Origin: Actinomycetota bacterium
GTDB lineage: Bacteria > Actinomycetota > UBA4738 > HRBIN12
Length of the DNA: 53,302 nucleotides
Reading direction: 5' to 3'
NCBI GenBank assembly: GCA_036519575.1
Contig: DATDKZ010000057.1
Coordinates: 1-53,302, forward strand
Both the position numbers and the translations under genes were made by a program. The notes under the pieces were generated by a model, which did no database searches, had not been told where the DNA came from, and was given only the letters and a program-made list of their open reading frames with translations. Below, piece after piece: positions 1 through 53,302 of this stretch (the first letter of the stretch is position 1; each line of letters opens with the position of its first letter).

Positions 1-148
1 GCGTGACCGCGATCCCCGCGTCGCGAAGGGTCTGCGCGGTTCCGCCGGACGACACGAGCGCGACACCCTGGTCCGTCAGTTCCTTCGCCAACCCGACGAT
101 GCCCGTCTTGTCGTAGACGGCGAGCAGCGCCCGGCGGACCGGTCGCAC
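1..148 (-). CDS. purH: Bifunctional AICAR transformylase/IMP cyclohydrolase PurH, N-terminal fragment (continues beyond window)
   Basis: My own minus-strand translation from GTG at 148 gives [49 protein letters not shown], an MGS-like PurH N-terminus. The start lies 1 nt after the purN stop, giving classic purN-purH order. Confidence 0.8.
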
Positions 149-149
149 C

Positions 150-764
150 TCAGCCAAGGCTCGGCTCCCCCAGTACGTGCACCACCCGGCCCTCGACCTT
201 GATCCGACCCTCGACCAGCGCGCGGACCGCAGCAGGGAGCAAGCGATGCTCCGCCCCGTGGATTCGTGACTCCAGCGTGTCCCAGTCATCGTCGGTTCGC
301 ACCGCAACGGGCTCCTGCGCCACGATCGGCCCGTGATCCACCTCATCGTCTACCAGGTGGACGGTGACGCCGGTGACCTTGACTCCCCACGCGAGTGCGT
401 CCGCCACCGCGTGAGCCCCTGCGAACGATGGCAGGAGGGCCGGATGGACGTTCAGGATGCGGCCGCGGAAGGCGTCCACGGTCTCCCGCCCGACGATCCG
501 CATGAACCCGGCAAGCGCCACGTAGTCGATCCGTTCCGACTCAAGCATCTCTCGAAGCGCGTGATCGTACGCCGCACGGTCCGCGTGCGACGCGGGATCC
601 AGGACAACGGCCTTCACGTCCCTCGTTCGGGCTCGCTCCAGTGCGAACGCGTCGTTCCGGTCCGAGATCACGAGAACGATCCAGGATCCGACGACCGGAT
701 CGTCCAGGAGCGCCTGGAGATTGGTCCCCCGGCCCGAGGCCAGCACTGCCACCCGCGCTTTCAC
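150..764 (-). CDS. purN: Phosphoribosylglycinamide formyltransferase PurN
   Basis: The C-terminal 204 aa of ORF 150..1238 read [21 protein letters not shown]...[18 protein letters not shown]...[15 protein letters not shown], which are PurN motifs. I chose the GTG at 764. The upstream part of the ORF is Arg/Pro-rich junk overlapping the divergent gene. Confidence 0.85.
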
Positions 765-837
765 GCCCGCACGGTATGAACCGGCGGTCACGAGTGTCAA
801 ACATGATCGCCCGAACCCCAACGCTAGGATTTGGGCC

Positions 838-1443
838 GTGCCACTCGACGAGAAGAGCACGAAGAGCGACGATCGCTGCGACCTCCACCCGGCGAGCACC
901 TCGGTGGCCCGCTGCGAGAGTTGCGGACGGCCCCTCTGCCTCGCTTGCGCCGTACCGGTGCGAGGACGAGTCCTCGGCGTCGAATGCCTGGAGGCGGCCC
1001 TTGGGCCCGGTCTCCCGACGGACGTGCTCCCTACGACGGAGCGGTGGACCATTCCATGGACGATCGTTGGGTTGGCTTTCGCGGTGGGCGTCGGCGCGAC
1101 GCTCCTGCCATGGACCCGATTCGGGGAAGGCTCGCATCCCTTGGGAGCCTGGGGCCGGACGGCACAGTGGTCGGTTCTCGCCGCGATCGGCGCCGGGCTC
1201 GGTCTGGCGGTCTGGCTGATGATGCGAGGACTGCGCATCCGCCCTCATCAGCCGTGGGCGATCGTGGAGAGCCTGCTCGGCGCGGCGGTGACCGTTGGCG
1301 CAACCCTGAGCACGATTCGCCCTCCCGCGTTCACACGGCCATGGCTCGGGCCCTGGATCGCCCTCCCCGCGGGGATCGTGGCCTGCGCGGCAGCCCTGAT
1401 CACGATGGCTCGGGCGCGAGAGCCGCACGCGCCGCATGGTTGA
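838..1443 (+). CDS. Membrane protein with N-terminal B-box-like zinc finger (CDLHP..x..CESCGRPLCLAC) followed by about 4 TM segments
   Basis: This is the frame of ORF 721..1443. GTG at 838 is the first start clear of the purN region. It has a Cys/His cluster followed by hydrophobic helices (WTIVGLAFAVGVGATLL, WSVLAAIGAGLGLAVWLMM and others). The exact start is uncertain. Confidence 0.55.
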   Translation: MPLDEKSTKSDDRCDLHPASTSVARCESCGRPLCLACAVPVRGRVLGVECLEAALGPGLPTDVLPTTERWTIPWTIVGLAFAVGVGATLLPWTRFGEGSHPLGAWGRTAQWSVLAAIGAGLGLAVWLMMRGLRIRPHQPWAIVESLLGAAVTVGATLSTIRPPAFTRPWLGPWIALPAGIVACAAALITMARAREPHAPHG

Positions 1444-1514
1444 CTCGCTTTGTGGCCCGGTATTGGATAGCCCAGGCTGCGCGGCCACGACGCTCTGGGG
1501 ATGAAAGGAGAGCG

Positions 1515-1997
1515 ATGGCACGGCAAGGTCAAGGGTTCGATCTGTCCAACGTCTCTACGGCGGACAAGATCATCCTCGGTGGGACGATCGGGTTCGCCAT
1601 CTGGACGTTCCTACCCGTCTGGTACAGCTGCTGCACGGCCCTTGGCGTGACGGTGCCCGGCGGCGGGCTCAACGGATTCCACGGTACGTTGATACTCTCG
1701 TGGTTCCTTGCGCTGGTTGCGATCGCGGAGATCGTCGTGACCAAGGTCATCGGCTCGGAGCTCAAGGTGCCCGTGCAGCGAGGTATGTTGCACATCGCAG
1801 TCGCCGGCCTCGCCCTCCTGTTCACGCTCATCGGATTGGTGTTGAAACCATCCGATTCGGGAGTCAGCACGTCCGTGTCATGGGGGTTCTTCGTGGGACT
1901 CGCGTTGAACCTGGTGTGGGCGTACGGCGCATACATGCTCTACAGCGAACCGGCCTCGACCCATTCGCCTCCGTCGAGCGGCACGGGCCTCGGATAG
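1515..1997 (+). CDS. Small integral membrane protein (about 4 TM), function unknown
   Basis: ATG at 1515 is preceded by AAAGGAGAG. The product MARQGQGFDLSNVSTADKIILGGTIGFAIWTFLPVWY... is hydrophobic with high GC3. It is the C-terminal part of ORF 831..1997. Confidence 0.6.
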   Translation: MARQGQGFDLSNVSTADKIILGGTIGFAIWTFLPVWYSCCTALGVTVPGGGLNGFHGTLILSWFLALVAIAEIVVTKVIGSELKVPVQRGMLHIAVAGLALLFTLIGLVLKPSDSGVSTSVSWGFFVGLALNLVWAYGAYMLYSEPASTHSPPSSGTGLG

Positions 1998-2061
1998 CGC
2001 CGGGACGGTCGGAGGGCCCGGCCGACACGCCGGGCCTTCCGCATGGCTCGTCCACCGGACC

Positions 2062-3462
2062 TCAGGGCGCGCGGAGCGGAGCGCGGGCCGGGAGCTCCCG
2101 CCCCGCCCACCATCCGCCGATACCTCCGCCGACGATGCCCCACCCGAGCGCGATGAGTCCTCCGATCACCACGCCGGGCCCGATCCTCGCTGAGAAGTTC
2201 GAGGAGACGCCGGCGATGCTGCCCGACACGCCGACGGACAGCGACGCGAACCAGGACGCCACCGCCACTAGGATGCCGAAGACGACGCCGGCCGCCGCCC
2301 CCAGCGCGGCGGCCTCGTACCTGAAGGTGGCCCGCTTCTTGACCGCGTGTCGCCCACCCAGCAACACGGAGATCGCGGGAACCAGGAGGAACAGGAAGTA
2401 GCCGGTGGGTGCGGTGCCGTACTCCGTCCGAACCTGCGGCAGCCCCGAGAGGACGCTCCCCGGCGACCCTGGGCCCGTAGAGACTGAGACCTGAGTCGGA
2501 TACTTCCAGTAACACAGGAACGTCCTGGACTCGCCGGACCCGTACACGCCGTCGCATCCGCCCATCGATGGGACGAGCACCCACATCGATTGGTTCGGCA
2601 GCACCAGGACGTGGTGCCCGATGATCAGGACCGTCTCGTCGATGGGCGGTTCCGACACGGTGCGGAAGTACGCCCGTGTGGCGTCGGGGTGAACCACCGC
2701 AAGGACCAGGAGTCCCACGAACGAGAGCACGATGCCGAGCGCGAGCATCCTGAACCCACCAGCGAACGCCCCGGACACCCGCCGGCCCCAGGGGCCTCGG
2801 CTGAGGAGCTCGTAGCGACCAGACCGCATACCACCGGCAGCTCCGGCGGCAGCCGCGATGAGGAAGGGGATCAGGAAGGACTGGGCCGCGGAGGACTTCA
2901 ATTCCACGGATCCCGACGCGAAGGCGCCCGACGGAACGCTGATCTCCAATTTCACCAGCAGCGAGACCAGGAGGCACGGGAGCGCATACACGGGCGCGAC
3001 CTTCAGGCCGTGGAGGACCCGGGCGAGGCCACCCCCCTCGGCCCGGTCGGCGACGGCCTTGCCGGCGCCGTACAGGAGCCAGATGGCGAGGAACGTCCCG
3101 AGCATCAGGGCCAGTCCCAGATGCGCGCGGATGGACGCCCCGCCCGGCAGCAGGCCACCGGTGTCTGGGATCGAGATGTCGGGCACGCTCGCGGTCAACG
3201 CGATGTGATGGAACCAATCGAAGTAGAACCAGCCCAGCCGGGCGAAGGTCCCCGCCGAGCCTGGCTGGTCGCTCACGAAATAGACGACGAACGCCGCCGC
3301 CTGTCCTAGGCCGGCCATGACGACGAATGCCACGAGGCCTCGAACGAGCGCCGTCGACCACCCGCGCGTGATGTCGTCCACGATGGGCGGTGGGGCGGCG
3401 ACGCCGGGACCGGAAGGCGAGACCGGCGCGGTAGGAGTAGGAGGTGGAGGAACGTCGCTCAT
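2062..3462 (-). CDS. Polytopic membrane protein, PerM/DUF6350-like by position and architecture
   Basis: 466 aa, with a Pro-rich N-terminus followed by many TM helices. Its ATG overlaps the sucD stop (ATGA at 3459-3462). The sucCD-membrane protein-purNH synteny recalls the mycobacterial perM region. The family name is recalled from memory and was not searched. Confidence 0.6.
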
Positions 3463-4328
3463 GCCATAGCTCCTTCGACGAGTTCGGCAACCTCGGTGGG
3501 CGTCCGACCGACCTTCACGCCCGCGGCCTCGAGCGCCTCGGCCTTGGCCTGGGCCGTCCCACTCGAGCCCGTGACGATGGCGCCTGCATGGCCCATGCGT
3601 TTGCCGGGCGGCGCGGTGAACCCGGCGATGTAGCCGACAACCGGCTTCTGCATCCGCTCCGCGATGAACGCTGCGGCATGCTCCTCGTCATCGCCCCCGA
3701 TCTCCCCGATCAGCACCACGAGATCGGTCTGGGGGTCCATCTCGAACAGCTCGAGGGAGCCGATGAAACCGATGCCGTGCACGGGGTCGCCTCCCATCCC
3801 CACGCACGTGGATTGCCCCACACCGCGTTCCGTCAGCTCGTACACGATCTGGTAGGTGAGGGTACCCGAACGCGAGACCAGGCCCACCGGCCCGGCCACG
3901 CAGATCTCCCAGGGGATGATCCCGACGTTCGACTTCCCAGGCGAGATGACGCCGGGGCAGTTCGGTCCAACCAGCGTGGACGGCTTGCCCTGCAGGTATC
4001 CCACCACCTGCGCCATGTCCCGGACGGGGATGCCCTCGGTGATGCACACGATGAGTCGAAGATCGGAATCGGTCGCCTCGTAGATGGCCTCCGCGGCGAA
4101 TCGCGGCGGTACGAAGATGAGGGAGGTGTTCGCGCCGGTCTCGGTCACCGCCTCCGCCACCGTGTCGAAGACCGGGATGCCCTCCACGTCCAGGCCGGAT
4201 TTGCCGGGGGTGACTCCGGCCACCACCTTGGTGCCGTACGCCCGGTTGCGCAGCCCGTGGAACGTGCCCTCACGGCCGGTCAGTCCCTGCACCACGACGC
4301 GGGTTGCGTCGTCGACGAGGATCGCCAT
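3459..4328 (-). CDS. sucD: Succinyl-CoA ligase (ADP-forming) alpha subunit
   Basis: [25 protein letters not shown]...GHAGAIV (phospho-His loop). 289 aa. It directly follows sucC. Confidence 0.95.
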
Positions 4329-5467
4329 CAGGCCGCCCTCGCCAGCTCGGCGGCCAGTTGTGCCGCCTCGAGCATCGTCTCGGCCGGCACGATCCGGGGG
4401 TGGTTCGCCTCGGCCAGGATGGTGCGGCCTTCCGATGCATTCGTGCCGTCCAGGCGAACCACGATCTGGACGGTGGGGGTGACCCGCTGGAGGGCCTCCA
4501 GGATCCCCCGGGCCACGACGTCGCCTCGAGTGATGCCCCCGAAGATGTTCACCAGGGTCGACCGCACGCTCGGGTCCGACAGGATCACCTCGAGCGAGAC
4601 GGCCATCACCTCCGCGCTTGCACCGCCGCCGACGTCGAGGAAGTTGGCCGGCTTCGCCCCGGCCAGCTCCACGACGTCGAGGGTCGCCATCACCAGGCCG
4701 GCGCCGTTGCCGATGATCCCCACCTCGCCGTCGAGCTTCACGTATTGGAGGTCCGCCTCCCTGGCCCGGGCCTCCACCGGATCGATGGGGAAGGTTGCAC
4801 GAAGGGATTCGAGCTCAGGATGGCGCCACAGCGCGTTGTCGTCGATCGTGACCTTCGAGTCCAGGGCGACCACCCGGCCGTCGGCCAGGAGGGCCAGCGG
4901 GTTGACCTCGACGAGCGTCGCGTCGTTCGCTGCGAGGACCTCGTACATCTTGGCCAGCACCGCCCCCGCCCCCTCCCGCGCTCGCAGGGGGAGATGCCCC
5001 ACCCCGTAGCGCACCTGATAGGGGTGCATTCCCAGGCGGGGATCGATGCGAACTCGGCGCAACGCCTCTGGCCGTTCCCGCGCCACCTCCTCGATGTCCA
5101 TGCCGCCCTCCGAGGAGACGATCGCCAGGTAGGCGCCGGCGCTCCGGTCGAGCGAGATCGCCGCATAGAACTGCTCCGAGATGTCGACCAGCCGCTCGAC
5201 GAGGACCCGGGTGACCTTCGTTCCCCGGAATCCCTCCGAGAGCATCCTGGCGGCGGCGGCCTCGGCCTCCTCGGGAGACCCGACCAGGGCGATGCCCCCA
5301 CCCTTTCCTCGCCCTCCGATCTGGACCTGGACCTTCACCGCCACCTTCCCTCCCAGGCGCTCGGCGAATTGTCGGGACTGTTTCGCCGACTCGGCCATGG
5401 AGCCTTCGACCAGAGGAATGCCGTGCCGGGCGAACAGCTCCTTTCCCTGGTGCTCGTACAGGTCCAT
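4328..5467 (-). CDS. sucC: Succinyl-CoA ligase (ADP-forming) beta subunit
   Basis: [19 protein letters not shown]...[10 protein letters not shown], an ATP-grasp SucC. 379 aa. Confidence 0.95.
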
Positions 5468-5874
5468 CAGCTGGCTTGCCTGGCCGGCAGCCGCTCTCGG
5501 AGCCAGGCCACGATCTCCCCCGTGGCCGCCCCGGGGGTGAAGATGCGCTCGATCCCCTCGGCTTCGAGCTTGGGGATGTCGTCCTTGGGGACGATGCCGC
5601 CGCCGAACACGACCACATCACCCGCGCCCCGTTCCCGCAGGAGCTTCACCACTTTGGGGAAAAGCGTCATGTGCGCCCCCGAATGGCACGACAGACCCAC
5701 GCCGTCGGCGTCTTCCTGGATCGCCGTCTCGGCGATCTGCTCCGGGGTCTGGTGCAGGCCCGTGTAGATGACCTCGAACCCGGCATCACGGAGGGCACGC
5801 GCGACGACCTTCGCGCCGCGGTCATGCCCATCGAGGCCGGGCTTGGCCACGACGATCCGGTACTTCTCGGGCAT
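5467..5874 (-). CDS. Stand-alone cobalamin(B12)-binding subunit of a methylmalonyl-/isobutyryl-CoA mutase-family enzyme
   Basis: 135 aa. [41 protein letters not shown] carries the DxHxxG B12-binding motif. Its stop overlaps the sucC start (TGATG at 5465-5469). No catalytic large subunit is in the window. Confidence 0.85.
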
Positions 5875-5948
5875 CGGCGGCCATCATAGCGAACGCCCTG
5901 CTTCGTTCCGTTCGGAAGACCCTCCAGCCCACCTGCGATACTCGGCGT

Positions 5949-6113
5949 GTGGCCAGAAGGCGATTCCGGTTCCGACCGCCCGGCCTGAAGCCCACGACGA
6001 AGGTCGGTACGCTCGGCCCGTACCGGGGCCGGCTGGGCCTGGCGTGGGTGATCGCGCCGCTGGTCGTGGCCATCGTCATCGTCGTCGCTGGCTCCCTCGC
6101 GTTGTTCCGCTGA
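5949..6113 (+). CDS. Candidate small (54 aa) single-pass membrane protein (not in the ORF track)
   Basis: My own translation from GTG 5949 gives VARRRFRFRPPGLKPTTKVGTLGPYRGRLGLAWVIAPLVVAIVIVVAGSLALFR*. It has a basic N-terminus plus one TM helix, and third codon positions are mostly G/C. No obvious RBS. Confidence 0.3.
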   Translation: MARRRFRFRPPGLKPTTKVGTLGPYRGRLGLAWVIAPLVVAIVIVVAGSLALFR

Positions 6114-6168
6114 GCTCGAGCCAGATGACCATGGGGATCCTGGTTGGCGTTTCGGCCGTGAGGTTTCG

Positions 6169-6653
6169 ATGAACTGGGAGCGGTTCATGGCCGACGTGCC
6201 GGAACTCGCGAGCCCGGCCGAAGCCCGCTTCCGGAACGACGGGCTCTGCCTGGTGGGCACGCTACGGAAGGACGGCTCGCCTCGCATCAGCCCGTGCGAG
6301 CTCGACTTCGCGGCGGGTGAGCTCCTCCTCGGCATGATGTGGCGGTCGAGGAAGGCGCTGGACCTGCTCCGGGACCCGCGCATCGTCGTTCACAGCGTGA
6401 CCAGCGATCGGGAGGGAACAGAAGGAGACGTCAAGCTCTACGGCCGGGCGATCGACATGTCCTCTCCCGAGGTTCGGCAGGCCTACCGCGATGCGATCAG
6501 GGCCCGCATCGGGTGGGCCCCCGACGAGCCCGAGTATCACCTGTTCGCCCTCGACATCGAATCCGCCGGCTACATCGTGTTCGGCGACGACGGCCACGCA
6601 CTGACCTGGGATCCTTCGAGCGGGCTGCGGCGCCTTCCCCTCGCGGAAACGAC

Positions 6654-6657
<4 letters not shown>
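6169..6657 (+). CDS. Pyridoxamine 5'-phosphate oxidase-like (PPOX/split-barrel flavin- or F420-binding) family protein
   Basis: 162 aa. LVGTLRKDGSPRISPCE...IVVHSV...LYGRA has the pattern typical of PPOX-class split barrels. The family call is from memory. Confidence 0.55.
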
Positions 6658-8846
<2,189 letters not shown>

Positions 8847-8886
8847 GCCTACGATTGTAGGGGTCGACCGCGACCCTCAAGTTCGT

Positions 8887-9570
8887 TTGGAAACCTGGCA
8901 CACTGAAAACGTGCAGGACGCCACGCCGGCATCCACCGAAACGCGGCCTCCGCGCTCAGCCTCCTCGCCGTCCCGGAGGCGCGTTGCCCTGGCCCTTCGA
9001 GCCATGGCCATCGTGTTCATCGCGGGAGGCCTCGTCATCGGCGGCGATCTTGCATGGAAGCTCTGGGGGACCGGATTCACCACACAGCGCCTCCAGGCCG
9101 AGATGCGTCCCAACTTCGAGCAGAAGCTGGGGACGAGGGTCGCGACCGATCCGGGCGCGGATGCGGTCCGAGTGCCCGGGAACGCGATGGCCATCCTGAA
9201 GATCCCCCGGATCCACCTCGACATGGTCGTGGTGGAGGGGACCGACACGGAGTCGCTCAAGAAGGGTCCCGGCCACTACGCCGACACGGCGTACCCGTGG
9301 CAGGACCACGGCCGGGTGGCGATCGCTGGGCATCGCACCACCTACCTGCACCCCTTCTACGACCTGAACGAGATGAAGGAAGGCGATCCCATCATCATGG
9401 AAACGGAATACGGGACCTTCCGGTACATGGTGACGAGCGTGTTCGTGACCACGCCCGACGACTCGTCCGTTCTCGACCAGACGAAGAGGCCAACGTTGGT
9501 GCTCACCACATGCAACCCGCGCTATTCGGCGGCCGAGCGCCTCATCGTCGTCGCCAGTCGCCTCGATTGA
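8887..9570 (+). CDS. Sortase (class E-like transpeptidase)
   Basis: N-terminal TM anchor (ALALRAMAIVFIAGGLVIGG), then IAGHRTTYLHPFYDL and LVLTTCNPRYS (TLxTC catalytic Cys). The track start is TTG 8887. GTG 8911 is an alternative start. Confidence 0.85.
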   Translation: METWHTENVQDATPASTETRPPRSASSPSRRRVALALRAMAIVFIAGGLVIGGDLAWKLWGTGFTTQRLQAEMRPNFEQKLGTRVATDPGADAVRVPGNAMAILKIPRIHLDMVVVEGTDTESLKKGPGHYADTAYPWQDHGRVAIAGHRTTYLHPFYDLNEMKEGDPIIMETEYGTFRYMVTSVFVTTPDDSSVLDQTKRPTLVLTTCNPRYSAAERLIVVASRLD

Positions 9571-9573
9571 GGC

Positions 9574-11118
9574 CTACTCCCACTCGATCGTCGCGGGGGG
9601 CTTCGATGACACGTCGTAGGCCACCCGGTTCACCCCCGGAACCTCGGCGATCACGCGGCTCGAGATCCGGTCCAGCACCTCGTCAGGGAGGCGGGCCCAA
9701 TCCGCGGTCATGGCGTCCTCGCTCGTCACCGCCCGGATCACGACCGGGTGCTCGTAGGTCCTGCCGTCGCCCATCACCCCCACGCTTCGGATATCGCCCA
9801 GGAGGACCGCGAAGCACTGCCATAGCTCGTGGTGCAGCCCGGCCCGCCGGATCTCGTCGTTCACGATGGCGTCCGCGGCCCGCACGACCGCGATTCGGTC
9901 GGGCCTGACCTCCCCGACGATCCGCACGGCGAGGCCGGGTCCGGGGAACGGCTGGCGTCGCACGACCTCCTGTGGCAGCCCGAGCTCCTCTCCCACCTCG
10001 CGAACCTCGTCCTTGAACAGGTCGCGGAGCGGCTCGATCAGCTCGAACTCCATGTCCTCGGGTAGTCCGCCGACGTTGTGGTGGCTCTTGATCCTGGCCG
10101 CCGTCCGCGATCCCGATTCGATGACGTCGGGGTAGAGGGTGCCTTGCACCAGGAACCTCGCGCCGAACGGCGCTGCCGCCTCCTCGAAGACCCGGATGAA
10201 TTCCTCTCCGATCACCTTCCGCTTCAGCTCCGGGTCGGTCACGCCGGCCAGCTTGGCCAGGAACCGGTCGGCCGCCTTGACATGGACGAGCGGAACCCGG
10301 AAGTGACGAGCGAACGTGTCCTCCACCTGCTCTGGCTCGCCGTCGCGCAGGAGCCCGGTGTCGACGAAGACGCAGGTGAGCTGGTCGCCGATCGCTCGGT
10401 GCACTAGCAGCGCCGAGACGGAGGAGTCGACGCCACCCGACAAGGCGCAAATCACCTTGGCTTGGCCCACCTGATCCCTGATGTGGGCCACGGATCGTTC
10501 GATCACGTTGGCGGGGGTCCAGTCCGGGAGCAGGCCGCAGCCCTCGTAGAGGAACCGTTTCATGACGTCGAGCCCCCGGGGCGTGTGGGCGACCTCCGGA
10601 TGGAACTGCACGCCGAAGAAGCCACGCTCCCTGTCCTCCATGGCCGCGACCGGCGTCGACTCGGTGTGGGCCGTGACCCGGAACCCATCGGGCGCCCGGA
10701 CCACGGTGTCGCCGTGGCTCATCCACACCGTGTCGATCGCCGGCAGATCGGCCAGGAGCACACCCGGCTCGTCGACGAAGAGCTCGGTGCGGCCGTACTC
10801 GCGAAGGCCCGTGGCCCGGACCTCGCCGGCCAGCGCCTGGGTCATGAACTGTTGGCCGTAACAGATGCCGAGCACCGGCAGACCGACCCCGAGAACATCC
10901 GGATCGAGAGACGGCGCGTCGTGCTCGTACACCGACGCAGGCCCCCCCGAGAGGATCAGGCCCGCCGGCCGCTTGGCCATGAGCTCGGCCACCGGCAGGT
11001 CGTGGGGGACGATCTCGGAGTACACGCGACACTCCCGAACCCGCCGCGCGATGAGCTGAGCGTACTGCGCCCCCAGGTCGACCACCAGGACGGGACGCGG
11101 GTCCTGCTCTGCGGTCAT
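9574..11118 (-). CDS. guaA: GMP synthase (glutamine-hydrolysing)
   Basis: 514 aa. GATase domain (GICYGQQ), ATP-PPase SGGVDSS motif, C-terminal KPPATIEWE. Confidence 0.95.
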
Positions 11119-11122
11119 CCGT

Positions 11123-12283
11123 TCAATGCCCCATCCCCACGTGCTGAGCCTGCTGGTACGCCTTGCCTTCGCTCTTGATGGATGGGGCCATGACCAGCTC
11201 GGCCTTCTGGAACTCCTTGATCGTGGCGTACCCAGTGGTCGCCATCGATGTGGCGAGCGCGCCGAACAGGTTCAGCGTGCCGTCGTTCTCGTGCGCCGGA
11301 CCGACGAGGATCTCGGCGAGCGAGGCGACTTGCTGGGTCTTGACCCGGGCGCCGCGCGGAAGCGTCGGGTGGAACGTGGCCATCCCCCAGTGGTGGCCCC
11401 GACCCGGAGCCTCGTAGGCGCGCGCGAGAGGGGAGCCGATCATCACCGCGTCGGCCCCGCAGGCGATGGCCTTGGCGATGTCTCCACCGGTCCGCATGCC
11501 TCCGTCCGCGACCACGTGGCAGTACCGGCCGGTCTCTCGTTGGTGTTCCGAGCGGGCCGCCGCCGCGTCGGCGACGGCCGTTGCCTGGGGGACGCCGACG
11601 CCGATGACGCCCCTGGTGGTGCAGGCGTTGCCCGGACCCACTCCCACCAGCACCCCCGCCGCGCCGGTCCGCATGAGATGGAGCGCGGTCTGGTACGACG
11701 CGCAGCCGCCGACGATCACGGGGAGGTCGAACCCAGCGATGAACTCCTTCAGGTTGAGCGGCTCTGACCGCGTGGAGACGTGCTCCGCCGAGACCACCGT
11801 GCCCTGCACGACCAGGACGTCCAGCTCGGCCTCCAGCACGAGAGGTGAGTACTGCCTGACCCGCTGCGGCGTGAGCGAGGCCGCCGCCACCACCCCACCC
11901 TCCTTGATCTCCCGGATCCGTCGGAGGATCAACTCCTCCCTGACCGGCTCCCGGTACAGCTCCTGCATCCGCCGGGTGGCCTTGTCATCGGGAAGGGCGG
12001 CGATCTCGTCGAAGACCGGCTCGGGGTCCTCGTATCGGGTCTGCAGGCCCTCCAGGTTCAGCACGGCCAGCCCGCCGAGCTTCCCGATCTCGACGGCGGT
12101 GGTGGGAGACACCGCGGCGTCCATGGCCGCGGCCATGACCGGCAGGGGAAAGGTGAACGCGTCGATCTCCCACGAGATGTCCACGTCGTCGGGGTCGCGG
12201 GTGCGCCGGGACGGAACGATGGCCACCTCGTCGAGGCCGTAGGCCCGGCGTGCCGTCCTTCCCATGCCGATCTCGATATCCAT
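11123..12283 (-). CDS. guaB3: GuaB3-type IMP dehydrogenase-related protein (no CBS insert)
   Basis: ATG 12283 with a [45 protein letters not shown]...[11 protein letters not shown]...[12 protein letters not shown]. The N-terminal 79 aa of the track ORF are rejected. Confidence 0.85.
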
Positions 12284-12500
12284 GCGCCTCCCCCAGATAG
12301 GCGGATGCCCACCCGATCCCGGGTGGGCGCCGAGTCCTACATGCGCAAACGGTACCAGCCGACCCGGCCGGAGACGACGAGCGCGTGGCCGTCTCAAGCC
12401 CTCCCGGCTTCGGGCCGATGTCGGTTCGGATGATTGAACTCGCCAACCGGCCGTCGGACAATCGCTCGGCGGCTCCCCGATCGTGAGGGGGACTCTCCCG

Positions 12501-12926
12501 ATGCAGGTACTTCGGCTCAAGCGAGGATTGTTCGGCTACACGCCGGAGAGCGTGCGCTTGCTCCTCGCCGACCGGGACAAGATGTTCATCCGGGCGGCCG
12601 AGGTGGCCCGGGCGGCCGAGGCCCTGGTGCTCGAACTTCGCGCGGAGGTGGAGGCGCTCAAGGCCCAAGTCGAAGAGCGCCAAGGGGGGCTTCGCCCCGC
12701 CGAGTCGGAGGCCGCCGGCCGTCGCACCGACCGGGCTGCTACGCGGGTGGAGCTCGACAGGGCCGCCGCCACCGTCGCGCAGCTCACGACCGACGTGGAG
12801 ACCGCACGCAAGGAGCTCGAGGACGCCCGGGAGCTCGCCCGGGTGGCCGATGCCCAGCTCGCACGGAGGACGGCGACCTCACGGTCGTTCGCCAGGAGCC
12901 GGGAACGCAACGGCGAGACTTCCTGA
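12501..12926 (+). CDS. DivIVA-domain-like coiled-coil protein
   Basis: ATG 12501 after GAGGGGGA. The N-terminus LKRGLFGYTPESVRLLL resembles the DivIVA-domain RGYD..EV..FL motif. The rest is Ala/Glu/Arg heptad-like coiled coil. High GC3. Confidence 0.6.
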   Translation: MQVLRLKRGLFGYTPESVRLLLADRDKMFIRAAEVARAAEALVLELRAEVEALKAQVEERQGGLRPAESEAAGRRTDRAATRVELDRAAATVAQLTTDVETARKELEDARELARVADAQLARRTATSRSFARSRERNGETS

Positions 12927-13024
12927 CGCCGGCGCTCGCCCCGGTGATCGATCTCCCATTTCCCAGATAAAGGACCGCCTGCTCGCGGCCGACACCTAAG
13001 AGGTCCGGACCGTGAGGAGGGGAC

Positions 13025-13585
13025 ATGGCGGCAGAGCGCTGCCCGGAGTGCCTGCTGACACCGCAGGCCGAGGAGCTGCTCGAACGGCTGGAGGACAAGC
13101 TCCGGCGAACCCGTCCGGGCGATGCGAGCTGGGAGACCACGATCTGTCCGCGGTGCGGCCGCCTCTCCGGCATCTTCGACGAGCGCGAGGGATGGTCAGT
13201 GGGCGAGGGAGGCAATCGGGGATGGGCCTCGGGCCCCGGGCCCGCGGCCGAGGCCAAGCCGGTGCCCCAGCCGAAGCGGGTGGCCGAGGAGCGGTCGATG
13301 CGGTCCCCGAAGGTCACCGAGCGGTCCACGGGATTCACGGAGGTCCCCGCGGTCTCGCCGACCACCGACTCCCGCAGGATCGACCTCGATTCGCTTCCCG
13401 TCCCCACGTGGGTCACCGTGCGAGAGGCCGCCTTCCTGGCCCGTGTCTCCGAGCAGCAGGTGCTCGAGTGGGTGAACAAGGGCACCGTCGAGCATGAAGT
13501 GATCCTGGGTGATGCGGGACACGCCGGGTGGGTGTTCGTCCGAACGCGAGACCTCGATCCGGCCCTCGCTCGCGACGCCGGCTGA
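13025..13585 (+). CDS. Zinc-ribbon (CPEC...CPRC) protein with a disordered linker and a C-terminal excisionase/MerR-type HTH
   Basis: Strong RBS GAGGAGGGG before ATG 13025. High GC3. The C-terminus WVTVREAAFLARVSEQQVLEWVNKGTV resembles an HTH_17-type helix-turn-helix. Confidence 0.65.
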   Translation: MAAERCPECLLTPQAEELLERLEDKLRRTRPGDASWETTICPRCGRLSGIFDEREGWSVGEGGNRGWASGPGPAAEAKPVPQPKRVAEERSMRSPKVTERSTGFTEVPAVSPTTDSRRIDLDSLPVPTWVTVREAAFLARVSEQQVLEWVNKGTVEHEVILGDAGHAGWVFVRTRDLDPALARDAG

Positions 13586-13609
13586 GCGAGGCGGCGCTCC
13601 CAACCGAGC

Positions 13610-14164
13610 TCAGGCGTTCGCGGGGTGTGTCGACGTCAGGTGACCGAGCTCCTCCAGCTTGGCCAGGACCATCTCCGCTGCCTCGACGGGAGAGCACTGC
13701 TCGGTGTCGATAACCAACTCGGGTCGCTGGGGCTCCTCGTACGGATCGGACACCCCGGTGAAGTTCGAGATCTCGCCGGCGATCGCCTTCTCGTACAGAC
13801 CCTTCACGTCTCGCCGAGTGACCTCCTCGAGCGAGGCCCTGACATACACCTCGACGAAGTCACCGATGAGCTCGCGGTTGCGATCGCGGATCTCCCGATA
13901 GGGCGAGATCGCGGAGCACACGGCGACCACGCCATTCCGCACCAGCAGGTTGGCGACGAACCCGATCCGCAGGATGTTGGTGTCGCGATCCTCCTTGGAG
14001 AATCCCAGGCCCTTGGACAGGTGCGTTCGCACGACGTCGCCGTCCAGCAGCTCAACCTTATGGCCTCGCCGGCGGAGCGCCGGTACGAGCAGCTCGGCGA
14101 TGGTGGACTTGCCGGCGCCAGACAGCCCGGTGAACCAGACGCAGAACCCTCGGTCCTCTATCAC
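13610..14164 (-). CDS. cysC: Adenylylsulfate (APS) kinase
   Basis: 184 aa. [21 protein letters not shown]-loop and LDGDVVR...[10 protein letters not shown] motifs. Its start overlaps the upstream gene's stop (14161-14164). Confidence 0.9.
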
Positions 14165-15555
14165 AGGAAGCTCCTTCCGACGGCGCCCTCGGGCGCCTCG
14201 ATGTCGTAGATGGAGAGGATGCTTGGGCCGACGTCGACGAGGTTCAGCCCCTCGACGCTTCCCACCAGCTGGCCGGGGAGGTTCGACAGCGCGAATACGC
14301 CGGTCCGATCGTGGTTGGCCCCGTCGGGGCCGGTGTCGTTCTCGTACGTGTAGACGCTCGGATTGCCGACGGTGCCGACCGATCGCCAGTCGAGGTCGCC
14401 GAAGTACACGATCAGGTCGGGAGCCACGCCGCGGACCTCCGGGTACACGTCCTGCGGCCTGAACACCTTAGTCCCGAGGGGCTCGCCGTCGGGTCCGGGC
14501 ATCGCCTCCAGCGCGGCGATGAGCTCGTCTCGAACCTGTTCGTACCGGCCAGGCTCGACCACCCCGTTCGGCTCTCGTCCCTCGACGTTGAGGAACAGCC
14601 GCCCGTAGTAGCCCCCGTCGCCCCAGGCCACGGTTCGGGCCCAGTCGATGGGCGCCTCGGCGATCGGCGTGACGGAGGTGAGCGGTTCCGAGAGCGAAAG
14701 GTAGCCCTGGCTCATCAGCCAGTCGTTGATACAGACGCCCCCCATCATCGGCCGAGCGCCGTGGTCGGACATCACGATCGTCACGGCGTCCTCAGGGAGG
14801 ACCTCCAGAAGTGAGCCGACCTCCTTGTCCAGGAACCTGTAATAGTCCTGAAAGGCCGTCTCGAACCGATTGCCCGCCTCGTAGCGAGGGTGTCGGGGAT
14901 CGAAGTACTCCCAGAACACGTGATGCAGACGGTCGGGCCCCATCTCCACGATCATGAAGTAGTCCCAGGGCTTGGTGGTCACCAACCGGCGGGCAACCCG
15001 GAACCTCCGCTCCGTCATCTTGAACACCTGATCGAGCACGAGCTCCATGCCCTGCTCCCGGAAGTTCGGGATGTCGAAGATGTACTGACCGGGCCCACCC
15101 AGCTCCTCCTCGATCTCGGACTGGAGCTCAGCGGGGTGGGTGTAACCCTTGTTGGAGGGCGGCGTGAGGAAACACCCGACGCGCCAGCCCTCGATGGGCT
15201 TCGGCGGGTATGAGGGTGGCACGCCGATCAGCAGCGACCGCAAACCCTTCTGCCCCAGGAGATCCCACACAGCGGGCTCCTTCACGGCATTGGAGGTCGC
15301 GATGGACAGTCTCTCGTAGGAGTTGTCCTTCCGGTTGCGGAACCCGTAGATCCCAAGCTGACCGGGGGTCTTGCCGGTCATGGCGCAGGCCCACGCCGGA
15401 ATGGTGATGGGCGGCGTGATGCTGGCGAGGTCCCCGTGCATCCCACCCTCCATCAGCTTTCGGATGTTCGGGACCTCATCGGCGAGATCGCGGAACAGGA
15501 GCTGGGGCGTGCCGCAGTCGAGCCCGATGACGGCGACTCTCGGTGCATGCGTCAT
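14161..15555 (-). CDS. Alkaline-phosphatase superfamily protein (type I phosphodiesterase/nucleotide pyrophosphatase-like)
   Basis: ATG 15555. [17 protein letters not shown]...[27 protein letters not shown] (Thr nucleophile region)...IVMSDHGA. The N-terminal 106 aa of the track ORF are rejected. Confidence 0.7.
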
Positions 15556-15666
15556 TCCTCGGCTACCCGATCGGTCGGTGGTCGCGAAAAGGAGCCCGGC
15601 GCCTTTCGCCGCAGCTCCGAGCGAGCATCCTACCAATGGGCCGGACGGGCCGACCAAGCTGCGAGA

Positions 15667-16077
15667 ATGGGGCGCGCCATGACGCTGCTCAAGCGGGTCC
15701 TGTACTGGCAGGCGGCGTTGTGGGCGTCCTCCGGCGTCGTCCTGTTCACGGTGCCCGGGTGGCTGGTCGAGCGGGTCCTCAGCCAACCGCCCGTGGGCGA
15801 TGACGTTTGGCTCCGAGCCATGGGAGCCATGGCCGTCGTCCTGTCGCTCCTGATGGTGCTGGTCGCTCACCACGTCGATGAGGTCTGGTGGTGGGCGTGG
15901 GCGTTCGTCATCCTGGAGGCTTCGACGGCGGGGCTCTTCGCGGTGAACGTCTTACTCGGTTTGCCCGCCGGCGCTGCGGCATGGCCCTGGTGGCTGATCG
16001 GTGGAGCAAACGCCGTCCTGGGGACACTGGAAGTGGTCGCGCTGGCCAGGGTGGGGATGGAACGGTCACCCGTCTAG
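15667..16077 (+). CDS. Small integral membrane protein, function unknown
   Basis: MGRAMTLLKRVLYWQAALWASSGVVLFTVPGW... has about 4 TM helices. The start is 15667 or 15679. It is divergent from the phosphodiesterase-like gene. Confidence 0.5.
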   Translation: MGRAMTLLKRVLYWQAALWASSGVVLFTVPGWLVERVLSQPPVGDDVWLRAMGAMAVVLSLLMVLVAHHVDEVWWWAWAFVILEASTAGLFAVNVLLGLPAGAAAWPWWLIGGANAVLGTLEVVALARVGMERSPV

Positions 16078-16116
16078 TTCCCGGGTGACCGTCTCCTTCC
16101 GGCGATCGTCGTTACC

Positions 16117-17808
<1,692 letters not shown>

Positions 17809-18108
17809 CTACTTCTTGTCGATGACGGCCAGGACGTCGCGTGCCGAGAGGATCAGGTACTCCTCGCCCTCGACCTTGACCTCGGTCCCCCCGTACTTGG
17901 AGTAGATGACGCTGTCGCCGGCCTTGACGTCCATCGGCACTCGCTGGCCCTCCTCGAACCGGCCCGGGCCCACCGCCACGACCTTCCCCTCCTGTGGCTT
18001 CTCCTTGGCCGTATCGGGGATCACGATGCCGGAGACGGTCGTCTCCTCCTCCTCCTGGGGCTGGACGACGATCCTGTCCTCCAGAGGCTTCAGGTTGAAC
18101 TTGGCCAT
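17809..18108 (-). CDS. groES: Co-chaperonin GroES
   Basis: 99 aa. [49 protein letters not shown]. Confidence 0.97.
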
Positions 18109-18147
18109 ACCTTCCTCCTTGCCGTGCTCCGTGGCGTCCTGGGGCGG

Positions 18148-18174
18148 TTAGCACTCGCCCCTTGCGAGTGCTAA
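18148..18174 (-). promoter_or_regulatory. CIRCE operator (HrcA-binding inverted repeat)
   Basis: Perfect TTAGCACTC-N9-GAGTGCTAA, read directly at 18148-18174, 40 nt upstream of the groES start. Confidence 0.9.
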
Positions 18175-18175
18175 C

Positions 18176-18204
18176 AGGATACCCACGGGAGTGCAAGGGG
18201 TCAA
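18176..18204 (-). promoter_or_regulatory. Putative housekeeping-sigma promoter of groES-groEL
   Basis: On the minus strand: TTGACC (18204-18199), N17, TATCCT (18181-18176). It sits immediately upstream of and abuts CIRCE. Confidence 0.55.
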
Positions 18205-18307
18205 CGGCGGCCGGGGACGAAGGCGACGGCCCGGGTGGCCAGCGGGCGAGATGTCGAGCCGTCCTTACTGGTGCGCCCTCAGTCCCTCGCGGTCATCAAA
18301 GACGGGT

Positions 18308-19027
18308 CTAGGTAGCGCCCTGAGTCGCCCGAACCTGGTGAGCACCGTTCGAAGTCTCCAGGTTCTGGAGACTACCGTTCCAGAATACGAAGGCCGTGGC
18401 CTCGAGTCGCGAATGGACCTCGAGCTTGCTCAGGATGTTCTGGATGTGCGTTCGGGCCGTCTGCGGACTGATGACCAAGGTCCGGGCGATGGCGTCGTTG
18501 TCGGCGCCCTCGGCCAGCAGGGCCAGGACCTGTCGCTCTCGACGGGTCAGCCTGGCCAGTCGCTCCTGAGCGACGTCAAGCTCGTGCCTGTGCGAGATGA
18601 GCCGAGACAGGAGTCCGCCGAGCATCCGAGGAGGGATCACCGTCTCGCCTCGCGACAGGGCCCGGGTCGCTTCCAGAAGGTCCACGAGGGGAGCTCGCTT
18701 GGTGTGGAACCCGCTGGCACCGGCCTCGACGGCCGCCGCGAGTGTCCCCTGGTCCTCTCCATCGGCCAGGATCAGCAGCCGACACCCGGGAACCCGCTCA
18801 TGTAGCAGGCCGACGACATGGATGGCATCGCACGCCTCGAGCCCTGCATGGAGGATGGCAACATCCGGCTCTTCGCGTCCCGCCTCCTCCACCGCCTGGA
18901 AGCCCGACTCCGCCTCCGCCACCACGAGGAGGTCGGGCTCGGCGTCGAAGGTGGCTCTGAGAGCCTCACGGAACAGGGCGTGCTGGTCGGCGAGAAGGAC
19001 CCGGATGGGCACCGGCGCGTCACTCAC
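18308..19027 (-). CDS. Distal atypical (Asp-less) NarL/LuxR response-regulator unit, possibly also translated independently
   Basis: Internal GTG at 19027 is preceded by GGGGGAG plus a 6-nt spacer. It would give 239 aa, with His where the phospho-acceptor Asp is expected. Confidence 0.5.
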
Positions 19028-19924
19028 TCCGGGCTCCCCCTTTCGCCCGCCGGCCGTCGACCAGACGACGACGCTCCTTGGCGAACTCGGCCTCCCACGC
19101 GCGTCCGAAGGAGTACCCGCGTCACGACGAGCGTTCCAGCCCAACGCCCTTCGCGAGGATCGATCGACGGTCGGCGGGGCACCTGTCGAGGCAACAGCCC
19201 CCGGCAGCGCCGTCAATCGGTGGCGCACGGCGAAGGTTGAGGCCTCCAGTCGGGAATGGACTTGCAGCTTGGTCAAGATGCTCTGAACGTGGGTCCTCAC
19301 GGTGTTCCGGCTGATCGCCAGCGCCGCCGCGATCTCCCCACCATTCGCGCCCCGCGCAAGAAGGGCAAGCACCTCTCGCTCGCGAGGAGTGAGGTGGGTG
19401 GCGAGGAGTTCCGCGTCCTCGTGCTCTGCGGCCTGGCGGCTCGCCGATCCCAGCCGGTGCGGCATGATGCGTTGCCCATCGAGGACCGCGCGGACGGAGC
19501 TCACGAACTGTGCGACAGGCGTGCGCTTGGTCAGATACCCTCGGAACCCGATCCGGAGCGCCTCCTCGGCAACTCGGCGCTCCTCCAGCGCGGTCAGCGC
19601 GAGGATCTTCGCTTCGGGCCAGTCGTGCAATATCCGCTTCCCGGCGAGCAGCCCGCTCTGATCGGGGAGAGCGACATCCATCAGGACCAGATCCGGACGC
19701 TCCCGCAACACACTTGTGACCGCGTCTTCGGCGGTCCCCGACACGCCGGCGACGACAACCCCCGCGGCCTCCAGGGCCGACCTGATGGCCTCGGCGAACA
19801 GCGACTGGCCGTCCACGATCAGGACACTCTGCGAGACCTCGCCATTGGCTAGTGCACTCAGCGTAGCTCCCCTCGATTGGACCGTTGCATATGCCTGCAA
19901 CGGCTCTGGCAGTCTAGAACGCAT
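18308..19924 (-). CDS. Stop-free ORF encoding two NarL/LuxR-type response regulators in tandem (REC-HTH-linker-REC-HTH)
   Basis: Part of track ORF 18308..20272. ATG 19924 is preceded by GAAGGA-N6. Unit 1 reads [40 protein letters not shown]. Unit 2 reads [42 protein letters not shown]. There is no stop between the units. The 5' end is uncertain because the first ~30 codons have low GC3. Confidence 0.6.
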
Positions 19925-20162
19925 AGCGCGTCCTTCGCAAGCTATTGGGACTCTGAGCGTGTTCCTGAGATCCCGTTTCGCCGCAGCTACAATTGATCCG
20001 GAGGTCTCTGCCATATCAGTGCACTTGTCACCTGGAGCATCGACCGGCAAGCGTAGGAAATTTCGATGCTGTTCGGGAGATGGCCGTGGAACCGATCCCG
20101 CCCAAGTCTTACACTGGCGCTCTCCCCGCCGATGGTGGAAATGCGGCGTCCGGAACTGAGCG

Positions 20163-20621
20163 ATGGATCCTCTTGCACTCGAGATCGGCCGAGCCCTTCG
20201 CCGGGCGCGACGAGCACGTGGGTTGACGTTGCGAGAGCTCACACGACAGTCGGCTGGGCGGTTCAAGGCCACCTCGGTGGCCGGCTACGAGCGCGGTGAG
20301 CGCACGATCTCGGTCGAGCGCTTCTGCGAGCTCTGCGTTCTGTACTGCGTTGCTCCACAGGCGGTGCTGGGAGACATCCTGGTCGCGGTTGGTGGAGGCG
20401 CCGAGCGCGAGATCGACCTTTCGCGGCTGGAGACGATGCGATCGGCGGAGGGCCCGCTCCTGTCGGAGTTCGTGCGGCAGATCAAGGCGTTGAGGGGAAA
20501 AGCCTCTTCGGAGACGATCGCGCTCAGGGCGGGCGACATCGAGGTATTGGCAACGGCGGCGGGCAAGAAACCGGAGGAGCTCGCGGAGGCGATCGAACCG
20601 ACCGTCCGCAAGAAGGATTGA
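20163..20621 (+). CDS. BldD-like XRE-family transcriptional regulator (N-terminal HTH plus BldD-type C-terminal domain)
   Basis: 152 aa. [49 protein letters not shown] parallels my recollection of the BldD N-terminal domain. The C-terminus [24 protein letters not shown] aligns with the BldD IQSQRGDYNGKVLSIRQDDLRTLA region. Confidence 0.65.
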
Positions 20622-20633
20622 GCGGACGGTCGC

Positions 20634-21578
20634 TCAGACCCCCTTCAGGTACGCCACGGTCTCGGACAGCCCATCGACGAGGTGGGTCCAGGGATGCCAC
20701 CCCAGGACCTCGGCAGCGAGCTCGACGTCGAGCGCGTTCCGCCGGACCTCCCCAGAAGGCAGCGGTCCGCTGGCGGGCTGTCCTGTGAACCCGATGATCT
20801 CGGCGAGCATCCGGTAGAGACCGTTCACCGAGGTCTCCAGGCCCGTTCCGATATTGACCAGCCGCCCGCTCCCCCGGTCGGCGGCCAAGGCCAGGGCATG
20901 CACGACGTCGTCGACGAACACGTAGTCCCTGGTCTGGTTCCCGTCGCCGAAGATCGTGGGCGTCTCGCCGGCCAGCATCCTGGAGGCGAAGATGGAGATC
21001 ACCCCCGATTCGCCTGAGGGGTCCTGCCGTGGGCCGTAGACGTTGGCCAGGGCGAGCGCGGCGAAGTCGATCCCCCGGAACCGCTTGTAGTGCTCGAGGT
21101 AATCGATGCCGACCTTCTTGCTGATCCCGTAGGGCGACCCCGGGCGTGATCCCGTCGCCGAGGACTCCTTCACCGGAAGCCGGCGGGCATCGCCGTAGAG
21201 CGTGCCGCCGGAGGCGGCGTACACGACCTTCCGCACGCCGATCTTGACGGAGCACTCCATCACGTTGAGCAGGCCCATGATGTTCACGCTGGCGTCGAAC
21301 GCCGGATCCTCCAGCGATCGGCGCACGCCGGCCTGGGCCCCGAGATGCACGACCACCTCCGGCTGGTGCCGCTCGAACAGCTGGAGGAGGCCGTCGGAAC
21401 GCAGGTCCATGTTGAAGAACGTGAACTCCGACCCATAGCTCCGCGCCTCCGCGAGGTTGGCGATCTTGCCGGCGGAGAGGTCGTCCACCGCCAGCACACG
21501 ATGGCCCTCGGCCAGGAGCCGGTCCGACACATGCGATCCGATGAAGCCGGCTCCTCCGGTGACGAGGTAGGCGATCAC
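20634..21578 (-). CDS. NAD-dependent epimerase/dehydratase (extended SDR, GalE-like)
   Basis: GTG 21578 overlaps the tsaD stop (GTGA). (M)IAYLVTGGAGFIGSHV...YGISK (YxxxK). 314 aa. The rest of track ORF 20634..22553 is rejected. Confidence 0.85.
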   Translation of the reverse strand: MIAYLVTGGAGFIGSHVSDRLLAEGHRVLAVDDLSAGKIANLAEARSYGSEFTFFNMDLRSDGLLQLFERHQPEVVVHLGAQAGVRRSLEDPAFDASVNIMGLLNVMECSVKIGVRKVVYAASGGTLYGDARRLPVKESSATGSRPGSPYGISKKVGIDYLEHYKRFRGIDFAALALANVYGPRQDPSGESGVISIFASRMLAGETPTIFGDGNQTRDYVFVDDVVHALALAADRGSGRLVNIGTGLETSVNGLYRMLAEIIGFTGQPASGPLPSGEVRRNALDVELAAEVLGWHPWTHLVDGLSETVAYLKGV

Positions 21579-22579
21579 GCAAGCTCCAACCCGGGATCGG
21601 CGGCCACGTTGAACGGGGACCGGTAGCCTCGGGCCAGGCGCGAAGCCCCGGCCACGGCGATCATCGCGGCGTTGTCGGTGCACAACTCGAGGGACGGGAA
21701 CTGGACGCCGATCCCAGCCTCCGCCCCGGCCTTCTCCATCCGTTCCCGGAGCCGAGTGTTGGCCACCACCCCACCCCCGAGGAGCACGGCCTTGACGCCA
21801 TGCTCCTTGGCGGCTGCGATGGTCTTCGACACCTGGACATCGACGATGGCCTCCTGAAAGGAGGCCGCGAGGTCGGCGGTGTCGACCTCGCGGCCGGCAG
21901 CCCTCTCGGCCTTCACGTGGCGAAGCACGGAGGTCTTCAGCCCGGACATCGAGAAGTCGTAGTTCCCCGTGTCGATCATGGCCCGGGGAAAGGTGATGGC
22001 GGCGGGATCGCCCTCTCGGGCCAGCCTGTCCAGGGCCGGCCCACCCGGAAACTCCAGGCCGAGGAATCGGGCGATCTTGTCGAACGCCTCTCCCGCGGCG
22101 TCGTCGACGGTCTGGCCCAGTACCCGGTAGCGGTGCTCCTCGGGCATGTGCACGAGCATGGTGTGCCCACCCGAGACGACCAGACAGATGTACGGCGGCT
22201 CCGGCGGGCCGTGTTCGATGAAGTTCGCGTAGATGTGCCCCTCGAGGTGATTCACCCCGATGAGATCGGCTCCCGTCGCAACGGCGACCGCTTTCGCGGC
22301 CGCGACCCCCACCAGCAGGGCGCCGACCAATCCCGGCCCCACCGTCACCGCCACGCCGTCCAGGTCGGCGAAGCGACACCCCGCCCGGTCGAGCGCTTCG
22401 TCCATCAGTGGGTTCAGGGCTTGCACGTGGGCTCTGGAGGCCACCTCGGGCACGACCCCGCCGAACCTGGCATGCAGGTCGGTCTGGCTGGCGACGAAGT
22501 TGGCCAGGACGATCGCGCCATCCTCGATGACCGCGACCGCGGTCTCGTCGCACGAGGTCTCGATGCCCAGGACCCTCAC
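21575..22579 (-). CDS. tsaD: tRNA N6-adenosine threonylcarbamoyltransferase TsaD
   Basis: 334 aa. MRVLGIETSCDETAVAV...GGHTML...LGGGVVAN. Confidence 0.95.
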   Translation of the reverse strand: MRVLGIETSCDETAVAVIEDGAIVLANFVASQTDLHARFGGVVPEVASRAHVQALNPLMDEALDRAGCRFADLDGVAVTVGPGLVGALLVGVAAAKAVAVATGADLIGVNHLEGHIYANFIEHGPPEPPYICLVVSGGHTMLVHMPEEHRYRVLGQTVDDAAGEAFDKIARFLGLEFPGGPALDRLAREGDPAAITFPRAMIDTGNYDFSMSGLKTSVLRHVKAERAAGREVDTADLAASFQEAIVDVQVSKTIAAAKEHGVKAVLLGGGVVANTRLRERMEKAGAEAGIGVQFPSLELCTDNAAMIAVAGASRLARGYRSPFNVAADPGLELA

Positions 22580-22589
22580 CGGCGCACGC

Positions 22590-23090
22590 TCACGGGCGAA
22601 CGCCGTCTGGGAGCTGCTCGGCCAGTCCTCGCAATCGCCTTTGGTATTCGGGCCCGTTCACGTCGTCGACCCACATGACGAGGGCGTCCTCGTTCACCTC
22701 CTGGTAGTAGTTCTTGCGGACGCCGACCGGTCGGAACCCGAACTTTCCGTATAACCGCTGCGCGCCGTAGTTCGAGACGCGGACCTCCAGGGAGACGGCC
22801 TGCGCGCCGGCCGCAACCGCATTCTGGATGAGGTCGTGCAGCAAGCGCATCCCGATCTTGTTGCGCTGGTGTTCGGGGTCGACGGCGATGTTCGTGACGT
22901 GGGCCTCTTCACCATACGCGATGAGGCCGCCGTACCCCACGATCTCCTTGTCCATCCGGGCCACGAGGTAGCACCGGTTCCGGGTCTCGGCCATCTCCGA
23001 GAGGAACAGGTTGGGACTCCACGGTCGAGGGTAGACCTGGCGCTCGATGGCCATCACGCCGCGCAGATGGCGGCGGCGCATCCGGGTCAC
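22590..23090 (-). CDS. rimI: Ribosomal-protein-alanine N-acetyltransferase RimI (GNAT)
   Basis: GNAT motifs AHVTNIAVDPEHQRNKIGMRLL and YGKFGF. I chose the GTG at 23090, just downstream of the tsaB stop. The track ORF extends to ATG 23138, which would be a 47-nt overlap and remains an alternative. Confidence 0.8.
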   Translation of the reverse strand: MTRMRRRHLRGVMAIERQVYPRPWSPNLFLSEMAETRNRCYLVARMDKEIVGYGGLIAYGEEAHVTNIAVDPEHQRNKIGMRLLHDLIQNAVAAGAQAVSLEVRVSNYGAQRLYGKFGFRPVGVRKNYYQEVNEDALVMWVDDVNGPEYQRRLRGLAEQLPDGVRP

Positions 23091-23091
23091 C

Positions 23092-23799
23092 TCAAGCCGT
23101 GGCGCCTCGGGCTCGCTGATCCCAAGCGATCTCCGCATCCGACTTCCTCAGGTAGAGCGGCAACACCTCGAATGATCGGTCGGTCTCCTCCCGGATGAAG
23201 CGCGGGACGGCCAGCTCGACCATCTCCGACGCCTCCGGGTAGGCCTGCGGGGACGATGCGAACTCTACCCCGGCCCCGACCGCCTCGAACTCCTTCCGAT
23301 ACAGGATGGCACCGTTCCCCACGAGCAGCACCTCTTCCCGGGCCGCCTCCAGCTCGGCGGCCAGATGACCGGGCGGGGCCACCCCGTACTCGCCCAACCG
23401 CATCACGCCCCCCGGAACTCCCCGGTACAGCGCGTAGAACACCTCGCCTCGCCGGGCATCGATCGCGGCCCCGATGAGCCGGCTCGTGTAGCGGACCCCG
23501 AAGGCCAGGACGTCGAGCGAGGGGATGCCCACGATGGGGACCGAGAGCACCTGGGCCAGCGTCTTGCCGGTCGCCACGCCCACCCGCAGCCCGGTGAACA
23601 GGCCGGGGCCCACGCCAACTGCGACACCGCCCACGTGTGACAAGTCGACGCCCGTCCATTCCAGCAGGTGCTCGAGGATTGGGACCACCTGGTCCTGCCG
23701 CGCCTGGGACGCGAGCTGCACGGAAGCCATCACGCCCTGCTCGGTGCCGAGGGCAACGGAAGTCTGTGGGGTCGACGTCTCGATGCCGAGGACGATCAC
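23092..23799 (-). CDS. tsaB: tRNA threonylcarbamoyladenosine biosynthesis protein TsaB
   Basis: GTG 23799 overlaps the tsaE stop (GTGA). (M)IVLGIETSTPQTSVALG...VGVGPGLFTGLRVGVATGKTLA. Confidence 0.88.
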   Translation of the reverse strand: MIVLGIETSTPQTSVALGTEQGVMASVQLASQARQDQVVPILEHLLEWTGVDLSHVGGVAVGVGPGLFTGLRVGVATGKTLAQVLSVPIVGIPSLDVLAFGVRYTSRLIGAAIDARRGEVFYALYRGVPGGVMRLGEYGVAPPGHLAAELEAAREEVLLVGNGAILYRKEFEAVGAGVEFASSPQAYPEASEMVELAVPRFIREETDRSFEVLPLYLRKSDAEIAWDQRARGATA

Positions 23800-24284
23800 G
23801 CGGCTCTCCCCCACCGCTCGGTGAGCCGCTCCAGGCGCTCCCATCGGGTGGCCCATGACGGGCCCTTCCCAGTGACCACGATCCGCCGCGCGTCCTCGCC
23901 GCCCACCAGGGTGATCTCCACGAGCAGATGGTCGTCGGGCAGCAGGCCCTCGATCGCATCGCCCCACTCGACGAGCAGCAGACCGCCCTCGGCTACCATC
24001 TCTTCCAGCCCGAGGTCCAGCACGTCCTGCACCCGCTCCAAGCGGTATACGTCGACGTGGTAGATGCGCACCCGGCCTCGGTATTCGCGGACCAGGGTGA
24101 ACGTGGGCGAGGCGACCGCCCCGTCGAACCCGAGGGCGCGGGCCGCGCCCCGGACGAACGTGGTCTTGCCCGCCCCGAGCTCACCGGTGAGGGCGATAGC
24201 GTCGCCGTCCCGAAGGAGCGAGGCAACGGCCTCGCCCACCGCCATCGTGTCCTCCGGTGCTCCGGCGGTGAGCTCGAGCCGCAT
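23796..24284 (-). CDS. tsaE: tRNA threonylcarbamoyladenosine biosynthesis ATPase TsaE
   Basis: 162 aa. LTGELGAGKTTFVRG P-loop, HVDVYRL motif. Confidence 0.9.
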   Translation of the reverse strand: MRLELTAGAPEDTMAVGEAVASLLRDGDAIALTGELGAGKTTFVRGAARALGFDGAVASPTFTLVREYRGRVRIYHVDVYRLERVQDVLDLGLEEMVAEGGLLLVEWGDAIEGLLPDDHLLVEITLVGGEDARRIVVTGKGPSWATRWERLERLTERWGRAA

Positions 24285-24880
24285 CAGAACAGGCCGAGCT
24301 GTTCCTCGACCGGCTCAGGTACCTCGGCCAGCGCGCGCTTGATCTCCTGGAAGTCCGAGCGGAGCGCGACCATCTGCGTCGAGGCCTCGCCGCCGCCACG
24401 AAGGATCGCCGCAGGATGGAACGTCGGGATGATCGTGCGCCCTTCCTGGGGGAACCGCTGGCCCCGGACCCGGCTGATCGATACCGGTTTGTCCAGCATG
24501 AACCGGGTGGCGAAGTTCCCGAGGGTCACGATCACGCGGGGCTCGATCAAGGCGATCTGCTCGTGGAGCCACGGCGTGCACGCGTCGACCTCCTCGGGCA
24601 AAGGGTCCCGATTGCCCGGCGGCCGGCACTTGATGACGTTCGCGATGTAGACATCGCTACGCCGGACGCCGATCTCCTCCAGCATCCTGTTCAGCAGCTG
24701 TCCGGCGGCGCCCACGAACGGCTCGCCCTGCTTGTCCTCGTAGTAGCCCGGGCCCTCTCCGATGAACATCAGATCCGCATCGGCGTTCCCCGTCCCGTAG
24801 ACGACCTGGGTGCGCCCCCCGGCCAATCGGCACTTCGTGCAGGCCGAGGCCTCATGCGCCGCTTCCTGAAGTGTCCTCAT
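24284..24880 (-). CDS. Uracil-DNA glycosylase, family 4
   Basis: 198 aa. CTKCRL...LMFIGEGPGYYEDKQGEPFVGAAGQLL...YIANVIKCRPPGNRDP. Confidence 0.88.
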   Translation of the reverse strand: MRTLQEAAHEASACTKCRLAGGRTQVVYGTGNADADLMFIGEGPGYYEDKQGEPFVGAAGQLLNRMLEEIGVRRSDVYIANVIKCRPPGNRDPLPEEVDACTPWLHEQIALIEPRVIVTLGNFATRFMLDKPVSISRVRGQRFPQEGRTIIPTFHPAAILRGGGEASTQMVALRSDFQEIKRALAEVPEPVEEQLGLF

Positions 24881-25806
24881 CTCGCCTCCCCCACCGACGG
24901 CGCTCCCGGGACGCCCGTCGCCCGAAGGACCCCCCGACGGATGGACTCCGCAACGGCTTCGTTCGCCAACTGCTCCAGCAGGTCCTGCGGGGCGTCCACC
25001 TGGCCCGTCGCGAGCGTGAACACCGTGTCGCCGTCCCAGATTGTATGTGCCGGGCGTACGAGGTCCGAAATGGCCTCGTGCGCCGACCCCGCAAGCAGGT
25101 GCGCCCGTTCCTTCGACAAGCGCGCGTTGGTGGCAACCACCCCGATGATGGTGTTCGTCCAGGGCCCGTCGGGCCAGGGCGCGGTTGGCTCCAGCTCCTC
25201 CTCATCGCCGGTCGCCCCGGCGCGAACCCCTGCGAGGACCGCGCCGTCCTCCGCCAGGATCTCGCCAACGGCGTTGACGGCGAACAGCGCCCCGACGACC
25301 ACAGAACCCTCGGTGGCGGAGGCCGAGCCGATCCCTCCTTTCACCTGCCGTTCCGGTCCTCGGATCTTGGCGACCGTGGCCCCGGTCCCTGCCCCGACCG
25401 TTCCCTCCTCCACCTGGTCGGTGGCCGCGTCGCACGCTCCATACCCCTCGCTGGGTCCGGGGCGAGCCTTCGGATCCCCGATCCCCAGGTCGAACAGGGC
25501 CGCCCCGGGGACGATGGGCACCACGGCGACCCCTGCGGCGAACCCGATCCCGCGCTCCTCCAGGTATCGCATGACGCCCGCGGCCGCGCCCAGCCCGAAC
25601 GCGCTCCCCCCAGCGAGGAGGACGCCGTGCACCTCGTTCACCAACATCCCCGGCCGAAGCAGATCCGTCTCCCTGGTGGCCGGCGCTCCGCCGCGGACCT
25701 CGCCCGAACCCACCGTCCCCGGGGGGCACAGCACGACCGTGCAGCCCGTGAGGCCGTGGCGATCGGTGGAGTGACCGACCCGGATGCCCCGAACCGCGGT
25801 GATCAC
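24877..25806 (-). CDS. P1/S58 (DmpA-like) aminopeptidase family protein
   Basis: 309 aa. GIRVGHSTDRHGLTGCTVVLCP...GAPATRETDLL...LLAGGSAFGL...GTGATVAK. Confidence 0.75.
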   Translation of the reverse strand: MITAVRGIRVGHSTDRHGLTGCTVVLCPPGTVGSGEVRGGAPATRETDLLRPGMLVNEVHGVLLAGGSAFGLGAAAGVMRYLEERGIGFAAGVAVVPIVPGAALFDLGIGDPKARPGPSEGYGACDAATDQVEEGTVGAGTGATVAKIRGPERQVKGGIGSASATEGSVVVGALFAVNAVGEILAEDGAVLAGVRAGATGDEEELEPTAPWPDGPWTNTIIGVVATNARLSKERAHLLAGSAHEAISDLVRPAHTIWDGDTVFTLATGQVDAPQDLLEQLANEAVAESIRRGVLRATGVPGAPSVGEAR

Positions 25807-26849
25807 GTCGTCGTCCCCGGTCGCTTCCGAGTGGTTCGTCGGGTCAGGACCTCCGAGGAAAACCGGGCGAGCATGTCGTTGACGGCATCCGGCCGCTCCA
25901 GCATCGCCAGATGCCCCGCGCCCTCTACGATCTCCAAACGCGCGTTGGGGAGGTCACTCACCAGGATCATGGCCGCCGCGGGCGGTGTCACCCGGTCGTG
26001 GTCGCCGACCGCAACGAGGGTCGGCACTGTGACGTTCGCCAGCGCGTCTCGAACGTCGACGCCCATGAGCCTCGCCAGCCCATCGGTCCACACCTGCGAC
26101 GGCGCCCTCGCGGCCAGTCCCACCACGTGGTTCACCACCCCCGGCGGGGGGTCGGGTCCGAACTGCGTTGCCCGGGCGATCAGGGCCCCCACGTCCCCTC
26201 GACCGGCCACGACGAACCGTCGGAGGCGGTTGACACGATCCGCGGCCTGCGACAACGACCCGAGACGAGGGCGGAGCAGCCCGGTCACCGAGCCCATCAC
26301 CCCCTGCAGGAGGTTCGAAGCGGCCGTCCCGATCAGGGCCACGCCTCGAACCCTGCCGCCGAAGAGCTCGGGGCGTGTCCCGGCAGCGGCGAGCACCGCC
26401 ATGCCTCCAAGGCTGTGCCCGATCACCACCGCTCGGCGCCTTCCGATGGTCGCCTCGACGACGGCGGCCACGTCGCGACCCATCGCCGAGAGCGACAGGT
26501 CACCCGATGCCGCCGGCTCGGACCGGCCGTGCGATCGCAGGTCGAACAGGACACAGCGAAACCGGTCCGACAGGCCGGTCCATTGATGGTGCCACGTGGT
26601 CATGTCCAGGCTGAACCCGTGGACGAACACCAGCACGGGGTTCGCGGGATCCCCGGCGGCACGCACGGCGAGCTTCGTCCCGTCGAATGATCCGACGAAG
26701 CCCAGGTCGTCGGGAGGAAGCGCCGAAAGGTCCTCGTCCGCATCCTGGTCCGGTCGGCGCCGGCGGAGCACCGAGCGGGCGGCGAGGCCACCGGCCAGGG
26801 CACTCACGGCGATGCCGGCGGTGAGGGCCGCCGCGCGGCGCTTCGTCAC
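25803..26849 (-). CDS. Alpha/beta-fold hydrolase with N-terminal TM anchor
   Basis: 348 aa. VLVFVHGFSL...VIGHSLGGMAV (GxSxG nucleophile elbow). GTG start. Confidence 0.8.
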   Translation of the reverse strand: MTKRRAAALTAGIAVSALAGGLAARSVLRRRRPDQDADEDLSALPPDDLGFVGSFDGTKLAVRAAGDPANPVLVFVHGFSLDMTTWHHQWTGLSDRFRCVLFDLRSHGRSEPAASGDLSLSAMGRDVAAVVEATIGRRRAVVIGHSLGGMAVLAAAGTRPELFGGRVRGVALIGTAASNLLQGVMGSVTGLLRPRLGSLSQAADRVNRLRRFVVAGRGDVGALIARATQFGPDPPPGVVNHVVGLAARAPSQVWTDGLARLMGVDVRDALANVTVPTLVAVGDHDRVTPPAAAMILVSDLPNARLEIVEGAGHLAMLERPDAVNDMLARFSSEVLTRRTTRKRPGTTT

Positions 26850-26883
26850 TCGCCTCGCTCCGAGCCTCCGCGGTATGGCGGCC

Positions 26884-27990
26884 TCAACCCCGGTACTCCC
26901 TCGGCACCCGCTCGGAGATGCTCGTGACGACCTCGTACCCGATCGTCCCCATGATCCCGGCGAGCTCCTCCGCGGTGACCCGCTCGTCGCCCTGTTCGCC
27001 GATCAGCACGACCTCATCACCTGTTGTCACGTCCTCGTCCCCGCAGTCCACGAGGATCTGGTCCATGGTCACGGTTCCGGCAACCCGGTGCCGGCGGCCC
27101 CGGATCAGCACGTGGGCCCTGGAGGAGAGGGCGCGAGCGTAGCCGTCCTCATAGCCGACCGGTACCGTCGCCACGTTCGCGTCACCCTGGAGCCGGTATC
27201 GGTGCCCGTAGGACAACGGCTCCCCGGCGGGGAGTCGTTTCACCATGGTCACCGCAGAGCGCCAGGTGAGGGCGGGGCGAAGCCCCGCGCTCACCGACAG
27301 GCCGTTCCCGGGATCGAGCCCGTAGATCGCCACCCCCGGCCGAACCATGTCGAGGTGCGTCTCGGGATACAAGAGCGTCGCGGCACTGTTCGCGGCGTGC
27401 AGGAGTCGTGGACGGATGCCCGCTCCGCGAAGCTCGTCGTCCACGGCGATGAGCTCGCCGAGTTGGCGTCGCGTCAGGCCCCCGTCCTCCTCGGCGCTCG
27501 CGAAATGGGTCCACAGCCCGTCCAGCTCGAGGCCGGCCGCCGCCACCTGGCGGGCGAAGCCCGCGGCGGCAGCGGCCGGCCACACCCCCACCCGGTGCAT
27601 CCCGGTGTCGACCTTCACGTGGACCCCCACCCGCCGCCCGACCGCGCCGGCGGCATCGATGACGCGCGCCAGCCCGTCCAGGGTGTACAGGCTGGGGACG
27701 AGGTTGGCGGCCAGCGCCTCCTTCTCCGACCCCGACGGGAATTCTGAGAGGACCAGCAGGGGCGAGTCGATCCCATGTTCTCGGAGGCGGAGGCCCTCCT
27801 CCACCATCGCCACTCCGAGCCAGGTGGCCCCCGCGTCGAGCGCTGCCCGGGCCACGTGGGTGTCGCCGTGGCCGTAGCCGTCGCCCTTGATCACGGCCAT
27901 GAGCTCGGCGCCGGGCGGCATGAGGAGCCGAACGTTGTGCCGGACGGCGTCCAGGTCCACCTCGACGACCGTCGGACGGTACCGGATCAT
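26884..27990 (-). CDS. alr: Alanine racemase
   Basis: 368 aa. AVIKGDGYGHG (PLP Lys) and the VSYGHRY-like motif PLSYGHRY. Confidence 0.93.
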   Translation of the reverse strand: MIRYRPTVVEVDLDAVRHNVRLLMPPGAELMAVIKGDGYGHGDTHVARAALDAGATWLGVAMVEEGLRLREHGIDSPLLVLSEFPSGSEKEALAANLVPSLYTLDGLARVIDAAGAVGRRVGVHVKVDTGMHRVGVWPAAAAAGFARQVAAAGLELDGLWTHFASAEEDGGLTRRQLGELIAVDDELRGAGIRPRLLHAANSAATLLYPETHLDMVRPGVAIYGLDPGNGLSVSAGLRPALTWRSAVTMVKRLPAGEPLSYGHRYRLQGDANVATVPVGYEDGYARALSSRAHVLIRGRRHRVAGTVTMDQILVDCGDEDVTTGDEVVLIGEQGDERVTAEELAGIMGTIGYEVVTSISERVPREYRG

Positions 27991-29513
27991 TGGCCGAGGA
28001 CCTCAGCGACGGCATCGGGCACGTGCGAGAGGACGTCACCTGCCGTGGCGCCCTCGCCCTTCTCCCTTCCTGCCAGCCCCCCGGCGATCCCGTGCAGGTA
28101 GGCCCCGGCCGTGGCCGCATCCAGAGGCGCCAGGCCCCGGGCGACCAGCCCGGCAATCATCCCCGTCAGCACGTCGCCCGTCCCCCCGGTGGCAAGGGAG
28201 GGCCCGCCGGTCGGGTTGATCCGAACCCCGCCGTCCGCCGAGGCGATCACGGTTCGGCTCCCCTTCAACAGGACGGTGGCCTGGACGTCGGACGCGAGCT
28301 TTCGGGCATGGCCGACGCGGTCGGCGCCAACGTCCGCGGCGCCGATCCCCGCGAGCCTGGCGAACTCGCCCGCGTGCGGCGTGAGGATGGCATCCGCGCG
28401 GCGGTCGGCGAGCTCCGCGGTCTTGCCGGCGAAGGCGTTCAGCCCGTCGGCGTCGACGACGATCGTGACCGGACATGACCGGACAAACGACCGGATGAAC
28501 GCTGCAGTCGCTTCGTTCGTGGTCATCCCGGGACCGATGGCGACGGCGTCGGCCGAGCGCACCACCTCGTCCAGGCGGTCGGCCGCCCCGGCCACCGTGC
28601 CCGCATCCGTCGCCGGCAAGGGGATGAACGTGGCCTCCCGGAGCGCCGACTGCATCACCGGCAGGATGCCTTCCGGCACGGCCACGCTGACCAGCCCCGC
28701 GCCGGCCCGATACGCGGCCTCGCCCATCAGGCTCACGGCCCCGGTCATCAGCCTCGAGCCGCCGATCACCACCACGACGCCGGCGTCCCGCTTGTGCGTG
28801 TCCGGCGGCCGGGCGGGCAGCATGGCCGCAACGTCTTCGCCCTCCGTCAGCCCCACGTCGGCTCGCAAGAGGTCGGCCGGAAACCCGATGTCGACCACCT
28901 CGACCAGGCCGGCGTGCAGCGCCCCTGGGAGGAGCACGATCCCGAGCTTGGCTGCGCCGAAGGTGACGGTCACGTCGGCCTTCACCGCGACGCCCAACAC
29001 CGCCCCGGTCTCGCCGTTCACCCCCGAGGGGATGTCCACAGCAACCACGGGCCCGCCCCAATCGTTCAGCCTCGCGATGGCGCGCCCCCCGTCGCCCTCG
29101 GGAGAGCCACGGAAGCCGGTCCCGAAGATTGCGTCAACCGCGACGTCGGCCCGGGCCAACTCGCGCGCCAGCGTGGCCGGCGAGAACGGCCGGACACGCG
29201 CATCGGTCTCGCCCAGCCGCCGGAAGCTCGCCGCTGCAGGTTCCCTGAGCGAATCGGGCGGCTCGAGCATCACGACGGTTGCGCGGACCCCCCATTTCAC
29301 CAAGTGACGCGCGGCCACCAGTCCATCGCCGCCGTTGTTCCCCTTGCCGCACACGACGACGGCGCGGCGTCCGGAGAGGCCGCCTCCGACCGCCGTGGCC
29401 GCTCGGGCCACCTCTCGGCCTGCCCGCTCCATCAGGCTCGTTGCATCGATGCCCCGCGCCTGGCTCTCGCGATCGAGGCTCGCGGCTTCCGCCGGGGTAA
29501 GGACCGGCTTCAC
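27987..29513 (-). CDS. nnr: Bifunctional NAD(P)H-hydrate repair enzyme (epimerase/ADP-dependent dehydratase)
   Basis: GTG 29513 overlaps the acpS stop (GTGA). VVVCGKGNNGGDGLVAARHL (YjeF-N), then GPSLATGGTGDVLTGMIAG (YjeF-C). Confidence 0.88.
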   Translation of the reverse strand: MKPVLTPAEAASLDRESQARGIDATSLMERAGREVARAATAVGGGLSGRRAVVVCGKGNNGGDGLVAARHLVKWGVRATVVMLEPPDSLREPAAASFRRLGETDARVRPFSPATLARELARADVAVDAIFGTGFRGSPEGDGGRAIARLNDWGGPVVAVDIPSGVNGETGAVLGVAVKADVTVTFGAAKLGIVLLPGALHAGLVEVVDIGFPADLLRADVGLTEGEDVAAMLPARPPDTHKRDAGVVVVIGGSRLMTGAVSLMGEAAYRAGAGLVSVAVPEGILPVMQSALREATFIPLPATDAGTVAGAADRLDEVVRSADAVAIGPGMTTNEATAAFIRSFVRSCPVTIVVDADGLNAFAGKTAELADRRADAILTPHAGEFARLAGIGAADVGADRVGHARKLASDVQATVLLKGSRTVIASADGGVRINPTGGPSLATGGTGDVLTGMIAGLVARGLAPLDAATAGAYLHGIAGGLAGREKGEGATAGDVLSHVPDAVAEVLGQ

Positions 29514-29890
29514 CCGGCCACCGCCACGGCGAACGCCACGGCAAGCGCGCGCTCGTGGGTGAAGGTGATGAGGACCTGCGAGATGCCCCCGGCGTCGGCT
29601 CGCACCTTCGCATTGCCGGCGAGGACGATCGACGGGGCGCCGCTTGGATGCCGGCTCACGCTGATGTCCTGCCACCGCTTGCCTCGGTAACCACCGAGGG
29701 CCTTGATCACGGCCTCACGGGCCGCGAACCGCGCCGCGTAGGACTCGGCCGGCCTGGCTTTGCCATCGCAGTACGCGCGCTCTTCGGGAGTGAACACTCG
29801 CTCCCGCATCGTCGTGTGGTGGGCAAGGGCCCGCTCCATCCGATCGATCTCGCACACGTCCACGCCCAGCCCGACGATCTCCACAGCCAT
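29510..29890 (-). CDS. acpS: Holo-[acyl-carrier-protein] synthase
   Basis: ATG 29890. MAVEIVGLGVDVCEIDRM...AARFAAREAVIKAL. Confidence 0.88.
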   Translation of the reverse strand: MAVEIVGLGVDVCEIDRMERALAHHTTMRERVFTPEERAYCDGKARPAESYAARFAAREAVIKALGGYRGKRWQDISVSRHPSGAPSIVLAGNAKVRADAGGISQVLITFTHERALAVAFAVAVAG

Positions 29891-29915
29891 AGGGTAGCCC
29901 GGTCCGCCGAGGGAC

Positions 29916-31742
29916 CTACTCGACGGTGACGGACTTGGCCAGGTTGCGGGGCTGATCCACATCGCACCCCCGAAGCTTCGCGATGTGGTACGCGAGGAGC
30001 TGCAGCGGGACCGTCACCACCACTGGCGCCAGCAACTCGGGGGTTCGCGGCACGAACAGGACGTGCTGGGCGATCTCCCCGATGCCCGCATCCCCTTCCG
30101 TGGCCACAGCGATGACCTCCGCGCCCCGTGCCCTGACCTCCTGGATGTTCGACAGCATCTTGGGGTACACGTGGCACTCGGTTGCGACGGCCACCACCGG
30201 AACGCCCGGCTCGACCAGGGCGATGGACCCGTGCTTCAGCTCGCCGGCCGGATGCCCTTCCGCATGAATGTAGGAGATCTCCTTCAGCTTCAAGGCCCCC
30301 TCCAGCGCGGCCGGGTAGCCCGTGTGCCGCCCGATGAACAGGACGTCGCGCGCGTGCTGGTACCGCGCCGCAAGGTCCCGGACCTGCCGGTCGAGTGACA
30401 GCGTGGCTTGCACCTGCGCGGGGAGCGCGTGCATGTGCTCCACGACCTCCGCGATCTCCTCCGGAAACATCGCCACCCGAACCTGTGCCAGGTACAGCGC
30501 CGTGAGGTACAACGCCACCATCTGCGTGGCGAAGGTCTTCGTGGCGGCAACCCCGATCTCGGGACCTGCATGCGTGTACAGGACGCCGTGGGCCTCCCGG
30601 GCGAGCGAGGACCCCACCGTGTTCGTGACCGCCAACACGTGGGATCCCTGCCGGGCCGCGTGCCGGGCGGCCTCCAATGTGTCGATGGTCTCGCCGGACT
30701 GGGAGACCGCGATCGTCAGCGTGTCCGGCCCAAGGACCGGATCGCGGTACCGGAACTCCGACGCGATCTCGATCTCGACGGGCATGCGGGTCCAGTGCTC
30801 GATGGCATACTTCGCCACCATTCCGGCGTGGAACGCCGTCCCGCACGCCACAACGAACACCTTGTCCACCTCGCGGAACAGATCGGCGTCCATGTGCAGC
30901 TCGTCCAGGGACAGGAGGCCGTTCGGTCGCACTCGGCCGACGAGGGTGTCGCGGACGGCGGAGGGCTGCTCGTGGATCTCCTTCAGCATGAAATCGTCGA
31001 AGCCGCCCTTCTGCGCCTTCGCCACGTCCCACTCGACCTCGAACGGCTTGGGAAACAGCTGAGTGCCGTCGAAGTCGGAGAACGCCACGCCGTCGGCAGT
31101 GACCTCGACGACCTGGCCCTCCTCCACCGGGATCACCGATGTGGTCCGGGACAGGACCGCCGGGATGTCCGAGGCGAGGAGGGTCTCGCCGTCACCGAGG
31201 CCCACCACGAGTGGCGATGACACCTTGGCCCCCACGATCCGGGCGGGGTCGTCGAGTGAGAGCACGACGATGGCGTAGGCCCCCTCGAGCTCCTTCACGG
31301 TCGCCCGAACGGCATCGGTCAGGTCCCCACCGTCGGCATGCTCCTCGATGAGATGGGCGATGCACTCGGTGTCGGTCTCGGAGAGGAGGGTGTGCCCCCG
31401 CTTCTCCAGCCCGGCCCGGAGGTCGGCGAAGTTCTCGATGATCCCGTTGTGGATGACGGCGATCCGGCCCCCGCAATCCAGGTGGGGGTGGGCGTTCGCA
31501 TCCGTCGGCTGGCCGTGGGTGGCCCACCGAGTGTGGCCCATCCCCACGGTGCCGGAGGGTCGGTCGACCTCCAACGCCCGGACCAGTTCGTCGAGCTTCC
31601 CGGCTCGTTTGACCACCGCGAGGCGGTCGTCGAGCACGGCCACGCCGGCCGAGTCGTAGCCTCGGTACTCGAGACGCCGAAGTCCCTCGAGAATGATCGG
31701 AAGGGCCTGGTCGCGGCCGATGTAGCCGACGATGCCGCACAT
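29916..31742 (-). CDS. glmS: Glutamine--fructose-6-phosphate aminotransferase (isomerising)
   Basis: ATG 31742. MCGIVGYIGRD (N-terminal Cys nucleophile)...C-terminal LAKSVTVE. 608 aa. Confidence 0.95.
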   Translation of the reverse strand: MCGIVGYIGRDQALPIILEGLRRLEYRGYDSAGVAVLDDRLAVVKRAGKLDELVRALEVDRPSGTVGMGHTRWATHGQPTDANAHPHLDCGGRIAVIHNGIIENFADLRAGLEKRGHTLLSETDTECIAHLIEEHADGGDLTDAVRATVKELEGAYAIVVLSLDDPARIVGAKVSSPLVVGLGDGETLLASDIPAVLSRTTSVIPVEEGQVVEVTADGVAFSDFDGTQLFPKPFEVEWDVAKAQKGGFDDFMLKEIHEQPSAVRDTLVGRVRPNGLLSLDELHMDADLFREVDKVFVVACGTAFHAGMVAKYAIEHWTRMPVEIEIASEFRYRDPVLGPDTLTIAVSQSGETIDTLEAARHAARQGSHVLAVTNTVGSSLAREAHGVLYTHAGPEIGVAATKTFATQMVALYLTALYLAQVRVAMFPEEIAEVVEHMHALPAQVQATLSLDRQVRDLAARYQHARDVLFIGRHTGYPAALEGALKLKEISYIHAEGHPAGELKHGSIALVEPGVPVVAVATECHVYPKMLSNIQEVRARGAEVIAVATEGDAGIGEIAQHVLFVPRTPELLAPVVVTVPLQLLAYHIAKLRGCDVDQPRNLAKSVTVE

Positions 31743-31788
31743 GGGGGGTAGAGGGTAACAGCGCTCCGGCGATCCCCGACGAAGCGGG

Positions 31789-33117
31789 CTACCCCAGCGC
31801 CGCCTCCACCGCCGCCGCGAGCGCATCGGCGTGAGCGGCGGCGTCGGCCTCGGACTCCGCCTCCACCATCACGCGGACCAGAGGCTCGGTTCCGGATGCC
31901 CGGACCAGAACCCGGCCCGAGCCATCGAGCGTGCGCTCCACTCCTCGCACCGCCTCCCAGACCTCGTCCGCTGACTCCAAGCGTTCCTTGTGGTTCACCG
32001 GGACATTGCGCAGCACTTGGGGGAACTTCCGCATGACCGAGGCCAGCTTCGCGACCGTGCTTCCCCGTTTCGCCGCGAGCGACAGAAAGGTGACGGCCGT
32101 CAGCAGCCCGTCGCCCGTCGTCGCGTAGTGCCGGAAGATGACGTGGCCTGACTGCTCACCACCCAGCATCGCGCCGGTCCGCAGCATCTCCTCCAGGACG
32201 TAGCGGTCGCCGACCCTGCTCTCGACGACATCGATCCCGGCGTTTCGCATGGCATGGAGGAAACCCGTATTGGCCATCACGGTGGCCACGACGATGTTTC
32301 GCTCCAACAGGCCATCCTCCTTCAAGGCGAGAGCGCACGCCGCCAGGACCTGGTCTCCGTCGATCACCCGTCCCTCCGCGTCGGCGAACAGGGCCCGGTC
32401 GGCGTCGCCGTCGTGCGCGATCCCGGCGTCGGCACCCGACTCCGTCACGGCGGCCGCCACCACCTCGGGGTGGAGGGCGCCACAGCCCTGGTTGATGTTC
32501 CTGCCGTCCGGCCTGTCGAACATCGGATGGACGTCGGCGCCGAGCCTCCGGAGGACCTCCGGGGCAGCTCGATACGCGGCTCCGTTCGCGCAGTCCACGA
32601 CGATCCGCATCCCCACGAGGGGTGCCTGGACCGCCGCGGTCACGTGCCCCAGATATCGCTCCAGGCCATCGGGAACCTCTCCGACCCTCCCTCGGTCGCG
32701 GTCTCCGCGTCCCTCCCGCCGATACTCGACCTCGATCTCGTCCTCGGTCTCGTCGGGCAGCTTGAACCCGGAGGCCCCGAAGAACTTGATGCCGTTGTCT
32801 TCAGCTGGGTTGTGCGAGGCGGAGATGACCGCGCCGGCGCTCACGCCGAGATCGGTGGTGAGGAAGGCCACCGCCGGGGTGGGCACGACGCCCGCCAGGA
32901 CGGCGTCGGCCCCCGCCCCGAGGATCCCCTCCACCAGCGCCTCCTGCAGCGGCTCGCCCGAAGCCCTGGTGTCCCGGCCCACGACGATCGAGAGCGGTCC
33001 GGCCGAACGACGACGCAGGACTACGGCCGCCGCCCGACCCAGGGCGAACGCCACCTCGGGCGTGAGGTCTCGTCCGTAGGTGCCGCGAACCCCGTCTGTT
33101 CCAAAGAGCCGTCCCAT
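31789..33117 (-). CDS. glmM: Phosphoglucosamine mutase
   Basis: 442 aa. [12 protein letters not shown]...[15 protein letters not shown] (phospho-Ser loop). Confidence 0.95.
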
Positions 33118-33153
33118 CGAGGGGACAGGCTACCGGGAACCGCCCCGGGACCT

Positions 33154-33900
33154 TCACGAACCCTCGGCGAACGGCTTCGTGGCCTGCACGATGGCCGAGA
33201 AGATCCCGTCGGCCACCTCGTTCGTGGGCGTGAGCCGTACGTCCATGAATCCGGCCCGGAGGAGGTCGGCCTCGTACTCACCGAAGGACAGGGCACCGGC
33301 GATACACCCAGCCCAGCTTCCGCGCTCAGCTCGTTGGGTCGGCGTCAGGTCGTCGCCGGCCACGATGTCGCTGATGCCGAGCCGGCCACCGGGCCGCAGG
33401 ACCCGAGCCATCTCTCCGAACACCCGGGGCTTGTCGGCGGACAGGTTGATCACGCAGTTGGAGATGATGACGTCGACGGACCGGTCGGGGAGCGGCACCT
33501 CCTCGATGTAGCCCTTCAAGAACTGGACGTTCGTCGCGGCCGCCGCACTGGCGTTCCGCCGGGCCAGCTCCAACATCTCATCGGTCATGTCGAGCCCGTA
33601 GGCCAGGCCGTCCGGGCCCACGCGCTTGGCGGACAGGATCACGTCGATCCCGCCTCCGGAACCGAGGTCCAGCACCACCTCTCCGGGACGGAGCTTGGCC
33701 ACGGCGACGGGGTTCCCGCACCCCAGGCTGGCCAGCGCGGCCCCCTCCGGAACCTCCCCCGCCTGCTCGCCGTACAGCTCGCCAGCGTCACTCGTTCCGG
33801 CGTCGCAGCATCCATCAGAGCCGCATCCGCAACCTTCCACGCCGACGTGCAGCGCGGCCTCCGCGTACGTCCGTCTCACGCGCTCGCGAATCTCGCTCAT
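33154..33900 (-). CDS. arsM: Arsenite S-adenosylmethionine methyltransferase (ArsM-like)
   Basis: ATG 33900 overlaps the arsR stop (ATGA). [14 protein letters not shown] motif, plus Cys clusters ([20 protein letters not shown]) typical of ArsM. Confidence 0.8.
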
Positions 33901-34256
33901 GCCCGGACCTCCTCCAGACGGAACACCGTCGCCAGCCGGTCCAGTGCTGACCGGTCGATCGAGTAGTAGGCCCACACCCCTCGTTGCTCACGCCGAAGCA
34001 GCCCAGCGGTGGCCAGCTTCTTCAAGTGGAAGCTCACCGTGGGCTGCGACAGCCCCAGCTGCGGAGTGAGGTCGCACACGCACACCGGTCCCCCGGCGTT
34101 GGCCAGGAGATTCACGATCCGGACCCGGTTCGGGTCGGCCAGCGCCTTGAAGACCTGCGCGGTGGTGGCCGCGTCCTCGCCGGACATCCCCGCTGCCGCA
34201 AGCGGCGCGCAGCACTCGGCAGGACGCTGGCTCAGCGACAACTCCCTCACCGTCAT
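33897..34256 (-). CDS. arsR: ArsR/SmtB-family metalloregulator
   Basis: 119 aa. [16 protein letters not shown]...VCVCDL...[13 protein letters not shown]. Confidence 0.9.
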
Positions 34257-34270
34257 CGGCCCTCTCCGTT

Positions 34271-34289
34271 TTCATCGATGTTCATCGAT
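34271..34289. promoter_or_regulatory. Candidate ArsR operator: tandem TTCATCGAT repeats containing the palindrome CATCGATG
   Basis: Read directly: TTCATCGATGTTCATCGAT, 15-33 nt upstream of the arsR ATG. A third ATCGATG copy lies at 34317-34323, in the arsR/DUF2007-like divergent spacer. Confidence 0.45.
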
Positions 34290-34370
34290 CAAGCCAGGCA
34301 GGAGCTTAGGGCAGGGATCGATGGATGTCAATGCGTACTCATTGGCCCGAGGGTGACAGAATGAGGCGAA

Positions 34371-34604
34371 GTGAGTACCCACTCCGACGAGCTGGTGCAG
34401 GTCTACGCCGCAGCGAGCGTCACGGACGGTTACCTGGTGAAGGGGCGCCTGGAAGCCGAAGGCATCCCGGTGCTGATGAAGGGCGAGGGCGAAGGGCCCT
34501 ACCGCGTCGGGCCGGCCTACCTGTGGGTCCCGGGGAGCCTGGAGGTCCAGGCCAGGCTGATCCTTGAGTCGCTCGGAGCTACTGCGGAGGGCAAGGACAG
34601 CTAG
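34371..34604 (+). CDS. DUF2007-like small protein (putative signal-transducing fold)
   Basis: 77 aa. GTG start after GAGG. LVQVYAAASVTDGYLVKGRLEAEGIPV resembles DUF2007. High GC3. Confidence 0.55.
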   Translation: MSTHSDELVQVYAAASVTDGYLVKGRLEAEGIPVLMKGEGEGPYRVGPAYLWVPGSLEVQARLILESLGATAEGKDS

Positions 34605-34646
34605 GGCTCGATGGGGTGCTCCACCCACCCGCAGTCCGGGCTCGAT

Positions 34647-35030
34647 CTACCGCTTCGAGTACTGCGGAGCCTTGCGGGCCTTCTTCAGTCCGTACTTCCT
34701 CCGCTCCTTCTCGCGCGGATCCCGCGTGAGGAACCCCTCCTTCTTCAGCAAGGGCCGGAGCTCGGGGTCGAGATCGATGAGCGCGCGGGCGATCCCCAGG
34801 CGAAGTGCCCCCGCCTGTCCGGAGACCCCTCCCCCCTCGATCCGGGCGACGACGTCGAGGTCCTTGTCCTTGCCGGCCAGGCGAAGGGGCGAGGAGACGA
34901 TCATCCGGTGGGCGCGGGTGGGGAAGAACTCGTCGATGCTTCGACCATTCAACTGATAGCTGCCGGTTCCCTCCACCAGGCGAACCCTGGCCACAGCCTC
35001 CTTGCGACGTCCCGTCGCGATCTGCGCCAC
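34647..35030 (-). CDS. rpsI: 30S ribosomal protein S9
   Basis: 127 aa. [12 protein letters not shown]...C-terminal [12 protein letters not shown]. Confidence 0.97.
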
Positions 35031-35765
35031 CTATTCCCCCTTCTTCTTCCGGCGGGCCGGAGACCTCTTGGCCGGGGACTTCCTCGTTGGGGTCTTGACC
35101 CCGGAGGAGGCCGAGCCGGTGGTGCGCTTGGTCGTCGCCGCCTTGGAGGTGGTCCTCGCCTTGGCCGTCGAAGCCTTCGACGTCGTCTTTGCCGTGGTCC
35201 GCTTGGCCGCCGACCGCTTGCCCCTCGGGCCGGCGGAGCCGGGCTTGGGGCCAGATCGCTTCGCCGGAGCCTTCGGCTGGGGGCCGGTCGGCGCCACCGG
35301 CGGCGGCTTCGGCAGCCCGCTCCACGTCGGGACCTGACCTAGCGCGAGCCGCTCCGGGTTCTGAGCCCGATGCGGGTGCTCGGGCCCCGCGTAGACCTTC
35401 AGCTTGCCGATCATGGCTCGGCCCAGGCTGTTCTTGGGCAGCATCCCTCGGACCGCCTTCTCCACCGCGAACGCCGGCCTTGTGGCCAGGAGCCGCGTGT
35501 ACGTGGTCTCCGTGAGCCCCCCCGGATATCCCGAGTGGCGCCGAGCGAGCTTCTTCTCCTCCTTGCCCCCGGTCAGCCGGACGCCCGAGGCGTTCACCAC
35601 GACGACGTGATCGCCCGTGTCCATGTGCGGAGCGAAGATCGGCTTGTGCTTACCCCGGAGGATCGCCGCCACCTCCGACGCCAGGCGGCCCAGGATGACG
35701 CCGCCGGCATCGATCAGATACCAGCGGCGTTCGATGTCGCGCGGCCTCGGCGTGTAGGTCTTCAT
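35031..35765 (-). CDS. rplM: 50S ribosomal protein L13 with a ~100-aa basic Lys/Thr/Ala/Pro-rich C-terminal extension
   Basis: ATG 35765. [30 protein letters not shown]...[17 protein letters not shown] is followed by [19 protein letters not shown]...[14 protein letters not shown]...PARRKKKGE. High GC3 is maintained throughout. Confidence 0.9.
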
Positions 35766-35800
35766 ACGTGAGAAGGTCGGCCCGGACGAGCCGACGCCCC

Positions 35801-35830
35801 ATGCTACCTGCGACTTTGCGACTCCGTCAA
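35801..35830 (-). promoter_or_regulatory. Putative promoter for rplM-rpsI
   Basis: On the minus strand: TTGACG (35830-35825), N18, TAGCAT (35806-35801), followed by a GTCGGC...GCCGAC hairpin in the leader. Confidence 0.3.
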
Positions 35831-35867
35831 AGGCCACCTCGGCTTGCGGCAACAGACGCCTTGCTGT

Positions 35868-36614
35868 TCAGCGGCGGCCGTACGCGACGCGTTCGAGGGT
35901 CAGGCCGTGGGAGGGCGCCATCTGGGCGGCCGCCGAGCGGTCCCTCGCGGCGAGGATGGCATGGATACGGTCCGGCTCGATCCTTCCCTCGCCTACCGCG
36001 ACCAGGGTTCCTACCAGACTCCGGACCATCTGGTGGAGGAACGCGTTGGCTCGGGCCGTGACCTCGACCAGACCCCCCGACCGGGTAATCACCAGCCGCT
36101 GCAGGTTCCGGATCGTGGCCGATCCGTCCCTGGGCAGCCGGCAGAACGAGGCGAAGTCGTGCTCGCCCACCAACTCGCGGGCGCCCGCGCGCATCCGCGG
36201 GAGGGAGAGTTCGCCGGGCCGGTGCCACACGAACCGCGCGGTGAACGGATCAGGAAAGGGCCCGGTCTCGATCCGGTAGCGATACTCCCGCGCCGTCGCG
36301 CTGTGTCGGGCGTGGAATCCGTCGGGCACGACCCGCGCCTCGGTCACCACGACCTCCGGAGCGAGAAGGGCGTTCAGTCCGGGTTGCAGGCGGCCGACGT
36401 CGACGACGTCGGCCGCCCGGAACGAGACCACTTGTCCCCGGGCGTGGACGCCGGCGTCGGTCCGGCCGGCCACTGAGATCTTCGGACGGTCTCTCAGGAA
36501 CCGTTCCAGCGCAGTCTGGAGGACGCCCTCAACCGTGCGCTGCTCACGCTGCTTGGCCCACCCGTGGAACGCCGTGCCGTCATAGGCGAGCGTCAGCCTG
36601 ACGACGCGCGTCAT
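35868..36614 (-). CDS. truA: tRNA pseudouridine(38-40) synthase TruA
   Basis: 248 aa. LTLAYDGTAFHGWAKQ...VAGRTDAGVHARGQV. Confidence 0.93.
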   Translation of the reverse strand: MTRVVRLTLAYDGTAFHGWAKQREQRTVEGVLQTALERFLRDRPKISVAGRTDAGVHARGQVVSFRAADVVDVGRLQPGLNALLAPEVVVTEARVVPDGFHARHSATAREYRYRIETGPFPDPFTARFVWHRPGELSLPRMRAGARELVGEHDFASFCRLPRDGSATIRNLQRLVITRSGGLVEVTARANAFLHQMVRSLVGTLVAVGEGRIEPDRIHAILAARDRSAAAQMAPSHGLTLERVAYGRR

Positions 36615-36629
36615 GGCCGCCGCGGATGC

Positions 36630-36992
36630 CTACTCCTCCGAGGCGACGAGCTCGATACGTGCCATGGGCGCGCCGTCACCTTGACGGGCACCGAGCTTCA
36701 GGATCCGGGTGTACCCGCCCGGCCGCTCGGCGTACCGGGGGCCGATGTCGGTGAAGAGCTTGTGCACGACGTCGCGGTCCGGGATCACCTTCAAGACCTC
36801 GCGGCGAGCGGCGAGGTCTCCTCGCTTCGCCGATGTGATCAGCTTCTCGGCCAGCGGACGAACCGCCTTGGCTTTGGCCTGGGTCGTGTTCACCCGCTCA
36901 TGCGTGAACAGCTGCGCGGCCAGACCCGCGAGCAGGAGCCGCTGGTGCGCCGGACCGGCGCCCAGCCGGGGGCCGCGCTTGGGCCTCGGCAT
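36630..36992 (-). CDS. rplQ: 50S ribosomal protein L17
   Basis: 120 aa. [33 protein letters not shown]. Confidence 0.95.
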
Positions 36993-36997
36993 CGCTC

Positions 36998-37927
36998 CTA
37001 CTCCTCCCGCAGTGACAGGCCGAGCTCGGCCAGCTTCGTCTTGACCTCGTCGATCGACTTCTGGCCGAAGTTGCGGATGTCCATGAGCTCGGCCTCCGAC
37101 TTCTGGACAAGGTCGCCGACCGTGTTGATTCCCTCCCGTTTCAGGCAGTTGTAGGACCGGACCGACAGGTTCAGCTCTTCGACCGTGATCCCATAGTCCG
37201 AAGGAAGGGACTCGTCCTCCGCCTCTTTGACGTTCAAGCTGGGAGCCTCGGCCAGGTCGTAGAACAGCTGCACGAGGTCGACGAGCGTGCCGCCGGCGGA
37301 TGCCACTGCCCCGCGGGGGCTGATCGAGCCGTCGGTCTCCACGTCGAGAACGAGCCGGTCCCGGTCGGTCATCTGCTCCACACGGGTGTTCTCGACCGTG
37401 TACGAGACCTTGTGGACCGGCGAGAAGATCGAGTCCACGGGGATGACCCCGATCGGGTCCCGTGGCTTCTTGTTCCGCTCGGCCGGCCGATACCCGACGC
37501 CCTGCTCCACCACCATCTCGATCTCCAGGCTCCCGCCCTTGGCGACCGTGGCGATGTGCAGGTCGGTGTTGAGGATGTCTACCCCGGCGGGCGGCGAGAC
37601 GTCCCCGGCCGTTACCTCGCCCGGGCCCTTCGCCTTGAGGTACATGGTGACCGGCTCCTCGACGTCGGTCCGGATCACGAGCTCCTTCAAATTGAGGATG
37701 ATGTCGGTCACGTCCTCCGTGACCTTTGGGATGGTCGAGAACTCATGAAGCACGCCCTCGATCCGGACCGACGAGATGGCCGCCCCGGGGATCGATGACA
37801 GCAGCGTGCGGCGAAGAGAGTTCCCGACGGTGTAGCCGAACCCCGGCTCGAGGGGCTCGATGGAGAACCGGGAGCGCGTCGGGCTGACGCTCTCCTCGTG
37901 GATCTGTGGTCTTGCGACGGTGAACAC
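36998..37927 (-). CDS. rpoA: DNA-directed RNA polymerase alpha subunit
   Basis: 309 aa. GTG start after [24 protein letters not shown]...[23 protein letters not shown]. Confidence 0.96.
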
Positions 37928-38016
37928 CTGACTACCTCCTCCGGCAGGGGATCATCCATTTCTCCCCGCCGATCACGGCCCGCTCGACTGGTCGGGCCGG
38001 TCTTCGCACCTCAGCG

Positions 38017-38409
38017 CTATACGCGTCGGCGCTTCTTGGGCCGGCACCCATTGTGGGGAACCGGCGTGACGTCCTGGATACCGGCGACCTCCAGGCCGGT
38101 CGCCGCGAGCGAGCGGATGGCCGTCTCGCGGCCGGAGCCCGGGCCCTTCACGAACACGTCCACCTTCTGCAGCCCGTGTTCCTGGGCCTTCCTCGCTGCG
38201 GCCTCCGCCGCGAGCTGGGCGGCGAACGGGGTGGACTTCCGGGAGCCCTTGAACCCGACGTTCCCCGCGCTGGCCCACGAGAGGGTGTTGCCCTGAAGGT
38301 CGGTGATGGTGACGATGGTGTTGTTGAACGTCGACTTGATGTGCGCCTGGCCGTGGACGACGTTCTTCTTCTCCTTCCTCCGGGTCTTCTTGGCTTTGGG
38401 CTTCGCCAT
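38017..38409 (-). CDS. rpsK: 30S ribosomal protein S11
   Basis: 130 aa. [18 protein letters not shown]...[16 protein letters not shown]. Confidence 0.97.
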
Positions 38410-38411
38410 GC

Positions 38412-38801
38412 CTACCCCTTCTTCCCGACGGCCGGCTTCTTCCTGCCGGGGACGGTCTTCTTCGGCCCCTTGCGGGTCCGGGCGTTCGTGTGCGTCCGCT
38501 GCCCGTGCACGGGGAGGCTCCGGCGGTGCCGGATGCCCTGGTAGGCGCCGATCTCGATCTTGCGCTTGATGTCCTGCGCCACCTCTCGGCGGAGGTCCCC
38601 TTCGACCTTGAACGTGCGGTCGATGAACTCACGGATCCGAGCCACCTCTTCCTCGGAGAGATCGCGAACCTTGCGTCCTCCCTCGACGCCGGTCCCCCTC
38701 ACGATCTGGAAGGCCCGGGTCGGACCGATCCCGTAGATGTAGCGAAGGGCGATGTCCAGCCGCTTGTCGCGGGGAAGGTCGACGCCTGCGATCCGTGCCA
38801 C
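38412..38801 (-). CDS. rpsM: 30S ribosomal protein S13
   Basis: 129 aa. [26 protein letters not shown]. Confidence 0.97.
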
Positions 38802-38813
38802 TCGCGCTCCCTC

Positions 38814-38927
38814 CTACCCCTGCCGCTGCTTGTGTCGGGGGTTCGTGCAGATGACCCGGACGCGGCCGTGGCGGCGGATGATCTTGCACCGCTCGCACAT
38901 CTTCTTGACCGACGGCCGCACCTTCAT
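38814..38927 (-). CDS. rpmJ: 50S ribosomal protein L36 (Zn-ribbon form)
   Basis: Not in the ORF track. My own translation gives [37 protein letters not shown]. Confidence 0.93.
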
Positions 38928-38943
38928 CGTCCGAACCTCTCCC

Positions 38944-39162
38944 TCACTTGTAGCGGTACACGATCCTGCCGCGCGTCAGGTCGTACGGCGACAGCTCCAC
39001 CAGCACCCGGTCGCCCGGGAGGATCCGGATGTAGTGCATCCGCATCTTTCCCGAGATGTGAGCCAGAACGTTGTGCCCGTTTTCGAGTTGCACCCGGAAC
39101 ATGGCGTTGGGGAGCGGCTCGGTGACCGTTCCCTCGACCTCGATGGCGTCCTTCTTCGGCAA
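38944..39162 (-). CDS. infA: Translation initiation factor IF-1
   Basis: TTG at 39162 after GGGAGAG. (M)[52 protein letters not shown]...RIVYRYK. The track ORF N-terminus is rejected. Confidence 0.92.
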
Positions 39163-39302
39163 GCTCTCCCAAGTGTCCCTCGTCGCCGGACAGGCCCAAT
39201 CCGCCCACGGACGAGCCGAAACTGCCCCCGGACGGGGACAGGCCTCAAGTATAGGAGCCCGGCCGGAGACCGTCCACGATCGGGAGCAGCCCCCAGGCAG
39301 AG

Positions 39303-40034
39303 CTAGGCGGGGGGGCCGGGAGCCGCCCTGCTGCTCGATGCGAGGTCGGCGGGTTCGTCTCCGCCGGCCTCGCCGACGACCACGACCTGGTCCCTCGATC
39401 CCGACTCGATCGTGGCCTCGATGCACTTGGTGATGTCGATCATGCGGTCCCGCATGACCCGCAACTCCTCCATCAGGGCCGCATGGCGCGACGACAGGCT
39501 CGAAAGGACCCTCTCGGACTCTCTCTTGGCCTCCGCCAGCGCCTCGGTCGCCTGCAGACGGACCTCCTCGGCCTTGCTCTGGGCGTCGAGGCGGATCTCG
39601 TCGGCCTCGGCCCGGGCCTTGGCCTGGGCCCGCTCGGCCTTCGCCGCGGCCTCTCCGCGCGACTTCTCGGCCTCTTGCTGGATTCGGTCTGCCTCGATCC
39701 TCGCCTCCGCGACGACGCGCTCGGCTTCCGCCTCGGCATCCTGGCGTAGCTTCCCGACATCCTGATCGAAGGTTCGCATCAGATCGGCCACCCGAGCGCC
39801 CACGCCCTCGTACTCGTCTCGAGCGGTGCCAGCCCGCTCGTCTGCGTCCCGCTGACTCAATTCCCCCTGGAGTCGCCGGACCTCGGTCTCCAGGGCATCC
39901 AGGTGGTCTGTCAGCCGCGTCACGTACTCCAAGACCTGATCCGGGTCGTACCCACGCCGCACCTTCCCGAAGGTTGGTAGGTTCAGCGACCCGGCGGTTG
40001 CCGACGGCGCCGGCCCTGATTCCTGGGTGGCCAT
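39303..40034 (-). CDS. DivIVA-domain coiled-coil protein, paralogue A
   Basis: ATG 40034 after [27 protein letters not shown] (DivIVA-domain motif), then [18 protein letters not shown]-type coiled coil. 243 aa. Confidence 0.8.
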
Positions 40035-40203
40035 GCGTCTCCTCCTATCGAATCCACTGATGCACGGACGGTAGTCGTTCCTCAACCCGAGGGTAACTGC
40101 CATCCGGGGGCATGGTGTAGGTCGATCTCCCTAAGGCATTCGTCCAAGGTGAGCCTAGTGAATCGGCCCTCTTCCTGCTTGCCCGGTTTCCGGCCGATCG
40201 GGC

Positions 40204-40899
40204 CTAGGCGTTGGGGTCGGAGCGCCCATTCGAGGAGTTGACCGACGTTGCGTCCCCCCCATCGCTTCCAGGGGCCTCCTGCAAGAGCACGACCTGATCA
40301 CCAATCGAGCCCTCGATGGTCGTCTCCAGAACCTTCGCCGTGTCGAGCATCCTGTCGCGCATGGCCCGGAGCTCGTCCACCAGGGCATCCCGGCGAGCGA
40401 CCAAGGTCGACAGCGCCTGGTCGGACGCGATCCGGGCTTCCCGAAGCGTCCGCTCGGCCTCTGCACGCGCCTGGTCAGCCTCGTCCTGCGCGTTCAGACG
40501 GGTGCGCTCGGCGTCGGTCCGGGCATCGGCCACGAGGCGCTCGCTCTCGGTCCGGGCGTCCGCGAGCAGGCGCTGGACCTCCGCCTCCGCCTCGGCACGA
40601 AGCCTCTCCACGTCTTGATCGAACGTCCTGACGAGGTCGGCCACCCGGGGGGAGATGCCGTCGTAGGGATCCTGGTCGCCGACGGTGTCCCGCACCGCGG
40701 TGCCCTGATGACGTGCTTCCTTCAGCTCCGACTCGAGCTGGTGCACGTTTGATTCCAGAGCTTCGACGTGGTCGGCGACCCCGCTCAGGTATTCGGCGAC
40801 CTGGTTGGGGTCATACCCGCGAAACACCGTGGCGAACGTCGGCTGGCGGTTACGGCCGGCGGTCGCCGATGGCAAGAGATCTGGCTCCCATGTACCCAT
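40204..40899 (-). CDS. DivIVA-domain coiled-coil protein, paralogue B
   Basis: ATG 40899 after AGGGGGA. PTFATVFRGYDPNQVAEYL, then AEAEAEVQRLLADARTESER. It is collinear with paralogue A (RVADL.RTFDQDV..LR, RMxD..K..E.TIE). 231 aa. Confidence 0.8.
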   Translation of the reverse strand: MGTWEPDLLPSATAGRNRQPTFATVFRGYDPNQVAEYLSGVADHVEALESNVHQLESELKEARHQGTAVRDTVGDQDPYDGISPRVADLVRTFDQDVERLRAEAEAEVQRLLADARTESERLVADARTDAERTRLNAQDEADQARAEAERTLREARIASDQALSTLVARRDALVDELRAMRDRMLDTAKVLETTIEGSIGDQVVLLQEAPGSDGGDATSVNSSNGRSDPNA

Positions 40900-40978
40900 C
40901 GTTCCCCCTGCGGATCCAAGAAATAGCGGAGTTCCCTCCCGCGCAGGCCCGAGCGTAGCCTCATCCCGGCAGTTCGCG

Positions 40979-41734
40979 CTAGCCGCGAGCCGTGAGGACC
41001 TCCCGGCCGTCCTCGGTGACCGAGATCGTATGTTCGAAGTGCGCGGCCAGGGACCCATCAGCGGTCACCACGGTCCAGTCGTCGGCCAGGACCCGGGTCT
41101 TCCAGTCGCCCATCGTGACCATGGGCTCGACCGCGACCACCAGCCCGGGCCGAAGCTCGGGCCCCCGGCCCGGGAGCCCGTAATTCGGGATCTGGGGATC
41201 CTCGTGCAGGCTCCGGCCGACACCGTGGCCAACGTACTCCCGGACCACCGAGAAGCCCGCTCCCTCCACCACCTGCTGCACCGCGTGGGAGATGTCCGAC
41301 AGACGACCCCCGGGCCGTATCTGGGAGATCCCGGCCTCCAGGGCCTCCTCGGTCACCCGGACGAGCTTCTCGGCCTCCGCGGAGGGTGGCTCGCCCACGA
41401 ACACGGTGACCGCCGAGTCCGCGTGATAGCCATCCCAGATGGCGCCGAAGTCGAGCGACAGCACGTCGCCCTCCTTCAGGATCCGCTTGGGCGACGGGAT
41501 CCCGTGGACGACCTCCTGGTTCAACGAGGCGCAGATCGATGCGGCGAACCCCCGGTACCCCTTGAACGAGGGCGTCGCCTTCCGTTCCCTGATGAACGCT
41601 TCTGCCACCCCGTCGAGGTCGGCCGTGGAGACCCCGGGCTCGACGGCCGCGAGCACCGTGTCGATCGTCTCTGCCACGATGCCGCCGGCCACCCGCATCT
41701 TGGCCACCTCGTCGGGTGACTTGAGGATGATCAT
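40979..41734 (-). CDS. map: Methionine aminopeptidase, type I
   Basis: 251 aa. VVHGIPS...LSLDFGA...HGVGRSLHEDP...FEHT. Confidence 0.95.
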   Translation of the reverse strand: MIILKSPDEVAKMRVAGGIVAETIDTVLAAVEPGVSTADLDGVAEAFIRERKATPSFKGYRGFAASICASLNQEVVHGIPSPKRILKEGDVLSLDFGAIWDGYHADSAVTVFVGEPPSAEAEKLVRVTEEALEAGISQIRPGGRLSDISHAVQQVVEGAGFSVVREYVGHGVGRSLHEDPQIPNYGLPGRGPELRPGLVVAVEPMVTMGDWKTRVLADDWTVVTADGSLAAHFEHTISVTEDGREVLTARG

Positions 41735-42393
41735 GCTTCCAGGTCCAGCAGGTCGGACAGGGCCTCGATGGTGCGGTCGGCCACGACCTCCTCGGGGGCC
41801 TCGGCATCGATGTCCCGCAGCAGCCCCCGCTCCCAGAAGTACAGGACGAGCGGTTGGGTCTCTCGTCGATACACCTGGAGCCGGCGCCGGATGGTCGCCT
41901 CATCGTCGTCGGAACGCGCCTGGAGCCGGTGTCCGCAGACGTCGCAGATGCCCTCGACCCGGGGACGCTTGAAGTTCAGGTTGTAGACCCGCTTGCAGTT
42001 CGGGCAGACCAGCCGGCCGGTCAGCCGCTTCACCGCCACCTCATCCCCGATCTTGAAGTTCAGAACGGCGGAGAGCGGACGGCCCGCGGCGGCCAGGGCC
42101 CCTTCCAACGCCTGGGCCTGGGCCACCGTGCGGGGGAACCCGTCGAGGATGAACCCTTCCCTGGTATCCGGTTGGTCCAGCCGCTCCAAGACCATGTTCA
42201 CCGCGATGTCGTCGGGAACGTAATCGCCGCGATCCATGTACTCCTTGGCCGCCAGGCCGAGGGCCGTGCCCTTGGCGACGTGGTTACGGAAGATGTCACC
42301 CGTCCCGATCACAGCGAGCCCGTAGCGGTCCGACAGCCTCCTGGCCTGGGTGCCCTTTCCCGCCCCCGGAGGACCGAGGAGGACGATCCTCAT
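41731..42393 (-). CDS. adk: Adenylate kinase (Zn-lid CPNC...CDVC)
   Basis: 220 aa. MRIVLLGPPGAGKGTQA. Confidence 0.96.
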   Translation of the reverse strand: MRIVLLGPPGAGKGTQARRLSDRYGLAVIGTGDIFRNHVAKGTALGLAAKEYMDRGDYVPDDIAVNMVLERLDQPDTREGFILDGFPRTVAQAQALEGALAAAGRPLSAVLNFKIGDEVAVKRLTGRLVCPNCKRVYNLNFKRPRVEGICDVCGHRLQARSDDDEATIRRRLQVYRRETQPLVLYFWERGLLRDIDAEAPEEVVADRTIEALSDLLDLEA

Positions 42394-42395
42394 GG

Positions 42396-43682
42396 CTACT
42401 TCAGGAATCCTTCGTAGTGCCGCATGAGCAGCTGGGACTCGAGCTGCTTCATGGTCTCCAGAGCCACGCCGACCGTGATGAGGAGCGAGGTCCCGCCGAA
42501 CGGGAATTGCTGGATGACCCAGAACGCGAAGACGATCGACGGCAGGAGGGCGATGGCCGCGAGGAATAGCGAACCGGGCAACGTGATGCGGACCAGGACG
42601 TCGTTCAGGTAATTCGCCGTGGGCTGGCCGGGTCGGATCCCGGGGATGAACCCTCCGTACTTCCGGAGGTTATCGGCGGTATCCACCGGATTGAACGCGA
42701 TGGCCGTATAGAAGTACGCGAAGAACACGATCAGCATGCCGTAGATGGCCATGTACACCAGGCTCCGCTGATTCGTGACGTAGTTGTTCACAAAGTTCGT
42801 GAACCAGTTGGCGTGGTACACACTGGCAAGCAGGGTCGGGAAGTACAGGACCGACGAGGCGAAGATGATCGGGATGACGCCTGCCTGGTTGACCTTGAGC
42901 GGGATGTAGGTGCTGCCGCCGGTGGTCATCCGACGTCCCACCACGCGCTTGGCATATTGGACCGGGATCCGCCGCTGGCCCTGCTCGACGAAGACCACGG
43001 CCACCACCAGCGCCAGGCCGATCAATAGGACCACGACGAACTTCGCGTTGCTCTGCAACAGGATCGAGCGACCCTCGGTAGGGAGCCGGGAGATCACGCT
43101 GGCGAAGATGAGCACGGACATGCCGTTGCCGATCCCGCGTTGTGTGATGAGCTCGCCCATCCACATGATCAAAGCTGTGCCGGCGGTGAAGATCAGCACG
43201 ATCAACGCGATGTTCGGCGCAGTGAACGTGCCAGGCCGGAACACGTCGACGCCGTTCAACTGCTGAGCTCCGGAGTGGAACAGGAACACGAGCCCCGTGG
43301 ACTGGAGGAGCGCAAGGACGACGGTCACGTAGCGGGTCCACTGGTTGATCTTCTTGATGCCCGTCTCGCCCTGCTTCTGCCACTGTTCGAGCTTGGGGAT
43401 CACGACAGTGAGCAGCTGCATGATGATGGAGCTCGTGATGTACGGCATGATCCCCAGGCCGAACACGGCCATCCGGGTGAGCGCTCCCCCGGAGAACAGG
43501 TCGATGAACGACAGGAACCCGCCCTGGCCCTGCGATTTGAAGGCCGCCGTCAACCGGTCCAGGTCGATGATGGGAACGGGCACGTGGCAACCGAACCGAT
43601 AGATGACGATGATGAACAGGGTGAACAGGATCTTCTTGCGAAGGTCCGGGACCTTGAAGGCGTTGACGAAGGCGCGCAGCAC
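42396..43682 (-). CDS. secY: Preprotein translocase subunit SecY
   Basis: 428 aa. GTG start. LRKKILFTLFIIVIYRFG...GIMPYITSSIIMQLL. Confidence 0.97.
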   Translation of the reverse strand: MLRAFVNAFKVPDLRKKILFTLFIIVIYRFGCHVPVPIIDLDRLTAAFKSQGQGGFLSFIDLFSGGALTRMAVFGLGIMPYITSSIIMQLLTVVIPKLEQWQKQGETGIKKINQWTRYVTVVLALLQSTGLVFLFHSGAQQLNGVDVFRPGTFTAPNIALIVLIFTAGTALIMWMGELITQRGIGNGMSVLIFASVISRLPTEGRSILLQSNAKFVVVLLIGLALVVAVVFVEQGQRRIPVQYAKRVVGRRMTTGGSTYIPLKVNQAGVIPIIFASSVLYFPTLLASVYHANWFTNFVNNYVTNQRSLVYMAIYGMLIVFFAYFYTAIAFNPVDTADNLRKYGGFIPGIRPGQPTANYLNDVLVRITLPGSLFLAAIALLPSIVFAFWVIQQFPFGGTSLLITVGVALETMKQLESQLLMRHYEGFLK

Positions 43683-43702
43683 GAGAGGTCGATTCTACCC
43701 CG

Positions 43703-44140
43703 TCAGGTGACGATCTCGGTCCTGCCTCCGGCGGCCTCGATCTTGGCTTTGGCGGCCTCGGAGAACGCGTGGGCCTTGACGGTCAGTGCCCGTCCGATGT
43801 CGCCTCGGGCCAGCACCTTCACCGGACGTCCCCCGTGGATCAGGCCGCGCGACAGCATGGCCGCGGGATCGACCTCGCCGCGCTCGAACGCCTGGGCCAG
43901 CGTCTCCACGTTCACAACCGAGTACTCGACCCGGTTGCGGTTGGTGAAACCCTTCAGTTTGGGCACGCGACGCTGAAGCGGCATCTGGCCGCCTTCGAAT
44001 CCCAGTTTTGGGTTGTGGCGTGCGCCGTAGCCCTTGGTCCCCCGGCCCGCCGTCTTGCCCTGCCCGGCGGCCCTGCCGCGGCCGACACGCCGCTTCCGCC
44101 GCGTGGCACCGGAAGCGGGACGGAGGTGATGGAGCTTCAT
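43703..44140 (-). CDS. rplO: 50S ribosomal protein L15
   Basis: 145 aa. [30 protein letters not shown]. Confidence 0.96.
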   Translation of the reverse strand: MKLHHLRPASGATRRKRRVGRGRAAGQGKTAGRGTKGYGARHNPKLGFEGGQMPLQRRVPKLKGFTNRNRVEYSVVNVETLAQAFERGEVDPAAMLSRGLIHGGRPVKVLARGDIGRALTVKAHAFSEAAKAKIEAAGGRTEIVT

Positions 44141-44358
44141 CCCTTCTCCTGCCTCCCACTCTTCGCCGAGCGACCACCCGGCGTCTCTTCGACCTTCACC
44201 AGGTGGCTGACCTTGGCGATCATGCCTCGGATCTCGGGGCGGTCGTCCTTGATCACCGAGTCGCCCAGGCGGTGCAGCCCCAACCGACGGACCGTCGCCT
44301 TCTGATCCTTCGGCCGGTGGATCACACTCCGGATCTGGGTGACCCTAAGCTTGGTCAC
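44137..44358 (-). CDS. rpmD: 50S ribosomal protein L30 (with a short C-terminal extension)
   Basis: GTG start. (M)[34 protein letters not shown]. Its stop overlaps the rplO start. Confidence 0.9.
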
Positions 44359-44944
44359 CGTAGGCCTCCTCGAGCTTGGCCGCCCGGGCCGCCTGCATCC
44401 GCTCGTCCGCCGCAGCCACGGCCGAGAGCATCGGCTTGGGCGCCACCTCGCTTAGCTGCCGACCGCGGAGCCTGGCCACCTGCTCGGGCCGCTTCAGGCT
44501 GCGCAACCCGGCCGTCGCCGCCTTCACGATGTTGATTGCGTTGCTCGACCCCAGGGATTTGGACAGGATGTCCTTGATCCCCGCACACTCGACCAGGGCC
44601 CGGACCGGACCGCCGGCGATGACCCCGGTGCCCGGTGCAGCCGGCTTGAGGAGCACGATGCCGGCGCCGTCCTCCCCGGTCACCTGGTGCGGAATGGTGG
44701 TCCCCATCATCGGAACCTCGAACATCTTGCGCTTGGCTTCCTCGACCCCCTTGGCGATCGCCGCGGGGACCTCCTTGGCCTTGCCGTACCCCACGCCAAC
44801 GCGTCCCGCGCCGTCGCCGACCACGACGAGCGCGGCGAAGGAGAAGCGGCGGCCGCCCTTGACCACCTTGGCCACGCGGTTGATCGCGATGACCCGCTCC
44901 TCGTACATGCCCTTCTCTCCGGTCGACGCGTCGTACCGTCGCAT
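44345..44944 (-). CDS. rpsE: 30S ribosomal protein S5
   Basis: 199 aa. [30 protein letters not shown]. Confidence 0.95.
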
Positions 44945-45315
44945 CAGATCGCCAATCCCCCTTCCCTGGCTCCCTCGGCAAGCGCGGCGATCCGGCCGTG
45001 ATACAGCCGGCCGCCCCGGTCGAACACCGCGCCCTGGACCCCGGCCTGCTTCGCCCGGTCGGCGATCAGCGCCCCCACGGCCTTGGCCACGACCTTCTTG
45101 TCGCCCTTGGTTCCGCCGCCACCGAGCTCACGGTCGGACGCCGAGGCAACCGTGCGAGAGGAGACGTCGTCGATCAGTTGGACGTAGATGTGCCGGTTCG
45201 ATCGGTACACGGCCAGACGAGGGCGCGCCGCGGTACCCGAAATCTTGCGCCGGATCCGGAGTCGCCGGCGCGCCCGCGCCGAGCGCTTGTCGTCGCCACG
45301 CTGGAGTGTCCTCAT
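44944..45315 (-). CDS. rplR: 50S ribosomal protein L18
   Basis: ATG 45315 overlaps the rplF stop. [20 protein letters not shown]...[24 protein letters not shown]. Confidence 0.94.
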
Positions 45316-45863
45316 GCCGTCGCGCCCTTCGCCGCCTTGCCGGCCTTCTTCCGGACGAACTCGCCCTCGTAGCGGATGCCCTTGCCCTTGTACGGCTCGG
45401 GCTTGCGGATCTGCCGGATGTCCGCGGCCACCTGTCCGACCTGCTGCTTGTCGTTCCCCCGGATGATCACGCTGGTGGGTGCCGGGACCTCGAACTCGAT
45501 GCCGTCTGGGCACGGGACGGGGATCGGGTGCGAGTACCCCACGGAGACCTCCAGGTCCTTGCCCCGGAGGGATGCCCGGTAACCGACGCCCACGATCTGC
45601 AGGCGCTTCTCGTAGCCCTTCGTCACTCCCTCGACCATGTTCGCGATGAGTGTGCGCGTCAGGCCGTGAAGGCTCCGGTGGAAGCCCTCGTCGCTCGGGC
45701 GCTCGACCCGGATGACGCCGTCGTCGCGAACGACTCGCATCTCGGGGTGGAGCCGCCGGGACAGGGTTCCCCGCGGGCCCTTCACCGTCACCGTCGCACT
45801 ATCGTCGATCGCCACCTCGACGCCGCCCGGGATCTCGATAGGTTGCTTTCCGATCCGACTCAT
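45312..45863 (-). CDS. rplF: 50S ribosomal protein L6
   Basis: 183 aa. [17 protein letters not shown]...VGVGYRA. Confidence 0.96.
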
Positions 45864-45873
45864 GGCTTCGTCC

Positions 45874-46293
45874 TCACCACACGAAGGCCAGGACCTCTCC
45901 GCCGATGCCGCGGCGAGAGGCCTCTCGGTCCGTGATCACGCCCTGGGATGTGGACAGGATGGCGATGCCGAGCCCGCCCATGACCCGTGGAAGCTTGTCG
46001 TGCACGGCATACACGCGGCGACCCGGGGTGGAGATGCGCCGCAGGCCGGTGATGGTCCGCTCCCGCTTCGCCCCATACTTCAGGCGGACCCGGAGGGCCT
46101 GGTGGACGCCCTCGCCCTCGGTCTCGAAGCCGTCCACGAACCCTTCCGCCGCAACGATCTTGAGGATGGCCTGGTTGAGCTTGGACGCCGGCACGAGCAA
46201 GTCGTCCTTGTACGCCACGTTGGCGTTGCGGATCCTCGTCAGCATGTCCGCGACGGGATCGGTGACGTTGGTCCGAACGAGCGCCTTCACCAT
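45874..46293 (-). CDS. rpsH: 30S ribosomal protein S8
   Basis: [20 protein letters not shown]. The start is ATG 46293 or GTG 46290 (a GTGA overlap with the rpsN stop). Confidence 0.95.
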
Positions 46294-46472
46294 GATGCCT
46301 TGGTCACCCCCGGCAGCTCACCGATGTGCGCCAGCTCGCGGAAGCAGATCCGGCACAGCAGGAACCTGCGGTAGACGGCACGAGCCCGGCCGCACCGACG
46401 GCACCGGGTGTGCTCCCGCACAGCGAACTTCGCCGGCTTGAGCTGCTTCTCGATCTTCGCCTTCCCTGCCAT
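46287..46472 (-). CDS. rpsN: 30S ribosomal protein S14, type Z (Zn-binding CxxC...CxxC)
   Basis: 61 aa. [28 protein letters not shown]. Confidence 0.95.
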
Positions 46473-46484
46473 CTCGCCCTCTCG

Positions 46485-47066
46485 TTACGAGGCCGCCGCG
46501 CTCACGGCCGGGGCCCCCTCGAACGGGAACCCCAGCGCGATCAGCAGCGCCCTGCCTTCATCGTCCGTCTGCGCCGTCGTCGCGACGGTGATGTCCATCC
46601 CCCGGACCTTCACAACCTTGTCGTAGTCGACCTCGGGGAAGATCAACTGCTCGGTCAGCCCGAGCGTGTAGTTCCCGTGGCCGTCGAACGACCGTCGTGA
46701 CAGCCCCCGGAAGTCTCGGATCCTGGGGATTGCCACCGTGATGAGGCGGTCGACGAACTCCCACATGCGGTCGCCCCGAAGGGTGACCTTGGCCCCGATG
46801 GACATGCCCTCCCGGAGCTTGAAGCCGGCGATCGACTTCCGGGCCTTGGTCACCACCGGTCGCTGCCCGGCGATGACGGCGAGGTCCTGGGTGGCCGCCT
46901 CCAGCATACGAGCATCCTTGAGGGCGTCACCCACGCCCATGTTGATGACGACCTTCTGGAGCCGCGGGACCTCCATTGCGTTCGCATATCCGAGCTCCTG
47001 GCGGAGGCGCGGGAGGACCTCCTCGCGATACCGGACCTTCAGCCGAGGCACGTAGCGCTCGCTCAC
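46485..47066 (-). CDS. rplE: 50S ribosomal protein L5
   Basis: GTG 47066 overlaps the rplX stop (GTGA). [17 protein letters not shown]...VVINMGVG. Confidence 0.94.
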
Positions 47067-47407
47067 AGCTCCGCCTCGCACTTGCGGCAGATCCGGACCT
47101 TCGTGCCGTCCGACCCGACCTCGTGGCCGACTCGGGTGGGCCGGCCGCAGGACTTGCACACGATCTGGACGTTGGAGATGTCCACGTACAGCTCCATGTC
47201 GATGATGCCGCCCTGCTGGAGCTGCTGTCCGCTGGTGGACCGGCGCCCAGTGGCCCGCTGATGCTTCTTGGCCATAGCCCCGCCCTCCACCAGGATGCGC
47301 CCGTCCTTGGGCACCACGCGGACCACTCGGCCCCGATGGCCGCGGCTCTTCCCCGTCATCACCTGCACGGTGTCGTCCTTCTTGACGTCGACTCCTGGCA
47401 TCGTCAC
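47063..47407 (-). CDS. rplX: 50S ribosomal protein L24 with C-terminal CxxC...CxxC motif
   Basis: 114 aa. [24 protein letters not shown] (KOW)...[31 protein letters not shown]. Confidence 0.94.
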
Positions 47408-47772
47408 AGCACCTCCGGTGCGAGCGAGATGATCTTCATGAACCGCTTCTCCCGCAGCTCGCGGGCCACCGGGCCGAAGATCCTGGTCCCCCGAGGGTTC
47501 CGCTGGTCATTGATGAGGACCACGGCGTTGTCGTCGAATCGGATGTACGAGCCGTCGGGGCGGCGGCGCTCCTTGGCCGTGCGCACCACGACACCCTTCA
47601 CCACCTCGCCCTTCTTCACGGCGCCGCCGGGGAGCGCGTCCTTCACGGAGCCCACGACGACGTCGCCGATCCGGGCGTAGCGGCGGTGGGACCCCCCCAG
47701 GACGCGGATCACCAGGACCTCCCGGGCCCCCGTGTTGTCCGCGACCCTGCATCGGGTCTCTTGCTGGATCAC
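47404..47772 (-). CDS. rplN: 50S ribosomal protein L14
   Basis: 122 aa. [19 protein letters not shown]. Confidence 0.97.
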
Positions 47773-47779
47773 CGCTCCC

Positions 47780-48079
47780 TCACTTCGCCCGTTCGACGAT
47801 CTCGACGACCCGCCACCGCTTGGTCTTCGACAGGGGTCGGGTCTCGATCACGCGGACGGTGTCGCCCACGTGTGCCTCGTTTGCTTCGTCGTGCGCCGCA
47901 AGGCGCGACGAGCGCCGAACGATCTTCTGATAGAGCGGATGGCGGATCTGCCGATCGATCTTCACCAGCACGGTCTTGTCCATCGCGTCGGACACCACCA
48001 CGCCGGTGCGGGCCTTCCGCCGGCCTCGTTCGCTCGACTGGGTCACGTCCCGCTCGCTTCCTTCTTGCTCGCTCGCCAT
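47780..48079 (-). CDS. rpsQ: 30S ribosomal protein S17
   Basis: [26 protein letters not shown] 48079 is the track start. GTG 48046 forms a GTGA overlap with the rpmC stop and is an equally plausible start. Confidence 0.92.
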
Positions 48080-48444
48080 CGCCTCGTTCGTTTCCCGGTC
48101 TCCTGCTCGGATCCCTCGGCCTCGCCGAGCTCCTCGCCCGGCTCGAGCAGGACATCGAGGGGCTCGCCCTTCTTCCTGCCGGCCGCCTGGGCCTGGCGAG
48201 ACTCGGCCAGGGCCTCGGCATCTGCCCGGGCCAGTTCCTCCTCCACCGCCTGCTCCGGCTGGCGTTCGCGCAGCACCGTTAGGATCCTCGACACGTCGTG
48301 CCGCACGTCCTTGATGCGCATGGGGTTGTCGAGCTGCCCCGTGGCCAGCTGGAACCGCAGGTTGAACAGCTCCTCCTTGTGGGACTCCAGCCGCTCGATG
48401 AGCTGATCGTCCGGGAGCTCGCGGAGCTCGGCCACCCTGGTCAT
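48043..48444 (-). CDS. rpmC: 50S ribosomal protein L29 with a ~70-aa acidic C-terminal extension
   Basis: ATG 48444 overlaps the rplP stop (ATGA). [33 protein letters not shown], followed by [19 protein letters not shown]...[15 protein letters not shown]. High GC3 continues to the stop at 48043. Confidence 0.85.
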
Positions 48445-48860
48445 TCCGATCCCCCCGCCCGGCTGATGAACTTTGTCTTGATGGGAAGCTTGTGGGCTGC
48501 CCGGCTCATGGCCTCCTTGGCCACCTGCTGGGTGACCCCCGAGAGCTCGAACATCACCCGGCCGGGCTTGACCACGGCTACCCACCCCTCAGGGTTGCCC
48601 TTGCCAGAGCCCATCCGCGTCTCGGCCGGTTTCTTGGTGACCGGCTTGTCGGGGAAGATGTTGATCCACACCTTGCCACCCCGGCGGATGTGCCTGGTGA
48701 TGGCCACCCGAGCCGCCTCGATCTGGCGGTTGGTGATCCACGCGGGCTGGAGGGCCACCAGGCCGTAGTCACCGAAGTGCACCTCGGTCCCGCCCTTGGC
48801 CCGGCCCCGCATCCGGCCCCGATGGACCTTGCGGTGCTTGACCTTCTTCGGAGCGAGCAT
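48441..48860 (-). CDS. rplP: 50S ribosomal protein L16
   Basis: 139 aa. [19 protein letters not shown]. Confidence 0.97.
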
Positions 48861-49741
48861 CAGGCCTCGCTCCCTTCGGCGGCCGGCGGTTCCTCGGCGG
48901 TCGCGCCGGGCTCGGGGGCCGTCCCGTCGTCACCGGCCTCATCACCGCGCTCGGTGCTGGGCTCGGGGACGGCCGGCTCCTCGGTCTCGATGGCCTCGGC
49001 CTCAGCCTGGTCGGTGATCAGGGCACCGGTGGAGGCGCCTCCGGCCGATACCTGCGCCAGGGCCCGGGCTCGGGCCAGCTCTGTCTCCTTCTCCGCAGCC
49101 GGGATCTCGTCGCCGTGATACACCCACACCTTCACCCCGATCTGCCCGAAGGTCGTCTTCGCCTCGGCCGTGCCGAAGTCGATGCGGGCCCGCAGGGTAT
49201 GCAGCGGCACCCGCCCCTCGCGGTACCACTCGCGGCGCGACATCTCGGTCCCGCCGAGGCGGCCACCGCATTGCACCCGGACGCCGAGCGCCCCGGCACG
49301 CATGGCCGTCTGGACGGCCCGGCGCATGGCCCGGCGGAACGAGACCCGCCCGGCCAACTGTTCGGCCACACCCTGGGCGAGCAGCGTCGCATCGGTCTCC
49401 GGCCGGAGCTGGCTGGCCGCCGAGTTCATGTCCTCGACCTTCACGTCGACCCGCTTCTTGGTCACCCGCTCGATGTCCCGGCGGATCCGGTCGACCTCGG
49501 CGCCCTTGCGGCCGATCACGATGCCCGGACGGGCTGTTCGGATGAACACCCAGATCTGGTCGCCCTTGCGCTCGATGTCGATGCTGGAGATGCCGGCCCG
49601 CGACAGGCGGCTGCGGATGTGCTTGCGGATCCACACGTCCTCGTGCAGGGAGTCCGCGTAATCGCGGCCTCCGAACCAGTTGGACTTCCACGTGTAGATG
49701 ACCCCCAGCCGAAGTCCGTACGGATTGACCTTGTGACCCAT
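48860..49741 (-). CDS. rpsC: 30S ribosomal protein S3 (acidic Ala/Glu/Pro-rich C-terminal tail)
   Basis: 293 aa. [14 protein letters not shown]...GIVIGRKG (KH domain). Confidence 0.96.
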
Positions 49742-50086
49742 TCAGGCTTCCTCTCCCAACGACTTCACGATCAGCGTGATGTGCGACGTGCGCTTCCTGA
49801 TCCTGGCCGCCCTGCCGTAGGCTCGGGGCCGCCAGCGCTTGAGCGTCGGGCCCTCGTCCACCCATGCCCGGTCGACGATCAGGTTCTGGGCCGCCACCCC
49901 CGGCCCCTGCTCGGCGTTCGCCACCGCCGAGTTCAGTGCCTTCTCGATGGTACGCGACGCCGATTGGGGCGCGAACCGCAGGATCCGGCGGGCCTCCTCG
50001 ACCTGCCGGCCCCGGATGAGGTCGACCATCCGCCGCGCCTTCATCGGCGAGAGCCGCACGTATTTGATCGTCGCCTTGGCTTCCAT
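49742..50086 (-). CDS. rplV: 50S ribosomal protein L22
   Basis: 114 aa. AKATIKYVRLSPMKARRMVDLIRG. Confidence 0.96.
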   Translation of the reverse strand: MEAKATIKYVRLSPMKARRMVDLIRGRQVEEARRILRFAPQSASRTIEKALNSAVANAEQGPGVAAQNLIVDRAWVDEGPTLKRWRPRAYGRAARIRKRTSHITLIVKSLGEEA

Positions 50087-50089
50087 CCC

Positions 50090-50371
50090 CTACCTGACCG
50101 TCGTGCTCCGCTCGGCCCGCGCGTGGGACCGGAAGGTCCGGGTGGGCGCGAACTCTCCGAGCTTGTGGCCGACCATCGACTCGGAAACGTAGATGGGCAC
50201 GTGCTTTCGCCCGTCATGGACGGCGATGGTGTGCCCCACCATCTCTGGGACGATCGTCGAACGACGAGACCAGGTCCGTACTACCTTCTTCTCGCCGCGG
50301 CGGTTCATCTCCACGACCCGGACCATGAGGTGGTCGTCCACGAACGGGCCCTTCTTGATCGACCTCGGCAC
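50090..50371 (-). CDS. rpsS: 30S ribosomal protein S19
   Basis: GTG 50371. (M)[14 protein letters not shown]...[12 protein letters not shown]. The track ORF N-terminus is rejected. Confidence 0.95.
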
Positions 50372-50373
50372 GT

Positions 50374-51204
50374 CTATCCACGCCCCTTCCCGCGGCGACG
50401 GACGATGAGTTTGCTCGACGCCTTGTTCTTCCTGCGCGTCCGCCCTTCCTTCTTTCCCCACGGCGAGGTGGGGTGGCGGCCACCGGAGCTCTTGCCCTCG
50501 CCCCCGCCGAGCGGGTGATCCACCGGGTTCATGGCCACTCCGCGGACCGAGGGGCGCTTGCGGCGCCACCGGTTGCGCCCGGCCTTGCCCAGCTGGACCA
50601 GCTCGTGCTCGGGGTTGCCCACGACGCCGACCGTCGCCCTGCACGTCGCCTCGACCAGCCGCGTCTCGCCCGATGGCAAGCGAACCGTGGCGTACCGGCC
50701 CTCCTTCGCCATCAGCTGCACGCTGGTCCCCGCCGAGCGGGCCATGCGGGCGCCCGCACCGGGCTTGAGCTCCACGGCGTGCAGCGTCGTCCCCACCGGG
50801 ATGTTCCGAAGGGCCAGTGCGTTTCCGGGGCGAACGTCCGCCCCCTCCCCGGAGACCACGGTATGACCGACCTCGAGTCCTTGCGGCGCAAGGATGTAGC
50901 GCTTCTCGCCGTCGAGGTAGTGGAGCAACGCGATGCGTGCCGTCCGGTTGGGGTCGTACTCGATGTGCGCGACCTTGGCCGGGACGCCGTCCTTGTCCCG
51001 CCGGAAGTCGATGACCCGGTACCGCCGCTTGTTGCCACCGCCCTGATGCCGGGCGGTCACGCGGCCGTGGGTGTTTCGGCCGGCCTTGTTGCGCCCCTTG
51101 GCCACGAGCGACTTCTCCGGGCGGTCCCGCGTGACCTCCGCGAAGGTCGAACCGGTCATCCCCCGGCGGCCCGGCGTCGTTGGCTTGTACTTGCGGATAG
51201 CCAT
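50374..51204 (-). CDS. rplB: 50S ribosomal protein L2
   Basis: ATG 51204. [16 protein letters not shown]...[12 protein letters not shown]. Confidence 0.96.
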
Positions 51205-51206
51205 GG

Positions 51207-51497
51207 CTACGTCCCCGTCTCGAAGATCTCGATGGCGTCGCCTTCGGCGAGCTTGACGATGGCGCGCTTCTGGTCCGCGCGCTTGCCCTGCGTGAATCGG
51301 CGACGCTTCACCTTTCCCTGCCGGTTGAGCGTGTTGACGGAGAGCACCCGAACGTTCCAGATCTGCTGGATGGCCTCCTTGATCTCGGTCTTGTTCGCCC
51401 GAGGATCGACGAGGAACGTGTACACGTTGGACTCGAGGCCGCCGTAGGACTTCTCGGAGACCACCGGGCGGATGATGACGTCCCGCGGCGTCTTCAT
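51207..51497 (-). CDS. rplW: 50S ribosomal protein L23
   Basis: 96 aa. [13 protein letters not shown]...KTEIKEAI. Confidence 0.96.
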
Positions 51498-52180
51498 GCC
51501 TCGGCCTCCCCGGCATCCTTGCGCGGAGCCTCGTCCGAGCTGGTGTGGGCCGGCTGGGTCCCGCCCTCCAGCGCGTCCAGGGCCCCCTGGGTGAACAGGA
51601 CGCGGTCGGCTGCGAGCACCTCATAGACGGCCAGCGCGGGTACGTACGCCACACGGACGGAGGCGAGGTTGCGGAAGGATCGTTCCACGATCCCGTCGCT
51701 CGACGGTCCCGGCAGCACGAGCAGGACGGAACCCTCGAGCTCGAGGGCCTCGATCACTTCGGCCGCCCGGCGAGTTTTCGGCTCGTCGAACGAGAGCTCA
51801 TCCACCACGGAGACCTTGCCCGACGTGAGCGCGTCGGTGAGCGCGGAGCGGAGCGCGCCTCGCTTCATCTTCTTGTTGACACGCATGGAGTGGTCCCGAG
51901 GATGAGGGCCATGAGCCACCCCGCCGCCGCTCCACTGGGGAGCCCGGATCGACCCCTGCCGAGCACGGCCCGTGCCCTTCTGGCGCCACGGCTTGCGACC
52001 CCCGCCGGAAACGTCGCCCCGGGTCTTCGTGGCATGAGTACCCCGGCGGATGGCGGCCATGCCGGCCACGACCACCTGGTGCATGAGCGGGACGCTGACT
52101 CTGGCCTCGAAGACCTCGGGGGCCAGCTGGCGCTGGGCCACCTTCTTGCCGGAAGCGTCGACCACCTGGACCTTGGGCAT
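51494..52180 (-). CDS. rplD: 50S ribosomal protein L4
   Basis: ATG 52180 shares 1 nt with the rplC stop. [25 protein letters not shown]. Confidence 0.95.
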
Positions 52181-52833
52181 CAGGCCGAGCCTCCCGTCGG
52201 GGCCTTCACGGCCGAACGGACCATGACCAGCCCGCCCGATGGTCCGGGCACGGCCCCTCGGAGAAGCAGCAGGTTGCGCTCGGCGTCGGCCTGGACCACC
52301 TCGAGGTTCAGGACGGTCACCCGCTGGTTGCCCATCTGGCCGGCCATCGGCATCCCCTTGAACACGCGGGATGGTGTGGCGCACGCACCGATCGCCCCCG
52401 GCGATCGGTGCTTGCGCTCCGTTCCGTGGCTGCTCGAGAGGCCCTTGAAGCCGTGTCGCTTCATGGGGCCGGCAAAGCCCTTACCCTTCGAGACGCCGAC
52501 CACGTCCGCCAACTCCCCCGCCTGGAACAGGTCCGCCCGAAGCTCCTGGCCTGCCCGGTAGTTGGCGGCGCCCTCCGTGCGGAGCTCCACCACGTGGCGG
52601 CCCGGGGGGGCTCCGTGCTTGTCGAAGTGCCCCTGCATGGGCTTGGTGAGCTGGTGGGACCGGGGCTCCTCGAACGCCAGCTGAACGGCCTCGTAGCCGT
52701 CCGTGGCCTCCGTCTTGACCTGGGCTACGAAGCACGGCCCGGCCTTGATCACCGTGACGGGAATGGCCCGCGTGTCGTCGAAGATCTGAGTCATGCCCAG
52801 CTTCGTCCCCAGGATTCCCTTGGTCTCGGCCAT
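52180..52833 (-). CDS. rplC: 50S ribosomal protein L3
   Basis: 217 aa. [15 protein letters not shown]...[13 protein letters not shown]. Confidence 0.97.
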
Positions 52834-52835
52834 GG

Positions 52836-53144
52836 CTACAACTTGATCTCGATGTCGACCCCGGCGGACAGGTTCAGGCGCTGCAGCTCCTGAACCGTCT
52901 TGGAGGTGGCGTCAACGATGTCGATCAGTCGCTTGTGCGTGAGCATCTGGAAGTGCTCCCGCGAGTCCTTGTACTTGTGCGGTGAACGGATGACCGTGTA
53001 GATGGAGCGCTCGGTGGGCAGCGGGACCGGCCCGACGACCTTCGCGCCGGTGCGAGTCACGTGCTCGACGATGTCGCGAGCCGCCACGTCCAGCATCCGG
53101 TGGTCGTAGGCTCGGAGCTTGATCCTGATCTTCGGTCCGACCAC
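52836..53144 (-). CDS. rpsJ: 30S ribosomal protein S10
   Basis: 102 aa. GTG start. [15 protein letters not shown]...[11 protein letters not shown]. Confidence 0.97.
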
Positions 53145-53162
53145 TGTCCCCCTCGTCCTTCC

Positions 53163-53302
53163 CTACTTCACGATCTTGGTCACTCGCCCGGCGCCCACGG
53201 TCCGTCCGCCCTCCCGGATGGCAAACCGCAGGGCCTCCTCCATGGCGATGGGCTTCTCCAGGGTCACCGTGACCTCGATGTTGTCCCCTGGCATGACCAT
53301 CT
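53163..53302 (-). CDS. tuf: Elongation factor Tu, C-terminal fragment (continues beyond window)
   Basis: My own translation gives ..[45 protein letters not shown]. The stop lies 18 nt upstream of the rpsJ start. Confidence 0.93.

Follow-up and report, generated by a model that had tools for sequence, protein, structure and literature searches.

The minus-strand reading frame upstream of groES in the analyzed stretch of DNA (hereafter the window, 53,302 nucleotides) encodes a real, clade-fixed fusion of two adjacent paralogous genes for NarL-family response regulators, RR1 (unit 1) and RR2 (unit 2). The product is a tandem REC-HTH-REC-HTH single-chain regulator with two complete units in one conserved ORF. 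We consider it fairly probable that this fusion acts as a tethered heterodimer that works independently of a histidine kinase.

The frame is free of stops over 654 codons (18308-20272), and the two units of receiver and LuxR-type HTH recognized in it by a sequence-only reading were recovered in agreement by the ORF check, Pfam and NCBIfam. Pfam detected two Response_reg matches (PF00072, CheY-like receiver; whole-protein E = 3e-33) and two GerE matches (PF00196, LuxR/GerE-type HTH; E = 1.6e-36), and the NCBIfam NarL-type models matched the fused frame twice each. Over its full length, each half aligns with regulators of the NarL/LiaR/VraR/DesR type (5hev, 4gvp, 1a04, 4ldz; E from 1e-26 to 1e-31). 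The AF2 output, which gives per-residue confidence only and is silent on intramolecular REC-REC or HTH-HTH packing, indicates that both units are well folded (pLDDT ~90), with a (beta-alpha)5 pattern in each receiver, and that the linker between them is disordered (pLDDT <35, residues 241-301). The LuxR recognition helices of the two units are near-identical, RTHVQ in unit 1 and RTHIQ in unit 2. The features of the locus are listed in Table 1.

Table 1. Features of the fused response-regulator locus and its upstream region
Feature	Position	Strand	Basis or remark
Divergent BldD-like regulator (HTH_31 + BldD-like C domain)	20163..20621	+	Conserved neighbor of HK-RR1-RR2 in relatives
Promoter-like block, TTGCGA (19940-19935), 18 nt, TAGACT (19916-19911)	19911..19940	-	Sequence conservation
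Fused RR1-RR2 ORF as set by the sequence-only reading	18308..19924	-	538 codons from ATG 19924
Leftover 5' end (~20 codons) of the deleted GAF-histidine kinase gene	19829..19888	-	Kinase deletion scar
TCG codon, three codons before VLIVDG	19832..19834	-	Comparison with eleven clade relatives
REC1 (receiver domain 1)	19493..19825	-	Pfam, structure alignments, MAFFT
HTH 1, LuxR/GerE-type (LTPREREVL...FAVRHRL)	19214..19393	-	Pfam, structure alignment
Linker, 69 codons	19007..19213	-	DNA alignment with split relatives L092/L093/L095
SD-like AAAGGGGGAG (19043-19034), then GTG 19027-19025	19025..19043	-	Ancestral RR2 ribosome-binding site and start
REC2 (receiver domain 2), pseudo-receiver	18653..19006	-	Pfam, 5hev alignment, MAFFT, AF2
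HTH 2, LuxR/GerE-type (LTRRERQVL...AFVFW)	18380..18550	-	Pfam, 5hev alignment

Comparison with related loci revealed the ancestral arrangement, a BldD-like gene divergent from a GAF-histidine kinase followed by RR1 and RR2, with a typical RR1 pocket and an atypical RR2 pocket. Separate RR1 and RR2 genes were found in L092, L093 and L101 (86-88% identity), in L095 (76-79%), and in more than 17 MAGs (45-63%). RR1 and RR2 adjoin each other at more than 20 loci; in every split relative an orthologous kinase of ~500 aa lies 0-200 nt upstream of RR1. This kinase is absent from all loci of the window clade, which consists of uncultured soil actinobacteria. Three changes characterize this clade: (i) the kinase gene was deleted almost exactly, leaving ~20 N-terminal codons, (ii) a 1-nt deletion ~33 nt before the RR1 stop carried the frame beyond it, and (iii) the 94-nt spacer became translated in frame into RR2. 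Full-length fusions are present in all 11 protein clusters at 90% identity (82-94% identity), and the fused frame is intact at 12 loci from different samples, with a stop-free gap of 207 or 204 nt. Inspection of orthologous loci to decide between one gene and two, as the earlier reading had advised, gave one gene at these 12 clade loci and two in the relatives; neither a stop nor a frameshift separates the units at any of the 12 independent loci.

The split relatives at 86% identity were missed by a protein search with the whole fusion, owing to its word prefilter, and were recovered by a search with unit 2 alone; the apparent lack of split forms among close relatives was therefore rejected as evidence. 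In the NJ tree, the split L092 is nested inside the fused clade and monophyly of the fused loci receives 2% bootstrap, whereas informative sites favor that monophyly by 12:8:0. Because of this conflict, the history of the clade is read from two rare genomic changes that its members share, the junction left by the kinase deletion and the 1-nt deletion. The depth of the fusion is about the same as that of the split from L092. One apparent free RR2 (P0206/L094, 82% identity) was rejected as such, since its contig ends inside RR1 with the frame open, and it represents a fused locus. Three long-read MAGs (L018, L036 and L039) have frameshifts inside the domains and are uninformative on the fused or split state. 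Distant split relatives have a conserved palindrome, CGTAG-N5-CTACG, in the spacer between RR1 and RR2; the window has no exact match and degenerate remnants only, so that no operator is claimed there.

The linker opens with the native C-terminal tail of RR1, which extends to the 1-nt deletion site (19157/19156). About 11 codons of the old RR1 tail follow in the new frame up to the old stop position, and then come the translated former spacer (19121-19028) and the native N-terminus of RR2. At 19124-19122, the former stop survives as an out-of-frame TGA. The stop of RR1, once read as recently lost, was thus recently bypassed, but by a 1-nt deletion and with the stop codon itself retained. The linker is rich in Arg, Ser, Pro and Gly, and its GC3 of 0.63-0.67 and GC2 of ~0.8 compare with 0.75-0.95 and ~0.45 in the flanking domains. 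The intergenic-like composition first noticed by hand count is borne out by this lower GC3, and the alignment with the split relatives identifies the linker as former intergenic spacer and the fusion as evolutionarily young.

Both receivers have departed from the complete acceptor pocket (an acidic pair, Asp, Thr or Ser, and Lys). In unit 2, the position of the acceptor Asp is taken by the His of AILHAG (codon 18850-18848) and that of the conserved Thr by the Ala of LILADG in the HMMER alignment to the NarL-family structure 5hev; the MAFFT table agrees on both positions, so that the two substitutions read by eye from the sequence hold in a profile alignment. The second acidic residue is gone as well, and the pocket reads D-Q-H-A-K, with D-Q in place of D-D. 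By these residues, unit 2 is a pseudo-receiver. The His at the acceptor position is already present in the split RR2 of L092 and L095, i.e., it predates the fusion. In unit 1, the pocket is D-G-D-T-K: the acceptor Asp is retained (codon 19678-19676), and the second, Mg-binding Asp is replaced by Gly (codon 19810-19808). This additional loss took place in the subclade of the window, and RR1 of the split relatives has D-D-D-T-K. The fusion had been described as a pair of one typical and one atypical regulator; unit 2 is indeed atypical, but unit 1 is not fully typical. The degenerate pockets and the orphan status agree with the atypical regulators of the BldM/WhiI type as defined in the literature (PMC4125116).

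The upstream region retains a scar of the kinase deletion. Alignment of positions 20170-19800 with L092 by blastn gave two collinear pieces, of which the first covers the BldD-HK intergenic region and the 5' end of the kinase gene, and the second its 3' end and the start of RR1; the remnant of the kinase N-terminus abuts the start region of RR1. The TTGCGA-18-TAGACT block also precedes the kinase gene in L092 and is probably the old operon promoter. ATG 19924, from which a 538-aa product had been deduced, lies inside the spacer of this conserved block and is probably not the true start codon. Of eleven clade relatives compared, nine have ATG, GTG or TTG at the position of TCG 19834-19832; this is probably the usual start codon of the clade, lost in the window. 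TTG 19900 is another candidate start. The frame does run through into unit 2 as had been proposed, but the location of ATG 19924 within the promoter-like block leaves the length of 538 aa uncertain and, together with the loss of the proximal start, makes the efficiency of unit 1 translation in this strain uncertain.

The fused gene lies between the group of tsaD, an epimerase gene and the BldD-like gene on one side and groES on the other. The sequence-only reading had placed it in the neighborhood of Streptomyces bldM, which we take to lie between groES/groEL1 and guaB. This synteny is not supported, as the gene sits upstream of groES, and between groEL and IMPDH in the window no other gene with a REC or LuxR domain was found. 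As that reading had stated, the 53-kb window contains no histidine kinase: tblastn searches with 12 HK-containing proteins and with the orthologous kinase of the relatives were both empty. A kinase could be encoded elsewhere in the genome, outside the 53-kb window. Scans with Rfam and for tRNAs detected no RNA genes in the window.

Fusions of RR1 and RR2 have at least three independent origins. Besides the window clade, a separate fusion with a short linker and a retained kinase occurs in L016/P0012-14, whose nearest relative, L035, is split, and a further separate fusion of the same module is found in L024/P0056. Such recurrence suggests that the two proteins act together. The tandem architecture itself is not unique to the window clade: the 150 best matches among 1.84 billion representatives included ~19 further metagenome clusters at 50% identity with the REC-HTH-REC-HTH layout, all under generic names. 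To our knowledge, no tandem NarL-type regulator has been characterized.

These observations can be combined into the following functional model. The product would be a single chain of ~55-58 kDa, REC-HTH-(disordered tether of ~60 aa)-REC-HTH, that amounts to a covalently tethered RR1/RR2 heterodimer and sets its two near-identical recognition helices on an operator of two half-sites. The tether would substitute for phosphorylation-driven dimerization, and the regulator would therefore work without a kinase; control might then be exerted through the expression level, from the former kinase promoter. The idea of a hard-wired heterodimer is plausible and draws indirect support from the three or more independent fusions, from the conserved adjacency of the two genes and from the clade-wide maintenance of the frame. 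A more specific version is put forward tentatively: the fusion would be an escape from the kinase, with a constitutive tethered heterodimer whose activity is set solely by transcription from the ex-kinase promoter, the internal start would add a tunable surplus of free RR2, and heterodimerization would be the normal mode of the whole module.

The internal start bears on a different reading, in which the gene has two products, the entire fusion chain and a separate RR2 initiated at GTG 19027, and thereby keeps RR2 at a constant excess over RR1. Unit 2 does possess the SD-like purine tract and the GTG start that had been noted for it, and alignment indicates that this GTG corresponds in position to the ancestral RR2 start codon, since RR2 of L092 and L095 begins at the homologous GTG (VSDTPDPIRV). 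The window retains the internal GTG, as do 10 of the 11 other fused loci, and at the contig-end locus L094, where the contig is incomplete, a gene caller chose it as the start. In the lineage of L001, P0004 and P0006, however, GTG has become GGG, the SD sequence is weakened, and the fused frame is still open; moreover, retention of GTG over a dS of ~0.3 is indistinguishable from too little time for its loss. We regard dual output as possible but doubtful. Synthesis of free RR2 from the internal start may occur, but it is not required, because one lineage lost the GTG and kept the fusion.

Analysis of substitutions showed that units 1 and 2 are under equal purifying selection (dN/dS of 0.23 and 0.22), so that neither unit is a pseudogene, whereas the linker (0.59) drifts almost neutrally. 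In a neutral simulation along the dS tree, all 7 sequences remained stop-free 12% of the time (P = 0.12). The stop-free linker alone is thus not significant, and the case for maintenance of the frame rests mainly on indels, all six of which in the linker are independent and multiples of three (P0003, P0004, P0005, P0008, P0010 and P0011). These data also bear on an incidental read-through, i.e., a neutral or slightly deleterious 1-nt deletion after kinase loss, with RR2 made mainly from its own SD and GTG, a useless RR1 tail and a functionless link. Linker divergence near neutral dS, its low GC3 and the simulation result would agree with this reading, as would the youth of the fusion at about the depth of the L092 split and the SD and GTG kept in most members, from which free RR2 could be the main product. 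Incidental read-through nevertheless appears unlikely given the in-frame indels, the absence of any frameshifted or stop-containing allele among the 12 loci and 11 clusters, the purifying selection that still acts on unit 2 in the fused frame of L001/P0004 after loss of the internal GTG, and the independent fusion of the same gene pair at least twice more. Least probable by far is a missed stop or indel in sequencing or assembly, or a decaying pseudogene: the low-GC3 linker of biased composition and the lost partner kinase are all that points in this direction, but the same frame recurs across many samples and sources, in assemblies independent of one another, and the dN/dS of ~0.22 in both units rules out pseudogenization of the domains.

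The tethered heterodimer favored here can be compared with several known systems. NarL-family heterodimers with an atypical partner include BldM-WhiI and RcsB-RcsA, and the former are orphan atypical NarL/FixJ regulators of Streptomyces (PMC4125116). BldM-WhiI resembles the fusion in its NarL/FixJ type, the degenerate pocket in one partner, the absence of an adjacent kinase and the pairing of a typical-looking with an atypical regulator; in WhiI, as in both units here, one of the paired Asp residues is missing. BldM and WhiI differ in that their genes are separate and unlinked and depend on different sigma factors, and in genomic position, whereas RR1 and RR2 are former operon neighbors with a cognate kinase that now form one polypeptide. 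In E. coli, RcsB-RcsA (also RcsB-BglJ and RcsB-GadE) likewise joins a phosphorylatable LuxR-HTH regulator with an auxiliary LuxR-HTH partner that has no functional receiver (PMC4125116), but the proteins are separate, the N-terminal domain of RcsA is not a receiver, and both kinase and phosphorelay persist. Canonical NarL/LiaR/VraR/DesR regulators share the layout of REC and four-helix HTH; they are single-unit proteins that dimerize after phosphorylation by a cognate kinase, in contrast to the two units per chain, the two degraded pockets and the lost kinase of the window. Split HK-RR1-RR2 operons of uncultured Actinomycetota (L092, L095, L010-L035) match the fusion in their orthologous RR1 and RR2 (identity up to 88%) and in the flank of BldD-like and epimerase/tsaD genes, but comprise three genes with an intact GAF-HATPase_c kinase. 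The other metagenome tandems (P0012-14, P0056, P0058, P0074 and others) have the same domain order and differ in their independent origin and linkers of ~10-45 aa; the kinase is kept beside P0012 and L016, and in several it is the first unit that carries the degenerate receiver.

The locus offers a natural before/after series in close relatives, with HK, RR1 and RR2 on one side and a kinase-less RR1-RR2 chain on the other. It makes testable whether a typical and an atypical NarL-type regulator form a heterodimer, whether tethering replaces phosphorylation, and how a two-component system decays or is rewired after kinase loss. Response-regulator heterodimers are considered rare, and we know of few documented cases (BldM-WhiI, RcsB and its partners). 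If the proposed function is correct, the recurrent fusions would reveal RR1/RR2 heterodimerization in a widespread HK-RR1-RR2 module of uncultured Actinomycetota, and covalent fusion would offer the two-regulator branch of a two-component system a way to evolve out of the control of its kinase. The locus is also a clean, dated example of the conversion of an intergenic spacer into a disordered protein linker by a single-base deletion. Gene callers label the fused product as a plain "NarL/FixJ response regulator", a name under which the fusion is hidden.

The 654-codon open frame encodes two response regulators in a single stop-free chain, as the sequence-only reading had proposed: Pfam detects Response_reg and GerE/LuxR-HTH twice each in the order REC-HTH-REC-HTH, and the NCBIfam NarL-type models give two matches apiece. 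Both halves belong to the NarL/FixJ family by domain content, and the codon composition of both units (GC1 ~0.75, GC2 ~0.45, GC3 0.75-0.95) is normal for coding DNA in this 68% G+C window. The recognition helices are near-identical (NTVRTHVQS and QTARTHIQN), and in an AF2 model both units are confidently folded (pLDDT ~90), whereas the tether between them is disordered (residues 241-301, below 35).

Coordinates of the features discussed (window positions unless a relative is named)
Feature	Position	Strand	Remark
Fused open frame	18308-20272	-	654 codons
Linker	19007-19213		69 codons
Acceptor-position His codon, unit 2	18850-18848
Internal RR2 start	19027		GTG
1-nt deletion	between 19157 and 19156		GATCC|TCGCGA
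Old RR1 stop position	19124-19122		TGA, out of frame
Promoter-like block	19940-19911		TTGCGA-18-TAGACT
In-frame TTG	19900
Ancestral kinase start position	19890-19888		ATG, out of frame
End of its 10-codon ORF	19860-19858		TGA
Kinase remnant	19888-19829
Codon three before VLIVD	19834-19832		TCG
BldD-like regulator	20163-20621	+
BldD-like regulator, L092	675-1154
BldD-like regulator, L095	2866-3345
Degenerate palindrome	20052-20068		CATCGAAATTTCCTACG
CIRCE	18148-18174	-
Promoter-like site before CIRCE	18204-18176		TTGACC-17-TATCCT
groES	17809-18108
Backbone genes	9574-17739, 20634-23147
Type I phosphodiesterase	14161-15873		after groEL
RR1, L022	3018-3635
RR2, L022	6001-6639

The two receivers differ in their pockets. 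In the HMMER alignment to the NarL-family solved structure 5hev, unit 2 has His for the acceptor Asp (AILHAG), Ala for the conserved Thr and Gln for the second acidic residue, and retains the Lys; a joint MAFFT table likewise gives D-Q-H-A-K for unit 2 and D-G-D-T-K for unit 1 (acidic pair, acceptor, Thr/Ser, Lys). Thus the contrast drawn earlier between a typical unit 1 and an atypical unit 2 stands for unit 2, whereas unit 1, which aligns equally well, is itself not fully canonical, having Gly at the second acidic position. This loss of the Mg-binding Asp of REC1 is confined to the subclade of the window; L007-L009, three other fused loci, have D-D or D-E. Since neither half has a complete pocket and no kinase is adjacent, the protein can be placed in the 'atypical, orphan' class.

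Orthologous loci were compared for the presence of one gene or two. A whole-ORF protein search returned 11 clusters at 90% identity (82-94% identical, 506-542 aa), all REC-HTH-REC-HTH. Cluster DNA and a metagenome scan yielded 12 independent fused loci (the window, L001, L005-L009, L094, L096-L099), each with an in-frame, stop-free gap of 207 or 204 nt between the units and the gene order tsaD - NAD-epimerase - BldD-like (opposite strand) - fused gene - groES - groEL, which excludes a sequencing artefact. The whole-ORF search, which was word-prefiltered and used the 538-aa query, failed to return split relatives 86% identical over half of it, so a form missing from its output may nevertheless exist; these relatives appeared only with a unit-2-only query. 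That query and a scan of species-representative genomes together gave the split loci. The first and second regulators (RR1 and RR2) are separate adjacent genes in L092, L093 and L101 (86-88% identity) and in L095 (76-79%), and likewise in L103-L105 and in at least 17 MAGs (45-63%). In the MAG L022, RR1 and RR2 lie ~2.4 kb apart, compared with 85-320 nt elsewhere, suggesting an insertion between them. Three MFD long-read MAGs (L018, L036 and L039) have regulator genes broken over several frames inside single domains; these breaks are most likely assembly indel errors, and the records are unusable for a fused-versus-split call.

In every split relative, RR1 is preceded at a distance of 0-200 nt by the gene of a ~500-aa protein that combines a GAF domain, the H-box HELRAPL and HATPase_c. 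No orthologous kinase was found in any locus of the window clade or anywhere in the 53-kb window, in line with the earlier remark on its absence. The left flank of the kinase-bearing L092 is orthologous to that of the window (epimerase 90% identical), and the region upstream of the fused gene aligns with the L092 BldD-kinase intergenic region plus the first ~20 kinase codons, and then with the last kinase codons and the RR1 start. The kinase was thus excised cleanly, leaving a short remnant in the window. The RR2 proteins of L092 and L095 already have Gln, His and Ala in the pocket; hence RR2 had a pseudo-receiver, and a typical RR1 as its partner, prior to the fusion.

At the RR1-RR2 junction, all fused loci share a 1-nt deletion (the L092 counterpart is GTCCGTCGCGA) ~33 nt upstream of the TAG that ended the ancestral RR1. 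In order, the linker thus comprises (i) the native RR1 tail, (ii) ~11 frameshifted codons, (iii) the translated 94-nt spacer, and (iv) the native RR2 N-terminus. The stop was indeed bypassed recently, as one of the two earlier readings had it, but by an upstream deletion rather than by loss of the stop itself, a TGA still occupying its position. The intergenic-like character of the linker was confirmed by measurement (GC3 0.63-0.67, GC2 ~0.8) and the former spacer lies within it. The internal GTG noted as the own start of unit 2 is homologous to the RR2 start of L092 and L095 (VSDTPDPIRV...), and a free RR2 is possible; in more distant relatives, a Shine-Dalgarno sequence likewise precedes the RR2 start, which lies ~21 nt before IRVLLAD.

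A single origin of the fused loci is probable from the kinase-deletion junction and the 1-nt deletion that they share, and informative sites are 12:8:0 in favour of their monophyly. In a neighbor-joining tree, split L092 groups among the fused loci with L007-L009; alleles may have recombined. In the Ga0184612 sample series, a split allele with kinase (L101) and a fused kinase-less allele (L102) occur in the same metagenome; both forms thus coexist in one habitat, as separate populations or possibly recombining alleles.

Nei-Gojobori dN/dS among seven fused loci shows that both domains are maintained, with values of 0.23 (unit 1) and 0.22 (unit 2). For the linker the ratio is 0.59 (0.43-1.45), and total linker divergence comes near the domains' synonymous divergence. 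In neutral simulations on the dS tree all seven linkers stayed stop-free in 12% of runs, and the lack of stops proves little on its own. All six separate linker indels (among P0003, P0004, P0005, P0008, P0010 and P0011) are multiples of three, none of the 12 fused loci carries a frameshifted allele, and in one lineage (L001/P0004/P0006) the internal GTG became GGG and its Shine-Dalgarno sequence weakened while the frame remained open. Taken together, these observations argue moderately for selection on the continuous frame.

The previously proposed start, ATG 19924, is probably not the true one: it lies in the spacer of a promoter-like block, and its L092 homolog opens just a short out-of-frame ORF. 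This block is near-invariant across the clade, is also present upstream of the L092 kinase, and is probably the old operon promoter. The codon three before VLIVD is ATG, GTG or TTG in 9 of 11 clade relatives compared, and is probably the usual start; it is TTG in L096 and L097 (96-97% identical to the window) and TCG in the window, L007 and L098, leaving the translation start in the window uncertain. An in-frame TTG lies further upstream, and the ancestral kinase start now opens a 10-codon ORF.

The same module was fused independently in L016/P0012-14 (~17-aa linker, kinase kept), whose nearest relative L035 is split (78-83% identity), and again in L024/P0056. Some 19 further tandem proteins of 428-549 aa, all metagenomic with generic names, are among the best 150 matches obtained when 1.84 billion representatives were searched exhaustively with a profile. 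That one pair has fused repeatedly suggests, in a 'Rosetta-stone' argument, a physical interaction between RR1 and RR2. In the most economical model, the product would be a single-chain RR1/RR2 heterodimer in which the tether stands in for phosphorylation-dependent dimerization; this agrees with the loss of the kinase alongside the fusion and with the later decay of the REC1 Mg-binding Asp. NarL-family heterodimers with an atypical partner are known (BldM-WhiI, RcsB-RcsA; PMC4125116) and provide a precedent; here the partners are joined by a natural tether. The locus represents a naturally tethered typical/atypical pair of traceable, recent origin with concomitant kinase loss.

In most relatives the kinase-RR1-RR2 module comes with the divergent BldD-like gene. 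The N-terminal HTH (aa 1-58) of the encoded regulator is near-invariant, whereas the C-terminal domain of the fused clade has only ~58% identity to that of L092, compared with 90% for the flanking epimerase and 86-88% for the regulators; the sharp divergence of this domain therefore falls on the branch on which the kinase was lost and the fusion arose. In distant split relatives (L010-L014, L017, L020, L025, L027, L030, L033, L035, L039), the RR1-RR2 spacer contains a 15-nt palindrome, CGTAG-N5-CTACG, at a near-constant 94-117 nt before the RR2 receiver domain, with a GCGTGTC box and a -10-like hexamer (TAnnnT) after it; given this arrangement, the region is probably an RR2 operator and promoter. 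The window has no exact copy. Upstream of the operon, L092 and the fused clade conserve a version with one mismatch, CGTCGTAAC(T)TTCCTACG, whose window copy is degenerate.

The suggested bldM-like neighborhood was not supported, as the fused gene lies upstream of groES and no regulator gene was found between groEL and IMPDH in the window. Upstream of groES, a perfect CIRCE element (TTAGCACTC-N9-GAGTGCTAA, 0 mismatches, none expected by chance) directly follows a promoter-like site; groES-groEL thus have their own HrcA-type control, and co-transcription with the fused regulator is not required. Scans of the 53 kb for tRNAs and Rfam families were negative. The backbone, rimI - tsaD ... groES - groEL ... 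IMPDH-like - guaA - UvrD/PcrA, is typical of actinobacteria; here tsaD and groES are separated by an insertion that carries the epimerase gene, the BldD-like gene and the fused regulator.
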